From the NCBI GenBank assembly GCA_963765675.1, contig CAVXXK010000001.1, positions 1,856,001-1,920,000 of the forward strand: a stretch of 64,000 bases of DNA. The letters run 5' to 3'. Shown here in pieces: positions 1-64,000 of the stretch. Numbering within the stretch: position 1 is the stretch's first letter; the number at the start of each line of letters is the position of its first letter. Below the pieces are notes generated by a model. It was not told the origin of the DNA and did no database searches. It saw only the letters and a program-made list of their open reading frames with translations. This DNA comes from an uncultured delta proteobacterium (GTDB lineage Bacteria; Desulfobacterota; Binatia; Binatales; Binataceae). The position numbers and the translations under genes were made by a program.

Positions 1-1496
1 GCGCCGAGCGCGAACTCAGTCGCGCCGAGGACGACCATCGCGAGCTCTCCGCTCGATTCGCGGAGCATCGCGGCGCGCGCGAGGCCGCCGATTCATCGCT
101 CGCCGCCGCGCGCGCACGCGGGCACGACGCCGAGCGCGCCGTCGCCGCCGCGCGCGCCTCCGTTGCGCGTGCCGAACAGGATGCTGCTCTCGCGGCGCAG
201 CGAATCGTCAGCGCGCGCGCCAGGCTCGAGGAGATCGCCGAGTTGAGCCTCGCATCGAACGCGAGGATGGAAGTGCTTGCGATGGCCGAGCAGGAGGCGC
301 GCTCGCGCCTGTCGGTGCTTCGCGACCAAATCGCGGCCGACCGCGCCGCCGCCGAGCAACTCGGCGCCGCCGTGATGGAAGCCGCCGCGCGCGTCGAAGC
401 GCGCAAGTCGGAGCTGGCCGCGATACGCCTGGAGCTGGCCCACGCGATCGAGACCGCGGGGCAGATCGAGTCGCAAATCGGGGAGCATCGCGAGAGCCTC
501 GAACGGGCGCGCGCCGAGCGCGTCGAATTCGAGCGCGAGCTCGAAAAGATTGCGGAGCAGGGCGCCGCCGCACGTGCCAGAGAAACCGAACTCGCCGCCG
601 CCGTCGAGCGGCTCGGCGCCGACTGCGCCGAACGCGAGGCGGAGCTCGAATCCGCGCGCGTCCGGCTCAAGGCGGCGCAGGAGCGCCTGCGCGCGCTCGA
701 GAGCGACGCGATCGAATGCAATCTGCGCCGCGAGCGCGCGCGCACACTCGCCGAAGAGCTCGAACGCAGCTTCCGCGAAAAGTTCGAGCTTGATTTCGAT
801 TCCGCCGCCGCCGAGTTGATCGCCGCGCTCGAGGCTCGCGACGCCGCTGCCGACGATTTGCGGCTGGCGGAACTGCGCGCCCGCGCGGAACGGATCGGCG
901 AAGTCAATCTCGCAGCCGACAGCGAGGTCAAGGAGCTCGAAGAGCGCTCGGCCGCTCTGGGAGCCGAGAAGACCGATCTCGAATCCGCGTTGCAGGACCT
1001 GACCCAAACCATCACCAAGCTCAATCGCGAGGCGCGCCGCCGCTTCGCCGAGACCTTCGAGGGCGCCGCGAAGAATTTCGAGGAGCTGTTCCCCAAGCTG
1101 ATGCGCGGCGGAAAGGGCCGCCTCGAATTGATCGAAGCGACGGAAGTCTCCGAGGCCGGAGTCACAATCCTGGTGCAGCCCGCCGGCAAGAAGGTCAAGG
1201 AGATCGGCCTGCTCTCGGGCGGCGAGAAGGCGCTCTCCGCGATGGCGCTGGTGTTCTCGCTGTTCCTGCTTAACCCCAGCCCGTTCTGCGTGATGGACGA
1301 AGTCGACGCGCCGCTGGACGAGTTCAGCCTCGCGCGCTTCACCGATCTGCTGGCCGAGCTCAAGGATCGCTCGCAATTTATCGTGATCACGCACAATCAG
1401 CGCACGATGCAGCGCGCTGATCAGATTCACGGCGTAACGATGGACCGCCCCGGAATCTCGAAGATCATCTCGCTGAAGATCCCCGCCGCCGCATAG
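1..1496 (+). CDS. smc: Chromosome segregation protein SMC, C-terminal part (5' truncated by window)
   Basis: Long coiled coil followed by LLSGGEKAL signature, PFCVMDEVDAPLD Walker B/D-loop and QFIVITHN; ftsY downstream as is typical. Confidence 0.95.
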   Translation, partial: AERELSRAEDDHRELSARFAEHRGAREAADSSLAAARARGHDAERAVAAARASVARAEQDAALAAQRIVSARARLEEIAELSLASNARMEVLAMAEQEARSRLSVLRDQIAADRAAAEQLGAAVMEAAARVEARKSELAAIRLELAHAIETAGQIESQIGEHRESLERARAERVEFERELEKIAEQGAAARARETELAAAVERLGADCAEREAELESARVRLKAAQERLRALESDAIECNLRRERARTLAEELERSFREKFELDFDSAAAELIAALEARDAAADDLRLAELRARAERIGEVNLAADSEVKELEERSAALGAEKTDLESALQDLTQTITKLNREARRRFAETFEGAAKNFEELFPKLMRGGKGRLELIEATEVSEAGVTILVQPAGKKVKEIGLLSGGEKALSAMALVFSLFLLNPSPFCVMDEVDAPLDEFSLARFTDLLAELKDRSQFIVITHNQRTMQRADQIHGVTMDRPGISKIISLKIPAAA

Positions 1497-1514
1497 GGCC
1501 GGGCCAATCTTTTA

Positions 1515-1786
1515 TTCCCTCTCCCAAAGAGTTTGGGAGGTACCACTGGCACCCGGGTGGCGCGCGCTGCGCGCAACGGGTGAGGGACCGACAGCAGAGA
1601 ATCTTACCCGCTTTGATTACAGCGCCAAGCTCGCGAGTTGTTGACATTTGGTAGCGCCCCGCTCGACGGCTATCGCGCCATATCAGAATCTTATTTCTGG
1701 CGGTCCCTCACCCGCGTGTCACGGCGATTGCTAAGAGGAGCAATCGCCGCGCCGCGCACCCTCCTCCCAATCTGTGGGAGAGGGAC
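1515..1786. repeat. REP/REPIN-like composite palindromic element, family A (CCCTCTCCC..GGGAGAGGG / GGGTGAGGGAC)
   Basis: Two inverted arms (~1515-1605 and ~1686-1786) around a unique spacer; the same arm pair recurs in reverse orientation at 9088-9320. Confidence 0.8.
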
Positions 1787-1875
1787 AATCCGGAAGCGCG
1801 TCTCGGGTATCGCGCGGCGCTCGCCACTGCCGCCGCGACTTGTGCTAAACCTTAATCGGACGGAGGACGACCCTG

Positions 1876-2772
1876 ATGGATACCGCTACCGATACGCCAA
1901 AAGCGCTGAAGCATCTGCCCGCGACTACATCCGGAGAGGAGATCGCCGCGGCGCTCACCGCCGATGGAGCTGTGGTCGTTGATAACGTCGTCTCGGCCGC
2001 CGCGATGGACGCGTTGCGCGTCGAGCTGCAGCCATTTATCGACGCGACCGCCGCTGGCCCGGACGATTTCTCTGGGCGGCGCACCAGACGCACCGGAGGA
2101 CTGATCGCGCGATCGCCGATGAGCCGTGGCTTCGTGATGCATCCGCTGGTGCTCGCGGCGTGCGCGAAATTTCTCGGCCACGCGACCAGCTACCAGATCC
2201 ATCTGACCCAGGTAATTGCGATCGGCCCGAACGAGCCGGCACAGACGATTCATCGCGACCAGTGGGCGTTCGACTTCTTCCCCTTCCCCAAGGGTTACGA
2301 GGTGCAATGCAACACGATCTGGGCCATGACCGATTTCACCGAAGAGAACGGCGCGACCCGCGTGATCCCCGGCAGCAATCATCTTGAAGATCGCCTGCGC
2401 TTCGAGGAGAAGGATTCGATCCCCGCGGAGATGACGAAGGGCTCGATCCTGTTCTACTCTGGCAGCGTCTATCACGGCGGCGGCGCGAATCGATCGAACG
2501 ATACGCGCTACGGCATCAACATCACCTACAACGTCTCGTGGCTTCGGCAGGAAGAGAATCAGTATCTCGCGACGCCGCCCGAGATCGCGCGCACGCTGCC
2601 GGTCGATTTATTGCGCCTGATGGGCTACAGGCTCGGCGCGTACGCGCTCGGCTATGTCGACGACTTGCGCGATCCGATCGAGATAGTGCGCCCGGATCTA
2701 AAACGCACCGGCTTCTCAGCGAAGCCCGACGCGCAACCCAAACCGCGAGTGGATCTCAAACACGGCGCATAG
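1876..2772 (+). CDS. Phytanoyl-CoA dioxygenase (PhyH) family Fe(II)/2-oxoglutarate dioxygenase
   Basis: QTIHRDQ HxD motif, DFTEENGATRVIPGS, YHGGGAN distal His, WLRQEEN; RBS ggagga. Confidence 0.9.
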   Translation: MDTATDTPKALKHLPATTSGEEIAAALTADGAVVVDNVVSAAAMDALRVELQPFIDATAAGPDDFSGRRTRRTGGLIARSPMSRGFVMHPLVLAACAKFLGHATSYQIHLTQVIAIGPNEPAQTIHRDQWAFDFFPFPKGYEVQCNTIWAMTDFTEENGATRVIPGSNHLEDRLRFEEKDSIPAEMTKGSILFYSGSVYHGGGANRSNDTRYGINITYNVSWLRQEENQYLATPPEIARTLPVDLLRLMGYRLGAYALGYVDDLRDPIEIVRPDLKRTGFSAKPDAQPKPRVDLKHGA

Positions 2773-2777
2773 CCTGA

Positions 2778-2814
2778 TCCCTCGCCCTGCAAGGGAGAGG
2801 TAAGGTGAGGGACC
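2778..2814. repeat. Family A palindromic repeat, single degenerate copy
   Basis: tccctcgccctgcaagggagaggtaaggtgagggacc between convergent genes. Confidence 0.6.
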
Positions 2815-2858
2815 TTGTTCAGCGCCGCGCGAGAGCGCGGCGCGATTAAAGGTCTATT

Positions 2859-2953
2859 CCGTGAAGGATCTCCGCGAAGCGATTAGTGCGAAGCCTTCGC
2901 GTTGGTTGCACTAATCGCTTCGCGGAGATCCTTCGCCTACGGCTCAGGATGAC
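2859..2953. repeat. CGTC-type REP doublet, family C (AAGGATCT..AGATCCTTCG..CTCAGGATGAC)
   Basis: Long hairpin gaaggatctccgcgaagcgattagtgc...gcactaatcgcttcgcggagatccttc; near-identical copy within 26112-26245. Confidence 0.85.
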
Positions 2954-3013
2954 AACAGCGGCGGGTTTGCGAAAAAATCGACATCCTCTTGCAGGGCGAG
3001 GGAGCAGAGGTCA

Positions 3014-3856
3014 CTAGATCAAACTGTAGCCGCTGCCTTTGCGATCGAAGCCGATTCCGCGACCTTCTTTCAAAAGCCCGTACTCCTTCATCAGCTCCTG
3101 GCTGTAGGTCACCCGGCCGGTGATTTTCTTTACCGGCTCGGTCGCGAGGATCAGCGTCGAGCGCGCCATGTATTCGAGCGGCTCGCCGTCCTGCGGTCCC
3201 GTCACCAGATGGTGATAGACGGTGCCGGGCGTCGCCACCACTTCCGACGGCGACAGGCAAGTGACGGAGATGTTGTCAGCATAGACCTCGGACGCGAGCC
3301 CCTGCGTCATCCGCTCTAGCGCCGCTTTCTCCGCGCCGTAGCAGACGCTCCCCATGTGCAGCTCTTTGCCCTCGTATGGTCCGCGGCCCGGTCCGATCGC
3401 GGCGCCCGACGAGATGTTGACGATCGAGCCGGACTTGCGCGCAATCATGTCCTGCAGCACGAGGCGCGAGAGCATGAACGGCCCGTGCACGTTCACCTGA
3501 AACGAGCGCATCCACCGCTTGGGCTGGAAATCCTTTACCGGGATGAAGTAGGTCAGCGCCGCGTTGTTGACGAGGACATCGACGGGTCCATAGATGCGAT
3601 GAGTCTCGGCGACCAACTTCTCGCAATCTTCTTCGGAGGAGACGTCGCAGGTGACCGCGGACGCCTGCCCGCCCGCTTTCTTGATCGCTGCGACCGTGGT
3701 TTCGAGCGAACCTTCCAACGGGTGGTCGCCTTCGTGCAATGTGCGTGCACTGCAGACCACGCGCGCACCTTCCGCCGCGAAGAGATCGGCGATCGCCTTT
3801 CCGATTCCGCGGCTCGCGCCGGTCACGATCGCAACTTTGCCCTCAAGCTTGCCCAT
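3014..3856 (-). CDS. SDR family NAD(P)-dependent oxidoreductase
   Basis: TGASRGIG, NNAA, YGAEK (YxxxK). Confidence 0.92.
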   Translation of the reverse strand: MGKLEGKVAIVTGASRGIGKAIADLFAAEGARVVCSARTLHEGDHPLEGSLETTVAAIKKAGGQASAVTCDVSSEEDCEKLVAETHRIYGPVDVLVNNAALTYFIPVKDFQPKRWMRSFQVNVHGPFMLSRLVLQDMIARKSGSIVNISSGAAIGPGRGPYEGKELHMGSVCYGAEKAALERMTQGLASEVYADNISVTCLSPSEVVATPGTVYHHLVTGPQDGEPLEYMARSTLILATEPVKKITGRVTYSQELMKEYGLLKEGRGIGFDRKGSGYSLI

Positions 3857-4058
3857 CGGATTAACTCCTCTGCGCGCCGTCGCGGGCGCATCGAAGATTG
3901 TTATAGCCGCTTATCGGTCGCCGCTTCCAGCGCACGCTGACGCGCGACGCGGCTGTGGACTCGCGATGCGCCGGTTTCGCGCCCGCGTTTCAGATCGTGC
4001 CGCGATGCTGTTATTCTAGCGTCGCGCCGTGCTCGCGGCGCTTTTCCGAGGCGAGATC

Positions 4059-5312
4059 GTGACCGCAGTTGACACCCTCATAATTATTTTCATCGCGATT
4101 GTCGTAGGGGCCGGCATCACCTTCGTCGGCGTGCTCATCCAATGGAGCCTGCGCAAGGCGCGGCCCAGCACGCTGATTCCTCCGCAATCCGCGCCTCCGG
4201 AAATGCCTCCGATAACGCCTCCGCTCGACGATCTGCAACAACCGCCGCCGGCCGCGCCGCACGGGCCGTCCGCGGCGCCATCGATCGAGCCCGGGCCGCC
4301 AATCGTCGCGGAAGAGATTCCGCCGCCAGAAGCTCCGAAAGTATCGGCTCCGTCCGCTGAAGTTGTCCGAGCGCCGGTGCGAATCGGGATCGGGCTGCGC
4401 AAGACTCGCGAGAATTTCCTCGCCCGAATTCGCTCCGCGATCACGGGGGCGAAAAAAGCCGACGAGATTTACGAAGGGCTTGAAGAAGCTTTGATCGCCG
4501 CCGATGTCGGCGTCGAATCCTCGATGAAACTTGCTGCCGCGGTGCGCGAACGGCTGGGTAACGACAATCGTCCCGACGTGATTCGCGACGCGCTAAAGGC
4601 GGAGATCTCGACGATGCTCGCCAGCGCCGACCGTGCACCCGCCGCGCCGGCGCAAGGCCCGATCGTGATCATGCTGGTGGGCGTCAACGGCGTCGGCAAG
4701 ACCACGACCGTGGCCAAGCTTGCGGCTCGGATGCGAGCCGAGCGCGGCGCGGTGGTCGTCGCGGCGGCGGATACTTTTCGCGCGGCGGCGATCGAGCAGC
4801 TCGAGGTCTGGTGCGACCGGGTTGGCGCGGACATGATCAAGCATCAGCCGGGCAGCGACCCTGCCGCCGTCGCCTTCGACGCGGTCAGGGCGGGAATCGC
4901 GCGCAAGGCCGGCGCGGTGATAATCGACACCGCGGGGCGCTTGCAGACCAAGGTTAACCTGATGGAGGAGCTCAAGAAGATCGCGCGAGTGGTCGCGCGC
5001 GAGCTGCCCGGCGCGCCGCACGAGACCTGGCTGGTGCTCGACGCGAACACCGGCCAGAACGCGCTCAGCCAGGCGCGGATTTTCGGCGACGCAGTGCCTC
5101 TGACGGGCGTGGTCCTGGCCAAGCTCGACAGCACCGCCAAGGGCGGCGTGATCGTCGCGATCGCGGACCGGCTCGGCGTGCCGGTCAGGTTCGTTGGCTT
5201 GGGCGAAGGAATCGAGGATCTGCGGGAGTTCGATGCGCACGAATTCGTCGAGGCGCTGTTCGAGAGCGCCGACGGCGAGAGCGTGAGTGCAAGTGGTTCT
5301 TATGCGGCTTGA
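4059..5312 (+). CDS. ftsY: Signal recognition particle receptor FtsY with N-terminal TM anchor and Pro-rich linker
   Basis: GVNGVGKTTT, DTFRAAA, DTAGR, KLDSTAKGG; start GTG 4059 (alternative 4029). Confidence 0.95.
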   Translation: MTAVDTLIIIFIAIVVGAGITFVGVLIQWSLRKARPSTLIPPQSAPPEMPPITPPLDDLQQPPPAAPHGPSAAPSIEPGPPIVAEEIPPPEAPKVSAPSAEVVRAPVRIGIGLRKTRENFLARIRSAITGAKKADEIYEGLEEALIAADVGVESSMKLAAAVRERLGNDNRPDVIRDALKAEISTMLASADRAPAAPAQGPIVIMLVGVNGVGKTTTVAKLAARMRAERGAVVVAAADTFRAAAIEQLEVWCDRVGADMIKHQPGSDPAAVAFDAVRAGIARKAGAVIIDTAGRLQTKVNLMEELKKIARVVARELPGAPHETWLVLDANTGQNALSQARIFGDAVPLTGVVLAKLDSTAKGGVIVAIADRLGVPVRFVGLGEGIEDLREFDAHEFVEALFESADGESVSASGSYAA

Positions 5313-5338
5313 CAGGCTGGTTTATCGAAAATTAAACT
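5309..5338 (+). promoter_or_regulatory. sigma70-type promoter for the zapB-zapA operon
   Basis: TTGACA-18 nt-TAAACT immediately upstream of the zapB-like gene. Confidence 0.55.
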
Positions 5339-5358
5339 AAAGGTAGAAGTTTTGTCTT

Positions 5359-5613
5359 ATGGCGACCCCGATTGACGTTCTAAAGCAGCTAGACGAGCGG
5401 ATTCAATCCTCGGTAAACCGGCTCCAGCAGTTGCGCCGCGAAAATGATGCACTCGCGCAGAAGCTGGCCGAAAGCGAAAAGCGCCTGGCCGAGGCCCAGG
5501 CCCAAGCGCGCCAGTTCGAGCAGGAGCGCAAGCTGCACGAGACCGAGCGTACCGAGGTGCGCACGAGGATCGAAAAAATCCTGTCGAGGTTTGACGGGAT
5601 AGAACTCGGATAG
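5359..5613 (+). CDS. zapB: ZapB-like coiled-coil cell division protein
   Basis: 84-aa coiled coil (LKQLDERIQSSV...VRTRIEKILSRF) directly upstream of zapA. Confidence 0.65.
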   Translation: MATPIDVLKQLDERIQSSVNRLQQLRRENDALAQKLAESEKRLAEAQAQARQFEQERKLHETERTEVRTRIEKILSRFDGIELG

Positions 5614-5633
5614 AGACGTAATTCGGCCGCGAT

Positions 5634-5915
5634 ATGAAAGGCGTCAACGTCGAAATAATGGGCCAGGCCCTGACCGTCGCCAGCGATGGCGGCGACACTT
5701 ACGTGCAAGACCTGGCCCACGCGGTAGACGCCAAGATCAAGGAGATTCGTGGCGGCGGAACGCAAGCAGTCAGCTCGATTCATCTTGCGATCCTGGCCGC
5801 GCTTAACTTCGCCGACGAGCTCGAACGCCTGCGCCTTGAGCATCAGGCATTGGTCGAGCGTATCGAGGCGATGAACAAGAGGCTCAGCGCAGCAATTGAC
5901 GGCACCCAGGCATAG
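5634..5915 (+). CDS. zapA: Cell division protein ZapA
   Basis: VNVEIMGQALTV...LAHAVDAKIKEI...LAILAALNFADEL. Confidence 0.9.
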   Translation: MKGVNVEIMGQALTVASDGGDTYVQDLAHAVDAKIKEIRGGGTQAVSSIHLAILAALNFADELERLRLEHQALVERIEAMNKRLSAAIDGTQA

Positions 5916-6022
5916 CCACAGCTGGCGCGCAGCCCAGGTAATGGATTTCCCGAAGTTTACGGTACGGGGGCGGGGAAGTCGGTTTGATAGCAACTAACCA
6001 CAACGCGAGACCAAATTTTTTT

Positions 6023-6186
6023 GGGCCCGTGAGAGGTTTTGTAAAGGCCGTGGCGATTAGATGCGGTAAGCATCGTGGCGCGCTGATGGGCGCGCCGCCC
6101 GGGGAAGACCCGGCGCCATCCACGATACGGCACCGATGCGTTCAGTGGTTGAGTAGTTAATCCCGCTCCCGCCATGGCGAGGGTCC
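6023..6186 (+). ncRNA. ssrS: Probable 6S RNA
   Basis: Conserved zapA-ssrS-ygfA synteny; long irregular stem (gggccc/gggtcc ends, gccgtggcg 6047/cgccatggc 6170, atcgtgg/ccacgat). Boundaries approximate. Confidence 0.55.
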
Positions 6187-6825
6187 GTGGCGGACGAAAA
6201 GAAATACCTGCGCGCGATCCTTACGGACTGCCGCGCCGCTGTCACCTCCGAGTGCGCACGCGCGCGTTCGCAGGATATCGCGCGGCGTTTGCTCGCCGCG
6301 GATTTCTACCGCCGCGCGCAAACAGTTCTGCTCTACGCCTCCACGGACAACGAAGTCTCGACCGAATCGATCATGGCGGACGCGCTCGCGTCGCGGAAAA
6401 CGGTGATGCTGCCGCGCTACGACCGCGCTCGCCGCCGTTACGAGGCTGCGCGTGTGGCCGCGATCGAGGCGCTCGCTCCAGGAGCATTCGGAATTCTCGA
6501 ACCGCCGGCGGACGCGCCTCCAGCTTCGCCCGGCGATCTCGCCGGCGCCCTCGCGTGCGTTCCCGGCGTCGCGTTCGGAAAGATGGGCCAGCGGCTGGGA
6601 CGCGGCCAAGGCCATTATGATCGTTTCCTCGCGGAGTTCTGCGCGGAAGCGATCACGGTCGGTCTTGCCTATTCGTTCCAGCTGCTCGATCGGATTCCCG
6701 AAGAATCATTCGATCGGCGGCTCAACTTGATCGTCACCGAGTCTGCCGTTTATCGCGCCGCGGATGCTGAAGCGCGTCCGCGCGATCCGGCGGGCCAAGG
6801 AGGTACACCAGGGTGGCTCTCATAA
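6187..6825 (+). CDS. ygfA: 5-formyltetrahydrofolate cyclo-ligase
   Basis: FGILEP, VPGVAF..G.RLGRGQGHYDRFL, GLAYSFQ. Confidence 0.92.
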   Translation: MADEKKYLRAILTDCRAAVTSECARARSQDIARRLLAADFYRRAQTVLLYASTDNEVSTESIMADALASRKTVMLPRYDRARRRYEAARVAAIEALAPGAFGILEPPADAPPASPGDLAGALACVPGVAFGKMGQRLGRGQGHYDRFLAEFCAEAITVGLAYSFQLLDRIPEESFDRRLNLIVTESAVYRAADAEARPRDPAGQGGTPGWLS

Positions 6826-8417
6826 CCGCAATCCTGGGATTCGTTGTTGGTGGCGCGGTCTTCTTTGTGTGGGGAATGATGCGGCGGCGCACAGACGCCG
6901 TCGATCATGAAGCCGCGCGCGCTCAGGCCGAAGAAATTAGCAAAGAGATAGCCAGGGAGGCTCAAACCAGAAGCGAACTGATCGTCAAAGAGGCCGAAGT
7001 AAAGGCCAAGGATCTGGTCGTCGGCGCGCGCGCCGATGCGGAGCGCGAAGTTCGCGACCGCAGGCGCGAGCTGCAGGCGGCGGAGGCCAAGCACGAGTCG
7101 CGCGAAGAGGCGTTCGAGAAGCGGCAAGAGGCGTTCGAGCGCCGCGAAGCTGACTTGAATCGCCGCGACCAGGCAATCCGCACCCGCGAGAAAAACTTGG
7201 CCGACAAGGAGGCGCAGAACCAGGCGCTGCTCGAGGAGAAGCTCGCGCAGCATCAGGCGCTCATCGACGAGGCCCGCACCAAGCTCGAAGCTGTGGCCGG
7301 CCTCACGCGCGACGAAGCCAAGCGCACCCTGATGGACGAGATGCTTGGGCAGGCGCGCACCGAATCGGCCAAGCATATTCGCGTGATCGAGGAAGAGGCG
7401 CGCGAGGAAGCCGACCGCCGTGCGAAGCGAATAGTGTCGATCGCGATCGAGCGGCTCGCGGGCGAGTTCGTCGCCGAGCGCACCGTGTCGGTGATCGCAC
7501 TCCCGTCGGACGAAATGAAGGGCCGCATCATCGGGCGCGAAGGGCGCAATATCCGCGCAATCGAGGCCGCCACCGGCGTCGATATAATCATCGATGACAC
7601 GCCCGAAGCGGTGGTGATCTCGTGCCACAATCCGATTCGGCGCGAGATCGCGCGGGTCGCGCTCGAGAAGCTCATCTCCGACGGCCGGATTCATCCGGGA
7701 CGGATCGAGGAAGTCGTGCGCAAGGCCGAGCAGGACGTCGAGGAATCGATCCGCGAAGCCGGGCAGCGCGCGATTATCGAAGTCGGAGTGCATGGGATTC
7801 ATCCGGAGCTGGTCAAGCTGCTCGGGATGCTCAAGTACCGGTACTCGTACGCGCAGAACGTGCTGATGCATTCGATCGAGGCGGCGTTTATCTGCGGCGC
7901 GATGGCTGCCGAGCTGGGCCTCAACGAAAAGCAGGCGCGGCGCGCGGCGCTGTTGCATGATATCGGCAAGGCGCTGACGCACGAGGTTGAAGGCTCGCAC
8001 GCGCTTATCGGCGGCGAGCTCGCGCGCAAGTACGGCGAGTCGGCGAAGATCGTTAACGCGATCGCGGCGCATCACGAGGAAGTCAAGGCCGAAACGATTC
8101 TCGCGCCTCTCGTCGACGCGGCAGACGCTTTGTCGGGTGCGCGTCCGGGCGCACGGCGCGAAGTGCTCGAAAGCTACGTCAAGCGGCTCGAGGATCTCGA
8201 GAAGATCGCCAAGTCGTTCAAGGGCGTCGAGAAGTGCTTCGCGGTCCAGGCCGGCCGCGAGATGCGCGTGATCGTCGAGCCCAATCAGATCACGGACGAA
8301 GACACGGTGATGCTCGCGCGCGACGTGGCGCGGAAGATCGAAACCGACATGACCTATCCTGGGCAGATCCGGGTGACCGTCATCAGGGAGACGCGCGCGA
8401 CCGAGCTGGCCAAGTAG
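6813..8417 (+). CDS. rny: Ribonuclease Y
   Basis: N-terminal TM, coiled coil, KH domain (MKGRIIGREGRNIR), HD domain (LLHDIGK), RETRATELAK C-terminus. Confidence 0.97.
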   Translation: MALITAILGFVVGGAVFFVWGMMRRRTDAVDHEAARAQAEEISKEIAREAQTRSELIVKEAEVKAKDLVVGARADAEREVRDRRRELQAAEAKHESREEAFEKRQEAFERREADLNRRDQAIRTREKNLADKEAQNQALLEEKLAQHQALIDEARTKLEAVAGLTRDEAKRTLMDEMLGQARTESAKHIRVIEEEAREEADRRAKRIVSIAIERLAGEFVAERTVSVIALPSDEMKGRIIGREGRNIRAIEAATGVDIIIDDTPEAVVISCHNPIRREIARVALEKLISDGRIHPGRIEEVVRKAEQDVEESIREAGQRAIIEVGVHGIHPELVKLLGMLKYRYSYAQNVLMHSIEAAFICGAMAAELGLNEKQARRAALLHDIGKALTHEVEGSHALIGGELARKYGESAKIVNAIAAHHEEVKAETILAPLVDAADALSGARPGARREVLESYVKRLEDLEKIAKSFKGVEKCFAVQAGREMRVIVEPNQITDEDTVMLARDVARKIETDMTYPGQIRVTVIRETRATELAK

Positions 8418-8518
8418 CCGCGCGGAAGTAACGCAGCAAATCGCAGGCGCGGCCGCGTAAGTGGCCGCGCCTGCGTGCTTTACGCCCCGCCGCGGCACGC
8501 GATATTATCGCAACGCCG

Positions 8519-9064
8519 ATGCCGACCACACGCGAAGCGCTCGAGGCCACGATCGCGCTCGAAAAGCAGAGCATGTCTTTGTATGCGCTGATGGCGAAGA
8601 TTTTTGCCGGCGACGCGAAGCTGCGCGACTTCTGGTTCGGGATGGCGCGCGATGAGGCGCGCCACGTCGGCGCGCTCGACCTGGTCTCGACCGTGCTCGA
8701 GATCGAGGGCCTGCTCGACAAGCCGAGTCCGATTTCGCTCGAGGACTCGACCATCCTGAAGCTGCGCGAGATGCTCGAGCGGTTTCATCACGAAGCCGGG
8801 CCAGGACTCAAGATTCAGCGCGCGCTCGCGATGGCGCTGGAAGTGGAAGAGACAGAGCTCGAGGATCTGGTCGCCGAGCTGCTGAAGGCGGTGCAGGCGC
8901 CCGACGAATACGAGCGCTGCCTGCGCCTACTGGTGCACGACTTGGGCGAGCTGGGCTTCATGATCGAGCATCACTGCGCCGACGTAGGCCTGCTGAGCCG
9001 CTGCGACGCGCTGTGCAACCGCCACGCCGAGACGCTGCGAACCTCAGCCTCCGGCGGCCGCTAA
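8519..9064 (+). CDS. Ferritin-like/rubrerythrin-domain protein
   Basis: ALEKQSMSLY...FWFGMARDEARH (ExxH) diiron-type helices. Confidence 0.65.
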   Translation: MPTTREALEATIALEKQSMSLYALMAKIFAGDAKLRDFWFGMARDEARHVGALDLVSTVLEIEGLLDKPSPISLEDSTILKLREMLERFHHEAGPGLKIQRALAMALEVEETELEDLVAELLKAVQAPDEYERCLRLLVHDLGELGFMIEHHCADVGLLSRCDALCNRHAETLRTSASGGR

Positions 9065-9087
9065 GATTCCCTGTCTGATCATGATAT

Positions 9088-9320
9088 GTCCCTCTCCCAG
9101 ATTGGGAGAGGGCAAGCGGCGCGGCGATTGCTCCTTTCGGCAATCGCCGTGACGCGCGGGTGAGGGACCGACAGAATAAAAAATTTTCCAGGCACCGCGA
9201 CCCTCGATTCACACGCTACGTGGTTCAGCGATTGAGGCGAAGAAAGATTCAATGCTGTAGGTCCCTCACCCGCCGCGCGCAGCGCGCGTCACCCTCTTCC
9301 AAACCTATTGGGAGAGGGAC
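9088..9320. repeat. Family A REPIN-like composite element, second copy (inverted relative to 1515-1786)
   Basis: Arm 9088-9180 matches the reverse complement of 1690-1786, including the gcgattgct..gcaatcgc insert; arm 9243-9320 matches the reverse complement of 1515-1605; the spacer differs. Confidence 0.85.
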
Positions 9321-9397
9321 ACAACTGAGCGGCGACGAGCGCGGCTGCATCCGCCAGTGGCGCGGGGGCGGGGGGTTGGATATATTTCGCACAGCGC

Positions 9398-9473
9398 TGA
9401 GGAGTGGCCAAACTGGCAAGGCACCTGACTCTGGATCAGGGGATTGAAGGTTCGAATCCTTCCTCCTCAGCCA
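9398..9473 (+). tRNA. tRNA-Gln (CTG)
   Basis: tgaggag/ctcctca acceptor, cctga-ctCTGga-tcagg anticodon arm, ggttcgaatcc T-arm, CCA end. Confidence 0.96.
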
Positions 9474-9511
9474 ACCCTCCATCTTCACGATGGAGGCGCG
9501 CATCGATGGAC

Positions 9512-9586
9512 GGTCCCATCGTCTAGTGGTTAGGACACCGGCCTCTCACGTCGGGAACGCGGGTTCGACTCCCGCTGGGATCACCA
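9512..9586 (+). tRNA. tRNA-Glu (CTC)
   Basis: ggtccca/tgggatc acceptor, ccggc-ctCTCac-gtcgg, gggttcgactccc, CCA end. Confidence 0.96.
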
Positions 9587-9828
9587 GTTCAAAGGCCACG
9601 CTTGAGACGCAAAATCATAAAGCATAAGCGGATGATTGGGCGCGGATCGTCGGCGCGGTCCGCTATTTCAATCCGTTGCCCCGATTTCCCGGCGCGGCTG
9701 CGTGCCGTCTACGGCGACAGAGTTTTCGAGGTCAGTTCGGCACCGCTTTTGGCGCAGCAGCGCGAGCGCTTTTGATCGTGCCGCGACTGTCTGGCGAACC
9801 CGCGCCGGCTGTGGTGTGATCCTTCGTC

Positions 9829-11106
9829 GTGAAACCGTCTGCTCTCCGTAACGCACTGGCGCGTACGCGATCTCACGACGCTACGGAAGCGGCACAAGCA
9901 ACCTCTCAACAGAGCCGGCGATTCGATGATTACTTTTCGATCGTCTCTGCTCTTGCCGCGGTGATTCTTGCTGCGGTCGCGGCTCTTCATATCGTTCAAA
10001 CTCTGCGGCGGTTGTCGGAGCGCTACGCACTGTATGACTTCGCGGGCTATTACCGATGGGGACAGAGCTATCAGAGCGGGATCGAGTGGTGGGCGCGGAC
10101 GCGTTGTAACTACACGCCGTTTTTTGTCGGCGCGTTCGCGCCGCTCGCGCGAATCGACGCGCCGTCGTTGCATCTCGGATGGCAAATTTTCCAGGTCGCA
10201 TGCCTGATCGCTGCGATCATCTTGATTGCGCGCAGTGCCGGAATTTTTTCGGCGAGCGCGATCGTTATCCTCGCCTCGATCGCGGTACTCTCCCGCACCT
10301 GCGACCAGGTGCTGTTTTTCGGCCAGTTCGCACCTCTCCTGCTGGTGCTGATGGTGGGGTCGTGGACGCTCGCGCGGGCGAATCGCGACGCAGGCAGTGC
10401 GCTCCTGCTGGCGATAGCGATTCTGCTGAAACTCTATCCGGGCATCCTGCTCGGCTACTACCTGGTCTGCAGGAAATGGCGGCTCCTGATTTGGACGGGA
10501 GTGTTCCTCGCGGCCGGAATTCTCGCGAGCGGTCTTGTGAATTGGTATGGATTCGTCGTTTACGGGCTGCCGCATTCCAGAGAGATATTGGCGCGAGGAT
10601 TTTGGCGAGACCGCGTTTCTCTTTTCAACCTCGTCTGGGGACTTGAAGCGACGAGTGTGGCTCCTTCGTGGTGGACGGTATTCGCACCGACCGCCGCCGT
10701 CAGCATCGTGTTGGTAATTGCGGCAGCGCTCGAGACCGTTGCAGCGCGAGAGTGGTCGCTCGACGGAATATATTTCAGCCTGTGGCTCGCGCTCGGTCTG
10801 CTGCTCGCGCCAATCGCGTGGCATCACGAGATCGTTATTTTGTTCCCGCTGTATTTCTTTGGAGCGCTGAGCGTCGCGCGGATCGTGCGCGAAGCGGATC
10901 TCACGACTTACGCCCGCGTGGGATTTTTCGTGATTGCGATCGCGATGCTGATTGTCCTGGTTGGACGCGAGTACGCCTCGCTGTTCAAGAATGTGATGCC
11001 CACCTATCTGGTTCCGATCTGCGCTTTTATCGCCGGATTGATTGTCGCCGAAGAGCAGCGCCCGGAGATGCGGCCGGGGATTAGTGGCACAGGCCTTAGC
11101 CTGTGA
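9829..11106 (+). CDS. Glycosyltransferase family 87 (DUF2029) multi-TM protein
   Basis: DFAGYY, NYTPFF, FFGQ, LAIAILLKLYPG, APIAWHH motifs; about 10 TM segments. Confidence 0.8.
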   Translation: MKPSALRNALARTRSHDATEAAQATSQQSRRFDDYFSIVSALAAVILAAVAALHIVQTLRRLSERYALYDFAGYYRWGQSYQSGIEWWARTRCNYTPFFVGAFAPLARIDAPSLHLGWQIFQVACLIAAIILIARSAGIFSASAIVILASIAVLSRTCDQVLFFGQFAPLLLVLMVGSWTLARANRDAGSALLLAIAILLKLYPGILLGYYLVCRKWRLLIWTGVFLAAGILASGLVNWYGFVVYGLPHSREILARGFWRDRVSLFNLVWGLEATSVAPSWWTVFAPTAAVSIVLVIAAALETVAAREWSLDGIYFSLWLALGLLLAPIAWHHEIVILFPLYFFGALSVARIVREADLTTYARVGFFVIAIAMLIVLVGREYASLFKNVMPTYLVPICAFIAGLIVAEEQRPEMRPGISGTGLSL

Positions 11107-11177
11107 TTCTTTCGCTTCCCGATTGCGGCGCGGTCGGGATAGATTCTGTCGCATCAACAAGTGCCGGGAGGTTCGCG

Positions 11178-11987
11178 ATGCCGAAATTCGTCAAGCTGGA
11201 AACGCCGTCGGAGGGAGTCGCGCTGGTCACGATGACCAATCCCGCGATCAATAATCACGGCTCGTGGATCGCGATCGCGGAACTGGCCGCCTCGATCAAG
11301 CAGGCGCGCGAGGCGGGCGCGCGCGTCGCGGTGCTCGCGTCGGGAGTGCCGGGGCATTGGTTCGAGCACGCATGGCTGCAGGACCTGGCCGACGGAATCG
11401 AGGGCAAGCCGACCACCGCGGAAGGCGCGGCATGGTTTCGCGCGCTGGTAGAAATCGGCAAGACCCACGTGGTCACGATTGCCGCCGTCTCGGGCGATTG
11501 TTCGGGCGGAGGCGCGGAGCTCGGATGGGCCTGCGACATGAGAATCGCCGAGGAGCAGGCGCTGTTTGGGCAGCCGGAGGTGCAGATCGCGCTGACCACG
11601 GGAATCGGCGGGACGAGCAGGCTCGCGCGGCTTATCGGACGTACGGCGACAGCGGAAATGGTGATGCTCGGGCGGCCGATGACGGCGCGGCGAATCTACG
11701 AGCTCGGCGGAATCAACGAAGTGGTTCCGGAGGGCAAGTCGGTCGAGATCGCGCTCGAATGGGCGCGGACGCTGGCCACGCGGCCGGCGAAAGCGCTCGC
11801 GACGCTCAAGCAGATTCTAATCGACAACGATGATCTGAATTTGACCGACGCATTAGCCAACGAGCAGCGCCTGTTCCAAACGGTAGCTACAACTCCCGAA
11901 TCGATCGCCACGATGCGCCAGATCCAAGCCCGCTTCGACCAAGGCGAAAAAATCCGCGACGTCTACGGCCTCCCGCGCAAGGTGTAA
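11178..11987 (+). CDS. Enoyl-CoA hydratase/isomerase family protein
   Basis: GDCSGGGAELGWACDMRIA, FGQPEVQI, GGTSRLARLIG; RBS ggagg before ATG 11178. Confidence 0.9.
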   Translation: MPKFVKLETPSEGVALVTMTNPAINNHGSWIAIAELAASIKQAREAGARVAVLASGVPGHWFEHAWLQDLADGIEGKPTTAEGAAWFRALVEIGKTHVVTIAAVSGDCSGGGAELGWACDMRIAEEQALFGQPEVQIALTTGIGGTSRLARLIGRTATAEMVMLGRPMTARRIYELGGINEVVPEGKSVEIALEWARTLATRPAKALATLKQILIDNDDLNLTDALANEQRLFQTVATTPESIATMRQIQARFDQGEKIRDVYGLPRKV

Positions 11988-12709
11988 GAGTGGGGAACGG
12001 CCGCGCCAAAGCACTGCAGCCGGCCAGCGGCGAGATGAGGTTCCAGCTAAAGAAGAATCAGTCCTGCAGTCCAGAGGTCTATTCTGATTGCAAACCATAC
12101 GCGTGTCGTCCGATGCAGACCCATCGTAGAGTCGGGCTCGCGCGACTCCTGTCAAGAAAGGCATTAAACTTCTGCAGCGTAAGAGAAAATTGAATCCTGG
12201 TACTCGAGCACGATAAAAAACCGAGCTAGGGCCCGACCCATTTGCGCAGGGGAAGGGAGTCAGAACCCGAACCGCGATGACAACACCGGTTGCGCGCTGG
12301 GGGCGGGAGCCTTCTGCAGCGGAGGTGTATTAGAAGGCGCACCAGTTGCCCCAACCGGAGATGAGGAGCCTTCGGCCGGTATGACACCGCTCTCTACGCT
12401 GAGAATCTCCACATAGAGCGGGTGGCGTTTGTGCATTAGTTGGCGCGGGATCGGCGGATTTTCCGAGCCACTGAAGAGGTCCTCGAAAAAGTTCACCAGG
12501 CTGAGCCAGCAAGGGAGCAAGGCCTCTGCCAAGGAGAGTTCCGAGACAGGTGCTCTCAATCACCTCTGCGACACAGCGCCCGTGTAATCGCTTCACGGGG
12601 CGTCATTTACTCGGGTAGGGTGTGGTTTCCACTCAAATCCTTGACATAAACTGGAAACCTATAATATTTAACTCAAATCTCAAATTTAACCATCTAAGCG
12701 TGACCAAAC

Positions 12710-13220
12710 ATGAAGGCTTTACGGCTGTTTTCATTAATCGGCACTGTCCTCCTGCTCAGTGGCGCTGCCCTGACGCTAACCTCGTCTTATGCTCGCGCGC
12801 AGGATGGCTCTGTTTTTGATAGCCAGCAGCAGTCGCAGAGCGATATCGGCACATCGCCGGACGCGAAGAAGCCTCCGCTAACGGTCAGCGGAGCCTGGTC
12901 AGGAACGCTCGAAGATAATTTGGCGGGAGCGGGAACCCTGAATGTCGATTTTACTGAAGCTCCGAATGGGCAGCTGAGCGGGAATTGGTCGTTCACGTTC
13001 GAATCGGGAACCGACACAGGCACCATCGTTGGCAAAGCCACCGCAACGAAGGTCAAAATTGCGTTCGTATTCACTCCAAAGGCGCCCTTCATTCATTGCA
13101 AATTCTCGGTGAGCGACGCGCACGCCACCGATACCGAAATAGCCGGAAATTATCATTTCACGGCGATGCGGGCAGCTTACGCATAAGGAGCGCGGCGCCT
13201 TGGAAATCTCGCCGGAGTAG
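12710..13220 (+). CDS. Secreted beta-rich hypothetical protein; apparent +1 frameshift near 13166
   Basis: Signal peptide (ARA-Q), VSGAWSGTL, LSGNWSF. ORF as given ends 13186; removing one base yields ...FTACGQLTHKERGALEISPE* ending 13220. Confidence 0.6.
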
Positions 13221-13240
13221 CGCGACAGGCGGTCCGACGG

Positions 13241-13465
13241 TCAACTAGCGTCGGGGAGGCTGACGCTGACGCCTCCTCCGTCGGTTACTCGGCTGCCCAC
13301 TTGGGCGGTTGAGGTTCTTATCGACGAACTCACTTTCTGGCCGGTGGTGCGCATGCCGCCAAATGCTGTCACCGCGATCGCGGCGAGCAGCAGGGCGTAC
13401 TCGACCATCGTCTGACCGCGTGCGGCGCCGAGAGCGCTCGCGCGCTTGATTGGATTCGTTGTCAA
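13241..13465 (-). CDS. flp: Flp/Fap type IVb pilin
   Basis: RG|QTMVEYALLLAAIAV prepilin cleavage/Flp motif (G|xxxxEY) and hydrophobic helix; TTG start with RBS gagga. Confidence 0.8.
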   Translation of the reverse strand: MTTNPIKRASALGAARGQTMVEYALLLAAIAVTAFGGMRTTGQKVSSSIRTSTAQVGSRVTDGGGVSVSLPDAS

Positions 13466-13479
13466 TTGATTCCTCGGGG

Positions 13480-13725
13480 CTATCTGTGGCGCGGACGGCG
13501 AATCGCGCTCAGGATGAAGATCAAATCGGACTTGGTACGGACCGATCCGAGCATCGCGACGCGCGATAGAGCCTCGAGCTCGTGCGGCTGGACGTTGTGG
13601 CGGCGCAGAAGAGCGTGGTCCTCGCAAAACACCTCGAACACCGCGCGCTTGACTGATAGCTGACGCGGTTTCGCGGTTTCTTTGGTCGGCTCGTGGGCGG
13701 TATTTTCGTCCCGATGGGTCGGCAC
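13480..13725 (-). CDS. Small protein homologous to the C-terminal domain of the XRE regulator at 60088-60516
   Basis: RBS aggag before GTG; 20/50 ungapped identities to the regulator C-terminus (HNxxxxExExLSRVAxxGxVR..D..IL..R). Confidence 0.8.
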   Translation of the reverse strand: MPTHRDENTAHEPTKETAKPRQLSVKRAVFEVFCEDHALLRRHNVQPHELEALSRVAMLGSVRTKSDLIFILSAIRRPRHR

Positions 13726-13780
13726 TTTCGGTTACTCCTAAAGACACGCAGGATTACGCGTCCGGTATGGCAGACTCTAA

Positions 13781-13797
13781 CGCAGGGAGCGTGCCAG
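13781..13797 (-). promoter_or_regulatory. sigma54 (-24/-12) promoter for the small protein-flp operon
   Basis: Minus strand CTGGCACGCTCCCTGCG with exact GG-N10-GC spacing, about 55 nt before the start codon. Confidence 0.7.
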
Positions 13798-13911
13798 ATC
13801 GGAAAATCAACGAAAATACTGTTCTTTGTTTCAATCATCGGTGCGAGGGTGTCAAATAGTAGCAGTGATTAGGCGGTCTGATGTTTCATCGGAGCGGAAT
13901 AAGTAGAGTCT

Positions 13912-13930
13912 AATGCAACAAATTTGCATT
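13912..13930. promoter_or_regulatory. Palindrome, candidate enhancer-binding-protein UAS
   Basis: AATGCAA-caaat-TTGCATT, about 120 bp upstream of the sigma54 site. Confidence 0.4.
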
Positions 13931-13962
13931 CCGGGCAATCCAAGGCTGCCGCCCGGCAGCAG

Positions 13963-13989
13963 AAAAAAGGCGGCCCTTTCGGGCCGCCC
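13963..13989 (-). terminator. Rho-independent terminator
   Basis: Minus strand ggcggccc-gaaa-gggccgcc followed by tttttt, just after the oxidoreductase stop. Confidence 0.85.
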
Positions 13990-14012
13990 TGGTTCGCGAT
14001 ACGAGCGCGGGA

Positions 14013-15038
14013 TTATTGCGGATCGGAGAGCTTCAGTAGCTGCTTGCCGAAGTTGGCGCCGGTGAAGAGGCGGATGATGGTCTTGGGCGCGTTCTCGAGA
14101 CCGTGTTGAAGATCGATCTGATTTTTGATCTTGCCGTCGGCATACCACTTCGACAGTTCGGCGATCGCCTGCGGATATTTCTGCGCGAAGTGGAAGACCA
14201 GGAATCCTTCCATCCGGGCGCCGCGGAAGATCAGGTTGAAATAGTTTTTCGGCGGATGCGCCGCGACGCCTTCGGCCTCGTTGTATTGCGAGATCGCGCC
14301 GCACAGCACGACGCGCGCACCGTTGGAGATACGCGCCAGCGCCTGATCGAGGATCTCGCCGCCGACGTTGTCGAAGTAGATGTCGATTCCCTTGGGGCAA
14401 TGCTTCGACAACGCGTCGCCGACTTTTTCGTTCTTGTAGTCAATCGAGGCGTCGAAGCCAGCTTCCTTGGTGAGCCATTCGCACTTGGCGCGTCCGCCCG
14501 CGATTCCGACGACGCGGCATCCCTTGATCTTTGCGATCATCCCGGCGACCGAGCCGGTTGCTCCCGCCGCGCCCGAGACCACGAAGGTCTCGCCGGCCTT
14601 CGGCAATCCTACCAGGAGCGTGCCGAAGTAGGCCGTCAATCCGGTGGTGCCGAGGATCGAGAGCGCAAGGATCGGATCGGTGCCTGCCGGAAGCTTTTGC
14701 ATCCCGAAGATGCCTTCGCCCTCGCTGACCGTGTAGTCCTCCCATCCGAGCAGGCCCTGGATCAGGTCGCCCTTGGCAAAGCCGGGACGTTTGGATTCGA
14801 CGACCTGTCCGACTGCGCCCGCGCGCATCGGCTGTCCGAGCGGGATTGCGGGCATGTACGTGTCCATCGACATCCATCCGCGCTGCGTGGGATCGAAGGA
14901 GAAGGCGAGGTTGCGCACCAGGACCTGGCCGTCTTTGAGCCCGGGGACGGCGGCCTCGTTCCATTTGAAGTCGGTTTCTTTGATTAGGCCCTGCGGGCGC
15001 GACGCGATAAGCCATCTGCGATTTTTCAGTTCCGCCAT
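14013..15038 (-). CDS. NADP-dependent oxidoreductase (prostaglandin reductase/CurA-like, MDR)
   Basis: LGTTGLTAYFG, VVSGAAGATGS, GIDIYFDNVGG, CGAISQYN, GANFGK. Confidence 0.93.
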   Translation of the reverse strand: MAELKNRRWLIASRPQGLIKETDFKWNEAAVPGLKDGQVLVRNLAFSFDPTQRGWMSMDTYMPAIPLGQPMRAGAVGQVVESKRPGFAKGDLIQGLLGWEDYTVSEGEGIFGMQKLPAGTDPILALSILGTTGLTAYFGTLLVGLPKAGETFVVSGAAGATGSVAGMIAKIKGCRVVGIAGGRAKCEWLTKEAGFDASIDYKNEKVGDALSKHCPKGIDIYFDNVGGEILDQALARISNGARVVLCGAISQYNEAEGVAAHPPKNYFNLIFRGARMEGFLVFHFAQKYPQAIAELSKWYADGKIKNQIDLQHGLENAPKTIIRLFTGANFGKQLLKLSDPQ

Positions 15039-15117
15039 GTTGATTTCCTCTGTGATGATAGTGGGCTTGCTTGAGTTCGGCATTTATCCGATAGACAACT
15101 CTCGCACAAGGATTCGC

Positions 15118-15173
15118 AATCGCTGCACCCCCTCCTTTAATCCTCCCCCGTGAATAAACGGGGGAGGAATCAG
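15118..15173. repeat. Palindromic repeat family B (CTGCACCCCCTCCTTTAATCCTCCCCC..GGGGGAGGAATCAG)
   Basis: Near-identical copies at 17551-17605 (inverted) and 17798-17851. Confidence 0.85.
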
Positions 15174-15268
15174 ACGGGTCAACTGGGCGGGCGATCCGTG
15201 CTAGGGTTGCGCGGATAATCGCGGCGTGCGGGAATATCCTGCTCGCATCGGAGTATCGAGGAGTCACG

Positions 15269-16109
15269 GTGGCAGTGAAACCAAAGTCGGGCAAAGAGCG
15301 TCCGATCGTACGTAAGCGCGGCGCGGCCGGGAACAAGCCGGCGGATTCGCTGAGCGCGCGCAGAGGCGGGATGGCGGCACGACGACAGGCGGCGGATTCA
15401 TTCGCGATAAAAATCGCGGGGACGCGCACCTATATCGCCTACGCGATTCTGCTCGCGCTGGCGGCGCTGGTGCTCGCGATGCTCTATGCGGCCGCGCCTG
15501 CGCGCGCGCAGTCGGCAGCGCCGGCGCCGGCGGCTGCAGCCCGCCACCGACCCGATGGCGGCGGTCAAGGACGTCGTCAACCAGGCGATCGCGGTGTTCC
15601 GCAATCAGCAGATCTCGCAGACCGACCGGATGACGCAGCTCCGCGCGATCGCGGAGGCGCATATCGATTTCGCGAGCATGGCGCGCTCGTCGGTCGGGTA
15701 CCATTGGCGCACGCTGACGCCCCAGCAGCAGGCGCAATTCGTTCCGCTGTTCACGAAATTTATCGAGGACGTGGTGCTGTCGCGAATCCAGTCGTACTCG
15801 GTGCAGAAAATCCAGTCGCAAATTCAATCGACCACGATCAATTTCACGCGCGAGCTGACCAACGGATCCGACGCGCAGGTTTTCAGCACGGTGGTGGTGC
15901 AGGATCAGCCTAATCCGCTCGCCGTGAATTACATGCTGAGCGAGAATAACGGCCAGTGGATGATTTACGACATCACGGTGGACGCGATCAGCGTAATCGC
16001 GAATTACCGCAATCAGTTCAACCGGGTAATCAACAACGACGGCTACGACAAGCTGGTCAGTATCCTGCAGCAGAAGACCCAGTCGCTCGGCACCACGCTG
16101 GGGCAGTGA
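15269..16109 (+). CDS. mlaC: MlaC/Ttg2D family phospholipid-binding periplasmic protein; +1 frameshift at ~15541
   Basis: Signal peptide in one frame (…APARAQSAAP) and DFASMARSSVGYHW…WMIYDITVDAISVIANYRNQF in the next; an extra C in CCC 15540-15542 separates them. Confidence 0.8.
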
Positions 16110-16171
16110 GCGAGACTGCGTGAAGGGTCCGCGACGCTGGAAAGGCCGATAACACGAGGGCGGAAGGGGCG

Positions 16172-16537
16172 TTACTTATAGTACGGACCGCCGGTGGTTT
16201 CGGTTCCGGGGTCGAGGAATCTCAACCACGTCGCGATAGTCAGCGCGCGCCGCTTCTCCAGCGCGTCGCGGCATCGTTCCCACATCGGACCTTCGCCGCC
16301 GAGCGCGGCAGGCGTCCGGGTGGCTTTCCAATGCTCGCGGCTGTCGTAGCGGGTCAGCAGAATCACGGTATCGAAGTCCGGCGATCGCGCTTCGTGTTCG
16401 TCTTCGGTGACCAGCCACATCCCGATGATCCGCGCGCCAATTCTTTCGAAGTAGGGCCAAACGCCACGCGCGCTCAGGCGATGAAACTCGGCGAAGGCGC
16501 CCTTCTTGATTTGAAATGTTCGCTGCGTCGTGATCAT
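16172..16537 (-). CDS. NIPSNAP family protein
   Basis: RTFQIKKG..VWPYFERIGARIIGMW…LTRYDSREHW. Confidence 0.7.
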   Translation of the reverse strand: MITTQRTFQIKKGAFAEFHRLSARGVWPYFERIGARIIGMWLVTEDEHEARSPDFDTVILLTRYDSREHWKATRTPAALGGEGPMWERCRDALEKRRALTIATWLRFLDPGTETTGGPYYK

Positions 16538-16650
16538 CGGCAGATTACCGCCTGGTCCGGATTGCTTCGTTCGCGACGAAAAGTGTACGTGAACACGCAG
16601 CGGCACTACAATCGGCCATTCGGCGGCGTCGCCGGCCAGGAGCTTGCAAA

Positions 16651-17199
16651 ATGATTCTGAAAGTCGCGCGGCTCGGGTTTCCTTCGGTCAGAACTGTCGC
16701 ACAGGCGGTGCCGACGGCGCGGATTGCGGCGCCCGAGTTCCAGCGGCTAATCGACGACATGGTTGAGACGATGTACGAATACCACGGCGTCGGCCTGGCG
16801 GCGCCGCAGGTGCATCTGCCGATCCAGCTCGCGGTGCTCGAAGTCGAAAATCATCCGCGCTATCCCGATATGCCGTCGGTCCCGCTGACGGTGCTGATCA
16901 ATCCTGTGGTGACGGTCGTCAAGTCCGCGCCGATCGAGGATTGGGAGGGATGCCTGAGTATCCCGGACCTGCGTGGTCTGGTCCCGCGCGCGACCGAGGT
17001 GCGCGTGCAGGCGCTCGGGCGAAACGGAGAGCGGCTGGATTTCGTCGCGCGCGATTTTCATGCCCGGGTGATCCAGCATGAGACGGATCATCTGAAGGGC
17101 GAGGTCTATTTGGATCGGATGCCGGATCTGCGCAAGCTCGGATTTCTCGACGAATGGCAGCGCTTCCTGATGCCGCGGCAGAAACCGGACGAAGAGTAG
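16651..17199 (+). CDS. def: Peptide deformylase
   Basis: GVGLAAPQ, EGCLS, QHETDHL motifs. Confidence 0.96.
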   Translation: MILKVARLGFPSVRTVAQAVPTARIAAPEFQRLIDDMVETMYEYHGVGLAAPQVHLPIQLAVLEVENHPRYPDMPSVPLTVLINPVVTVVKSAPIEDWEGCLSIPDLRGLVPRATEVRVQALGRNGERLDFVARDFHARVIQHETDHLKGEVYLDRMPDLRKLGFLDEWQRFLMPRQKPDEE

Positions 17200-17205
17200 C
17201 GTCCG

Positions 17206-17499
17206 TTACTTGGGCGGGTAGGGGAGGTTGGGCGGTAGCTTGCCGGTTGCCTTGACGGTGCCGATCGCTTTGCGAAGCTCTTCGTTCTGGGCGGCGAGAT
17301 TCTGCTCCTCAGACTGAACGCTGCCGAGCTGGCCCTTGAGCTGGGTGTTCTGGTCGCGAAGCTCGTCGATCTGGTGGTTGAGCGCGGTGATCTGCTGCTG
17401 CATCTGATCCTCGGCCACCCGAGTTTGTCCGGCCCAGAGGTAGAAGAGAATCGCCGCTACAATCGCGACGATCACCGCGCCCGCTATTGCCTTACCCAT
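17206..17499 (-). CDS. Hypothetical membrane-anchored coiled-coil protein
   Basis: N-terminal TM helix followed by a Gln-rich heptad coiled coil. Confidence 0.65.
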   Translation of the reverse strand: MGKAIAGAVIVAIVAAILFYLWAGQTRVAEDQMQQQITALNHQIDELRDQNTQLKGQLGSVQSEEQNLAAQNEELRKAIGTVKATGKLPPNLPYPPK

Positions 17500-17550
17500 C
17501 GCACCACCGCGTCAAGAATAGGTGAGCCCCGACAAAACATAAAGCGGTGC

Positions 17551-17851
17551 CTGATTCCTCCCCCGTTATTCACGGGGGAGGATTAAAGGTGGGGGTGCAG
17601 CGATTTGCCTCGCGCCGTGAGATGTTCTTCTATCGTGTGCGCTTTCCGCGCGAGTGGTCTTGCCGATACGAATGATCCGCCGCGGGCTTCGTACATTTCG
17701 GAGCACGAGTGCTCGGGATTCCTCGCCTATGGCTCGGAATGACGATTGGGAGCTTCGGTGGCAGGAACATTATTCCTGCCGATGCGTGGATGTCGCCGCT
17801 GCACCCCCTCCTTTAATCCTCCCCCATGTCAGACAATGGGGGAGGAATCAG
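17551..17851. repeat. Family B REPIN-like doublet with nested family D half-repeat
   Basis: Inverted family B arms at both ends; internal gggattcctcgcctatggctcggaatgacg (17716-17744) matches 26432-26460. Confidence 0.8.
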
Positions 17852-17858
17852 ACGTGAA

Positions 17859-17888
17859 TTGACTTCTTACGGCTGGCGTCCGTACAAT
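17859..17888 (+). promoter_or_regulatory. sigma70-type promoter for the ABC operon
   Basis: TTGACT-18 nt-TACAAT. Confidence 0.5.
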
Positions 17889-18006
17889 GCCGGTGGATTT
17901 CGCGACTGACTGGAACGCGAGCTGGGGTATCTGAAGGCGCGAACTTTTCCGCCATCGCGTTCGTTTTCCCATCCAGACCCGCGAGCCCACAGGCAGATTG
18001 TCGTAA

Positions 18007-18960
18007 ATGATAGAGGTTCAAGGCCTTACCAAATTTTTCGGCTCGACGCGTGCGGTAAATCACGTTTCGTTCAAGGTCGAAAAGGGCGAGATTATCGGAC
18101 TGCTCGGCCCCAACGGCTCGGGCAAAACCACGATCATGCGGATCCTGACCGGATTCTTCCCGGCCACTTCCGGGCGTGCGTTTATCGGCGGGATCGACGT
18201 CGCCGAGCATTCGATCGAGACGCGCCGCAAAATCGGCTACCTGCCCGAGAACATGGTCCTGTACCCGGACCTGACCGTCACCGCGCTGTTGGAATTCGCC
18301 GCGCGGGTGCGCGGTCTCGACGCGAAGACCACGCGCGAACGGATCGAATTTTCAATCAGGACCTGCGGCCTGCAAGAGGTGCGTCACAAGCTGATCGGCA
18401 AACTCTCGAAAGGTTATCGTCAGCGGGTCGGAATCGCGCAGGCGGTGCTGCCCGACCCCGAGGTGCTGATCCTCGACGAGCCGACTGTCGGGCTCGATCC
18501 GCGCCAGGTGGTCGAGATCCGCGAGCTGATTCGCTCGCTCGCCGGGCGCTCGACGGTGCTGCTCTCGACCCACATCCTGCCCGAGGTCAACATGACCTGC
18601 CGGCGGGTGGTGATTATCGATCGCGGCAATATCGTCGCGCAGGATACTCCCGAAGAGCTGACCGCCAAGCTGCAGGGCAGCGACCAGACGCTGCTGACCG
18701 TCGCGGGGCCGGCGGATCAAATCAAGCAGGTGCTGAGCGAGGTTCCCAACGTCGAGCGGCTCGAGCAGCGTCCCGCGGAGAGCGGGCAGCCGGGCGCGTC
18801 GAGCTTTATCGCCTTTTCCAACGGTCATGGCGACGAGGTTCGTGGCGCGCTCGCAGCGGCAGTAGTCCAGCACGGATGGAGCCTGCTCGAGATCAAGCCG
18901 ATGGCGCTGTCGCTCGAAGATCTGTTCATGCGGCTGGTGACCAAGGAAGACCGGGTCTAG
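18007..18960 (+). CDS. ABC transporter ATP-binding protein (GldA-like)
   Basis: GPNGSGKTT, LSKGYRQRVG, LILDEPTVGLDP. Confidence 0.92.
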   Translation: MIEVQGLTKFFGSTRAVNHVSFKVEKGEIIGLLGPNGSGKTTIMRILTGFFPATSGRAFIGGIDVAEHSIETRRKIGYLPENMVLYPDLTVTALLEFAARVRGLDAKTTRERIEFSIRTCGLQEVRHKLIGKLSKGYRQRVGIAQAVLPDPEVLILDEPTVGLDPRQVVEIRELIRSLAGRSTVLLSTHILPEVNMTCRRVVIIDRGNIVAQDTPEELTAKLQGSDQTLLTVAGPADQIKQVLSEVPNVERLEQRPAESGQPGASSFIAFSNGHGDEVRGALAAAVVQHGWSLLEIKPMALSLEDLFMRLVTKEDRV

Positions 18961-18973
18961 CTTGAGGTAATCG

Positions 18974-19810
18974 ATGTCCAACGGCGCAGCTACACTGGAG
19001 GCAGCGCGGCCGGCGTCCGATGCCGGGCGGCTGGCCGCGGCCGGAACGCGCACCGGCTTTTCTCCGGCGCGGATGATCGCGGTGATGCGCAAGGAATTGC
19101 GCTCGTACTTCGCGTTTCCGCTGGTGTATATCGTCGCGGCGGTGTTCACACTGTTCGCAGGAATCCGCGCGTGGAGCGATCTGAACTTTTTCGAGACGAT
19201 GTCGTTCGCGCGCGACATTATCCAGAACTACTGGCAGTTACTATTCTCGGATATCCGGCAGGTGTTGTGGCTGACGCTGCCGTTCATCACGATGCGATCG
19301 TTCGCGGAGGAGCGCAAACTCGGAACGATCGAGTTGCTATATACCTATCCGATCCGCGACGGCGAAATACTGGGCGGCAAGTTTCTCGCGGCGATCGTGA
19401 TCTTCCTGATGATGCTCTCGTTCACGCTGCTCTACCCGGTGTACGTTTACTGGATACATGCGTTCCCGCTGTTTCCGCTGCTGGCGGGATATATCGGGTT
19501 GCTGCTGATCGGCGCGGCGTTTATCGCCTTTGGGGTCTTTGTATCCTCGCTGTGCGAGAGTCAGGTGGTCGCGGGTGTCGCGACCCTGGTCGGGCTGCTG
19601 CTCATCTGGGTGCTCAACTGGAATGAAGCCGCGTTCCAGTCCTCGTGGCTCGACGCGCTCCGCGCGTTTTCGATGTTCGATGAGTTCGATACCTTCGCCA
19701 AGGGCGTAATTGATATCGATCACATTACCTACTTCCTGTTCTTCATAGTATTTTTCCTGTTTCTGACCATGCGCTCGATGGGGGCACGCAAGTGGACCGG
19801 CCGGAGATAA
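18974..19810 (+). CDS. ABC-2 type permease (GldF-like)
   Basis: RKELRSYF, MRSFAEERKLGTIELL..PI; six TM segments. Confidence 0.88.
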   Translation: MSNGAATLEAARPASDAGRLAAAGTRTGFSPARMIAVMRKELRSYFAFPLVYIVAAVFTLFAGIRAWSDLNFFETMSFARDIIQNYWQLLFSDIRQVLWLTLPFITMRSFAEERKLGTIELLYTYPIRDGEILGGKFLAAIVIFLMMLSFTLLYPVYVYWIHAFPLFPLLAGYIGLLLIGAAFIAFGVFVSSLCESQVVAGVATLVGLLLIWVLNWNEAAFQSSWLDALRAFSMFDEFDTFAKGVIDIDHITYFLFFIVFFLFLTMRSMGARKWTGRR

Positions 19811-21225
19811 AACCGCAGCCCGAGGCGCGGGGTTCGATATGGCGCAACTACGCCATATTGATTTACACGGTGGTCGCACTTGCGGCGGTGCTGATCGTGC
19901 TCAACATGATCATCACAGAACACAACGTGCGCTTCGATCTGACTCCTAACAAGAAATACTCACTGTCGGATTTCGACAAGCGCGTGCTGGGCGGTCTGAC
20001 GCATCCGGTCAAGGTGATGGCGTTCGTGCGCACTGAGGATCCGGCTTATCTCGAACTTGCGGACCTGCTGTTCCAGGCGGCCGCGTTCACCCCGCAGCTT
20101 ACCTACCAGGTGATCGACGTGAACAAGGCGCCGGGTCTGGCGCATCAGTACGGGGTTTCAAGCTACGGCGAGGTGGTGGTCGAGTCGCAAAACCGGCGGC
20201 GCGATTTTGACAACGCGCGCTCCGACGAGCTGATACCCGCGATTCTGCAGATTTCCGCGGATAGCACCAAGCACATCTACTTTACCACCGGCCACGGTGA
20301 GCGCGATCTATACGACGCGGATCACACCATCGGCTATTCGGAATGGCGTGGGCTGCTCGAGCAGAATAACTACCAGGTCGATAACGTGTCGCTGTTCGCC
20401 AGCGGAGTCCCCGACGATTGCAAGGTGCTGGTGTCGCTCGGACCGCGCAAGGATTTTCTGCCCGAAGAGCTCGCCGCGCTGGCAAAATATCTTGGCAACG
20501 GCGGCCACTACGTCGCGTTTATCGATCCTTACGGCTCACCCAGCCTGGTCAAATTCCTGCAGCAGTATGGAATGAGTTTTACCGATCGGGTGGTGGTCGA
20601 TCCCGCCTACCGGCTGACGGCCGGCGAAATTCTGACGACACAGATACCTCTGCGCTCCGAGGACAACGCCATCAGCCGCGCGATGGCGGCGCCGGCGGTG
20701 TTTTCGCTCGCACGCGGAGTGGATATCACCTTCAAGGTGGGAGCCGCCGCGCCTGACAGCCTGAAGGTCGCGCAGGAAAATGAATTTCTGCGCTCATCGC
20801 ACGAAAGCTGGGCCTCCGGCGACCCGAAGGCGCTGACCACCGGAATCACCGAGTTTCAGTCTCCGCGCGATACCAAGGGACCAATCCCGGTGGGCTCGGA
20901 AATCGACTACACCCCGGCAACCGCGCCGCATATTCCTCTGGAACAGATGACGCGCCTGGTCGGATTTGGAAGCTCGGGGTTCGCGTCGAATCAGTTTATC
21001 GAGATGCTCGGGAATCGCGATCTCGCGGTCAGCCTGGTTAACGAACTGGCCGGCGACGAAATGCTGATTTCGAGCCGCGAAATGCTCAACAAGGCAGATA
21101 CCGCGGGTTTCTACGCGACCGACCGGCAAGCTGACTGGCTCGCCTATCTCGCTGCCGGGTTCGAAACTATCCTGCTGTTGACGATCGCGATCGCCGTCTT
21201 CGTGCGCAGGAGGTTCTTCGCGTGA
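19792..21225 (+). CDS. GldG-like ABC auxiliary/substrate-binding component
   Basis: RFDLTPNKKYSLS, IYFTTGHGE, GNRDL..VNELAG; TM segments at both termini. Confidence 0.85.
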   Translation: MDRPEIKPQPEARGSIWRNYAILIYTVVALAAVLIVLNMIITEHNVRFDLTPNKKYSLSDFDKRVLGGLTHPVKVMAFVRTEDPAYLELADLLFQAAAFTPQLTYQVIDVNKAPGLAHQYGVSSYGEVVVESQNRRRDFDNARSDELIPAILQISADSTKHIYFTTGHGERDLYDADHTIGYSEWRGLLEQNNYQVDNVSLFASGVPDDCKVLVSLGPRKDFLPEELAALAKYLGNGGHYVAFIDPYGSPSLVKFLQQYGMSFTDRVVVDPAYRLTAGEILTTQIPLRSEDNAISRAMAAPAVFSLARGVDITFKVGAAAPDSLKVAQENEFLRSSHESWASGDPKALTTGITEFQSPRDTKGPIPVGSEIDYTPATAPHIPLEQMTRLVGFGSSGFASNQFIEMLGNRDLAVSLVNELAGDEMLISSREMLNKADTAGFYATDRQADWLAYLAAGFETILLLTIAIAVFVRRRFFA

Positions 21226-21764
21226 GCATCCGGTCGGCGATCGTCCTGAGTATCGTCTTCATCATTCTGCTGCCGATTTATCTGTGGGGCCGGCCGGAGA
21301 TTAAGCGCAACGCGCAGCTTACGGACAAACAGGAGAGCCTGCTGGGGCTCGACGGAATCGACGCGATCACGCTAGCTCGCGGTACGGAAACGATTCATTT
21401 TCAAAAAACGGCGGACGGCAAGTTGTACGCGATCACGCAGCCGCCCAACGCCTTTATCCCGCAGGATCTGATGAATGCGACGACGGCGCTGTTGATCAAC
21501 GCCAAGCAGGTCGAGGTGGTCGCCGACAATCTGAACGACCTCGCACAGTTCGAGCTTGACCAGCCCAAGGTCTCGATGACGATCGAATCCAAGAACAAGC
21601 CGCAGCCGATCAAGATTCTGTTCGGTGGCGAGAATCCTACCAAGACCGCGATTTATGCGGAAATCGTCGGAGTGCCCAAGGTGTTCCTGCTTGGGCGCAA
21701 TCTCGAGTACTACCAGACCCTGATGTTTCAGTGGGTCGAGGGCAAGCAGGGCAAGAACGCCTGA
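21222..21764 (+). CDS. DUF4340-like membrane-anchored protein
   Basis: DLAQFELDQPK..ILFGGENP…YA; usual fourth gene of Gld-like ABC operons. Confidence 0.7.
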   Translation: MSIRSAIVLSIVFIILLPIYLWGRPEIKRNAQLTDKQESLLGLDGIDAITLARGTETIHFQKTADGKLYAITQPPNAFIPQDLMNATTALLINAKQVEVVADNLNDLAQFELDQPKVSMTIESKNKPQPIKILFGGENPTKTAIYAEIVGVPKVFLLGRNLEYYQTLMFQWVEGKQGKNA

Positions 21765-21787
21765 GCCGGCGGACCCGCTCCAGCGAT

Positions 21788-22106
21788 TCAGCTTTCGAGG
21801 GCGCGCAGCCGATTCATAATCTCACCGGCGCTGGTGATTCCTTTCTCGGTGACGGTCCGCTCGAGAGCGCGCAGAAAATGCTGATAGTACTCGCCATGAT
21901 TCGAGGTGCCGTCGCGTTCGCGGACCCGATCCGACGCGCCGAACCTCTTCGATCAACCGCATGCGAAACTCGTCCCAGGAAAAAAGTCCTGCCTCGCTGA
22001 GCCCCAGCGCCAACGCGAACGCGCGCGCTTCCCACGGCGCGCTGAAGATCTCGGAGCTGCTCACGCCGACGCCCTCGAGCAGGCTCTCGATTCGCCGCTC
22101 GGTCAT
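21788..22106 (-). CDS. Nitrile hydratase accessory protein; +1 frameshift at ~21942
   Basis: [22 protein letters not shown] in one frame; the expected [18 protein letters not shown] continues in the shifted frame to TGA at 21788. Confidence 0.8.
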
Positions 22107-22723
22107 CGCGCGTTCTGCTCCGCGGGCGCGGCAACCTTGGCGACGCCGATCATCGAGTCGCGCGTGACCAGAGCCGCGAGCTCGGCTTCCGTCATCGATT
22201 CGGTTCCCTTTGGGCGCTCGGGAATGACGATATAGCGCTGCTCGGCGCTCGAATCCCATACCCGTACTTCCACGTCGTCAGGGATGACGAGCCCGAACTC
22301 GCGCATCACGCCGCGCGGATCGCTGACCGCGCGCGAGCGGTAGGCAAAACTCTTGTACCAGGCCGGCGGCAGCCCGAGCACCGGCCACGGATAGCAGGAG
22401 CAGAGCGTGCAGACGACCAGATTGTGGACGCGCGGCGTGTTCTCGACCGCAACCAGATGGCCGCCCTCGGGACCGGCGATTCCGAGCTCGGCGCAGGCAG
22501 CGACCGCGTCGGTCATCAGGCGGCGGTGAAACTCGGTGTCGCACCACGACTTGGCGACGACGCGCGCGCCGGCTCGCGGACCGACCGCGTGCTGATAGGT
22601 CTCGATAATCTGGTCGAGCCGCGCTGAATCGACGAGTCCCTTTTCGGTGAGCAATTCTTCGAGCGCTTTGACGCGCGCGGCAGGTCCGCGCACCGAAGTG
22701 TCGTGATGATGGTCGTCGGGCAT
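22103..22723 (-). CDS. nthA: Nitrile hydratase alpha subunit, cobalt type
   Basis: [23 protein letters not shown] metal-binding motif (CTLCSC indicates Co type). Confidence 0.95.
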
Positions 22724-22727
22724 AGAT

Positions 22728-23442
22728 CTATCCTTTGCGGCGAGTACTTGCGCGCGATTTCGCTTTCGATTTCTTTTTCGCCACCGGACGCGCGGCAGGT
22801 TTGCTCTCGGCGGATTCGAGATAATCTTCCCACAGGTCGATCACGATCTCGTCTCGTGGATGCGCTGGCGGTCCGAACACTTCGCGCGTCTTGAACGCGA
22901 CGTTGTACACGTGCTGGCGCGCTTCGCCCGCGTGATGCGCGTTGGTATCCGGAAATGTATAGACGTCCCGATCGTTTCGAATCACGCCGGCTTTTCCGCG
23001 CACGTAACGCGGCAGGCGGGTGTGTCCCGCGGGATTGATATTGCGCGCGCGCACGCGCTGACCCGCGCGAAACTTCGCGCGCGGATTCTTTGCTCGAGGC
23101 TTCGCGGCGGCGACCTGCGCCGCGGGAATCGCCGCGATTTCGCCGCCCGCGCGCGCTTCGATCTCAGCGCCGGGAGAGGATTCCTTTTTCGATGAGCAGC
23201 GTCTGCGCCGCGTGAAGCCATCGTTCGTAGTAACCGGAAGCGAGGTAGCGCGCCGGAGGTATCCGCTCGATCGCGTGGCGGAACTCGTCGACGTTCGCAC
23301 CGGTGCGCCCGAGCACGATGTTGACGAGTGCGAAGGCGCGCGCCTCCCAATCCGAATGGAACTGCGTGGATTCGTCCGCCGCGCCGTGCTCGACGCGGCC
23401 GAAACCGTCCATCCCGCCCATGTCGTGAATTCCATTCATCAT
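22728..23442 (-). CDS. nthB: Nitrile hydratase beta subunit; +1 frameshift at ~23172
   Basis: [14 protein letters not shown]…YYERWL (23164-23442) and [12 protein letters not shown]…IDLWEDYLE (22728 frame) are joined by removing one base. Confidence 0.88.
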
Positions 23443-23497
23443 ATGACCTTCACGATTATCGGCGCGCGAGCGCTGCGCTGGCAAGCGCGCAGCAGCA

Positions 23498-24616
23498 CTA
23501 AAGCTTGAAGTGCGACGCAGCTCGCGCGTAGCGCGGATCGTCGTGGCGATTGCGGTCGGGGTCGCATCCGCGGGCGAGCGCCGAAAAATAGGTGAACAAC
23601 TGAAGCGACAGGATGATCGCGAAGGGGATGGTGATTTCGTCGCGCCCCTCGACGCGAATCGTCTGCTCCGCGATATCAGCGAGCTTCGCGGCGGCGCCGG
23701 TCACGATAGCGAGCCGCGCCGCGCCGATCTCGCCCGCCGCGCGTGCCACTTGCACCAGACGCGGAGCGGTGGCGGCGTCGCTCGCGATAAGAACGATCAG
23801 GCTGTCCGCGTCGAGTGAGGCGATCGGGCCGTGCAAAAATTCCTCGGTCTCGATCGCCTCGGCATACGTAAACGTCGCTTCCTTGAGCTTGAGCGCGCCC
23901 TCGCGCGCGCACGCGTATGCGGGCCCGGCGCCGACCAGCACGATTCTACGGAAGCCGCGGAATTTTTCCGCGGCGGCGCGCTCGGCAGACGGATCGGCGA
24001 GGCGGCGTTCGAGCTGCGCCGGAACTTCCGCGAATTCGCGGCGCACGGAGAGCGCGCGTTCGTGGTCGCCGCGTGCGAGCGCGGTTTCGATCGCGAGCTC
24101 CATGAGGATCGCGAGCGCGCCGGTCAGGCTCTTGGTATGCGCGCCGGATTTTTCCTGCGCGGTTGTTAGGAAGACGAAATCCGCCGCGTGCGCGCCCGCG
24201 CGTGGATTCTCGCCGCAGATGGCGGCGGTCAGGATGTGCTCGAGGTTTCCGCCCGCCGCAAGACGAGCGGGAAACTCGCGCCATCCGCGATGCGAGATTG
24301 CGACGATCGCCGCGCCATGCGCCGCCGGAGCCTCGTAATGCAACTGCTCGAACGAGTTGAGCGCGCGCGCCGGATCAAGTCCACCAACCGCGCGCATCCA
24401 ATATGCCCCGAGCATCGCGGCGTGCAGCGAGCTTCCGATTCCGGAGAGCGTGACCGAAGGCGCGTCCGCGATGCGGCGCGCGAATTCCGCGATTGCCGGA
24501 CGGCCGCGCGCGATCGCCCCCGCGATCGCGGCGGGCTGCTCGTGAATATGCTCCCACATGAAATAGGGATGCGCACTGCGCGCGTCGTCAGCGGAATTTT
24601 TTCGGTCCTGCTTCAC
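23498..24616 (-). CDS. Double SIS-domain sugar-phosphate isomerase/deglycase (GlmS C-terminal/FrlB-like)
   Basis: MWEHIHEQP, GIGSSLHAA, AHTKS, EGALKLKE, EEFLHGP; no glutaminase domain. Confidence 0.85.
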   Translation of the reverse strand: MKQDRKNSADDARSAHPYFMWEHIHEQPAAIAGAIARGRPAIAEFARRIADAPSVTLSGIGSSLHAAMLGAYWMRAVGGLDPARALNSFEQLHYEAPAAHGAAIVAISHRGWREFPARLAAGGNLEHILTAAICGENPRAGAHAADFVFLTTAQEKSGAHTKSLTGALAILMELAIETALARGDHERALSVRREFAEVPAQLERRLADPSAERAAAEKFRGFRRIVLVGAGPAYACAREGALKLKEATFTYAEAIETEEFLHGPIASLDADSLIVLIASDAATAPRLVQVARAAGEIGAARLAIVTGAAAKLADIAEQTIRVEGRDEITIPFAIILSLQLFTYFSALARGCDPDRNRHDDPRYARAASHFKL

Positions 24617-24728
24617 CTGATTTCTCTTTTCGTGGCCGGTGCTGATCTTCTGTGATGCGCCCAGGCACGCTCTGTCACGCGCTGTCGGACGCGCACTTGA
24701 AGCGCATCGGCGGCGGTTGATAGGTTCG

Positions 24729-25196
24729 ATGGTTATCGTCGTGGCGGGGAAACCAAAGAGCAAGTGGCCGATTGATTTGCGCTTTTGCGGATTCCTTTCC
24801 GCCGTCTGGGCGCTCCATCTCGTGCTCCGAGTATTTGACGCCGATCCGATGATCGAGGCGTCCGAGCCGATTCACGCGCTGGTCGCCGGAATTTTATTTT
24901 ACGGCGATCAGGCGCGAATCCTGAAGCTGGTCGAGGCGGGCATCTTCTGGGCGATCGCGGTCGGGCTCATGATGAGCCGCCGATGGGGCCTGGTGCTCGC
25001 GCTGATCTATGGGGCCGAAGTCGTGATGAGCCATCTGGTGTTCGTCGTCGCGTACCGGAATGTGCGGCCGGAGTGGTATCACGTTCATCTTGCGGCCAAT
25101 GAGGGACCGTTCGTGGTGCTGCTGACGCTCTATCTGTGGATCCGCGCCTGCGACTTGATCTTCGTGGACTCTCCGCCCGGCGCACCGCATCCCTAG
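24729..25196 (+). CDS. Hypothetical integral membrane protein
   Basis: Four hydrophobic segments; no recognised family. Confidence 0.6.
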   Translation: MVIVVAGKPKSKWPIDLRFCGFLSAVWALHLVLRVFDADPMIEASEPIHALVAGILFYGDQARILKLVEAGIFWAIAVGLMMSRRWGLVLALIYGAEVVMSHLVFVVAYRNVRPEWYHVHLAANEGPFVVLLTLYLWIRACDLIFVDSPPGAPHP

Positions 25197-25951
25197 CTGC
25201 GCAGCATCAGGCCGCCGTCGGCGCGAATTCCGGCGCCCGTCACGTAACCTGCGTCGTCGGAGGCCAGAAACAAAATCACGCGCGCCATGTCCTCGGGCTG
25301 GCCGAGCCGCCTGAGCGCCGTCTTCTTTTCCCACACCCTGCGAATTTCTTCGCGATCGAAATTCGCGCGCGTCATCCCGGTGTAAATCGGTCCGGGCATG
25401 ATGTAGTTGCAGCGGATTCCGTGCTTGCCGTATTCGAGCGCGACCGTGCGCGTCAGGCCCGCCACGCCCGCCTTTGACGAGCAGTAAGCGGCGAGGCCGT
25501 AGTCGGTGACTTCCGCCATCACCGAGGCGACGTTGACGATCGAGCCGCCGCCCGCCTTGACGAGTTCCGGGATCGCGCGCTTGATCAGCATGAACTGTCC
25601 GCGCACGTTGACGTTGTGCACGCGGTCCCATTCGGCCAGCGGCAATTCGCCGACGATTGCGTTGGTGCCCGTGCCGGCGTTGTTGACGACCGTCGTGAGC
25701 TTCCCGAAGCGCTCGAGCGCGAGCCCGACCAATCGCGGCGCAGTATCCTCGTGGGCCACGTCGGCCGCGAGCGCCGCGCTGGTGGCGCCGGCCGCTTCAA
25801 GCATCCGCTGAGTTTCGGCGGTTGCCTCCGCTGAGAGGTCGCTATGGATCACACGCGCGCCCTCGGCAGCGAGCAGCATCGCGGTAGCCCGTCCGATCCC
25901 GGAGCCCGCGCCAGTAACGATCGCAACTTTTCCCGCCATTCTGTCAGCCAT
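25193..25951 (-). CDS. SDR family oxidoreductase
   Basis: TGAGSGIG, NNAG, YCSSK. Confidence 0.93.
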   Translation of the reverse strand: MADRMAGKVAIVTGAGSGIGRATAMLLAAEGARVIHSDLSAEATAETQRMLEAAGATSAALAADVAHEDTAPRLVGLALERFGKLTTVVNNAGTGTNAIVGELPLAEWDRVHNVNVRGQFMLIKRAIPELVKAGGGSIVNVASVMAEVTDYGLAAYCSSKAGVAGLTRTVALEYGKHGIRCNYIMPGPIYTGMTRANFDREEIRRVWEKKTALRRLGQPEDMARVILFLASDDAGYVTGAGIRADGGLMLRS

Positions 25952-26066
25952 GAGGTATCTCCAATTTCAGATTTGTAGCGGATCGTTGGAACAGCCTTCG
26001 CGAGCCGCCTCTCTTCTGCCTACACTTTGAGAGCCCGTCGATTTTTTCGCAAACTCTTCTGATCTG

Positions 26067-26538
26067 ATCCCTCGCCCAGTAGAGGGTGTCGATAAATGGC
26101 GAGTTCTTGTCCGTCATCCTGAACCCTTCGGCGCAGCTCAGGGCAGGCTCCGTGAAGGATCTCCGCGAAGCGATTAGTGCGAAGGGCCAGGGTTGGTTGC
26201 ACTAATCGCTTCGCGGGGATCCTTCGCCTGCGGCTCAGGATGACGGACGGGGTTTTCGATTATCGACAGCCGTGGGCTACTTGGGCGATTCTTTCTATGA
26301 AATCAAAGGGTGATGGGTCAGTTTGAGAATTGACGTGACGGTGGTGTGTCATTCCCGTGCGTGCCTGCCGCGCGAGGAATTCCGGACGAGGGGCACGGCA
26401 TGAGGCGTGGACTCCGAGCATGGCCGCCTCGGGATTCCTCGCCCAAGGCTCGGAATGACGATATCCGGGGGGCTCGGCTGAGGTTACGATACTCATGCAT
26501 TAAGCCTTCATCCGTCATTTCGACCGAAGGGAGAAATC
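26067..26538. repeat. Cluster of REP-like palindromes (families A, C, D, E) downstream of tRNA-Met
   Basis: Family A remnant at 26067; family C doublet 26112-26245 (cgtcatcctga…tcaggatgacg); family D doublet 26348-26460; family E cgtcatttcgaccgaagggagaaatc 26513-26538. Confidence 0.8.
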
Positions 26539-26706
26539 TCCGAGGCGTCCATGCACTCATCCTCGGGTGAGGTAAAGGCCAGGGCCGAGCACTGGTTTCC
26601 TCACGCGGCATCTACGCACTGACAACCGTACACGCGCGCAACAGTGGAACACCAATGACTTATTGATTGAAAGGCACCAGGGCTTTCGTCAAGGTTGCGG
26701 TATTTT

Positions 26707-26783
26707 TGGTGGCGGCGGTAGGAGTCGAACCTACGACACTGCGGATATGAGCCGCATGCTCTAACCAACTGAGCTACGCCGCC
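26707..26783 (-). tRNA. tRNA-Met (CAT), elongator type
   Basis: ggcggcgtagctcagttggttagagca-tgcgg-ctCATat-ccgca…ggttcgactcc…cgccgccacca; fully paired acceptor stem. Confidence 0.95.
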
Positions 26784-26831
26784 ACCGTGAATTGTTCACA
26801 ATAGCGGTCCTCGAAATGTCGCGAAAGACTC

Positions 26832-27548
26832 TCAGCGCAGCGCAATCGCCCGCGATTTGACCTGCCGACTCCCGCGCGAGACCTGGTACAGCACGCCCTC
26901 GTTGAACTCGACGCAGGTCAGCTTCCCGCCGTAAACCAGCCCGGTATCGATCCCAAGCTTGTACGGCAGATCGATCATCACGCCGCGCATGGGAGTGTGG
27001 CCAAAGACCACGGTCGCGTCGATCCGATGCGGGTTGAAGATAAATTCCTGCCGAATCCAGAGCAGGTCTTCGGTCTGTTGCTCTTCGAGCTGGCGCGTCG
27101 GCATGATTCCCGCGTGCACGAACAGGTACGGCGGCCGCAGATAGCTGATTGCGAGCCGTTTGTAGAAGTCGAGATGCGCCTCGGGGATGCGATGCACCGC
27201 TTCCGACAGATCGTCTTCGCGCACGCCGTAGCTTTCGAGCGTCGCAACGCCGCCGTTGAACAGAAACGACTCGCCGTAATTCCCCGGCATCCCGAGGTAC
27301 GAGAGCATCATGTCCTCGTGATTGCCTTTCAAGAACACGCCTTCGGCGCCGGTCTTCTCGACCTGCATCGCAAGCTCGATTACGTCGCGCGCACACGGGC
27401 CGCGATCGACGTAGTCGCCGACGAAAACCACGGTGTCGCCCGCGACCGGCGCGATCGCTTTCAGGATCGCGTCGAGCTCGTCGGGACATCCGTGAATATC
27501 GCCGATTGCGAACAGGCGGCCGGAGAGTTTTTGTTTGCGGCTCGACAT
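26832..27548 (-). CDS. Calcineurin-like metallophosphoesterase (Ser/Thr phosphatase, PphA-like)
   Basis: GDIHG, GDYVDRG, GNHED, FVHAG, FGHTP, IDTG. Confidence 0.92.
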   Translation of the reverse strand: MSSRKQKLSGRLFAIGDIHGCPDELDAILKAIAPVAGDTVVFVGDYVDRGPCARDVIELAMQVEKTGAEGVFLKGNHEDMMLSYLGMPGNYGESFLFNGGVATLESYGVREDDLSEAVHRIPEAHLDFYKRLAISYLRPPYLFVHAGIMPTRQLEEQQTEDLLWIRQEFIFNPHRIDATVVFGHTPMRGVMIDLPYKLGIDTGLVYGGKLTCVEFNEGVLYQVSRGSRQVKSRAIALR

Positions 27549-27558
27549 GGTCGATGGC

Positions 27559-28593
27559 TCAGCGCTTTTTGTCACCGCTGTCCGAGAGCAGATGCGCCAT
27601 AGCGTCGCGATCTTCGATAATCCGACGCGCCGCACTGTAGGGATTCACGCGCCCGGACTCGACCTCTTTGACGATCTCGGGCGCGCGTCCATTCTGCAGC
27701 GAGCGGATCGCGCGTTCTTCGAGTTCCGCCGCCAGAATTTCCACGAACTCGCGCCGGCGCCGCTCCGCCGTCTGCGCGTCGTTGCGATGCGCCAGCAGGT
27801 ACTCGCGATGCTTCCCGAGCGCATCGACCAGCGCGTCAATGCCGGTGCCGGCCGCAGCTTGCGTCATCATCACGAGCGGACGCCATCCACCCGCCGGCCT
27901 CAGATGCACGTTCAGCTCGAGCTCCGCCTTGACCCGGTCGGCGCCCTCGCGGTCGGACTTGTTGACGACGAACAGGTCGGCGATTTCGTTCAGTCCCGCC
28001 TTCATCACCTGCACCGAATCGCCGCCTTCAGGAACTGTCACCACCACCGTGGTGTCGGCAAGGTCCATGATTGAGAGCTCGGTCTGGCCAACGCCGACCG
28101 TCTCGATAAGGATCACGTCGTGGCCGAACGCGTCGAGCAGCTTTACGATTTCGCGCGCCGCCCGCGAGAGTCCGCCGTGGCTCCCGCGCGACGACAGGCT
28201 GCGAATATGCACGCCCGCGTCCTTGTAGTGGTCGGTCATGCGCACGCGGTCGCCCAGCACCGCGCCGCCCGAGAATGGACTCGAAGGATCGATCGCGAGG
28301 ACCGCGACTTCCTTTCCGAGCGCGCGATATTTCGCGATCAAGCGATTCACCAGCGTCGATTTTCCTGCTCCCGGCGGCCCCGTAATTCCGATCACGTGCG
28401 CGCGTCCGACTTGAGGATATATCCGCTCGATAATCGCGCTCGACTCGGGCATCCGGTTTTCCACCCGCGTCATCAGCCGATAAAGCGCGAGCTCGTCGTG
28501 AGCGGCAAAGCGCCGCAGGTAGTCCTCGAGGTTGAATTTCGCCTCGGTTGCGGCGCCGTCGACGCGGGAGCGATCTTGTGACTCAGAAGGCAT
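27559..28593 (-). CDS. meaB: Methylmalonyl-CoA mutase-associated GTPase MeaB
   Basis: GITGPPGAGKST, DPSSPFSGGAVLGDRVRM, ETVGVGQ, VNKSD. Confidence 0.94.
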   Translation of the reverse strand: MPSESQDRSRVDGAATEAKFNLEDYLRRFAAHDELALYRLMTRVENRMPESSAIIERIYPQVGRAHVIGITGPPGAGKSTLVNRLIAKYRALGKEVAVLAIDPSSPFSGGAVLGDRVRMTDHYKDAGVHIRSLSSRGSHGGLSRAAREIVKLLDAFGHDVILIETVGVGQTELSIMDLADTTVVVTVPEGGDSVQVMKAGLNEIADLFVVNKSDREGADRVKAELELNVHLRPAGGWRPLVMMTQAAAGTGIDALVDALGKHREYLLAHRNDAQTAERRRREFVEILAAELEERAIRSLQNGRAPEIVKEVESGRVNPYSAARRIIEDRDAMAHLLSDSGDKKR

Positions 28594-28731
28594 CGTAGTC
28601 CGTCGGTCGATCATAGCTGCACGCGTCGAAAGCACGCAACGTGGCGCCCGGGACCGCGTTGTTTTCCCAGGGGCCGGGTCCTATTGTTGTCATGGCTGGT
28701 GAACACGGGCTTTAGCCTGTGTCTTTCCGCG

Positions 28732-29157
28732 ATGAAGCTGCACGACCTTTACACCGATTGGCGAGTTGTAACCGGACTTGCGCTTGCCGTCCTTGGAGCG
28801 GGCAACTGGATCATCGGGCTCGAACGCACTCAGCAGTACAGCCAGATTATCGCGAGCGATCCCAATGCCGCGGCGGGCTCCGACTATCGCAGCTTCGACG
28901 AGCTTGATGCCTCGGCGGGAGGCGCGGTCCTGGAGCCTCTGACCGACCGCGAGCGCGCGGTCTCCTACGCCACGGCGCGGATGGATTTCTATCATGCAAC
29001 CTTCCTGACCGGGCAGATGCTGGTGCTCGCGGCGCTGCTGGTTGCCCTGTGGGGCGTGATCGCGGTGATCCAGAACGACGCCCGCCGCGCGATGCGCGGA
29101 GCATTTCCTGGCGGCCCCGGTCCTCCTGGCGCCGGTACGATGCGCCGGCTTCGTTGA
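28732..29157 (+). CDS. Hypothetical two-TM membrane protein
   Basis: Two TM helices around a soluble loop; apparently co-transcribed with ispE. Confidence 0.6.
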   Translation: MKLHDLYTDWRVVTGLALAVLGAGNWIIGLERTQQYSQIIASDPNAAAGSDYRSFDELDASAGGAVLEPLTDRERAVSYATARMDFYHATFLTGQMLVLAALLVALWGVIAVIQNDARRAMRGAFPGGPGPPGAGTMRRLR

Positions 29158-29182
29158 GTGAACGATTGAGAGCGGAGCGCCG

Positions 29183-30046
29183 ATGGTAAAAATTCTGGCC
29201 GAGCGCGCGCCCGCGAAGATCAACCTCTGCCTTCGCGTGACCGGGCGCCGGGCCAACGGCTATCACGAGCTCGACTCGATTTTCATTCCGATCGATTGGA
29301 GCGATCTGGTTCGTATCGAACTTCGGCCCGCATCTGAGTTGCGTGTCGATCTGCGATGCAACCGGCCGGAGCTGAGCGATCCCGGCTTGAATCTGGCGGC
29401 GCGCGCGGCAACCGCCTTTGCGCGTGAATACGATCTGAGCGCGCACATTATGATCGATCTCGAAAAGCATCTGCCCGCGGGTGCCGGACTCGGCGGCGGC
29501 TCGAGCGACGCCGGCGCGGTGCTCACGATGCTCGCCGCGACGTGCTCGGTTGGCACCGACGCGCGCCTGGTCCGGGTAGCGGTCTCGATTGGCGCCGACG
29601 TACCGTACTTTCTCGATCCGTGTCCCGCGCGCGTGCGCGGGATTGGCGAACGGATCGAGGCGCTGCCTGCGCTCACGCCAATCGATCTGGTGCTGGTGGT
29701 TCCGCCGATCGAAGTGCCGACCGCGCGAGTCTTTCGCGCGCTAGCGCCCAGCGATTGGAGCGGCGAAATTCCGGCCGCGGATCTCGAAGCGATCCTGAGC
29801 GGACGGATTTCGCGCGGCCTGACGGTGAACGACCTCGCAAAGCCCGCCGCCGCGATGTATCCGCGAATCGCGGAACTCAAAGCGATAGTCGAAGCGCGCG
29901 GCGCGGTTGCCGCCGCGATGTCGGGCAGCGGCGGCTCCGTGTTCGGAATATTTGCCAACCGCACGGATGCGCACAATGCGGCAAAGCTCATCGCAGACGA
30001 CGCGCCAGACGCGCGCGTTGTCGCTTGCCAGACGATTTCTCGCTAA
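29183..30046 (+). CDS. ispE: 4-diphosphocytidyl-2-C-methyl-D-erythritol kinase
   Basis: APAKINL, PAGAGLGGGSSDA, GADVP, MSGSG. Confidence 0.96.
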   Translation: MVKILAERAPAKINLCLRVTGRRANGYHELDSIFIPIDWSDLVRIELRPASELRVDLRCNRPELSDPGLNLAARAATAFAREYDLSAHIMIDLEKHLPAGAGLGGGSSDAGAVLTMLAATCSVGTDARLVRVAVSIGADVPYFLDPCPARVRGIGERIEALPALTPIDLVLVVPPIEVPTARVFRALAPSDWSGEIPAADLEAILSGRISRGLTVNDLAKPAAAMYPRIAELKAIVEARGAVAAAMSGSGGSVFGIFANRTDAHNAAKLIADDAPDARVVACQTISR

Positions 30047-32103
30047 GCGTCCTGTCCGGCAGCGGCGCGGAGTCCGGAAGCTCCGCGGGGCGGCGCGGCG
30101 CTCGCATCTTCAGTCAGCCGGAAGCATCGGAAGAACGATCGGAAATCGTCGGCTGCGCCGCGAAAGCGGAGCAGGTTTTCCTTGACCGCGCGTTCGGCGC
30201 TCAACTCGCCGCGGCTGACCAGCGTCCAGCTTTCGGTTCCGCAGTAGATCGTCAAGTCAGGCTCGCGCAAATCACCCTGGTTGCTGAGGCATCGCCCGTC
30301 GCGAATCTCGACGTAGTAGCTCCCGGGCTCCGCGCCCGAAACGACGAACTGGACTGCAAGGCTGATTTGGTTTGCGCGTTTGCGATCAAAAATGAACGGC
30401 AGCCCTAGGATGAAGGTCTCCGCGGTGCCGACGCCTAGTCCGATGCGGTGGATATAGAACGCGGGATAGCCTTTGCTGAGCGGCGCTAGTACGCCGACCA
30501 GAACGATTACCGCGACGATCGCGAGCCAGCGAGTATCGGCAGGCGTGCGGTAGGCCGCGGCCGCAACAATCGCGAAGCCCGCCGCCCACATCGCGGCCAG
30601 ATGTCCCGTGATCCGCGCGAACGACGGGCTCTTCTGGATCCATGCCGGATACGCATGGCGCATCCAGTAGCCGGTGAACGGCTCGGCGCCGAACATCTGC
30701 GGCAGAATCGCGACGGCGGCGCACGCCGCGAACATCCACGCGGGAGCATACGCGACGAAACGATCGATCGCGCCGCCCACGTATGCGACTTGCCCGACAA
30801 AGAGAAAAATCACTATCGCCAGGTCAAAGGTCTTGGTTTCCTCGGCCGCGCTGGCTGCGAGCAGGTAGACGAGATCGACGACTTCTCCAACCAGCAGGGC
30901 CTGTGCCGCGCTTGCGCCGTATCCTGCCAGCGCGATCGCGAACGCCGCGATCGGCACGACGCTGCCGATATAACCAAAGAACGCGTTCCAGATGATCCCG
31001 CGGTTCGGGCGCACGGAATCGTTGCGGCCGGTCAGCGCCAGCGATATTTCCGCGACCGTGCCGCCTCCGACAAAACTGTGCAGATGAAACTCGCCGTGCT
31101 CGCCGTAGAACGCGCGCAGGCGATCGCGCAGATTCGCGAGACCGACGCCGTCGGACTTGCGTTCGCCGGCGCGCTTGGGCTGGAAGCCGACGCCGTTGTC
31201 CTCGACCCGGATATGCAGCCGATCGCCGCCGCGCCACGCCGCGATCGAGATCGTGCCGGCGCAGGTTCCGTTGAGGAGGCCGTGTGCGACCGCGTTTTCG
31301 ACCAGCGGCTGGATTAGCAGCGGCGGCACGTGGATCTCGCGCACGTCGGGCGCGATCTCGGTATGCACGCTTATGCGATCGCCGGAGCGCGCACGCTCGA
31401 GCTCGAGATACGACGCGACCGCCGCCAGCTCGTCGCTGAGCGGCGCCATCTTGGCCCGGCTCCGCCCCATCGAATAGCGCAGCACGCCAGCCAGTTGCAG
31501 GATCAATTTTTCGGCGCGCGCCGGCTCGACCGCCGCAGCCTCTGCGATCACGTTGAGCGAGTTGAACAAAAAATGATGATTGAGCTGGCTGCGTAGCGCT
31601 TCGAGTTGCGCCGTCAGCGCGAGCTCGCGCAACCGGCGCTGCTCCTGGCTGGCGCTGTCGAGCGCGAGTCCGCCGAGAATCATGTAGAGGGTTGCTCCCG
31701 CGATCACGACCAGGTTGACGAGCCCCGGCGAGAGCGCGTAGCCCTCGGCGACATCCGGCGGAATGTGCGCGAACCGCGTCCACAGGTGAAACGCGATCAG
31801 CATCCCGTTGCCGAACAGCACCACTCCGAGCATCACCTGCACCAGGATTCGCAGCACCAGCACACCGCGCAATCGCGGGACGATCCAGCGCCATACCGCA
31901 AACGTGATCGCCGCGAAGATTCCGGCGTTCACCAGGTGAAACTCGGAGTAGCGGATGATTCCGGGCGTGGCGACGCCCGTAATCCACTGGCCCAGCAGAT
32001 CGAGCGGGACGTTCAGCATCCCCGCGACCAGCGCGAATACGATTTGCGGATAGAGCAGGCTTTTGGAGGCGGTCCGCGTGCGCGCGATTGTCTTCATCGC
32101 CAT
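30043..32103 (-). CDS. LytS-family sensor histidine kinase fused to a C-terminal membrane domain and an SCP2 domain
   Basis: LEALRSQLNHHFLFNSLN H-box, QPLVENAVAHG, DNGVG, GVGLANL; then about six TM segments with PFTGY..W; then an SCP2-like VQFVVSG..G.YYVEIRDG.C…PDLTI…LVSRGEL domain. Confidence 0.85.
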   Translation of the reverse strand: MAMKTIARTRTASKSLLYPQIVFALVAGMLNVPLDLLGQWITGVATPGIIRYSEFHLVNAGIFAAITFAVWRWIVPRLRGVLVLRILVQVMLGVVLFGNGMLIAFHLWTRFAHIPPDVAEGYALSPGLVNLVVIAGATLYMILGGLALDSASQEQRRLRELALTAQLEALRSQLNHHFLFNSLNVIAEAAAVEPARAEKLILQLAGVLRYSMGRSRAKMAPLSDELAAVASYLELERARSGDRISVHTEIAPDVREIHVPPLLIQPLVENAVAHGLLNGTCAGTISIAAWRGGDRLHIRVEDNGVGFQPKRAGERKSDGVGLANLRDRLRAFYGEHGEFHLHSFVGGGTVAEISLALTGRNDSVRPNRGIIWNAFFGYIGSVVPIAAFAIALAGYGASAAQALLVGEVVDLVYLLAASAAEETKTFDLAIVIFLFVGQVAYVGGAIDRFVAYAPAWMFAACAAVAILPQMFGAEPFTGYWMRHAYPAWIQKSPSFARITGHLAAMWAAGFAIVAAAAYRTPADTRWLAIVAVIVLVGVLAPLSKGYPAFYIHRIGLGVGTAETFILGLPFIFDRKRANQISLAVQFVVSGAEPGSYYVEIRDGRCLSNQGDLREPDLTIYCGTESWTLVSRGELSAERAVKENLLRFRGAADDFRSFFRCFRLTEDASAAPPRGASGLRAAAGQDA

Positions 32104-32105
32104 CG

Positions 32106-32894
32106 CTAGTAATTGAGCATCTCGCCGAGCAGCCGGGCCTGGCGCCGGCTGACTTCGATCTGTTCGTGCGGCTCCAGGCTGGCGAAGCGAACGACGTAGC
32201 GCCCGCCGAACCACGGATGAATTTCGCTGGCGAGGTCGAGGTTGATGAGCGTCGAGCGGTTGGCGCGAAAAAATCGCTTCGGCTCGAGGATCGCCTCGAG
32301 CTCGCGCAGCGAGCGGCGCACCGACAGCCGTCGTCCGCGCACCCGTGCATAGACCGCGTCGCCTTCCGCCACGAAGTAGAAAATCTCGGCCGGTTTGGCG
32401 AGCACGATATGTTCCTTGTCGTGCAGCGCGATCCGATTCGCCCCCGGCTCCGCGCCGCCGCTTATCCGGCGCAGCAGCTCGCTCATCTGCAGCGGAGGCT
32501 CGGCGGCGTGAATCCGCGCGCGCACCCGCTCGAGCGCGGTGTCCACGCGAGCCTGTTCATAGGGTTTCAGCAGGAAGTCTATAGCTTCCACCTCGAAGGC
32601 CTGGATCGCGTACGAATCGTATGCGGTCGAAAAGATCACGTGCGGGCGGTCGCGCAGTCGCCGCAGAACTTCCAGTCCCGAAATATCCGGCAGCTTGATG
32701 TCGAGCATTACTAGATTAGGGCTGGTGCGCTCGATAAGCGCGATCGCCTCGGCGCCGGTTGCGGCCTCGCCGGCGATCTCGACGTCGGGATGCGCGCGCA
32801 GAAATCTCGCCAGGCGCGAGCGCGCGGGCGCTTCGTCCTCGACGATTACGCTTCGGATCGGCCGCTGGGCGCCGGATTGCTGGTTCTCGTGCAT
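32106..32894 (-). CDS. LytTR-family response regulator
   Basis: VEDE, LDIKLP, FSTAYDSYA..AFEVEAIDFLLKP; LytTR FFRANRSTLINL, VSRR. Confidence 0.94.
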   Translation of the reverse strand: MHENQQSGAQRPIRSVIVEDEAPARSRLARFLRAHPDVEIAGEAATGAEAIALIERTSPNLVMLDIKLPDISGLEVLRRLRDRPHVIFSTAYDSYAIQAFEVEAIDFLLKPYEQARVDTALERVRARIHAAEPPLQMSELLRRISGGAEPGANRIALHDKEHIVLAKPAEIFYFVAEGDAVYARVRGRRLSVRRSLRELEAILEPKRFFRANRSTLINLDLASEIHPWFGGRYVVRFASLEPHEQIEVSRRQARLLGEMLNY

Positions 32895-32973
32895 CGCGCG
32901 TATCAGCACCGACAATTATCAGCCGAAAGTCCAATAAGTCCACGCCGGTTGGCTCAGCGGCCCGATGCGCGGA

Positions 32974-33004
32974 GCGGACGGCGTCGTCGCGGCGGCGAAC
33001 GGCG
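32974..33004 (-). promoter_or_regulatory. LytTR-type direct-repeat operator (autoregulation)
   Basis: CGCCGTTCGC (32995-33004) and CGCCGTCCGC (32974-32983), 21-bp period; -10-like GATAAT at 32915-32920. Confidence 0.6.
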
Positions 33005-33008
33005 GCGG

Positions 33009-34067
33009 CTACTTAAGGAATCGGTACACCAGCTTCTGGAAGTGCTGGATGCCCCGTTCGCGCGAGAGCATCAGGCTGCCGTGCCCGACGACGCCCGAGC
33101 GCATCCCGCGCTGCACCGATTCGCACAGCACGATATCCTCGCCCGTAACCAGGTCGCTCAGCTCTGTGTACGCCGATATCTCGGCGTCGGTCGTGCCCTC
33201 GGCGAAAAAATAATCCACCGTCTCGTGCGTATGTCCGGCGTCGATTGGATGCGCGCAAATCACTTGCAGCGCCATCGGACCCGTCGACGCCGCGAGCATC
33301 GCGTTCGGCCACAGAGTCGCGTAGGTAACGCCGGCGCCGCGCGGTTTGAAGTAGGGTCCGTAGTAGGTCGAGAAAAACTCGTGTTCGGTGTCGCTCTGGT
33401 ATTTGTCGGTATCGATAAATTCCGAGAACTTCGGATGCGCAACCGGGCAGTGGTAGCACTCGTTGAAATTCTCGATCACGATCTTCCAGTTCGCCGCGAA
33501 CTCATAATGGTCGCGCCGCACCATCCGCAATCGATCCATATCGATCTCGGCGTTCGCGATGATCTCGGGCAGTTTTCCGCTCACGTCGCCGAACTTTCCC
33601 GCCTTGCGATCCGGATTGACGAAAATCAGCGGCCCCCAGGTCTCGAGGCCGAGCGGAATCAGCCCGAGCGATTCCTTCGCGAATGCTTCCTGCTCGTTGG
33701 CGCGAGGCGCATTGCGCAAAGATCCGTCGAGGTTGTAAGTCCATCCGTGATAGTGGCACTGCAGCGTGCGCCGGTTGCCGGAGCATTCGAGAACCACTTC
33801 GCTGCCGCGATGACGGCATACATTGGCGAACGCGTAGAGCTTCGTGTCGGTGTCGCGCGCAATCACGATCGGGACGTCGCCGATTTGCGTGGTAAAAAAA
33901 TCTCCCGGCGTGGCGACCTGTCCGGTATATCCGGCGTACTGCCACGAGCGGTTGAAGATCCGCTCGCGCTCGGCCGCGTAGATCGCCGGATCCGCGTACC
34001 AATGCGCGGGCAGCGTATTGCCGCGTTCGAGTCCGTCACCAATCGAGGGATTGATATCTAGCGGCAT
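33009..34067 (-). CDS. Rieske aromatic-ring-hydroxylating-type oxygenase alpha subunit (choline monooxygenase/CntA-like)
   Basis: CRHRG…CHYHGW Rieske motif; ENFNECYHCPVAHP mononuclear Fe site; EDIVLCESVQRG. Confidence 0.92.
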   Translation of the reverse strand: MPLDINPSIGDGLERGNTLPAHWYADPAIYAAERERIFNRSWQYAGYTGQVATPGDFFTTQIGDVPIVIARDTDTKLYAFANVCRHRGSEVVLECSGNRRTLQCHYHGWTYNLDGSLRNAPRANEQEAFAKESLGLIPLGLETWGPLIFVNPDRKAGKFGDVSGKLPEIIANAEIDMDRLRMVRRDHYEFAANWKIVIENFNECYHCPVAHPKFSEFIDTDKYQSDTEHEFFSTYYGPYFKPRGAGVTYATLWPNAMLAASTGPMALQVICAHPIDAGHTHETVDYFFAEGTTDAEISAYTELSDLVTGEDIVLCESVQRGMRSGVVGHGSLMLSRERGIQHFQKLVYRFLK

Positions 34068-34174
34068 ATTTCCTCCGTTCTCATACAATTCAAAATCATC
34101 ATACTCATCGAACTAGTTCGCAATATAACGCGAGCCCGGCTTCAGGTAATCGCGCCCCGGTGCCTGGAAACAGC

Positions 34175-34226
34175 GCCGACTGCCGCCGGTTTCCAGCCGA
34201 TCGCCGTTCTTGCCGGACCGATCGGC
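34175..34226 (-). promoter_or_regulatory. Three degenerate direct repeats with 21-bp period (LytTR-like boxes)
   Basis: gccgactgcc 34175, gccgatcgcc 34196, accgatcggc 34217; -10-like TATATT on the minus strand at 34122-34127. Confidence 0.5.
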
Positions 34227-34305
34227 GAATATTCGTTGTCAGGGTTGTTTGCTCGGACGATCCTGTCACGTGGGAGCGGTTGATCGGCAATCCACGGAGG
34301 CACTG

Positions 34306-35676
34306 ATGCGAGCGAATCGAGCGGAGCGGATTACTAAACGATTGGGGATAGCCGCGATACTGGGGTTGGCGATTGCGCTCTCAAGTCCGGCGTATGCGCA
34401 GGTGAAGCCGGGTGACGTGATCACGAAGGCTAACGCCGCCCTGGTGCAGAATCTCGTGAGCCCGGGCAATTACACGTTGGTGCAGCGCGGGATGGTGATG
34501 GATATTGTGCCGAGCGAGAAGCTCGAATGGCCTCCGCCGTACACTTCGGCGACCGAGAAGTATCATGCGCAGGTTGCGCTCGCGCCCGACGGCACGCTGC
34601 ACAACTACGTCGCCGGATTGCCGTTTCCCCTGCTCGACGCCAACGACCCCGAGATGGCGACCAAGCTGATGTGGAACTTCAGCTACCGCCCTCTTTATAG
34701 CGACGACGCCGACCTGCGCTTTCCCGAGATCGCCAGCTATGCCGCAACCGGCGGCGATCCGCTGAGCTACTTCACCGTCGGACATTTCGCCTTCTACAAC
34801 AATATCGGCCGGATCGAGGTTCCTCCGGTCCCGACCGATCCTGACGCCGCCGAAAGCGGCGTGCGCTATCGCTTCGGCTTCTATCCGTTCCTCGAACCGT
34901 CGGAGCTGCGCGGCTTCGGGATGGTCCGGTATCGGCATATCGACCCCAAGGTCGAAGACAACACCTGGGTGTTCAATCCGGAGAATCGACGGCTGCGGCG
35001 CGAATCAGTCGACGTGCTGACCGACGCGATCGGGATGCTGCCCGGATTCTCGGCCAGCGGCGGCGGAGGCGGCGGCGGTGGTTATGGCGGCGGCGGTGTG
35101 GCCGCGAGCGCGGGCGGGTCGCTGGCTTCTTCGATCGATCCCGATTCCTACTTTGGCTTCGCCGCCAAGATCGAGGACTACACCTACAAATTCCTGGGCG
35201 ACAAGAACATGCTCGCGGTGGTCAACGCCAAGACCTCGCCCGAGACCGGATGCCCCTCCGACGGCAACCACACCGTATGTCCCGAGAACTGGGAGATGCG
35301 CCATCTGTACGTGGTCCAAGCCGACGCCAAGCCGGGCAACAACTTCTCGATCTCGAAGCGGATTCTCTATGTCGATTCCGAGGGCTGGTTCATCACCGCG
35401 TCGGACCAGTACGATCGCCAGGGCAAGTTGTGGAAGACGCTGGCGACCTTCAACACCTATCGCGACCGCCCGATTCCTGACGCCCGGATCGCGATCTATC
35501 CATACAAGCGGATGTTCCAGCTTGCGCTGGTCGACTACGACCTGACCAACTCCAACAGCTCGATAGTGTTCATGCCCGGTCCGACCGCGCCCGATCGCGA
35601 GTGCTGGTATATCGACATGGGCGTCGTCAACAACTCCTTCTTCACTCCAGAGGCGCTCAAAAACGCCGGCCACTGA
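34306..35676 (+). CDS. DUF1329 family exported protein
   Basis: Signal peptide, VKPGDVITKAN, GLPFP, NRRLRR, SKRILYVD…DQYDRQGKLWK, FTPEAL; Gly-rich insert. Confidence 0.85.
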   Translation: MRANRAERITKRLGIAAILGLAIALSSPAYAQVKPGDVITKANAALVQNLVSPGNYTLVQRGMVMDIVPSEKLEWPPPYTSATEKYHAQVALAPDGTLHNYVAGLPFPLLDANDPEMATKLMWNFSYRPLYSDDADLRFPEIASYAATGGDPLSYFTVGHFAFYNNIGRIEVPPVPTDPDAAESGVRYRFGFYPFLEPSELRGFGMVRYRHIDPKVEDNTWVFNPENRRLRRESVDVLTDAIGMLPGFSASGGGGGGGGYGGGGVAASAGGSLASSIDPDSYFGFAAKIEDYTYKFLGDKNMLAVVNAKTSPETGCPSDGNHTVCPENWEMRHLYVVQADAKPGNNFSISKRILYVDSEGWFITASDQYDRQGKLWKTLATFNTYRDRPIPDARIAIYPYKRMFQLALVDYDLTNSNSSIVFMPGPTAPDRECWYIDMGVVNNSFFTPEALKNAGH

Positions 35677-35819
35677 GACCATGCCGACCCGGAAGGCGCC
35701 GCGTTGCTAGTGACCCCCGCGCTACTCCCCGAAACGCGGCGCCTTCATCTTTTTCTCCCGGCACGAGCCGCAAATGCCGATAAACGGACCCGCTTGTGGA
35801 AGCCTGCGGCGCAAGCGGA

Positions 35820-35848
35820 TTGACAGGAAAAATCCCTGCCAATAACAT
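35820..35848 (+). promoter_or_regulatory. sigma70 promoter for tRNA-Gln-prs-rplY
   Basis: TTGACA-17 nt-TAACAT. Confidence 0.7.
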
Positions 35849-35942
35849 CGCGATCCCGGTGCGTGATCGATCTCCCGCAGACTGTTGGGGTGGCGGAATA
35901 CGCGCACTAAAATATTCTGGGAGCCTTCGATAACGATTTCGT

Positions 35943-36018
35943 TGGGCGGTCGCCAAGCTGGTAAGGCACCAGGCTTTGGACCTGGCATTCGAAGGTTCGA
36001 ATCCTTCCCGCCCAGCCA
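35943..36018 (+). tRNA. tRNA-Gln (TTG)
   Basis: tgggcgg/ccgccca acceptor, ccagg-ctTTGga-cctgg, ggttcgaatcc, CCA; canonical position before prs. Confidence 0.96.
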
Positions 36019-36084
36019 TTTGGCGCCGGGCGCGGCGGACGGTTTTGCGGGATTTGACGGACGCGATTTCGAGCGGGAGTGACG

Positions 36085-37044
36085 ATGTCGGAAAGGGCCA
36101 AGGACGAGCTGGAGATATTCACGGGTAACGCGAATCCCGCGCTCGCGCGCGAGGTCGCGGAGCATCTCCAGGTGAAGCTCAGCCAGGTCGATGTCGGCCG
36201 CTTTCCCGATGGCGAAGTGATGGTCGAGGTGCGCGAGAACGTGCGCGGCGGCGACGTCTTCGTCATCCAGTCGATCTGCACCCCTCCCAACGAAAATTTG
36301 ATGGAGCTGCTGCTGATGATGGACGCGCTGCGCCGCGCCTCGGCCAAGCGCGTCACCGCGGTGATTCCGTATTTCGGTTACTCGCGGCAGGATCGCAAGG
36401 TCGCGCCGCGCGTGCCGATCAGCGCCAAGCTGGTCGCCGATCTGATCACAACTTCCGGCGCGAGCCGCGTGCTCACCGTCGATCTGCACGCCGGGCAGAT
36501 CCAGGGTTTCTTTAATATCCCGGTGGACAATCTGTACGCGATGCCGGTGCTGATCAGTTACCTGCGCAAGCGCCTTGACGGACAGAATATCTCGGTAGTC
36601 TCGCCCGACGCCGGCGGAGTGGAACGCGCGCGCGCATTCGCCCGCCGCCTCAACGCCAACCTCGCGATAATCGACAAGCGCCGCCAGCGCGCCAGCGAGA
36701 TTGCCGGGATGCGCCTGGTCGGCGAGGTGAAGGACACGGTCGCGGTGCTGGTCGACGACATGATCGATACCGCCGGGACGATCACCGAGGCGGCGAAAGT
36801 GGTCTCGGCCGCGGGTGCGAGCGAAGTCTTCGCCGTGGCGACTCATCCGATTCTGTCGGACCCGGCATGCGATCGGCTCAGCAAATCGATCATCAAGGAA
36901 ATAATCACGACCAACACGATCCCGCTGCGCGCCAAGGCGCAGGCGGAATTGCAAAAGCTCAAAATGCTGTCGGTTGCGCCGCTGATCGCGGAAGCCGTGC
37001 GGCGAATTCATAATGAGGAGTCGGTGAGCTCGCTGTTCAGTTGA
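36085..37044 (+). CDS. prs: Ribose-phosphate pyrophosphokinase
   Basis: FPDGE, YSRQDRK, DLHAGQIQGFF, VSPDAGG, DDMIDTAGT. Confidence 0.97.
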   Translation: MSERAKDELEIFTGNANPALAREVAEHLQVKLSQVDVGRFPDGEVMVEVRENVRGGDVFVIQSICTPPNENLMELLLMMDALRRASAKRVTAVIPYFGYSRQDRKVAPRVPISAKLVADLITTSGASRVLTVDLHAGQIQGFFNIPVDNLYAMPVLISYLRKRLDGQNISVVSPDAGGVERARAFARRLNANLAIIDKRRQRASEIAGMRLVGEVKDTVAVLVDDMIDTAGTITEAAKVVSAAGASEVFAVATHPILSDPACDRLSKSIIKEIITTNTIPLRAKAQAELQKLKMLSVAPLIAEAVRRIHNEESVSSLFS

Positions 37045-37072
37045 ACCGCGGCCGCCTATCATAAGGACCACG

Positions 37073-37810
37073 ATGGAAACCGGTGAAATGAATTGTGAAG
37101 CGCGGCCTGTGCGCCCCAAGGGCGTCAAGCACGCGATCCGTCATCAGGGACGCGTGCCCGCGGTGCTGTACGGACCGGGCTCGAAGCCTACCTCGCTGTC
37201 GATCGCCTCGAGCGAATTAAAGGCGCGCATCGCGGCGTCGGCACACACCCGTATCGTGCGGCTCAAGTCGGCGTCCGCCGAGCTCGACGGCCGCCACGTG
37301 ATCTTCAAGGACCTGCAGCGCGCGCCGGTGTCCGGCGAAATCCTCCACGCCGATCTCTACGAAGTCGATCTCAAGCGCGCGATCCGCGTCCAGGTCGCGC
37401 TCAAGTTCACAGGCAAGGCCGCGGGCGTAGCCGAGGGCGGAATTCTTCAGCCGCTGGTCCGCACCGTCGAGGTCGAATGCCTGCCGCTCGAAATTCCCGA
37501 ATCGATCGAGGTTGACGTCACCGCGCTGGGAATCCATGACGTGATCCACGTCTCGGCGATCAAGTTTCCGGACAACGCCAAGCCGCACTACGACCAGGAT
37601 TACGCGGTCGTCTCGGTTCTGCCGCCGACCGTCGCCGAAGTTGCGGTTCCCGTCGCTGCGGCAGTGGAAGGCGCACCGGTCGAAGGTGCTGCGGCCGAAG
37701 GCGCCGCCGCTGCGGCTCCTGGAGCCGAAGGCGCGGCCAAGGAAGGCGCTGCCGCTGCCGCGCCCGCGGCCCCCGGCGGAAAGAAGGGAGAGGCGGCGGC
37801 CAAGAAGTAG
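37073..37810 (+). CDS. rplY: 50S ribosomal protein L25/Ctc
   Basis: GRVPAVLYG, ILHADLYEVD, GVAEGG, CLPLEIPESIEVDV; Ala/Glu-rich tail. Confidence 0.95.
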   Translation: METGEMNCEARPVRPKGVKHAIRHQGRVPAVLYGPGSKPTSLSIASSELKARIAASAHTRIVRLKSASAELDGRHVIFKDLQRAPVSGEILHADLYEVDLKRAIRVQVALKFTGKAAGVAEGGILQPLVRTVEVECLPLEIPESIEVDVTALGIHDVIHVSAIKFPDNAKPHYDQDYAVVSVLPPTVAEVAVPVAAAVEGAPVEGAAAEGAAAAAPGAEGAAKEGAAAAAPAAPGGKKGEAAAKK

Positions 37811-37923
37811 TTCCGCGCGATCGAATTTCGCGCGGCCGGTGCAGTTGCGACACGCAATTGCATCAGGAATGTGTTCGGCGGTGCGCTCGACGCGCGCCAC
37901 CGGTCGGGGGCGGAGGTGCCGCG

Positions 37924-40900
37924 GTGAGTTTTGCCCATCTGCACGTTCATACGCAGTACAGCCTGCTCGACGGTGCGAACAAGCTCGGTCCGCTGATCGA
38001 GCATGCCAAAGCCTCCGCGATGGAGGCGCTGGCGATCACCGACCATGGCAACATGTTCGGCGCGGTCGAGTTCTACCAGAAGTCCGTCGCCGCCGGGATC
38101 AAGCCGATCATCGGATGCGAGGCGTACCTCGCCGGTGGCAAGCGCACCGATCGTACCCAACCTCCGCGCAGCGACGACTTTGACGGCGGCGGCAATTATC
38201 ACCTGATCCTGCTGGTCCAGAACCGCGAGGGTTATCGCAACCTGTGCAAGCTGCTCACGGCGGCCTATCAGGAAGGGCTCTACTACAAGCCGCGCATCGA
38301 CAAGGAAATTCTCGAGCAGTACAACGCCGGGCTGATCGTGCTCTCGGGATGCCTGTCGGGCGAGATCGCGCGGGCGCTGCGCGCGGGCAAGATGGACAAG
38401 GCGCGCGAGTGCGCGCAATGGTACGCGCGCGTCTTCAAGGATCGCTACTACCTCGAGCTGCAGGACAACAAACTGCATTCGCCCTTCAACGACGCGCTGC
38501 GCGAGATCGGCAAGACCGTAGGACTGCCGCTGGTCGCGACCAACGACTGCCACTATCTGCACCGCGACGACGCCAAGGCCCACGAAGTCCTGCTCTGCGT
38601 CCAGACCGGCAAGACCATGGCCGACGAATCGCGCTGGCGCTTCGACACCGACGAGCTCTACGTCAAGACTCCGCAGGAGATGGCGAAAGCGTTTGGCGCC
38701 GAGTCCGAGGAATTCCGCAACACGATGGAGATCGCGCGGCGGGTCGATTTCGAATTCGAATTCGGCAAGTTCCGCTTCCCGGTCTATACGCCGGACGACG
38801 GCAAGAAGATCGACTTCGGCGACGAGATGGAGCGGCGCGCGCGCGAGGGCCTCGAGCTGCGGCTTGCGGAAATTCGCGCGCGGCGCGGCGGCGAGCTCGA
38901 CGCGGCGCCGTATTACCAGCGCCTCGATCAGGAGCTGCCGGTGATCCGCGATATGGGCTTCGCGGGCTATCTGCTGATCGTGCAGGATTTCATCAGCTAC
39001 GCCCGCGGGCAGGGAATCCCGACCGGTCCGGGCCGCGGCTCGGTGGTCGGCTCGCTGGTCTCGTACTCGCTCGGCATCACCGAGGTCGATCCGGTCGAGC
39101 ATCGGCTGCTGTTCGAGCGCTGGCTGAATCCCGGGCGCAAGTCGATGCCCGATATCGATTCCGATTTCTGCTTCGAGCGTCGCGATGAAGTTGTCGACTA
39201 CGTGCGCACCAAATACGGCGCCGACCGCGTCGCAAACATCATTACGTTCGGAACTATCAAGGGTAAGCAGGCGATCCGCGACGTTGGGCGCGTGCTCGGC
39301 CTGTCGTTCGCCGACACCGACAAGATCGTCAAGCTTTATCCTGCTCCCAAGCAGGGCCGCGATTTTCCGCTCAAAGAGGCGCTCGAGATGGAGCCGCGGC
39401 TCAAGGACGAGCGCAAGGCTCATCCCGAGCTGTTCGACTACGCGTTCAAGCTCGAGGGACTGCTGCGCCACACCTCGAAGCACGCAGCCGGCGTGGTGAT
39501 AGCCGACGTCGCGCTGCCCGAGGTGGTGCCGCTCTATGCCGACAAGGAAACCTCCGAAGGCGGAATCGCGATTACGCAATACTCGATGAAGAGCGTCGAC
39601 GAGGTCGGCCTGATCAAGTTCGATTTCCTCGCACTCAAGACGCTCACCCAGATCAAGAACACGCTCGATCTGATTCGCGCTGTCGGCAAGGAGCCGCCCG
39701 ACTTAAATACCCTCGCCCTCGACGATCCCGACACTTACCGGCTGCTCGCGCGCGGTGACACGGTCGGCGTGTTCCAGATGGAAAGCTCCGGGATGCGCCG
39801 GTTCCTGTCCGACTTGAAGCCGACCTGTTTCGAGGACGTGATCTCCGCCGTGTCGCTGTTTCGGCCCGGTCCGCTCGACGCGATCGAAGACGGCAAGACG
39901 ATGGTGCAGCACTTCGTCGATCGCAAGCACGGCCGCGAGAAGGTCGAATACGACCATCCGCTGCTCGAGCCGGTGCTGAAAGACACCTACGGCGTCATCG
40001 TTTATCAGGAGCACGTGATGCGCGCGGCGCAGGCGATCGCCGGATACACGCTCCAGCAAGCCGATATCCTGCGCGCCGCGATGGGCAAGAAGAACAAGGC
40101 GGCGATGGAGAAAGAACGCGAGGGCTTTATCGCGGGCGCGCTCAAGAGCGGACTCCCGCGCGATCTGGCGACCGCGATTTTTTCCAAGATCGAGACTTTC
40201 GCCGCGTACGGATTCCCGCGCGCCCACGGCGCCGCCTACGCGCTTACCAGCTATCGCACCGCGTACCTGCGCGCGCACTATCCGCACGAATTTATGGCGG
40301 CGCTGATGTCGCTGGATATGGACGACGTCGTCAAGACCTACAAAAATATCGCGTCGCTGCGCGAGATGCGGATCAAAATTCTGCCGCCCGACATCAACCA
40401 GAGCCAGGTCAAGTTCGCGGTGGTCGACGGCGACATCCGCTTCGGCCTGGCCGCGATTCGCGGCGTCGGCGCGAAGGCGGCGGAAGCGATTATCGCCGAG
40501 CGCGAGAGCAATGGGCCATTCGAGGGTCCGCTCGATTTCTGCACCCGCGTCGGCGCGCAGACGATCAACCGCCGTGTGCTCGACGCGTTGATAAAATGCG
40601 GCGCTTTCGATTTCTCCGGCGCCGCGCGCGCCGCGCTGGCCGCCACCGCCGAAGACGCGATCAAGCTCGCGCAGAAAGCGCACAGCGACGCCGAGCGCAA
40701 TCAGATGGGCCTGTTCGGCGGCGCGGGCGCCAAGCCGCCCACGCTCGCTCCGCGCGAAGCGGTGACGGAATGGGAGCCCAAGGAAAAGCTGAAATACGAA
40801 AAGGAAGCGCTCGGCTTCTACATCACCGCGCATCCGCTGGACAAGTACGCGCGCGAGCTCGCCGCGGTCAGTAAGATAACCACCGCCGATCTGCCCAATG

Positions 40901-41409
40901 TGCCAGACGGCAGCCGCATCAATATCGCGGGCGTGGTCCAATCGCTCAAGCTCAAGAACAACAAGTCGGGAAAACGCTACGCGACGTTCTCGCTCGAGGA
41001 TCGCGCCGGAATCCTCGAGGCGATCGCGTGGCCCGAGACCTACACCAAGTACGAGGCGCTAATCTCGGGCGACGATCCGGTGCTGGTCCGCGGCAAGCTC
41101 GACGTTGACGACGATCGCGCCCAGATAATTATCGACGAGATTCGTCCGCTCTCCGCCGCGCTGGTCGATTCCGTGCGCGAGGTCCGAATCCGCGCGCCCA
41201 AGACCCGCCTCGACAACGGCGGCCTCGACGCGCTGAAGGCGACTCTCTCGCGCCATCGGGGAAACTCGGTAACCTATCTGCACCTGGGCCTCGAAGACGG
41301 CCGCGAAGCCGTCCTCGTACTCGGCGACGGTTTCCGAGTCTCCCCAACCGACGCCTTCGTAACCGACCTGGAACAATTACTGACACCAGGTGCCGTGCAG
41401 TTGAGATAG
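37924..41409 (+). CDS. dnaE: DNA polymerase III alpha subunit
   Basis: FAHLHVHTQYSLLDG PHP domain, GPGRGS, MPDIDSDF, IKFDFL, C-terminal OB fold; GTG start 37924. Confidence 0.97.
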   Translation: MSFAHLHVHTQYSLLDGANKLGPLIEHAKASAMEALAITDHGNMFGAVEFYQKSVAAGIKPIIGCEAYLAGGKRTDRTQPPRSDDFDGGGNYHLILLVQNREGYRNLCKLLTAAYQEGLYYKPRIDKEILEQYNAGLIVLSGCLSGEIARALRAGKMDKARECAQWYARVFKDRYYLELQDNKLHSPFNDALREIGKTVGLPLVATNDCHYLHRDDAKAHEVLLCVQTGKTMADESRWRFDTDELYVKTPQEMAKAFGAESEEFRNTMEIARRVDFEFEFGKFRFPVYTPDDGKKIDFGDEMERRAREGLELRLAEIRARRGGELDAAPYYQRLDQELPVIRDMGFAGYLLIVQDFISYARGQGIPTGPGRGSVVGSLVSYSLGITEVDPVEHRLLFERWLNPGRKSMPDIDSDFCFERRDEVVDYVRTKYGADRVANIITFGTIKGKQAIRDVGRVLGLSFADTDKIVKLYPAPKQGRDFPLKEALEMEPRLKDERKAHPELFDYAFKLEGLLRHTSKHAAGVVIADVALPEVVPLYADKETSEGGIAITQYSMKSVDEVGLIKFDFLALKTLTQIKNTLDLIRAVGKEPPDLNTLALDDPDTYRLLARGDTVGVFQMESSGMRRFLSDLKPTCFEDVISAVSLFRPGPLDAIEDGKTMVQHFVDRKHGREKVEYDHPLLEPVLKDTYGVIVYQEHVMRAAQAIAGYTLQQADILRAAMGKKNKAAMEKEREGFIAGALKSGLPRDLATAIFSKIETFAAYGFPRAHGAAYALTSYRTAYLRAHYPHEFMAALMSLDMDDVVKTYKNIASLREMRIKILPPDINQSQVKFAVVDGDIRFGLAAIRGVGAKAAEAIIAERESNGPFEGPLDFCTRVGAQTINRRVLDALIKCGAFDFSGAARAALAATAEDAIKLAQKAHSDAERNQMGLFGGAGAKPPTLAPREAVTEWEPKEKLKYEKEALGFYITAHPLDKYARELAAVSKITTADLPNVPDGSRINIAGVVQSLKLKNNKSGKRYATFSLEDRAGILEAIAWPETYTKYEALISGDDPVLVRGKLDVDDDRAQIIIDEIRPLSAALVDSVREVRIRAPKTRLDNGGLDALKATLSRHRGNSVTYLHLGLEDGREAVLVLGDGFRVSPTDAFVTDLEQLLTPGAVQLR

Positions 41410-41570
41410 ATAGGCGCTGATCTACGACTCCCTGATGTGATGCCCATGCAGGAAGGTTACAAGACGCCTTATCCGACTCTGCCCGGTATGCTATAATCAC
41501 TCTGGTGAAGCGCTCCGTGGAACTAGAGCGCCGAGCGCGCCGCGTCCCAGTCGTGAGGTTGCGTTCTCTA

Positions 41571-41615
41571 TTCCCTCTCCGACGGGAGAGGGTGCCGCGA
41601 AGCGGCGGGTGAGGG
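41571..41615. repeat. Family A palindromic repeat, single copy
   Basis: ttccctctccgacgggagagggtgccgcgaagcggcgggtgaggg. Confidence 0.7.
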
Positions 41616-41952
41616 TGCTGCTCTGCTTCCTCTCTCTGCCGACGACCCGAATGACGGATCCTCGTGCGTCAGCAGGAACCTGCCCGAGTCCGCCGAAGGG
41701 CGCGACAATAATTTTTCTCTGTCGCGCAGCAGAACGCGTAAATGCCCTCCGGAGCTGCTAAGCGAAGACTTGGAGAACCTCAAACGAACTATCTCTGTTG
41801 GACGGAAAGTCTTTGATTTCACTGGATAAAATGATTTGGTCGATCGCAAAATCGCCTGAACGAACCCACCGATGAAACAGCGTATTAAAGTGGACGCCTC
41901 ATTTTGATAGACTCGGAGCGACGCCGCACTTTGGCGGCGGCGGCTGACGCAG

Positions 41953-43260
41953 TTGCATAACATCACCACTGAAGGGCTGGACCGCGCGATCCTGGTCGGG
42001 ATCGAACTCGGCGCCGCCGAGGGAATCTCGACCGAGGAATCATTGGCGGAGCTTCGCGCGCTCACGCTCAGCGCCGGGGCCAGCGTCGAGGCGACGGTCA
42101 GCCAGAAGCTCAAGGCTCCTGACCCGCGCACCTTTATCGGCAAGGGCAAGGCGGCCGAGGTTCGCGAGCTCGCGCATCAGACGGGCGCGACGCTCGTGAT
42201 CTTCGACGACGCGCTCTCGCCCGCGCAGGCGCGCAATCTTGAGAATGAACTCAAGCTGCGCGTGATCGATCGCAGCCAGTTGATTCTCGATATCTTCGCA
42301 CTGCGTGCGCGCACCCTGGAAGGCAAACTGCAGGTCGAGATCGCGCAGCTCGCCTACCTGCAGCCGCGCCTGACGCGCCAGTGGTCGCATCTGTCGCGCG
42401 TCCGCGGTGGAGGCGGTAGTGCCGGAGGCGGCGGCAGCGGAGCCAGCGGCGGCGGAGTCGGCACGCGCGGACCCGGCGAAACCCAGCTCGAGGTTGATCG
42501 CCGCCGCCTGCGCGAAAAGCTCACTCGCCTGCGAGCGCGCCTGCGCGAGGTCGAACGCACGCGCACGATTCAGCGCCGCCGCCGTCTTGAGGTTCCGTAC
42601 CCGACGGTGGCGCTGGTCGGCTACACCAACTCCGGCAAATCCACGCTGATGAACGCGTTCACGGGTGCTGGCGTCGAGGCTGCGAACCGCCCGTTCTCGA
42701 CGCTCGATCCGACGATCCGGCGCCTCAAGCTGCCGGGCAGGATGTCGGTGATGCTGGCCGACACGGTTGGATTTATTCATCGCTTGCCGCACGGACTGAT
42801 CGACGCGTTCAAGGCGACGCTCGAAGAAGTGCGCACCGCGAGCCTGCTGATTCACGTGGTCGATGCGAGTTCCGAGCTTGCAGGAGAGCGGATGGAGATC
42901 GTCGATCGCGTGCTCGAGGAGATCGGCGCCGGCGCGACTCCGCGAATTATCGCGATGAACAAGAGCGACCTGACCGAGAAAGCTCCGCACGTCGCGGCCG
43001 ATCACGACATCGTCGCGATCTCGGCACTGCGCGGCGAAGGGCTGGACGAGTTGCGCGACGTGATCGCGCGCCACTTCAGCGGCTCGCGCCAGGAAGTTGT
43101 CGTGACGCTTGCGGCCAGCCGAGGCGATCTGGTGGCTATGGCGCGCCGCGATGGCGAAGTGCTAAGCGAAGAATACAGCGACGGCAAGGTCGCGATGCGC
43201 GCGCTGGTCAGCGCCACGGTTGCGGGACGGCTGCGCAAAGCCGCGCTCGCGCGGGCCTGA
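41953..43260 (+). CDS. hflX: GTPase HflX
   Basis: IDRSQLILDIF, GTRGPGETQLE, VGYTNSGKSTL, FSTLDPT, DTVGF. Confidence 0.96.
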   Translation: MHNITTEGLDRAILVGIELGAAEGISTEESLAELRALTLSAGASVEATVSQKLKAPDPRTFIGKGKAAEVRELAHQTGATLVIFDDALSPAQARNLENELKLRVIDRSQLILDIFALRARTLEGKLQVEIAQLAYLQPRLTRQWSHLSRVRGGGGSAGGGGSGASGGGVGTRGPGETQLEVDRRRLREKLTRLRARLREVERTRTIQRRRRLEVPYPTVALVGYTNSGKSTLMNAFTGAGVEAANRPFSTLDPTIRRLKLPGRMSVMLADTVGFIHRLPHGLIDAFKATLEEVRTASLLIHVVDASSELAGERMEIVDRVLEEIGAGATPRIIAMNKSDLTEKAPHVAADHDIVAISALRGEGLDELRDVIARHFSGSRQEVVVTLAASRGDLVAMARRDGEVLSEEYSDGKVAMRALVSATVAGRLRKAALARA

Positions 43261-43283
43261 ATGACGCGCGGACTGGAACGGAA

Positions 43284-43910
43284 ATGGCTGCAGGTCAACC
43301 ACATCAGACCCCGCCGAGACTCGTCAGGAAGGCGGGTACTCCGGCGGTCACCAAGCGGCTGCTCAACCTGCCGAATATCCTTACCCTGTGCCGGCTCGGC
43401 TCGATTCCGATTTTTCTGTTGCTCCTCAGCAAGCAACGCTACACCGCCGCACTATATGTTTTTGTCGCTGCCGCGGTGACCGACAGCCTCGACGGCACGG
43501 TCGCGCGATGGTTCGACGCGCGCACCGAGCTGGGCGCATTTCTCGACCCGTTCGCAGACAAGCTGATGCTGGTGTCGGCGTTCGTCGTGATGACGATCTA
43601 CGGCGATTTTCCGGCGTGGCTGTTGATCGTGGTCGCGATCCGCGACATCGTGATCGTCTTCGGCTACCTGATGCTGTCGTTCTTCACCGGCGAACGGATT
43701 CCCGTGCGTCCGAGCTACTTGGGCAAGATCAGCACGTTCCTTCAACTCGCGTGCGTGACCGCCGCGCTCTTGCGATTGGGTCAGCTCTATCCGGACTATT
43801 TCTACGCGCTGCTGTACCTGACCGTCGCGGCCACCGCGATGTCGGGAGTCCATTACATGTACCGCGGCCTGGTATGGCTCGGATCGCGCGAGCCCGAGAT
43901 GTTTACCTAG
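43284..43910 (+). CDS. CDP-alcohol phosphatidyltransferase (PgsA-like)
   Basis: NLPNILTLCR, TDSLDGTVAR…LGAFLDPFADK motif. Confidence 0.92.
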   Translation: MAAGQPHQTPPRLVRKAGTPAVTKRLLNLPNILTLCRLGSIPIFLLLLSKQRYTAALYVFVAAAVTDSLDGTVARWFDARTELGAFLDPFADKLMLVSAFVVMTIYGDFPAWLLIVVAIRDIVIVFGYLMLSFFTGERIPVRPSYLGKISTFLQLACVTAALLRLGQLYPDYFYALLYLTVAATAMSGVHYMYRGLVWLGSREPEMFT

Positions 43911-43911
43911 C

Positions 43912-45084
43912 CTAGTTGATCACTTTCGCGGCGCGCAGCTCTTCCACTTGCGTGCGATCGATTCCGAATTCGCGCAGGACTTCTTCGGTGTGCTCGCCGA
44001 GCTTCGGCGGCGTGCGCCACATCCGCGCCGGCGTCTCGCTGAATCGCGCGCCCGGATTGACCGTGCGTACTCTGCCCGCCGTCGGATGATCGTAAACCAG
44101 GAAGCTTTCGTTGGCGACAATCTCCGGATCAGTCAACAGCGTATCGTAGTTATGCACGGGACCGCACGGGATGTCGGCCTTTTCGAGGATCGGCAGCCAG
44201 TGTGCGGTCGGCTGCTCGGGAAACAGCTTGGCGAGTCCGCGCATGATTCCGCGCCCGCGCTCCATCCGGTTCTCCACGCCGTCGTACCATTCCAGATGCC
44301 CGACCGCGTCGCACAGGCGGCGTAACTGCTCGTCGGTGAAGGGCGCGATCGTGAGCCATCCGTCGGCGGTGCGGAACGGATCGAGGGTCGAGCTTTTGGG
44401 CGCGGTGCCCTTGAACTCCGCCTCGGGAAGAAACGTGTATTCGTACATAGAGTCGTTGGCCGTGAACGCCATCATCGCTTCGAGCATCGGCACCTTGACG
44501 AACTGGCCGACTCCGCGCGCGCGCGCCGCGTGCAACGCCGCCACTACGCTCAGCGCGGCGGTGATCCCGCTGACCTTGTCGGCCAGCGCCATCTTGACCG
44601 CAGTTGGCTGTCCGCTCTTGCCGCCCTGCACATGCTCCATCCCGGAGTATCCCTGGATTACAGGATCGTAGGCGGGAAAATTCGCGTAGCGGCCCTTGGG
44701 CGGAAATCCGCAGATCGAGCAATAGACGATCTTGGGATTCGCGCGGCGGATATCGGCGTAGCCGATACCCAGGCGCTCGGCGACGCCCGGACGATTGTTC
44801 TCGACGATCGCGTCAGACTTTACCGCGAGGCGGCGCACGAGGTCGCGGCCGTGCTCTTTTTTGATATCGATCACGACGCTGCGCTTGTTGCGGTTGAAAT
44901 TCAGAAACGCCGCCGTCAGCCCGTTTCTCTTTGGCCCGATGTTGCGGCGCAGCGAATCGCCCTCGGGTGACTCGACCTTGATCACGTCCGCACCCAGATC
45001 GCCCAGCAGCATCGTGCAGAACGGTCCTGAAATGACGGCCGTCAAATCCAGAATGCGAAAACCGGCCAGGGGTCCCTCAGCCAT
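43912..45084 (-). CDS. CaiB/BaiF family III CoA transferase
   Basis: GPFCTMLLGDLGADVIKVE, NRNKRS, ENNRPG, YDPVIQ, PPKLGEHT. Confidence 0.93.
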   Translation of the reverse strand: MAEGPLAGFRILDLTAVISGPFCTMLLGDLGADVIKVESPEGDSLRRNIGPKRNGLTAAFLNFNRNKRSVVIDIKKEHGRDLVRRLAVKSDAIVENNRPGVAERLGIGYADIRRANPKIVYCSICGFPPKGRYANFPAYDPVIQGYSGMEHVQGGKSGQPTAVKMALADKVSGITAALSVVAALHAARARGVGQFVKVPMLEAMMAFTANDSMYEYTFLPEAEFKGTAPKSSTLDPFRTADGWLTIAPFTDEQLRRLCDAVGHLEWYDGVENRMERGRGIMRGLAKLFPEQPTAHWLPILEKADIPCGPVHNYDTLLTDPEIVANESFLVYDHPTAGRVRTVNPGARFSETPARMWRTPPKLGEHTEEVLREFGIDRTQVEELRAAKVIN

Positions 45085-45288
45085 AATACTAATTCCTCGA
45101 CTACTTCCGCGCGTGCTGAACCTGTGCCCGATCTCGGCAGACCGCCGGCGGCGCCAATCATGCGCGATCGCGGGTGAGAAGCCTGCTTAGCCCGCCCAGA
45201 CTTCCGCGTCAAGGCGCGTCGCGCGGGATTTCCGCGCGTCGATGCATCGTGAGCGAGTCGATGCCGTGATTTGTGGGCTGAAGCGAGC

Positions 45289-46125
45289 CTATTGCGCGGC
45301 AACTTTCGGAATACTGGTTCCGAACGCAACTTTCAGATCGTCGCCGGCGAATGGATAGACGTGCACCATCCATCCGAACGCGAGCGGCAGGAAATGTCCG
45401 CCGGCGGCCTGACACGCCGCCGCAGTGTGGATCTTTCCGGTGAATCCAAAACGTCCGTCGGCGAAGACGCCGTACTTCTGATCGCGGCCGAGCGCTTCGG
45501 GATTCGCCGCGATCGGAATCATCCCGGGAAGATTCTGCTGATCCTGTCCGGCGTTGCCGCGCAGCAGGTCGTCGAGCGTGATCGCCTGGGGCAGGCAAAT
45601 GTCCGTATGCTCATGCCATCGCGCGATTCCGAGCGGAATGAGCTGATTGAGCTGCTCCGGAGTAAAGTCCGGCGGCGCGCTGTACATCGCGCCGACCAGC
45701 ACGTAGTTTCCGTCGGGCTGCTTGACGTAAAGAATTGAGCCCGGATGCGCCAGGTCGAAGCGGCCGCGGTACTCGTCGCCCGCCCAAGCGTAGTTGGTGA
45801 AGTGATAAACGTCCTGCGGAACGGTCGGCATGAAAATCCGAAAGCCCTGCGCCAGCGCCGCGTGGTAATTGCGATATGGCAGGAGCACGCGGCGGAGGGT
45901 TGAGAGGATGTCGTTGGCGCGCTCGATATCCTCCGGCGTCGCTTCACGCAGGTCGGTCATGCGCATGTGCTCGTCCATGTGCATGTCGGAGCCCATTCCG
46001 TTGACCGAGGTGATTCCCGGCATCCCCTGCATCGAATCCATCGAGGACATATCGTGAGCATAGGCGGTCGCGGCCAAAACCGCGGCGACTCCGGCGGCGA
46101 TTGCGAGTGCGCTGATTTTCTTCAT
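45289..46125 (-). CDS. Exported hypothetical protein with Met/His-rich N-terminus
   Basis: Signal peptide (AYA-H), HDMSSMDSMQGM..MHMDEHM, then YHF, WHEH, WMVHV motifs. Confidence 0.75.
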   Translation of the reverse strand: MKKISALAIAAGVAAVLAATAYAHDMSSMDSMQGMPGITSVNGMGSDMHMDEHMRMTDLREATPEDIERANDILSTLRRVLLPYRNYHAALAQGFRIFMPTVPQDVYHFTNYAWAGDEYRGRFDLAHPGSILYVKQPDGNYVLVGAMYSAPPDFTPEQLNQLIPLGIARWHEHTDICLPQAITLDDLLRGNAGQDQQNLPGMIPIAANPEALGRDQKYGVFADGRFGFTGKIHTAAACQAAGGHFLPLAFGWMVHVYPFAGDDLKVAFGTSIPKVAAQ

Positions 46126-46165
46126 TGGGTTTCGATTCTCCTGCGGGCAAGCCGCCGCGAGATTA

Positions 46166-46984
46166 TCAATTCCGATCGCCGCGCAGCCGCGCGTGCGAGA
46201 GCGCGGGCAACTCGCGCCGCACGCGCTCCTGGTACTCAAGATCGATCGGTGCGATCACCACGCCCTCGTAGTCGGCGGCGCGCGCAAGCACCCGCCCCCA
46301 CGGATCGACGATCATCGTATTTCCATAGTCGCTGAACCCGTGTGGATTCGGTCCGAACTGCGCCGGCGCGATCAGATAGACCTGGTTCTCGATCGCCCGC
46401 GCACGAATCAGCGTCTCCCAATGCGCCTCGCCGGTCGGAAAAGTGAACGCGCTCGGCAGCGTGACAATCTGCGCGCCGGCGAACACGAGCTGGCGGTAAA
46501 GTTCCGGGAAGCGCAGGTCGTAGCAAATCGTGAGTCCGATCGTCCCGAGAGGAGTCGGCGCCGCGACAACTTCGGCTCCGGGCATCTTCACGTCCGACTC
46601 GCGCGCAGTGACTCGTCCCGGCAGGTCGATATCGAACAGGTGAATCTTGCGATACACGGCGATACGCGAGCCGTTCGGGCCGAGCAGGACCGAGGTGTTG
46701 TAGTTGCGCGTCTGGTCCGCGACGCGCTCCGCGATCGATCCCGCGATCAGATGAAGTTGCAGCTCGCGCGCCAGGCGCGCCATCCGGGTGATCGACTCGC
46801 CCTCGAGCGTCTCGGCCGCCGCGGCTTCTTCGGCGCGCTTGCCGCGCCAGTTGAACATCTCGGGCAGCGCGACCAGGTTCGCGCCGCGCGCGGCCGCAAC
46901 GCGCACCAGGCGTTCGGCTCGTTCTAAGTTGGCGGCTTTGTCCGAAGCCGCCGCCATCTGGATCGCCGCCGCGAGGTAAGTCAT
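46166..46984 (-). CDS. Carbon-nitrogen hydrolase (Nit1/deaminated glutathione amidase-like)
   Basis: LPEMF, YRKIHLFD, ICYDLRFPE catalytic triad, RARAIENQ. Confidence 0.93.
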   Translation of the reverse strand: MTYLAAAIQMAAASDKAANLERAERLVRVAAARGANLVALPEMFNWRGKRAEEAAAAETLEGESITRMARLARELQLHLIAGSIAERVADQTRNYNTSVLLGPNGSRIAVYRKIHLFDIDLPGRVTARESDVKMPGAEVVAAPTPLGTIGLTICYDLRFPELYRQLVFAGAQIVTLPSAFTFPTGEAHWETLIRARAIENQVYLIAPAQFGPNPHGFSDYGNTMIVDPWGRVLARAADYEGVVIAPIDLEYQERVRRELPALSHARLRGDRN

Positions 46985-47041
46985 CAGAATCTCAATACCC
47001 TGAAGCCGGATTATCCCGCTTTTGGGCGCGGTTTAGTAGCG

Positions 47042-47368
47042 TCAGTAACGCGGCACGGAGGGGTCGGCCTCGAGCGACCATGCGTTGATTCCGCCGGCCA
47101 AATTGACGACGTGCGTAAAGCCGTTGCGCGCCAGATACATCCCCACCTGCGCACTGCGCATCCCGTGATGGCATACGACGATCGTCTCGCGCTCGGGATC
47201 GAGCTCTCCGATTCGCGCCGGAATATCGTTCATCGGGATATGCGTCGCTCCGGGAAATGCCGCCAGCGCGATCTCCGCCGGCTCGCGCACGTCGAGAATG
47301 AACACGGTTTCGCCGCGTTCGAGGCGCGCCCTCAATTCCGCCGCATGAGTCTCGGAAAGCTCCGCCAT
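47042..47368 (-). CDS. Rhodanese-like domain protein
   Basis: LDVREP, CHHGMRS, NLAGGINAWS..DPSVPRY. Confidence 0.92.
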   Translation of the reverse strand: MAELSETHAAELRARLERGETVFILDVREPAEIALAAFPGATHIPMNDIPARIGELDPERETIVVCHHGMRSAQVGMYLARNGFTHVVNLAGGINAWSLEADPSVPRY

Positions 47369-47400
47369 GCCGCAACGATTACTCGGACAGGCGCCGCGCG

Positions 47401-47928
47401 CTACTGCGTGACGACGTCGGGATACAGCTTAACCTTCGCGAACCGCGGCAGCATCGGCATCGGGATCGAAAACGCGAAATGGTCGGTCGCGCCCGGCTTG
47501 AGCGGATCGAAGTGCGGCTTCTCGTTCAGGATTCGGCTGACCTCGGCATCCTCGTTCATGGATACCGCCTGCGAGTTGTAAACTGTCTCGGCGTGAACGA
47601 TCTTGCCGTGAGCATCTTCGAAACTGAAGACGAACTTCACGTAGTCGATCGGATGGGAATCCGTATTAGTTACTTTTCCGGTGACCACCAGGTTGGGCGG
47701 CATGCAGCACGAGCGCATGATCTTGTCCGTGCTGATGATCACGTGCACGTCCTTGACTGGCTGGAGCTGGGTCATCGGATGATCGTAGAGCATGTGCGTC
47801 GTCGCGGCCTCTCTTGCGGCCTCCGAGTTGTCCTTGACCGTGACCGCTGCCATCACGGTGACGGCGGCCAGTACACTGGCCGCGAAGGCCAGCGCGGTGA
47901 ATCCGATAGGTCCGATATGCTTTTTCAT
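47401..47928 (-). CDS. Exported protein with FxLYD-like Ig-fold domain
   Basis: Signal peptide; VTGKVTNT..PIDYVKFVFSFEDAHGKIV…LKPGAT..F. Confidence 0.6.
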   Translation of the reverse strand: MKKHIGPIGFTALAFAASVLAAVTVMAAVTVKDNSEAAREAATTHMLYDHPMTQLQPVKDVHVIISTDKIMRSCCMPPNLVVTGKVTNTDSHPIDYVKFVFSFEDAHGKIVHAETVYNSQAVSMNEDAEVSRILNEKPHFDPLKPGATDHFAFSIPMPMLPRFAKVKLYPDVVTQ

Positions 47929-48018
47929 AAGCAGGTTCTCCGTTCCGATCTTGGCCGTCGGCGCTCGCAAATGTCAAACTGGTATTAGCAAGCTATACTA
48001 CTCCGAAGAGCCGAGCGA

Positions 48019-48492
48019 ATGAGTATTCACGCTAATCTGGGTTCGAGCGAAGAGCGCGCCCTGATGGCGCTGGCGATAGATGAAGCTAAAACCGCCGGTT
48101 CCGAGGGCGAGGTTCCCATCGGTGCGGTCGTATGCGTCGCCGGAGAAGTTGTGGCGCTCGGGCATAACCGCCCGATTTCGTTGAACGATCCGACCGGACA
48201 CGCCGAGATCCTCGCGATTCGAGAGGCTGCCCGCGCACTTGGCGTCTACCGCCTGACCGAGGCCGCGCTATACGTCACGCTCGAGCCGTGCGTGATGTGC
48301 GTCGGGGCGATCATCGCGGCGCGGCTCGCGAAGGTCGTCTATGGCGCCCGCGACGAAAAGGCCGGCGCGCTCGGCTCGGTATACGACATCGGCCGCGACG
48401 GCCGCCTGAACCATCGGATCGAAGTGCACGGCGGCATAATGGCCGACGAGTGCGCGGCAATCCTGCGCGACTTCTTCAAGAGCCGCCGCTGA
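48019..48492 (+). CDS. tadA: tRNA adenosine(34) deaminase
   Basis: GEVPIGAV, DPTGHAEI, VTLEPCVMC, FFKSRR. Confidence 0.94.
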   Translation: MSIHANLGSSEERALMALAIDEAKTAGSEGEVPIGAVVCVAGEVVALGHNRPISLNDPTGHAEILAIREAARALGVYRLTEAALYVTLEPCVMCVGAIIAARLAKVVYGARDEKAGALGSVYDIGRDGRLNHRIEVHGGIMADECAAILRDFFKSRR

Positions 48493-48519
48493 GAGCAGAC
48501 GCGGGGAAAAAGGGGGACG

Positions 48520-48858
48520 ATGGGCAATTTCAGATTTTATCGGCGGATGCGAATCTTCCCGGGGCTGTCGGTCAATCTCTCGAAGTCGGGGCCGAGCCTG
48601 ACCGTCGGGATGCGCGGCGCGCACGTGACGGTCGGATCGCGCGGGGTGCGCAAGACGGTCGGAATTCCCGGCACTGGAATCTACTACACCTCGCATAGCG
48701 GCTATCACTCGGGAGTTCATTCGGCGCACGTCGAGGGTCCGATCTCAGCGCAGCAGCAGGCCGCCGCGCACGGAGCCGGCGCAGGTATCGCGATCGTGAT
48801 CATTCTCGGCCTGGTGCTGCTGATAGGAATCGCGATCGGCTCAGCGATGGGACATTAG
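48520..48858 (+). CDS. DUF4236 domain protein
   Basis: FRFYRRMRIFPGLSVNLSKSG.S…TVGIPGTGIYY; C-terminal TM helix. Confidence 0.85.
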   Translation: MGNFRFYRRMRIFPGLSVNLSKSGPSLTVGMRGAHVTVGSRGVRKTVGIPGTGIYYTSHSGYHSGVHSAHVEGPISAQQQAAAHGAGAGIAIVIILGLVLLIGIAIGSAMGH

Positions 48859-48863
48859 AGAGC

Positions 48864-49015
48864 CTGGACAATGTCGGCTGGGGGCTTTTGGCGTATACGG
48901 CGGAACGATACCGACTCCGCGGGTCGACAAGTTGGCCAGCGAAGGCATCCGCTTCAACAACTACAACGTCGAGGTTCAGTGCACGCCGACGCGCTCGGCC
49001 ATAATGTCCGGGCGT
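48864..49015 (+). pseudogene. Arylsulfatase N-terminal fragment
   Basis: About 150 bp paralogous to 50304-50455 (DNVGW..FGVYGGT.PTPRVDKLASEGIRFNNYNVE.QCTPTRSAIM.G); frameshifted, no start, truncated. Confidence 0.85.
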
Positions 49016-49034
49016 CATCGGGCTCGCCAGACGG

Positions 49035-50033
49035 TTACATCGCGTCAAGCGGGTTTTCCTTGTTCGCGCCGAAGCTGACTACCAGCTTGAACCACACGGT
49101 GTTGCCGCTGAGCCGATTCGTTACGCCGATTTCCGGCAGCCATTTGGCTTCGGCGGCCAAATCCAAGCCGCCAACGCTGTAGGCATACGAGATTTCGGGG
49201 CCGATGCCCGCAGTCATGCCCTCGAAGCCACCGAGCCGCGCGCCGCTGCCACCGTCGCCGGTGATTTGCTGATAGAAAAATCCATTGGCGCCGGCGCCGA
49301 TGAATCCCCCGAACAACGGCAGATGCTCGGCCAACGTGCCGTCGAGGTAAAACTGATCACCAGTCTGGTAGTTGGTCGTGCCGTTCTCGGTGTTGAAGTC
49401 GAAGCCAGTGAATGCCGTCAGCTCGAAGCCGTACTTGCTGCTGAGGTAACTGGCTGCCGCGCCCGGCTCGAAGGTCCAGTAGTTCTTGCCGACGTTCGCA
49501 AGGGCGTCTTTTTTGAAGTCGCCCGTGGGCGCGTAGATCCCGAATGTCCCCTGCCACTTTAGGTCACCTTTGATCCAACCGAACGTCAAAGGCAGGATTT
49601 CAATGTCTCCGAACCCGTTGTCCGTACCCCGCGCCTGGCGGCCAAGAGTTAAACGTTTAAGATTAAGGACCGCGTTTGCCTTCACGTCCAACCATACATA
49701 AGGGACCGCCACCGCGGCTCCATACTGCCCGCCCAACAAGGTCCACGGGGCCTGATAGAGGAAGATGGAAGTGTCGGCGTAGACTGTGCTTTTGATGTTG
49801 GCAGCGACCTGTCCTCCCAGTTGGAGGTCGCGCGACGCGCCCGCCGACCCGTGGTAGTAGAGGAACGCGTTTGCGTAGACAAATGTGGATGTCCCCCGGT
49901 CGGGGAGCATGTCGATGAATGAAGCGGTCGTTCCTGGCTGATAGTGACCGCTGCCGCCTTCTTCCGCGCACGCAAATCCGCAGAACATTGCAGCCGATGT
50001 CATAATCAGAAAAACAATCGTGCACAGGTTCAC
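49035..50033 (-). CDS. SphA/MetA-pathway-type outer-membrane transporter
   Basis: EEGGSGHY, GFGDI, IYAPTGDF..LANVGKNYW, GFFYQQITGD.G.GA. Confidence 0.85.
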   Translation of the reverse strand: MNLCTIVFLIMTSAAMFCGFACAEEGGSGHYQPGTTASFIDMLPDRGTSTFVYANAFLYYHGSAGASRDLQLGGQVAANIKSTVYADTSIFLYQAPWTLLGGQYGAAVAVPYVWLDVKANAVLNLKRLTLGRQARGTDNGFGDIEILPLTFGWIKGDLKWQGTFGIYAPTGDFKKDALANVGKNYWTFEPGAAASYLSSKYGFELTAFTGFDFNTENGTTNYQTGDQFYLDGTLAEHLPLFGGFIGAGANGFFYQQITGDGGSGARLGGFEGMTAGIGPEISYAYSVGGLDLAAEAKWLPEIGVTNRLSGNTVWFKLVVSFGANKENPLDAM

Positions 50034-50172
50034 TTTTTATCCCCTCCGCGTCGGCCGCAGGAAAAATCGTAAGATTGTACATCGGCTTGGAAAACGGCGG
50101 ATGAGCCTCAGCGATGGAAGATTGCTGCCCGAACGAATAAGTTCTCCGCTCAAAGCACCTCTGGAGAATCGT

Positions 50173-51651
50173 ATGACGCAAGGAACCATTAGACGGAGCG
50201 CCGCGCTACAGATAATCGGCTGCGCGGTGCTCGGTTTGGCGATGTTAGCTGCCGTGCCGGTGTCGGCAGCGGAACAAAAGCCCAACATCGTTTTCATCCT
50301 GGTGGACAACGTCGGGTGGGGCGCTTTTGGCGTATACGGCGGGACGGTACCCACTCCGCGAATCGACAAGTTGGCTAGTGAAGGCATCCGCTTCAATAAC
50401 TATAACGTCGAGGCTCAGTGCACGCCGACCCGCTCGGCCATCATGACTGGGCGGTATTCGGTACGCTCGGGCACCTACAAGGTCCCTTTTCCCGGGGAGG
50501 GGCTGGGTGGGATGGCGCCTTGGGAATACACGATCGCCGAACTCCTCTCCGACACCGGCTACGCCACCGCGTTATACGGCAAGTGGCATTTGGGCGATAC
50601 CCAAGGCCGGCTTCCAAACGACCAAGGCTTCGATGAGTGGTGGGGTGTCAAGAACACCTGGGACGAGGCGGGCTATACGGCGTGGCCGCTGTTCAAGGAA
50701 AGCGGCCAGCCGGTGCCAATGCTCTGGGAAGGAAAAAAAGGCGAGCCGTCCAAGCCGGTGATGCCGCTTGATCTCAAAGTGCGCGCCATCGTGGATGGAC
50801 AGTACATCATCCCGAAGACCGTCGAGTTCATCAAACGCAATGCGGCCGCGAAAAAGCCCTTCTTCGTCTACGTGGGTTACTCCGAGATGCATCCGCCCAT
50901 CATCGGCAACCCGGACTTCGTCGGCAAGTCCACCCAGCGCGGCGGCCTGTACGCCGATGTCATCGGCGAGATGGACTACCGCGTCGGTCAAGTCGTGGAC
51001 GCCATCAAGGACGCGGGTATCGAGGACAACACCATCGTGATTCTGAGCAGCGACAACGCGAGCGGCGGCGCGATTCCGCAGCTCGGGGGAAGTACCAATG
51101 GACCGTGGCGAGGTGATTTCACGAACACGCCGTTCGAGGGAAGCATGCGTGTGCCTGCGATGATCCGTTGGCCGGGTAAGGTCCCTGCCGACGTCGTTAC
51201 GAATGAGATGCTTGCCGCGGTGGATTGGCTGCCCACGCTCGCCGGAATGGTGGGTGCGTCGAAATTGGTGCCCAAGGATCGACCGATCGACGGCGTCGAT
51301 GCTTCAGCCTTCATGCTGGGGAAGAGCAATACGACCGGCCGCGACAGCTACATGTTCTTCGGCATCGACGGCCAGCTGATGTCGATCAAGTGGAAGATCT
51401 ACAAGACGATCTTCCGCTACACAGATAATACACTGTCTCCCGCCATCCAGAGTTCCTACATCCAGCCGCAGTTCCCCATGATGTACGACCTGAGCAGCGA
51501 TCCGCACGAGGACAACAACCTTACCTACACTGATCTGACCAACGGTTGGATATTTGGTCCGGATTTCAAGCTCATCGGAGAATATCAACGGAGCCTTAAG
51601 AAATACCCCAACATCAAGGTAGGTGAGGATTTCAAGGGCTATGCGAGATGA
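50173..51651 (+). CDS. Exported arylsulfatase (formylglycine-dependent)
   Basis: KPNIVFILVDN, CTPTRSAIMTGR (CxPxR), GKWHLG, SSDN; signal peptide. Confidence 0.94.
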   Translation: MTQGTIRRSAALQIIGCAVLGLAMLAAVPVSAAEQKPNIVFILVDNVGWGAFGVYGGTVPTPRIDKLASEGIRFNNYNVEAQCTPTRSAIMTGRYSVRSGTYKVPFPGEGLGGMAPWEYTIAELLSDTGYATALYGKWHLGDTQGRLPNDQGFDEWWGVKNTWDEAGYTAWPLFKESGQPVPMLWEGKKGEPSKPVMPLDLKVRAIVDGQYIIPKTVEFIKRNAAAKKPFFVYVGYSEMHPPIIGNPDFVGKSTQRGGLYADVIGEMDYRVGQVVDAIKDAGIEDNTIVILSSDNASGGAIPQLGGSTNGPWRGDFTNTPFEGSMRVPAMIRWPGKVPADVVTNEMLAAVDWLPTLAGMVGASKLVPKDRPIDGVDASAFMLGKSNTTGRDSYMFFGIDGQLMSIKWKIYKTIFRYTDNTLSPAIQSSYIQPQFPMMYDLSSDPHEDNNLTYTDLTNGWIFGPDFKLIGEYQRSLKKYPNIKVGEDFKGYAR

Positions 51652-51678
51652 ATTACGAAATCGGCATGACCGCGCCAT

Positions 51679-52326
51679 TCAACGGGATTGAGGCGCTAAC
51701 ATCGCAATCGCGAGATTCACAAGCTCTTCAATGCGGCCGTGTCCGAATCGCGCCGGTTCAACGGGAAACATCATAGCCCAACCGTCGGCCAACGCACTGA
51801 TTTGATCGGCGAGCAAATCCGCCCGAAAATCCCGCCGTACAACTCCTTCCGCTTGCCCCTTTTCGAGCAGGGCTGCAAGCTTGCGCCGGAATTGCGCATA
51901 GCGTCTCTGGATGACGGCGGCGAGTGCTGGGTCGGTACCGGCGTGGACCAAAAGCTGGAGACTGACAAGCCATGCGTCCCCTTGGTCGGACTTTGTCCAG
52001 AAAATGAAATGGTCGAAAATGGCCCGAATATCGTTGACCGAAGCGCTATTTAGCCACTCATCAAATTCATCGAACAAGGCTTCTGCGACGGCAACGACCA
52101 TGGCTTCCTTGTTCGCAAAATAATATGTGACCGCTCCCGTTGTGAAGCCGGCGCGCTTCGCTACCTTGCGGAGTGACGCGCCAGCGTATCCCTCGCGAGC
52201 AATCACGTGTCGTGCCGCCGCGAGCAATTCGCCGTTCCTGGCTTGACGATCGCCGACGGGCCGCCCTCTTTTTCGGCCGCGTATCCGGGGCAGAGCTGTC
52301 GAAGTGCGTAGAGTTCGCTGCCGCAT
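51679..52326 (-). CDS. TetR/AcrR (BetI-like) transcriptional regulator
   Basis: LLAAARHVIAREGYAGASLRKVAKRAGFTTGAVTYYFANKE HTH. Confidence 0.92.
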   Translation of the reverse strand: MRQRTLRTSTALPRIRGRKRGRPVGDRQARNGELLAAARHVIAREGYAGASLRKVAKRAGFTTGAVTYYFANKEAMVVAVAEALFDEFDEWLNSASVNDIRAIFDHFIFWTKSDQGDAWLVSLQLLVHAGTDPALAAVIQRRYAQFRRKLAALLEKGQAEGVVRRDFRADLLADQISALADGWAMMFPVEPARFGHGRIEELVNLAIAMLAPQSR

Positions 52327-52350
52327 GCGTTTCAAAATATATTTTTTTCT

Positions 52351-52375
52351 TTTACATAACAAGTGTTGTGTTAAA
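52351..52375. promoter_or_regulatory. Candidate TetR operator
   Basis: Imperfect palindrome TTTACATAACA-AG-TGTTGTGTTAAA in an AT-rich divergent intergenic region. Confidence 0.55.
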
Positions 52376-52423
52376 TCGCCGGCCATGCTATTTGTGCTTC
52401 ATCATCGATAAGGAGAACCGACA

Positions 52424-53257
52424 ATGGATACATCCAAACAAAAGTCGCTGGCCGGGGACGGAGCCGTCCTGATTGAAGGATTTCTCAACTCCGACCAGCT
52501 GGCCAGATGCAGAACCGTCTTTGATTGGTGCGTCGAGAATCCCGGTCCTTTCGCAGTTACCCTTTTTCCTGGAACCGAAAAACAGACACACAATGACAAC
52601 GCCAATCCGCGCGCCACGCAAAGACTTAATGAACTGGTATCGTCGATTCCGTTTGGTGAGTTGTTCGCCAATCTCTGGGGCTCGGCAAATGTCTGGTACT
52701 TCGCGGAAGAAGTGTTTCTGAAGAGCGGGGGAAAAGGTGGCCGCACACCCTGGCATCAGGACACGTCGTATCTTCCGTGGGCCGGAATGCATTGGGCGAA
52801 TGCCTGGATCAGCTTTGAAGGCGTCCCCAAGCCTAACTCACTTGAGATGATTAGAGGCTCACATCGGGGCATCCAATACGACGGCACTAGCTTCGCCGAT
52901 CCGAACGACCCCACCGCGCCGTTGCATGGTGGAACCGCTTTGCCGCGGCTTCCCGACATCGAGGCGAAGCGGAAAGAAGACCCGAAAGCCTATGACATTC
53001 TCTCCTGGGCTACTCAGCCGGGAGACATAGTAGTTATGCATCCCGGAACGCTGCACGGCGGAGCGCCGGTCGACACGAATTTCAGGGAGCGCCACACCTT
53101 GGTGTTGCGCTTTTTCGGTGACGACGCCACATTCCGCTCCCTCCCGAGCCACAGCGATAGCATGTACACACCGGCGGGGGTGCTTTTTCTCGACCAGATC
53201 GGACATTTGAAGGATGGAGAGCCATTTCGTTCACCCTTCTTTACGAAGCTTAAGTGA
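52424..53257 (+). CDS. PhyH-family Fe(II)/2OG dioxygenase
   Basis: TPWHQD, IRGSH, PGDIVVMH..TLHGG, R..LVLRF. Confidence 0.88.
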   Translation: MDTSKQKSLAGDGAVLIEGFLNSDQLARCRTVFDWCVENPGPFAVTLFPGTEKQTHNDNANPRATQRLNELVSSIPFGELFANLWGSANVWYFAEEVFLKSGGKGGRTPWHQDTSYLPWAGMHWANAWISFEGVPKPNSLEMIRGSHRGIQYDGTSFADPNDPTAPLHGGTALPRLPDIEAKRKEDPKAYDILSWATQPGDIVVMHPGTLHGGAPVDTNFRERHTLVLRFFGDDATFRSLPSHSDSMYTPAGVLFLDQIGHLKDGEPFRSPFFTKLK

Positions 53258-53336
53258 CCACCTCAACGGCGCACCCCTCGGACATGATCCTCGATCCGCT
53301 TTGGGCCGAAGCAAGCAGCAAGGAGACGTTTTTCAA

Positions 53337-53738
53337 ATGAAGCGAGTTCTAGTCAATCCCAAAGAAACCCAACCGATGTACGATGCCTTCCATTTTTCGC
53401 AAGCGAATCGGGTGGGCGATACAATCTGGGTTTCAGGACAAGTCGGCGTCGACAGCAACTTGTCGCCCGCGAGCGGAATGGCGGCGCAGGCGCGGCTCGC
53501 CTTCGAGCGACTGAAACGGACATTGGCCGAAACCGACGCGTCGCTTGAGGATGTTGTCGAGCTGACCACATTTCATATCGATTTGCGCGGAGAGATGGAC
53601 GAGTTCGCCAAGGTCAAGGACGAGTTCTTCCCGCGCGATTACCCTGCGTGGACCGCGGTGGGTGTGACCCAGCTTGCTCTTCCGGAGTTGCGCGTCGAAA
53701 TTCGAGCGGTCGCGGTAGCAGGGTCCGGAAAGGAGTGA
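53337..53738 (+). CDS. RidA/YjgF family protein
   Basis: FSQANRVGDTIWVSGQVG, YPAWTAVGVTQLA..LRVEI. Confidence 0.9.
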   Translation: MKRVLVNPKETQPMYDAFHFSQANRVGDTIWVSGQVGVDSNLSPASGMAAQARLAFERLKRTLAETDASLEDVVELTTFHIDLRGEMDEFAKVKDEFFPRDYPAWTAVGVTQLALPELRVEIRAVAVAGSGKE

Positions 53739-53842
53739 CAATCGAATGCCCCCGCGGAGAGCCGATCATCTGCCGCGCCGTTCAGCCTGATAAAAGCGAG
53801 CGGCCGGCTCCTGCGGCAATTCAGTGGAGAGGAATAATCTAA

Positions 53843-55198
53843 GTGTCAACTATGCTCTACGGACAAAACGGATCCGCTGGCGTCAGCGGTTGGCTGACAT
53901 CTGCACCGGAGCGGCGACCGTCATTGCAAGGAGACCTTCGGGCGGACGTTGTAATCGTCGGCGGAGGGTACAACGGCCTTTCAACCGCGCTCGAGCTACG
54001 AGCTCGCGGGATCGATGCCGTCGTGCTGGAACGGAATTTTGCCGGTTCCGGAGCCAGCGGGCGCAACGCCGGCTATCTGGCGGGCGCACTGGGTTTGGAG
54101 TTCGACCTGATAATCCGGCGGCTCGGACGCGAACGAGCTGCGGCGCTGGTTGGCTTTTACGACCAAGCAGTTCGACACGTCGAGAAGCTTCTCCCCCAGC
54201 ATCGGATTGACTGCGATTACGAACCGACCGGGCTCCTCATCGCCAGTGTTCATCCCAATCAAGAAGCTCGCGTCCGACATCAGGCTGAAATCGGGCGTGA
54301 GCTCGGCACAGCAGCCCGATTCCTTGGGCAGGACGAAATGCGTGAGCGCGGGCTCCCGCCAGCTTTTTTGTGCGGCGCGCTCAGTGAAATAGGTGGAACG
54401 CTTGACCCCGGGAAATATGCGCTCGGGTTACGCAAGGCAGCGATCGATGCCGGCGTGCGCCTGTTCGAAGGTTCATCGGTGCTCGGAATCGACGACGGCG
54501 CACCAATTCGGGTGCACACTCAACATGGATCGGTGACCGCAGATGTGTGCATTCTCGCGACCAATGCCTATGGTCCTGACCTGGGCTTTCTGGCTCGCAC
54601 AGTGCTGCCGATTCAGGTCTCGGCGATCGAGACCGCGCCCATGAGCGGCGAGCAACGCGAGGCGCTGGGTTGGCCAGGCCGCGAAGGTATTGTCACTGCG
54701 CATTTTGCGCTGGAGAGTTTTCGCCTTACCAGGCGCAACACAGTCCTCGTTTCGACTAAACGCCTGAACTACTCGTACGGCAGTTGCGCTCCAGAGGGTC
54801 GTGACGCCGCCGCCTGCGAAGTATTACAGAATATGCTGCGCCAGCGCCTGCCGGTGCTGCACGACATACCCGTCAACGCCCAGTGGTCCGGTTGGGTAAC
54901 CTTCTCGGGCGACACTATTCCGGTCATCGGTGTTGCAGGCGCGCGTCGAAACATATTTTACGCGAGCGGCTGCAGTGGACACGGGGTAGCGACACAGACC
55001 CTGATGGGAGTCCTCCTTGCTGAGCGTGCTCAAGGAAAGGAGCATGAATTGGAGTCCGTGTTCCGACGCAAAGTTCCGAAGCTGCCGCCGGAACCACTTC
55101 GCTGGGCGGTTTGCAAAGTACTGCTCTCCGCCGCAAACTTTCTGGATGCTCGAACAGATCGCAAGGTCTCGCGCGCTCAAAAGTCGCCAAGAAGCTAG
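53843..55198 (+). CDS. FAD-dependent amine/amino-acid oxidoreductase (PuuB/DAO-like)
   Basis: ADVVIVGGGYNGL, GASGRNAG, ATNAY, GCSGHGV. Confidence 0.9.
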   Translation: MSTMLYGQNGSAGVSGWLTSAPERRPSLQGDLRADVVIVGGGYNGLSTALELRARGIDAVVLERNFAGSGASGRNAGYLAGALGLEFDLIIRRLGRERAAALVGFYDQAVRHVEKLLPQHRIDCDYEPTGLLIASVHPNQEARVRHQAEIGRELGTAARFLGQDEMRERGLPPAFLCGALSEIGGTLDPGKYALGLRKAAIDAGVRLFEGSSVLGIDDGAPIRVHTQHGSVTADVCILATNAYGPDLGFLARTVLPIQVSAIETAPMSGEQREALGWPGREGIVTAHFALESFRLTRRNTVLVSTKRLNYSYGSCAPEGRDAAACEVLQNMLRQRLPVLHDIPVNAQWSGWVTFSGDTIPVIGVAGARRNIFYASGCSGHGVATQTLMGVLLAERAQGKEHELESVFRRKVPKLPPEPLRWAVCKVLLSAANFLDARTDRKVSRAQKSPRS

Positions 55199-55334
55199 GG
55201 AAGCTCTGCATAGGTCGGTGGGCAGAGGCGATTGATTAAAATAGTCATGGGAATCGGGTTCAGCGAGAGTGGTTTAGAGGACGCTTGCGCGCACCGCTTC
55301 GCACGCTTATCTACCGTGTGTTAGGTTAATCACA

Positions 55335-56465
55335 ATGAGTACCGCGCAGGATCTCGTGGTCGATTGCGACTCGCACGTGATGGAGCCGCCCGACCTCTGG
55401 CAGAACTATATCGAGCCGCGCTTTCGCGACCGCGCGATCCGGATCGCGATCGATCCCGCCGATGGGATGGAAATGCTGATGATCGATAATCAGCCGATGC
55501 TCAAAGGCGTGCTGGCCGGGTTGGGCGGAGCGAACCTGCCGCGCGAGTCGCTGTTCGTCCCGGGCCAGAAAAAATATCTCGACGGATGCCCTCCGGCGTC
55601 GTACCTGCCCGAGGAGCGCGTACGGATGCTCGACGAATGGGGCGTCAGCGCGGGGGTGGTCTTTCCCACCGTCGGGATTCTATGGGACACTTCCGACGAC
55701 GCGCTGGCGCTCGCCTACACGCGCGCCTACAACAACTGGCTGAATGATTTTGCGCTGCGTGCACGTAATCGCGTGATACCGATCGCGCATATCGCGATCC
55801 AGGAACCGGTCACGGCGCTCGCGGAGCTCAAGCGATGCCTCAAGCTCGGGTTCAAGGGGATTTTTCTCGCGCCCGAAACGATCGGAGGCAGGCGCTTCTC
55901 GCATCCTGATTTCGATCCGATCTGGAGCGAATGCGAAGCCGCCGGAATTCCGGTATGCCTGCACGTGATCGTGCGCTTCAACCGCGCGCCGGGAATCATG
56001 GGCCAGTTCTATCAGCCCGGCGAATTCCGCGCGGTATACGGCTTCGCACTGGGCGGATTTGCGCAGGTGGTGCCGGCCGCGATGACGATGATCGCCGACG
56101 GGTTGTTCGACCGTTTCCCGCGGCTCAAGGTGCTGTGCGTCGAAGCGGGCTGCGGATGGGCTCCGTACATCATGGATCGGATGGACGAGAAGTATGAGCA
56201 TCTGGGATGGACCTTTCCGACCAAGCTTAAACCGTCTGACTATTTCCGCCGCAACATTTGGGTAGTCGCCGAACCGGAAGAGCGGACGATCGGCGCAACG
56301 ATGGAGTTGTTGGGCGAAGAGCGGGTGCTGTGGGGCTCTGACTATCCGCATATCGATTCGACGCTCGCGGCAGCCCGCCTGATTCGCGAAAGCGTAGCGG
56401 AGTTAAGTCCCGAGCGGCGGCGCATGCTTCTCGGGACCAACGCGCGCAATGTGTTTCCTGAGTGA
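55335..56465 (+). CDS. Amidohydrolase_2 family protein
   Basis: DCDSHVMEP, AYNNWL, VCLH, VEAGCGW, WGSDYPHID. Confidence 0.9.
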   Translation: MSTAQDLVVDCDSHVMEPPDLWQNYIEPRFRDRAIRIAIDPADGMEMLMIDNQPMLKGVLAGLGGANLPRESLFVPGQKKYLDGCPPASYLPEERVRMLDEWGVSAGVVFPTVGILWDTSDDALALAYTRAYNNWLNDFALRARNRVIPIAHIAIQEPVTALAELKRCLKLGFKGIFLAPETIGGRRFSHPDFDPIWSECEAAGIPVCLHVIVRFNRAPGIMGQFYQPGEFRAVYGFALGGFAQVVPAAMTMIADGLFDRFPRLKVLCVEAGCGWAPYIMDRMDEKYEHLGWTFPTKLKPSDYFRRNIWVVAEPEERTIGATMELLGEERVLWGSDYPHIDSTLAAARLIRESVAELSPERRRMLLGTNARNVFPE

Positions 56466-56507
56466 TTGAACTCGAGTTCTGAGGTCCGACTGCCGAGGTT
56501 CCAAGAG

Positions 56508-56711
56508 ATGCCGAGTGAGAAGGCCAAGGACAACAAGGCGCTGATGGCGACCTGCGCCGCGTGTGGCAAGCCAGTCTCGACCGAAAGCGCGGTCGCGCTG
56601 ATGGGTGCAGAGGACGGCCGCCGCAAACAATCGGTGGTCTGCGTCACCTGCGCCAACAAAGGCTGGCGCCCCCCGGGCTTTGGCGGTCTATACTCCATCC
56701 GCCCGCACTAA
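56508..56711 (+). CDS. Small CxxC..CxxC (Zn-ribbon-like) protein
   Basis: CAACGK … CVTCA; RBS-like gagg upstream. Confidence 0.6.
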   Translation: MPSEKAKDNKALMATCAACGKPVSTESAVALMGAEDGRRKQSVVCVTCANKGWRPPGFGGLYSIRPH

Positions 56712-56762
56712 GGTCGCAACGTATCGCGCCCAAAGACCGAGCGCGCAGCATCGCGAAGTCTC

Positions 56763-56799
56763 GCAGAGGCCGGGATTTCTCCCTGCCGTCGAAATGACG
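56763..56799. repeat. Family E CGTC-tagged repeat, left flank of the GIY-YIG gene
   Basis: gcagaggccgggatttctccctgccgtcgaaatgacg; inverted copy of 57177-57213 (2 mismatches in 37). Confidence 0.9.
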
Positions 56800-56825
56800 A
56801 ATGGGGGATCGTGGTAGCTCGATAG

Positions 56826-57110
56826 CTAGAGCTGTTCCGCTAAATCGGTCCACTTCGGATTCATCGATTCTATGAGTTTGATCTTTTTTTCGCGGCGCCA
56901 TCGCTTGACCTCCTTCTCGCGCGCGATCGCGTCGAGCGGACCATCGTATTCTTCAAAGTAGACCAGCCGAGTGATGTTGTACTTTGTGGTGAATGCCGCC
57001 GGGCGGCTCTCACGATGCTCCTGCACGCGGCGTAGGAGATCGTTAGTTACTCCGACATACAAAGTCCGCGAAGGACTCGCGAGTATGTAAATAAAGCATC
57101 GCCGCGCCAT
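56826..57110 (-). CDS. Small GIY-YIG nuclease (UPF0213-like)
   Basis: FIYILAS…LYVGVTNDLLRRV.EH, FTTKY, LVYFE, AIAREK, NPKWTDL. Confidence 0.93.
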   Translation of the reverse strand: MARRCFIYILASPSRTLYVGVTNDLLRRVQEHRESRPAAFTTKYNITRLVYFEEYDGPLDAIAREKEVKRWRREKKIKLIESMNPKWTDLAEQL

Positions 57111-57176
57111 CTCCGTCAGCGTAGTGCCTTCACTTTAATTCCGCGAGAAGCCTGCGTCTCTACCCGAGACCCCCTA

Positions 57177-57213
57177 CGTCATTTCGACCGCAGGGAGAAA
57201 TCCCGGGCTCTGC
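57177..57213. repeat. Family E CGTC-tagged repeat, right flank of the GIY-YIG gene
   Basis: cgtcatttcgaccgcagggagaaatcccgggctctgc; its first 26 nt match 26513-26538 with one mismatch. Confidence 0.9.
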
Positions 57214-57277
57214 CAGCTTTCGCACTTCTGAGAACCTGGCCGTGTGCAGTAGCCTCCGTACCTCTCGCCGCGTCGGA

Positions 57278-58564
57278 TCAATCTACTCGGGCGTGCTCTG
57301 CTTGGTCGGCGCGGGCTTGTTCGGCGGCGGCTATTTCGTAGCGGGTCTTGCCGGGACCCGTTTCGGGCAGGAAATACATCGCGACGATCGGCAAGAACTG
57401 AAATACCAGGAAAGACAGCATCACGGCGCGCAGCCCGATGTGCGCGGCCAGCGCTCCGCCTAGAAACGGCGATACGAACGCGCCGAAGTACCCGATCGCC
57501 CATACGAATCCGATCGCGGCGCCCGCGCGGACTGGCGTCATTCCGGGCAGTTCCATCAACAGCGTCGTGATCGCGGCCAGCGATCCGGCCGAGCCGATTC
57601 CGACCAGCACCAGCGAGAGCCGAATCCAGGTCGGGTCGGGAATCATGATCGCGCCGGCGCATCCGACGAGCGTCGTGATCGCTACCGGCCAGGTGAACGG
57701 CTTGCGCAGCCCGGTGATGCCGGTGCCGATTCCGCCGATCGCGGCGGCGAACATCCCGGTCAGCGGCAGCACCTGGGTCATCAGCGACGCTTGCGACATC
57801 GTCATGCCGCGAAACACGCGGAAGTATTGCGGCAGAAACGCGGTGTAAATCTGGAACACCCACATCCCGCCGAACAGCCCGGCCGCGATCAGCAGCACGT
57901 CGCGCATCTTTGCGACTTCCGCCAACGCAGAGCCGCGCGCCACCGCCGATTCCGTCGTTACAGCAGGCGGATCGACCAGCGCAGTGCGGCGCTCGCGGCC
58001 GAAGAGCGTGCATAGCAGCGCGACGCCCGCCGATCCGATCCCATACCACAGCAGCACCGAGCGCCAGGACGATCCCACCGCGACGAACAAGGCAGGAGTG
58101 AAGCGGAAAACGGCGGTCAGCCCGACGTATCCAAAGGCGAAGTTGATCATGTTGATGTAGGGCCATTCGCCTTCACCGAACCACTGCATCGTGAGCGTGC
58201 CCGGCGGCGCGATCACGATTCCGTAGCCGATACCCTCGAGTACGCGGCACGCGAGCAGCGCCGCGAAGTTCGGAACGTAGCCGCTCAGGATCTGTCCGCC
58301 CGCCATCAGCCAAATACCTATGATCATCGCGCGCGCGGCGCCGACGCGTTCCGATACCACCGCGCCCAACAGCGAAAAGATGCCGATGCATAGCGCGATG
58401 ATCGAGATGATCAATCCGGCGCTACTGAGCGAGATGCCGAGGCCGTTCTTGATTTCCTCGAGAATCGGCGCGGGCGCGAGCCAGGTGAGCGACTGCGCGA
58501 TCAAAAGGAGCAGCAGCAGGACTTCGATAACCCATCGATAGGGCGAAAGTTTATGTGACTTCAC
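57278..58564 (-). CDS. MFS transporter (CynX/NimT-like)
   Basis: Twelve TM segments, GAVVSERVGAAR motif A-like, CRVLEGIG. Confidence 0.88.
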   Translation of the reverse strand: MKSHKLSPYRWVIEVLLLLLLIAQSLTWLAPAPILEEIKNGLGISLSSAGLIISIIALCIGIFSLLGAVVSERVGAARAMIIGIWLMAGGQILSGYVPNFAALLACRVLEGIGYGIVIAPPGTLTMQWFGEGEWPYINMINFAFGYVGLTAVFRFTPALFVAVGSSWRSVLLWYGIGSAGVALLCTLFGRERRTALVDPPAVTTESAVARGSALAEVAKMRDVLLIAAGLFGGMWVFQIYTAFLPQYFRVFRGMTMSQASLMTQVLPLTGMFAAAIGGIGTGITGLRKPFTWPVAITTLVGCAGAIMIPDPTWIRLSLVLVGIGSAGSLAAITTLLMELPGMTPVRAGAAIGFVWAIGYFGAFVSPFLGGALAAHIGLRAVMLSFLVFQFLPIVAMYFLPETGPGKTRYEIAAAEQARADQAEHARVD

Positions 58565-58664
58565 TCATCGGTGGTGAGGGTAACGCGTACAGGGCGATAC
58601 GCGCCAACGAAAAGCGTCGCGAGTTTCTTTCTGGTCCCGCGCCTTATTTCTTCGTCTCAATGAG

Positions 58665-59957
58665 TTACAGCTTGCGGTCGCCGGAGGCCCAGCGGAGATA
58701 GCCCGCCAGGCCCAGGACGTCGACGGCGGCGATCAGATAGAAGACCGCGGCGAATGAACCGGAGGCCTGCACGATAAAGCCGGTTACTGCCACGCCGATT
58801 ATTCCGGGAATCGCCGCAATCGTGTTCGAGATGCCCATCAGCACGCCCGCGTAGGTCGGGCCGACATCGAGATGATTGACGCCATAGGCGGCCAGGCCAA
58901 GGCCGTTGGCCGCCGCTGAAATTGTGATGAGCGCGATCGCGGCGCCGGGGGAGCGCGCGGCCGGGAGCGCCAGCAGCGGGAGCGCGCCGATCCCGAACGC
59001 GCAGGACTGCATCAGCTTGCGCGTGGCGCCGACGCTGGTTCCGCGCAGCAGCATCGCGTCGGCGATCCATCCGCCGGAGTTGACTACCACGAAGGTCGCG
59101 ATCCACGGGACGATCGAATAAATCCCGACCCGCGCCACCGTCACGCCGAAAGTGTGATGCAGATAAGTCGGCAGCCAGAGCAGCAGGATGTTGAAGCCGA
59201 AGTTGCTGCAGAAATGCGCGAGCACGATCGCCCACACCGCTTTCTCGCGCGCGATCTTTGCCCACGGCACTCGACCCGCGCGCGCCTCCGCGTTGCGCGA
59301 TGACGTGATTGCGGCAATCTCGGCGGGCGAGATGTGCCGCGAGTCTTCGGGACGGTCGGCCGCCGCCAGCATCCATGCCAGCACCCACACCAGTCCGAGC
59401 GCGCCCGAAATATAAAACAGGGCAGGCCATCCGAACGCGGCGATTATCATCGGACTGGCAAGCAGGGCGAGCACCGTTCCCAGGTACATCCCGCTGAAGT
59501 TGAATGACAGCGAGCGTGCCCGCTCCGACACAAGCATCCAGCGCGCGGTCAGGCTGTGAATCGCGGGAAAGTTAACGCCTTCACCGAGACCCAGGACCAC
59601 GCGGATCGTGAACAGCACCGCAAACGAGATCGCCGCAGCCTGGGGAGTGAAAAGCGTCGCGAGCGACCAGATGGCGACGCCCGCGCCGAGCACGCGGCGT
59701 CCACCGAATCGATCAGACATCCATCCGCCGACCAGCTGAGTGCAGAAGTATCCCCAAAAAAATGCCGACAGGATCAGGCCCTGAGCGCCGGCAGCGTAAT
59801 CGAAGCGGCGCGCGAGCGGAATGATCGCGACCGAAATGCTGACGCGATCCACGTAGCACAGCATCGTCGCAAGAAAATACAGGGCGACGACAATGTAGCG
59901 GCGCGGAATTCGCGACGGCGTGATCGAGGGCGCGGGCGATTCGGGATACGGTCGCAT
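58665..59957 (-). CDS. MFS transporter, anion:cation symporter (ACS) family
   Basis: CYVDRVSIS, SAFFWGY, GGWMSDRFGGR, GLGEGVNFPA, WLPTY, GISNT. Confidence 0.92.
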   Translation of the reverse strand: MRPYPESPAPSITPSRIPRRYIVVALYFLATMLCYVDRVSISVAIIPLARRFDYAAGAQGLILSAFFWGYFCTQLVGGWMSDRFGGRRVLGAGVAIWSLATLFTPQAAAISFAVLFTIRVVLGLGEGVNFPAIHSLTARWMLVSERARSLSFNFSGMYLGTVLALLASPMIIAAFGWPALFYISGALGLVWVLAWMLAAADRPEDSRHISPAEIAAITSSRNAEARAGRVPWAKIAREKAVWAIVLAHFCSNFGFNILLLWLPTYLHHTFGVTVARVGIYSIVPWIATFVVVNSGGWIADAMLLRGTSVGATRKLMQSCAFGIGALPLLALPAARSPGAAIALITISAAANGLGLAAYGVNHLDVGPTYAGVLMGISNTIAAIPGIIGVAVTGFIVQASGSFAAVFYLIAAVDVLGLAGYLRWASGDRKL

Positions 59958-60087
59958 GAAATCGATGCGACCGCAGCTTAATCACCCTTTGCGCGCCGCG
60001 CCAACGAGAAGCGCCGCGTGAACGCACGGACCTCGTAGCTGAGTCCATGCGCTCGCGCGGCGCGAGACTTGGGCGGGCTCTCGGGAG

Positions 60088-60516
60088 CTAGCGGCCGACC
60101 GCGTGGCGAACCGTGGTCAGGATATACAGGAAGTCGCGCGGCGAACGGACGTCGCCCATCAGCGCGACCCGGCTGAGCATCTCCATTTCTTCGCCGGAGA
60201 TATTGTGAATCCGGCGCAGTTGCTCATTCTTGCGGAAGTCTTCCCATGCCGAGCTGGCGGGAGTTTCCGGTTCCGGATTGAGCAGCGCTTGCGCGCGCGG
60301 ATTGGCAAGGAAAAAGAGCTCGCGCCGATCGAGGCCCAGCACTTCGGCCAGCCGCGTGACGATCTTGTCGGACGGATGGCGCTTTCCGGACTCCAGGTGG
60401 CCGACGTACGGAGTCGAAGTTTTGATCCGGCGCGCGACCTCTTCCTGGGTGAGGTCAAGCTGGCGGCGCCGTTCGCGAATCACCTGCCCGAAATTTCGTT
60501 CCTTGGTCCGTGCCAT
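60088..60516 (-). CDS. XRE-family HTH transcriptional regulator with a distinct C-terminal domain
   Basis: FGQVIRERRRQLDLTQEEVARRI..S..YVGHLESGKRHPS…RLAEVL; RBS gaggg. Confidence 0.92.
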   Translation of the reverse strand: MARTKERNFGQVIRERRRQLDLTQEEVARRIKTSTPYVGHLESGKRHPSDKIVTRLAEVLGLDRRELFFLANPRAQALLNPEPETPASSAWEDFRKNEQLRRIHNISGEEMEMLSRVALMGDVRSPRDFLYILTTVRHAVGR

Positions 60517-60800
60517 AGGGTATCCCTCTTTGACCTTTGAACCTTTGTGGCCCGGAGGCGGGCCGCGCTTCCCCTCGAACAAAAAGGTTTGTTTAAGTGA
60601 CTAACTGTAAGTAACATCGGGTCGCCTTAAAGGCAAACAACTAAAACCGGAAAGATGAGCCTGATGTTTTGTAGCATTTTACCGTCGCGGGGCCTCTTCT
60701 GACACCAAAATGGTGCGTTTAGAAACGCTTACGCGAATTTCACTTAAGCTAGGACCTCTCCATAAATTAGTATTATTCATCTCAGATTCGCGCCGCCGAA

Positions 60801-61154
60801 TCAATTCCCGTACGGATTGCGCCCGTGATTCAGGTAGATCGAGAACTCCGAGACCTCGCCGAGCGCCCGCGGAGGAGTCGCGAAGTGCGCTTCGGCCCCG
60901 GTCTTCATACCCGAGACGACGATCTTGTCCTGCCCGAGCGGGCGCCCGTTGGCGTCGTAGTAATGAACTTCGACGTCCAGGGGTCCGAGGTCGGGTCCGG
61001 TGTTCTTGAGGCTGCCGTCGACGAACACCTGGCCGCCGCGATGCTCCAGGTGGCTTGCGACCACGCGCACCGGCTCGACTTTGAACAGCGAGTAGAAGAC
61101 GAATGCCACAAAGACGATGGCGACGATCAGGATTGCCAGGGTGCTCTTGCGCAT
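60801..61154 (-). CDS. Membrane-anchored FxLYD-like domain protein
   Basis: N-terminal TM, VDGSLKNTG…VEVHYYDANGRPLG. Confidence 0.65.
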   Translation of the reverse strand: MRKSTLAILIVAIVFVAFVFYSLFKVEPVRVVASHLEHRGGQVFVDGSLKNTGPDLGPLDVEVHYYDANGRPLGQDKIVVSGMKTGAEAHFATPPRALGEVSEFSIYLNHGRNPYGN

Positions 61155-61485
61155 CGGATGACCGGTAGCCCGGAATACAGGGACCTCGAATAGCCGGAAT
61201 TATTGTAGCGATTTGAGCGCCGCGCGCGAACCTGTACTGGCGCATTTGCGGTTCTCGGTCGCGTGCTATCGGCGGGTAACCGGTGAGCATTCGGGTGGCA
61301 GATGCATCCGCTATGAGCATCACCGGGCGGCCGTTAACGATGAACGACGGTCCAGGGACCGCACTTTCAAACTCGAATGGAATATTGTCACGCGGGTACG
61401 AAACTTGTAATCCGTCCCGCGACGAACTCGCTGAACGTTCGTCGGCGGACAAAATCATGCCTAATTCCGTGAGGGAGGAGTCAGA

Positions 61486-62868
61486 GTGAAACATCGGATC
61501 GTTAAGAGAGCGATTTCGAGGATCGGCCCTATCGGCGGATCTGCAATGATGGCATTGCTAATCGCATCGACCGTATGGGCGGCAGGTCCGGCCGCCGCGC
61601 CGACCGCCAGTGAGCAACAGCGGCTCGACGCGCTGAGCGGTCAGGTCTCGAACCTGGCGACCAAGGTGGACGATACGCAAAGCGAGGTAAAAAAGATCGA
61701 GAAGGAGATCGTGGTGGCGGCGCCCGCCGATGCGAATGCAAAGCCGCAGACGGTCGGCGAGCATGTGGGGCTGCTCGAAAAGAATTTTGGCGATTTCAAA
61801 ACCAACGTCGAGCAGAATCTCGGCGTCAGCATCCACGGCCTGGTCGACGTCGGGTACGAGCACAACTTCAATCAGCCCAACGGCAACGTGAACACCTTCC
61901 GCGCGTGGGATGAGGACGGTTTTCAGCTCACCCAGGGCAACCTGCATATCGAAAAGGATGGCACGGTTGGCTTTGTGACGGACATCAACTTTGGCCAGGT
62001 GGCCAATTCGATCTCGGCGGCGACCAACTATTCGAACCTCTCGCACGTGGGCGGACAGTTCATCGATCCGACCCAGTACTACCTGACCTACACGGCTCCG
62101 CTCGGGAGCGGGATCAGTCTGCAGGGCGGACGCTTCGTGACTCTGTTCGGCGCGGAAATTATCCCGACCTACCAGAACCAGAATTTCAACGAGACGCGCG
62201 GACTGCTGTTCACGCTGGGCGAGCCGCTGACCCATACTGGAATTCGCGGATCTTACACTTTCAACGATTACGTTTCAGTTACCGCCGGATTGAACAACGG
62301 CTGGGATGATCCTGCCGCCAACAACAATGGCGGACCGACCGGAGAAGGCGAGCTCACGCTCAACACCAAGGACAAGTCGCTAACCTTCGTCGTCAACGGC
62401 AGCATCGGATCGCAGGCGCTTCATTCCTCGAACCAGACCCTGGGCGCGATCGATCCGATCCTCACCTGGAAGCCTTCGTTCGTTCCGAACCTGACCCTCG
62501 AGAGCGAATACCTGTACGGGTCGGAGGACGGCCCCGTCATCAACGGGCATAGCGCCTCGTGGCAGGGCTTCGCGCAGTACATCGTGTACGACTGGAACCA
62601 GTATGAGTTCGCGAGCCGCGGTGAATTCTTCCAGGACAAGGACGGTGCGCGCACCAACGGCAGTGCGCAGACTCTGTGGGAGCTCACGCAGACCGTGTCG
62701 TACAAAGTGCCTGAAGTTACGGGTCTGGTGGTCCGGCTGGAATACCGGCACGACAACTCGAACGTCGCGTCGTTCGCCAACAATAACTTCGTCAACCCGG
62801 TCACCGGCGTTCAGCACATGTGGCGCGGGCAGGACACGATGTCGACGGCGGTGATCTATGCATTCTAA
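61486..62868 (+). CDS. Outer-membrane beta-barrel porin-like protein (DUF1597-like)
   Basis: Signal peptide, coiled coil, HGLVDVGY..NFNQP, GRFVTLFGAEII, PLTHTGIR, NNGWD, RLEYRHD, terminal YAF. Confidence 0.82.
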   Translation: MKHRIVKRAISRIGPIGGSAMMALLIASTVWAAGPAAAPTASEQQRLDALSGQVSNLATKVDDTQSEVKKIEKEIVVAAPADANAKPQTVGEHVGLLEKNFGDFKTNVEQNLGVSIHGLVDVGYEHNFNQPNGNVNTFRAWDEDGFQLTQGNLHIEKDGTVGFVTDINFGQVANSISAATNYSNLSHVGGQFIDPTQYYLTYTAPLGSGISLQGGRFVTLFGAEIIPTYQNQNFNETRGLLFTLGEPLTHTGIRGSYTFNDYVSVTAGLNNGWDDPAANNNGGPTGEGELTLNTKDKSLTFVVNGSIGSQALHSSNQTLGAIDPILTWKPSFVPNLTLESEYLYGSEDGPVINGHSASWQGFAQYIVYDWNQYEFASRGEFFQDKDGARTNGSAQTLWELTQTVSYKVPEVTGLVVRLEYRHDNSNVASFANNNFVNPVTGVQHMWRGQDTMSTAVIYAF

Positions 62869-62889
62869 GGGGGTGCACAACCCCTAACC

Positions 62890-62975
62890 TACGTCTCCGC
62901 GCTCGGGGGAGCGCCCTGGTCAAAGCAGCATGGGCGGCGGACCGATTCGATCGGCTCCGCCGTCCGGCTATTTCG
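62890..62975 (+). promoter_or_regulatory. Structured leader, candidate riboswitch (DUF1646-motif-like)
   Basis: cgccc(62912)/gggcg(62932) stem around tggtcaaagcagcat is mutually exclusive with hairpin gggcggcgg..ccgccgtcc (62932-62965); upstream of a DUF1646 gene. Confidence 0.35.
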
Positions 62976-63027
62976 GGTGGCTCGCGCCGACGGAGCGGCT
63001 CTGTTATTGAGATGCATTCACGCTGCG

Positions 63028-64000
63028 ATGAATCTGCCTGCCGCAATTGTTGTTCTGGTGCTGATGCTGTTCGGGCCACTCGCGGTCCACTGGATCGAGC
63101 GCAATATCGAAATTTACATTCTCGCGATTGGCGTGGTCGCGACCATGCTGGCCGGAGGTTTCGAGCGCACGGTCGTCGAGCACGCGCTGACCGAGCCGAT
63201 CCTGATCACGCTTGCGGTGATCGTCGCGGCGATTGCGTTTGGGTACTCACGCGAATATCTCGATCGAATTTTTTCGCTCCTGCGACGGCGGATGAGCCGC
63301 GCGGTTCTGGCCGGAGCGTCGATCTTTATCCTCTCGATCGCTTCGAGCATCATCACCGCGATCGTCGCGGCGATCGTGCTGGTCGAGATTGTCCGGTTGC
63401 TGCACCTCGAGGGCGCGGCGCGTGTCCGCGTGACCGTTGCGGCGTGTTTCGCGATCGGGATGGGTGCGGCGATGACGCCGATTGGCGAGCCGCTGGCGAC
63501 ACTGGCTGCCGCTGCGCTCAAGCTTCCGTTTCTAGGTCTGTTCGATCTGCTGGCGCCCTGGATCATTCCGGGCGCGCTGGCCGCCTCGATCCTGGCCGGA
63601 GTCTTTGCGCGCGGCGATTATCTCGAAGAGACGGCGCAATCGGCAGTGCGAGAATCGCCGCTGATAGCTCTGGCGCAGGGGCTGCGCGTGTACGGGTTTA
63701 TCGCGGGTCTGGTGCTGGTCAGTTATGCGTATGCTCCGCTGGCGGTTGAGATTGTCGGACGGCTTAGCAACGACGCACTGTTCTGGGCGAACACAGTGTC
63801 GGCGGCGCTCGACAACGCGACGCTGGTCGCGCTCGAGGTTCACGACATGACACTGCCGCGGGCGCGCGAGGCGATTTTGGCGCTGTTAATTTCCGGCGGG
63901 ATGCTGATACCCGGGAACATCCCGAATATCATCAGCTCGAGCGCGCTCAAGATCGGCAGCGTGGGGTGGGCGCGAATCGGAATACCGATCGGGCTGGTCG
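63028..64000 (+). CDS. DUF1646 family putative cation transporter (3' truncated by window)
   Basis: Absent from the ORF track because it has no stop in the window; reads IERNIEIYIL, SSIITAIVAA, FAIGMGAAMTPIGEPL, SAALDNATL, LISGGMLIPGNIPNII. Confidence 0.88.
   Translation, partial: MNLPAAIVVLVLMLFGPLAVHWIERNIEIYILAIGVVATMLAGGFERTVVEHALTEPILITLAVIVAAIAFGYSREYLDRIFSLLRRRMSRAVLAGASIFILSIASSIITAIVAAIVLVEIVRLLHLEGAARVRVTVAACFAIGMGAAMTPIGEPLATLAAAALKLPFLGLFDLLAPWIIPGALAASILAGVFARGDYLEETAQSAVRESPLIALAQGLRVYGFIAGLVLVSYAYAPLAVEIVGRLSNDALFWANTVSAALDNATLVALEVHDMTLPRAREAILALLISGGMLIPGNIPNIISSSALKIGSVGWARIGIPIGLV

Follow-up and report, generated by a model that had tools for sequence, protein, structure and literature searches.

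The 64,000-nucleotide stretch of DNA analysed here, referred to below as the window, comes from an uncultured, soil-dwelling member of the Binataceae and carries a small gene at 13480-13725 (minus strand) whose 81-residue product is a stand-alone relative of the C-terminal domain of an XRE-type regulator. It is a real gene under selection, and it is followed by an orphan gene for an Flp-type pilin. As the gene specifies the tail domain of a regulator and no more of it, and would be switched on together with the pilin gene, its product may be a decoy that tunes regulators carrying the same domain. We tentatively propose, at slightly less than even confidence, a mimic of the SinI/SinR type, pairing with such regulators and driven by sigma54 along with the pilin. 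An earlier note, made from the letters of the DNA alone, had put forward the same idea; its observations on the sequence held up, while its interpretation was borne out in part only.

The GTG start of the small gene at 13725 is preceded by the RBS AGGAG at 13735-13739 (minus strand), as had been described by eye, and both the start and a GGAG-type RBS are kept in all seven of the orthologous loci. Orthologues are present in 6 of the 10 other genomes of the genus, and 13 homologues have the same size and are 60-83% identical. The protein consists of a variable tail (residues 1-27) and a conserved domain (approximately residues 28-78). For the domain the median dN/dS is 0.23 (20 of 21 pairs computable), indicating purifying selection, and for the N-terminal tail it is 0.92 (17 of 21 pairs), which is nearly neutral. 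A decayed HTH pseudogene, for which the earlier note had named poor conservation and a dN/dS near 1 as the signs, is ruled out by the constraint on the domain, the conserved RBS and start, and the orthologues.

The XRE protein to which the small one had been aligned by hand (20 of 50 identical) is encoded at 60088-60516 (minus strand). BLASTP pairs residues 28-76 of the small protein with residues 89-137 of the XRE protein, without gaps, at 20/49 identities and 33/49 positives; the E value of 3e-13 is that of a single comparison. Since Pfam returns no family at E<=1 for the 81-residue protein, hence none with an HTH, and the 27-residue tail is too short to hold one, the protein has no DNA-binding domain, in agreement with the earlier claim. 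A search of NCBIfam gave just one match, at 13.5 bits against a cut-off of 500, and PHROGs gave none.

The shared domain, labelled X here, is helical, with about 50 residues and 3-4 helices. It has no sequence match in Pfam, NCBIfam, PHROG or the PDB (its profile gives 0 PDB matches at E<=10), so the impression that it is not a named family stands; the ESM Atlas search yielded no usable match. The X profile matches 524 cluster representatives, which define a new domain family, and X occurs in 142 of the 151 Binataceae genomes searched, with up to 16 matches per genome. Among the best 149 of the 524 cluster representatives, an XRE HTH is N-terminal to X in 57, and no other named family overlaps X. 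Judged from these searches, X is a Binataceae-specific domain which, apart from its stand-alone copies, makes up the C-terminal part of numerous XRE-type HTH regulators (XRE-X). The genome under study has four XRE-X copies and three HTH-less copies, and the fused and stand-alone forms thus co-occur, a point raised in the earlier note. In a tree of X with 54 columns and moderate support, 44 rows without an HTH form one clade (SH-aLRT 84); many of the rows labelled as lacking an HTH outside this clade are probably fragments. The X domain of the small protein is 36-41% identical to XRE-X domains and 45-52% to the other HTH-less copies. The HTH-less lineage is old and diverged, has a signature of its own, and could have acquired another partner.

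The regulator at 60088-60516 has 142 residues, with HTH_3 at residues 13-67 as its sole Pfam family (56.3 bits, cut-off 23) and X at residues 89-142 (window positions 60091-60252). It is the XRE-X gene nearest to the small X gene, which adjoins none in this genome and lies 46 kb from it. Because this regulator is only one of four XRE-X paralogues, is that far off, and belongs to the group to which the small protein is less similar, it need not be the partner. In five genomes of two other genera (G009 and four of the five genomes of genus g22 searched, namely G090, G134, G067 and G140), an XRE-X gene is followed, at a distance of about 50-140 nt and on its own strand, by a small X gene, and the XRE-X proteins concerned are 61-65% identical to the 60088 regulator. 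This adjacency, seen in these five genomes of two genera only, is suggestive of a heterocomplex; no XRE-X gene lies within 1.5 kb at the 12 other small X-only loci examined. Fusion proteins with the order HTH-X-X (P0015, P0018) and HTH-HTH-X-X (P0016) were also found, and together the adjacency and the HTH-X-X fusions point to X-X relations. These two observations and the HTH-less clade make a mimic plausible, and the fusions, along with a DdrO-like architecture, are hints that X might be an oligomerisation domain. Complex prediction for the small protein and X of the 60088 regulator gave a best score of 0.29 against a mark of 0.32, without controls, and speaks neither for nor against binding.

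Upstream of the small gene, a sigma54-type -24/-12 promoter, TGGCACGCTCCCTGC, is predicted at 13782-13796 (minus strand), with one mismatch to TGGCAC-N5-TTGC and with the -12 GC 56 nt before the GTG start. On its own such a motif is not above chance, as the window holds 48 matches with up to two mismatches compared to 57.65 expected, and four with one mismatch. In the aligned upstream regions of the orthologues, the -24 GG and the -12 GC never vary (7 of 7), and the same motif is seen upstream of the copy in an unpublished genome (G028); the site, already pointed out in the first reading, can be regarded as a predicted sigma54 promoter conserved within the genus. The genome has one copy of rpoN and 18 strong Sigma54_activat matches (E<=2.9e-51).

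An inverted repeat at 13882-13921 (minus strand), TTGTTGCAT-N23-ATGAAACA, precedes the -24 element by about 90-125 nt; its arms are at 13913-13921 and 13882-13889. Both arms are conserved in the seven-locus alignment, the second reading ATGCAACA in the other six loci, and the repeat may be the enhancer (UAS) at which a sigma54 activator binds. The earlier note had assigned this role to a palindrome, AATGCAAATTTGTTGCATT, at 13912-13930, which overlaps the inverted repeat at the left arm only. One arm of that palindrome is conserved in the alignment but the palindrome itself is not, and it was rejected as the enhancer. When the 160 nt preceding each of 40 strict sigma54 motifs were searched, only single half-sites of the inverted repeat turned up, at three other places, and these were judged to be chance. 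Between the repeat and the promoter, the alignment also shows a conserved CTGCTAC block at 13859-13865 (minus strand). The upstream edge of the unit is marked by an intrinsic terminator at 13967-13990 (minus strand; a stem of 10 bp, 8 of them GC, a 4-nt loop and a T-run), whose stem is kept in the seven aligned loci. The terminator credited with insulating the unit does exist and is conserved; the gene that it ends, however, is the neighboring oxidoreductase gene upstream, at 14013-15083 (Pfam ADH_N_2 and ADH_zinc_N), and none was found 3' of the pilin gene.

The pilin gene at 13241-13465 (minus strand) codes, at 13244-13465, for an orphan, divergent Flp-type prepilin of 74 residues with a TTG start, the sequence RG/QTMVEY and an unusual conserved C-terminal extension. 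Exactly 14 nt separate the stop of the small ORF from the start of the pilin gene, as had been claimed, and this linkage is conserved within the genus, the pilin gene beginning at this same distance in 6 of 8 loci. On Pfam Flp_Fap (PF04964) the pilin scores 24.3 bits (E 2.7e-5, residues 16-45), below the cut-off of 32.2, which only one of the six Flp-like genes of this genome exceeds in a six-frame search. The processing motif G/XXXXEY (RG/QTMVEYALLLAAIAV) and a hydrophobic helix are both present, as they are in the Flp genes belonging to the genome's tad locus, and homologues of the pilin carry the name Flp pilin at NCBI and JGI. The tad locus, at C1:140.7-148.6 kb, comprises RcpC, a secretin, a TadZ-like protein, T2SSE and two T2SSF, and lies 1.7 Mb from the orphan. 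Sigma54-like sites were noticed before the rcpC-like gene and before another flp gene.

Taken together, one could picture a switch of four steps. A sigma54 activator would bind the conserved inverted repeat and fire the -24/-12 promoter, and one transcript, as the 14-nt spacing suggests, would carry both the X-only protein and the orphan pilin. The X-only protein would then pair with the X domain of at least one XRE-X regulator and alter how it oligomerises and binds DNA, in the manner of SinI with SinR or AimX with AimC. In this way a signal related to the pilus would reach the XRE-X regulon. The sequences themselves show that the domain is homologous, conserved and under selection and that the promoter and the neighboring pilin are kept; that X binds X, which regulator it would pair with and what would follow from this are the parts that we infer.

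A different and fairly unlikely explanation is that X is an autonomous module whose target is something other than X: a ligand, DNA, RNA polymerase or sigma54, or else the pilin or the pilin machinery. The X-only protein would then act by itself, for instance as an accessory factor or regulator dedicated to the pilin, and its homology to the C-termini of XRE proteins would come from a sensor or effector module that both have in common. The tight 14-nt linkage fits this explanation, as do the age and signature of the HTH-less clade and the extra regions or hydrophobic segment present in some HTH-less X proteins. However, the pilin is dispensable: the promoter and the small gene persist where it has been lost (G062) and where it is absent (G028), so the coupling of the small gene to the pilus is not obligatory, and none of another 15 small X-only loci, which belong to other HTH-less subfamilies, has the pilin link. 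The XRE-X adjacency and the HTH-X-X fusions also argue for relations between X domains instead. The monomer model of the small protein is moderate (pLDDT 65); its top matches are ribosomal proteins (Z 6.9), the ECF sigma region-2 fragments that would favor an autonomous role score Z 4.4-5.0, within noise, and Foldseek against the PDB returned nothing at E<=0.001.

The neighbors of the XRE-X genes bring in a further alternative. In this genome, three of the four XRE-X genes directly adjoin paralogous ImmA/IrrE-like HExxH proteins, which suggests a DdrO/IrrE-like context for the XRE-X genes. These proteins reach 17-18 bits on Peptidase_M78 (cut-off 22) and E about 1e-3 on phrog_87 ("metallo-protease"); in the family as a whole, the HExxH is invariant and 26 of 39 members match PF06114 at E<=0.01, all M78 matches being below the curated cut-off. 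The C-terminal domain of DdrO is a dimerisation domain, according to two reports (PMC6868357, PMC12828697), and in the second of these IrrE is described as cutting that domain. The XRE-X proteins could accordingly be likened to ImmR/DdrO-type repressors that are cut by a protease in or near X, with the X-only protein as a competing substrate, inhibitor or adaptor that tunes cleavage of the repressor and not its oligomerisation. At one locus (L044), the gene immediately preceding that of an HTH-less X protein whose tail is hydrophobic belongs to the HExxH family, which fits such an arrangement. Even so, we consider it improbable, since the 60088 gene of the window has no HExxH neighbor and such a gene lies within 1.5 kb at only 2 of 25 XRE-X loci of other genomes (a biased sample that includes two unpublished genomes) and at 0 of 8 sigma54/small-X loci. 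The AF2 model of the 60088 regulator (pLDDT 90.5) is matched across both domains only by DdrO among the matches listed (3 of 50 entries; Z about 10, rmsd about 12). In profile searches DdrO was matched in the HTH only, and the model of the small protein compared with the DdrO C-terminal domain gives Z 4.4-4.8, within the noise of helical bundles.

That the small ORF is a chance reading frame or a decaying XRE remnant sitting in the pilin mRNA leader is scarcely credible, for although the protein is short and its tail nearly neutral, the domain is constrained, the RBS and start are kept in 7/7 loci, the length is constant across the 13 homologues, the protein falls in the 44-row HTH-less clade, and the gene is retained where the pilin has been lost.

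A broader form of the proposed mimicry, which we regard as unlikely when taken as a whole, is a Binataceae-wide network in which a separate, ancient lineage of HTH-less X proteins would titrate or sequester many XRE-X repressors by X-X pairing. In this genus one titrator would have been brought, along with an orphan pilin, under the control of a sigma54 enhancer, and a bEBP/two-component signal would lead both to derepression of an XRE-X regulon and to a variant pilus subunit. In such a network some XRE-X repressors would have cognate ImmA/IrrE-like proteases, and some X-only proteins would be soluble, others having a hydrophobic, possibly membrane-anchoring tail.

These genes were not found described in the literature on Binatia, Binatota, Binataceae or Binatus pili, XRE regulators, sigma-54 or anti-repressors. 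If the X-only protein does pair with XRE-X regulators, a switch of the SinI/SinR type would have been built independently on an undescribed domain, in an uncultured but widespread soil phylum and with many paralogues per genome. Three layers of input would then meet in it: the sigma54 enhancer, the mimic protein and possibly the ImmA/IrrE-like proteases. The system offers a candidate tie between the expression of a pilus subunit and a repressor network, and because all the proteins are smaller than 300 residues, the set to be tested is defined and cheap. Should binding fail, a conserved small gene with a predicted sigma54 promoter beside an orphan pilin would remain.

How does this arrangement compare with known systems? 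In SinI/SinR of Bacillus subtilis (and SlrA/SlrR), as here, the C-terminus of an XRE repressor has a homologue in a small helical protein that lacks any DNA-binding domain, and the two genes are adjacent in some relatives of the present system. The 81-residue protein is an analogue at most, as it is not a member of the SinI/SinR C-terminal family (0 Pfam families at E<=1). X is longer (about 50 residues, 3-4 helices), the small gene and the XRE-X genes are unlinked in this genome, there are many XRE-X and several X-only paralogues per genome, and the small gene has a sigma54-type promoter and a pilin in predicted co-transcription. SinI mimics the oligomerisation domain of SinR, and in a recent preprint AimX, a small helical protein of arbitrium phages, acts likewise on AimC and is proposed to occupy the C-terminal oligomerisation surface of this XRE-type repressor (bioRxiv 10.1101/2025.11.23.689978). 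The likeness to AimX/AimC is thus a small helical protein proposed to act against the C-terminal domain of an XRE-type repressor; the differences are the phage context and the other domains, and AimX is not described there as homologous to the domain of the repressor. The genes studied here are chromosomal, with no phage genes seen nearby.

With DdrO/IrrE of Deinococcus and ImmR/ImmA of ICEBs1, the XRE-X proteins share an XRE HTH, after which comes a helical C-terminal domain of about 55 residues that may be DdrO-like; the M78-like HExxH genes beside three of the four XRE-X genes would be a further likeness. They differ in that the sequence match to DdrO is confined to the HTH, the M78 matches are below threshold, and the fold scores at the level of the domain are within noise. 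Neither of these systems is known to us to include a free-standing version of the C-terminal domain of its repressor. Control by sigma54 and PilR is familiar from the type IVa pilin gene pilA of Pseudomonas. Flp/Tad pilins, for their part, have in common with the pilin studied here the Flp-type leader and hydrophobic helix, and a full tad locus is present elsewhere in the genome; the pilin here stands apart as an orphan below the Pfam cut-off, with an odd C-terminal extension, preceded by a small gene that resembles a regulator.

The product of the 81-aa ORF at 13480-13725 (minus strand) shares a segment of about 50 residues, here called X, with the XRE regulator encoded at 60088-60516. The earlier note had aligned the two by hand (20 of 50 identical) without gaps in the regulator's C-terminal, non-HTH domain. 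BLASTP bears this out, pairing residues 28-76 of the small protein with residues 89-137 of the regulator (20/49 identities, 33/49 positives, no gaps, E 3e-13); HTH_3 (residues 13-67) is the regulator's only Pfam domain. Searches of Pfam, NCBIfam and PHROG found no family for the small protein, and a profile of X matched nothing among PDB sequences, in keeping with the view that the domain has no family name.

The window's genome (G000) carries seven copies of X. Four are regulators with an XRE HTH before X (XRE-X; window 60088, C1:1976157, C6:209388 and C3:420367) and three lack the HTH (the window ORF, one of ~73 aa at C6:275942 and one of ~200 aa at C6:355911), so fused and stand-alone forms, whose co-occurrence the earlier note had proposed to survey, are found together in one genome. 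The small protein has matches in 142 of 151 family genomes, seven unpublished ones counted in, with up to 16 per genome. Searched against 1.84 billion representatives, a profile of X built from 7 sequences matched 524 at E<=1e-3. By hand tally of the best 149 of these 524, 57 have an XRE HTH N-terminal to X, 89 have nothing, many of them being N-terminally cut fragments of fused forms, and 3 show unrelated families and look like gene-call artefacts; none of the 149 has a Pfam family over X. In a quick maximum-likelihood tree (173 domain rows, 54 columns; left out were one hmmsearch domain hit of 168, for its shortness, and the duplicate database entry for the window's protein), 44 rows, none with an HTH, form a clade with moderate support (SH-aLRT 84); the alignment is short. 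This clade holds the groups of the window ORF, C6:275942 and C6:355911 and several other small-protein groups.

The small gene is a real, conserved gene. It has a GTG start with AGGAG 9 nt upstream, and the start codon and ribosome-binding site are kept in 7/7 loci. An orthologue is present in 6 of the 10 other genomes of the genus searched (55-77% identity), and, apart from the window's protein itself, the protein database has 13 homologues at 60-83% identity, 12 of them 77-92 aa long and 2 labelled Candidatus Binataceae. Over the whole length dN/dS is 0.17-0.74 (21 pairs). The X domain has a median of 0.23 (range 0.05-0.65; 20 of 21 pairs computable) and the 27-residue tail one of 0.92 (0.33-1.68; 17 of 21), and this split by region means that selection acts on X. 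A decayed HTH pseudogene with dN/dS near 1, one of the outcomes that the earlier note said would undo its proposal, is thereby ruled out.

Downstream, after the 14-nt gap previously reported, lies a 74-aa pilin ORF (13244-13465, minus; TTG start, GAGGA upstream), and since a 158-aa gene (12710-13186, plus) converges on it from the opposite strand, the unit consists of two genes. The 158-aa protein has a signal-peptide-like N-terminus and no family match, and its position is kept in G062, a related genome without the pilin. Upstream of the small gene come a 240-nt intergenic region (minus) and the end of an NADP-type oxidoreductase gene (14013-15083, minus; ADH_N_2 and ADH_zinc_N). The terminator said to insulate the unit does exist (13967-13990, minus), but it is the intrinsic terminator of the oxidoreductase gene.

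The sigma54 -24/-12 site, TGGCACGCTCCCTGC at 13782-13796, is one base off TGGCAC-N5-TTGC. As a bare pattern match it is unremarkable: with <=2 mismatches the window has 48 matches (57.65 expected), and with one mismatch it has 4. It is credible because it is conserved: when the sequences upstream of the gene in 7 orthologous loci are aligned, TGGCA and TGC never change and keep a fixed distance, amid spacer that varies. The motif also precedes a more distant copy of the small gene in G028, an unpublished genome. The same alignment conserves a CTGCTAC block (13859-13865) and an inverted repeat with arms TTGTTGCAT (13913-13921) and, 23 nt away, ATGAAACA (13882-13889; ATGCAACA in the six other loci). 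Of the palindrome proposed earlier at 13912-13930, the right arm is common to this repeat, but the left arm is not conserved.

The pilin matches Pfam Flp_Fap below the cut-off of 32.2 (24.3 bits, E 2.7e-5, residues 16-45) and carries the RG|QTMVEY motif and hydrophobic helix common to other Flp genes of the genome. Nine homologues (55-85% identity) include one named 'Flp family type IVb pilin' (NCBI) and two named 'Flp pilus assembly pilin Flp' (JGI). The complete tad locus, with three tandem flp genes, rcpC, a secretin, tadZ-like, tadA and two T2SSF genes (tadB/C-like), is at C1:140.7-149.6 kb (within locus L082, C1:134000-151000), about 1.7 Mb away, which makes the pilin of the window a divergent orphan. 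An NtrC-type response regulator, a sigma54 activator, lies 4 kb beyond the tad locus, and the genome encodes one rpoN and 18 strong Sigma54_activat proteins. Strict -24/-12 motifs also stand before the tad locus's rcpC-like gene and before another flp gene, so pilus genes of this organism seem to be usually under sigma54 control. The proposed link to the Flp pilin holds in part. The pilin follows the small gene in 6 of 8 loci with promoter and small gene (G000, G005, G085, G072, G114 and G056), but it is gone in G062, whose small gene directly borders the convergent gene, and the DNA beyond the small gene is different in G028; neither sigma54 motif nor pilin occurs at any of 15 further small X-only (HTH-less) loci. 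Promoter and small gene are a more stable unit than the pilin linkage.

The AF2 model of XRE-X is confident (pLDDT 90.5), with an HTH domain followed by a pair of conserved linker helices and then X (helices 87-96, 98-103, 108-119, 126-141), while that of the small protein is moderate (pLDDT 65; 73-76 in the domain; helices 21-35, 37-42, 47-59, 65-76). Foldseek ranks DdrO (6jq1_B) second for the XRE-X model (E 8.3e-4, full-length alignment), and among the 50 entries that VIA lists, only the 3 of DdrO align over both XRE-X domains (Z about 10, rmsd about 12). The small model aligns with DdrO 6jq1_A at Z 4.8 and with the isolated DdrO C-terminal dimerisation domain (6ro6_A) at Z 4.4 (rmsd 3.4, 55 residues, 20% identity), and unrelated ribosomal proteins outscore DdrO at Z 6.9. 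Sequence profiles match DdrO in the HTH only. As a lead, the models suggest that X may be a DdrO-like C-terminal domain.

In five genomes, an XRE-X gene is followed on its own strand, after about 50-140 nt, by a small HTH-less X gene. Four of them (G090, G134, G067 and G140) are among the 5 genomes searched in genus g22, and the other is G009 of genus g3. The XRE-X proteins of g22 share 61-65% identity with the window's regulator along their whole length; the loci have no other synteny in common, so these are candidate orthologues at most. The XRE-X gene of G009 (L048, G009:C1 about 6485-6996) matches the regulator in two frames and appears frameshifted, by mutation or sequencing error. Fusions also occur among metagenome proteins, as HTH-X-X (P0015, P0018) and HTH-HTH-X-X (P0016). 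Adjacency and fusion of this sort commonly serve as indirect hints that domains are linked in function and possibly in physical contact, here X with X. At 12 other small X-only loci examined, no XRE-X gene is found within 1.5 kb.

Several other arrangements of X were seen. Tandem X domains occur in P0015, P0016, P0017, P0018 and P0019, one with two HTH also, and look like a single-chain version of a dimer. Some HTH-less proteins (L028:2708-3172, plus; L044:1300-1989, plus; P0094; P0116) continue from X into a low-complexity linker and, by eye, a hydrophobic stretch of ~20 residues that may anchor the X domain in the membrane. L028 and L044 each have two adjacent X-only genes, and L041 (G096:C16:270131-271541) has two XRE-X genes in tandem on one strand, about 1.2 kb apart.

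Three of the four XRE-X genes of the genome directly adjoin paralogous 270-285-aa proteins with an HE(I/L)GH motif, encoded at C6:209801-210622 (minus; L017:6414-7235), C3:419380-420094 (plus; L018 about 5014-5728) and C1:1974999-1975853 (minus; L016:4843-5697); no such protein adjoins the window's XRE-X gene. Two frames are needed to align the C3 copy, which may be frameshifted. These proteins match Pfam Peptidase_M78 (IrrE-like domain) at 17-18 bits, below the cut-off of 22, and phrog_87 'metallo-protease' at a sub-threshold E of about 1e-3. Within their Binataceae-specific family, PF06114 is matched by 26 of 39 members (E<=0.01), and the HExxH motif never varies; all 463 database homologues are unnamed ('hypothetical'). 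In other genomes an HExxH gene lies within 1.5 kb of 2 of 25 XRE-X loci; those loci were selected by similarity to the small protein, and L066 and L075 among them come from unpublished genomes. In L044, one immediately precedes the gene for an HTH-less X protein whose tail is hydrophobic. Since IrrE, an M78 protease, cleaves DdrO in its C-terminal dimerisation domain (PMC6868357, PMC12828697), the XRE-X family may, at least in part, consist of such repressor-protease modules. Divergent from two of the modules are genes for homologous proteins of 237 and 245 aa (L017:7649-8362, plus; L018:3702-4439, minus), both starting MELRL and without a Pfam family, which may be a third component. A variant in which the 81-aa protein acts on the M78-like proteases is improbable.

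The most economical account, held tentatively, has the 81-aa protein modulate XRE-X regulators by mimicking X, with the sigma54 promoter driving both its own production and that of the orphan pilin. This is a plausible interpretation of a real, conserved feature. Rather unlikely is the alternative that X binds something else and that the 81-aa protein acts alone. XRE regulators expressed through sigma54, and radiations of XRE paralogues that control adhesins, are reported from other bacteria (PMC11999139, PMC10688885), so the ingredients are not exotic; what is new here is their combination and the X domain, from an uncultured lineage. Precedents for domain mimicry are SinI/SinR, the pair to which the earlier note likened its switch, and AimX/AimC, as presented in bioRxiv 10.1101/2025.11.23.689978. 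If the domain-mimic account is true, a switch of a familiar type would here rest on a domain not described before, in a lineage that is uncultured.
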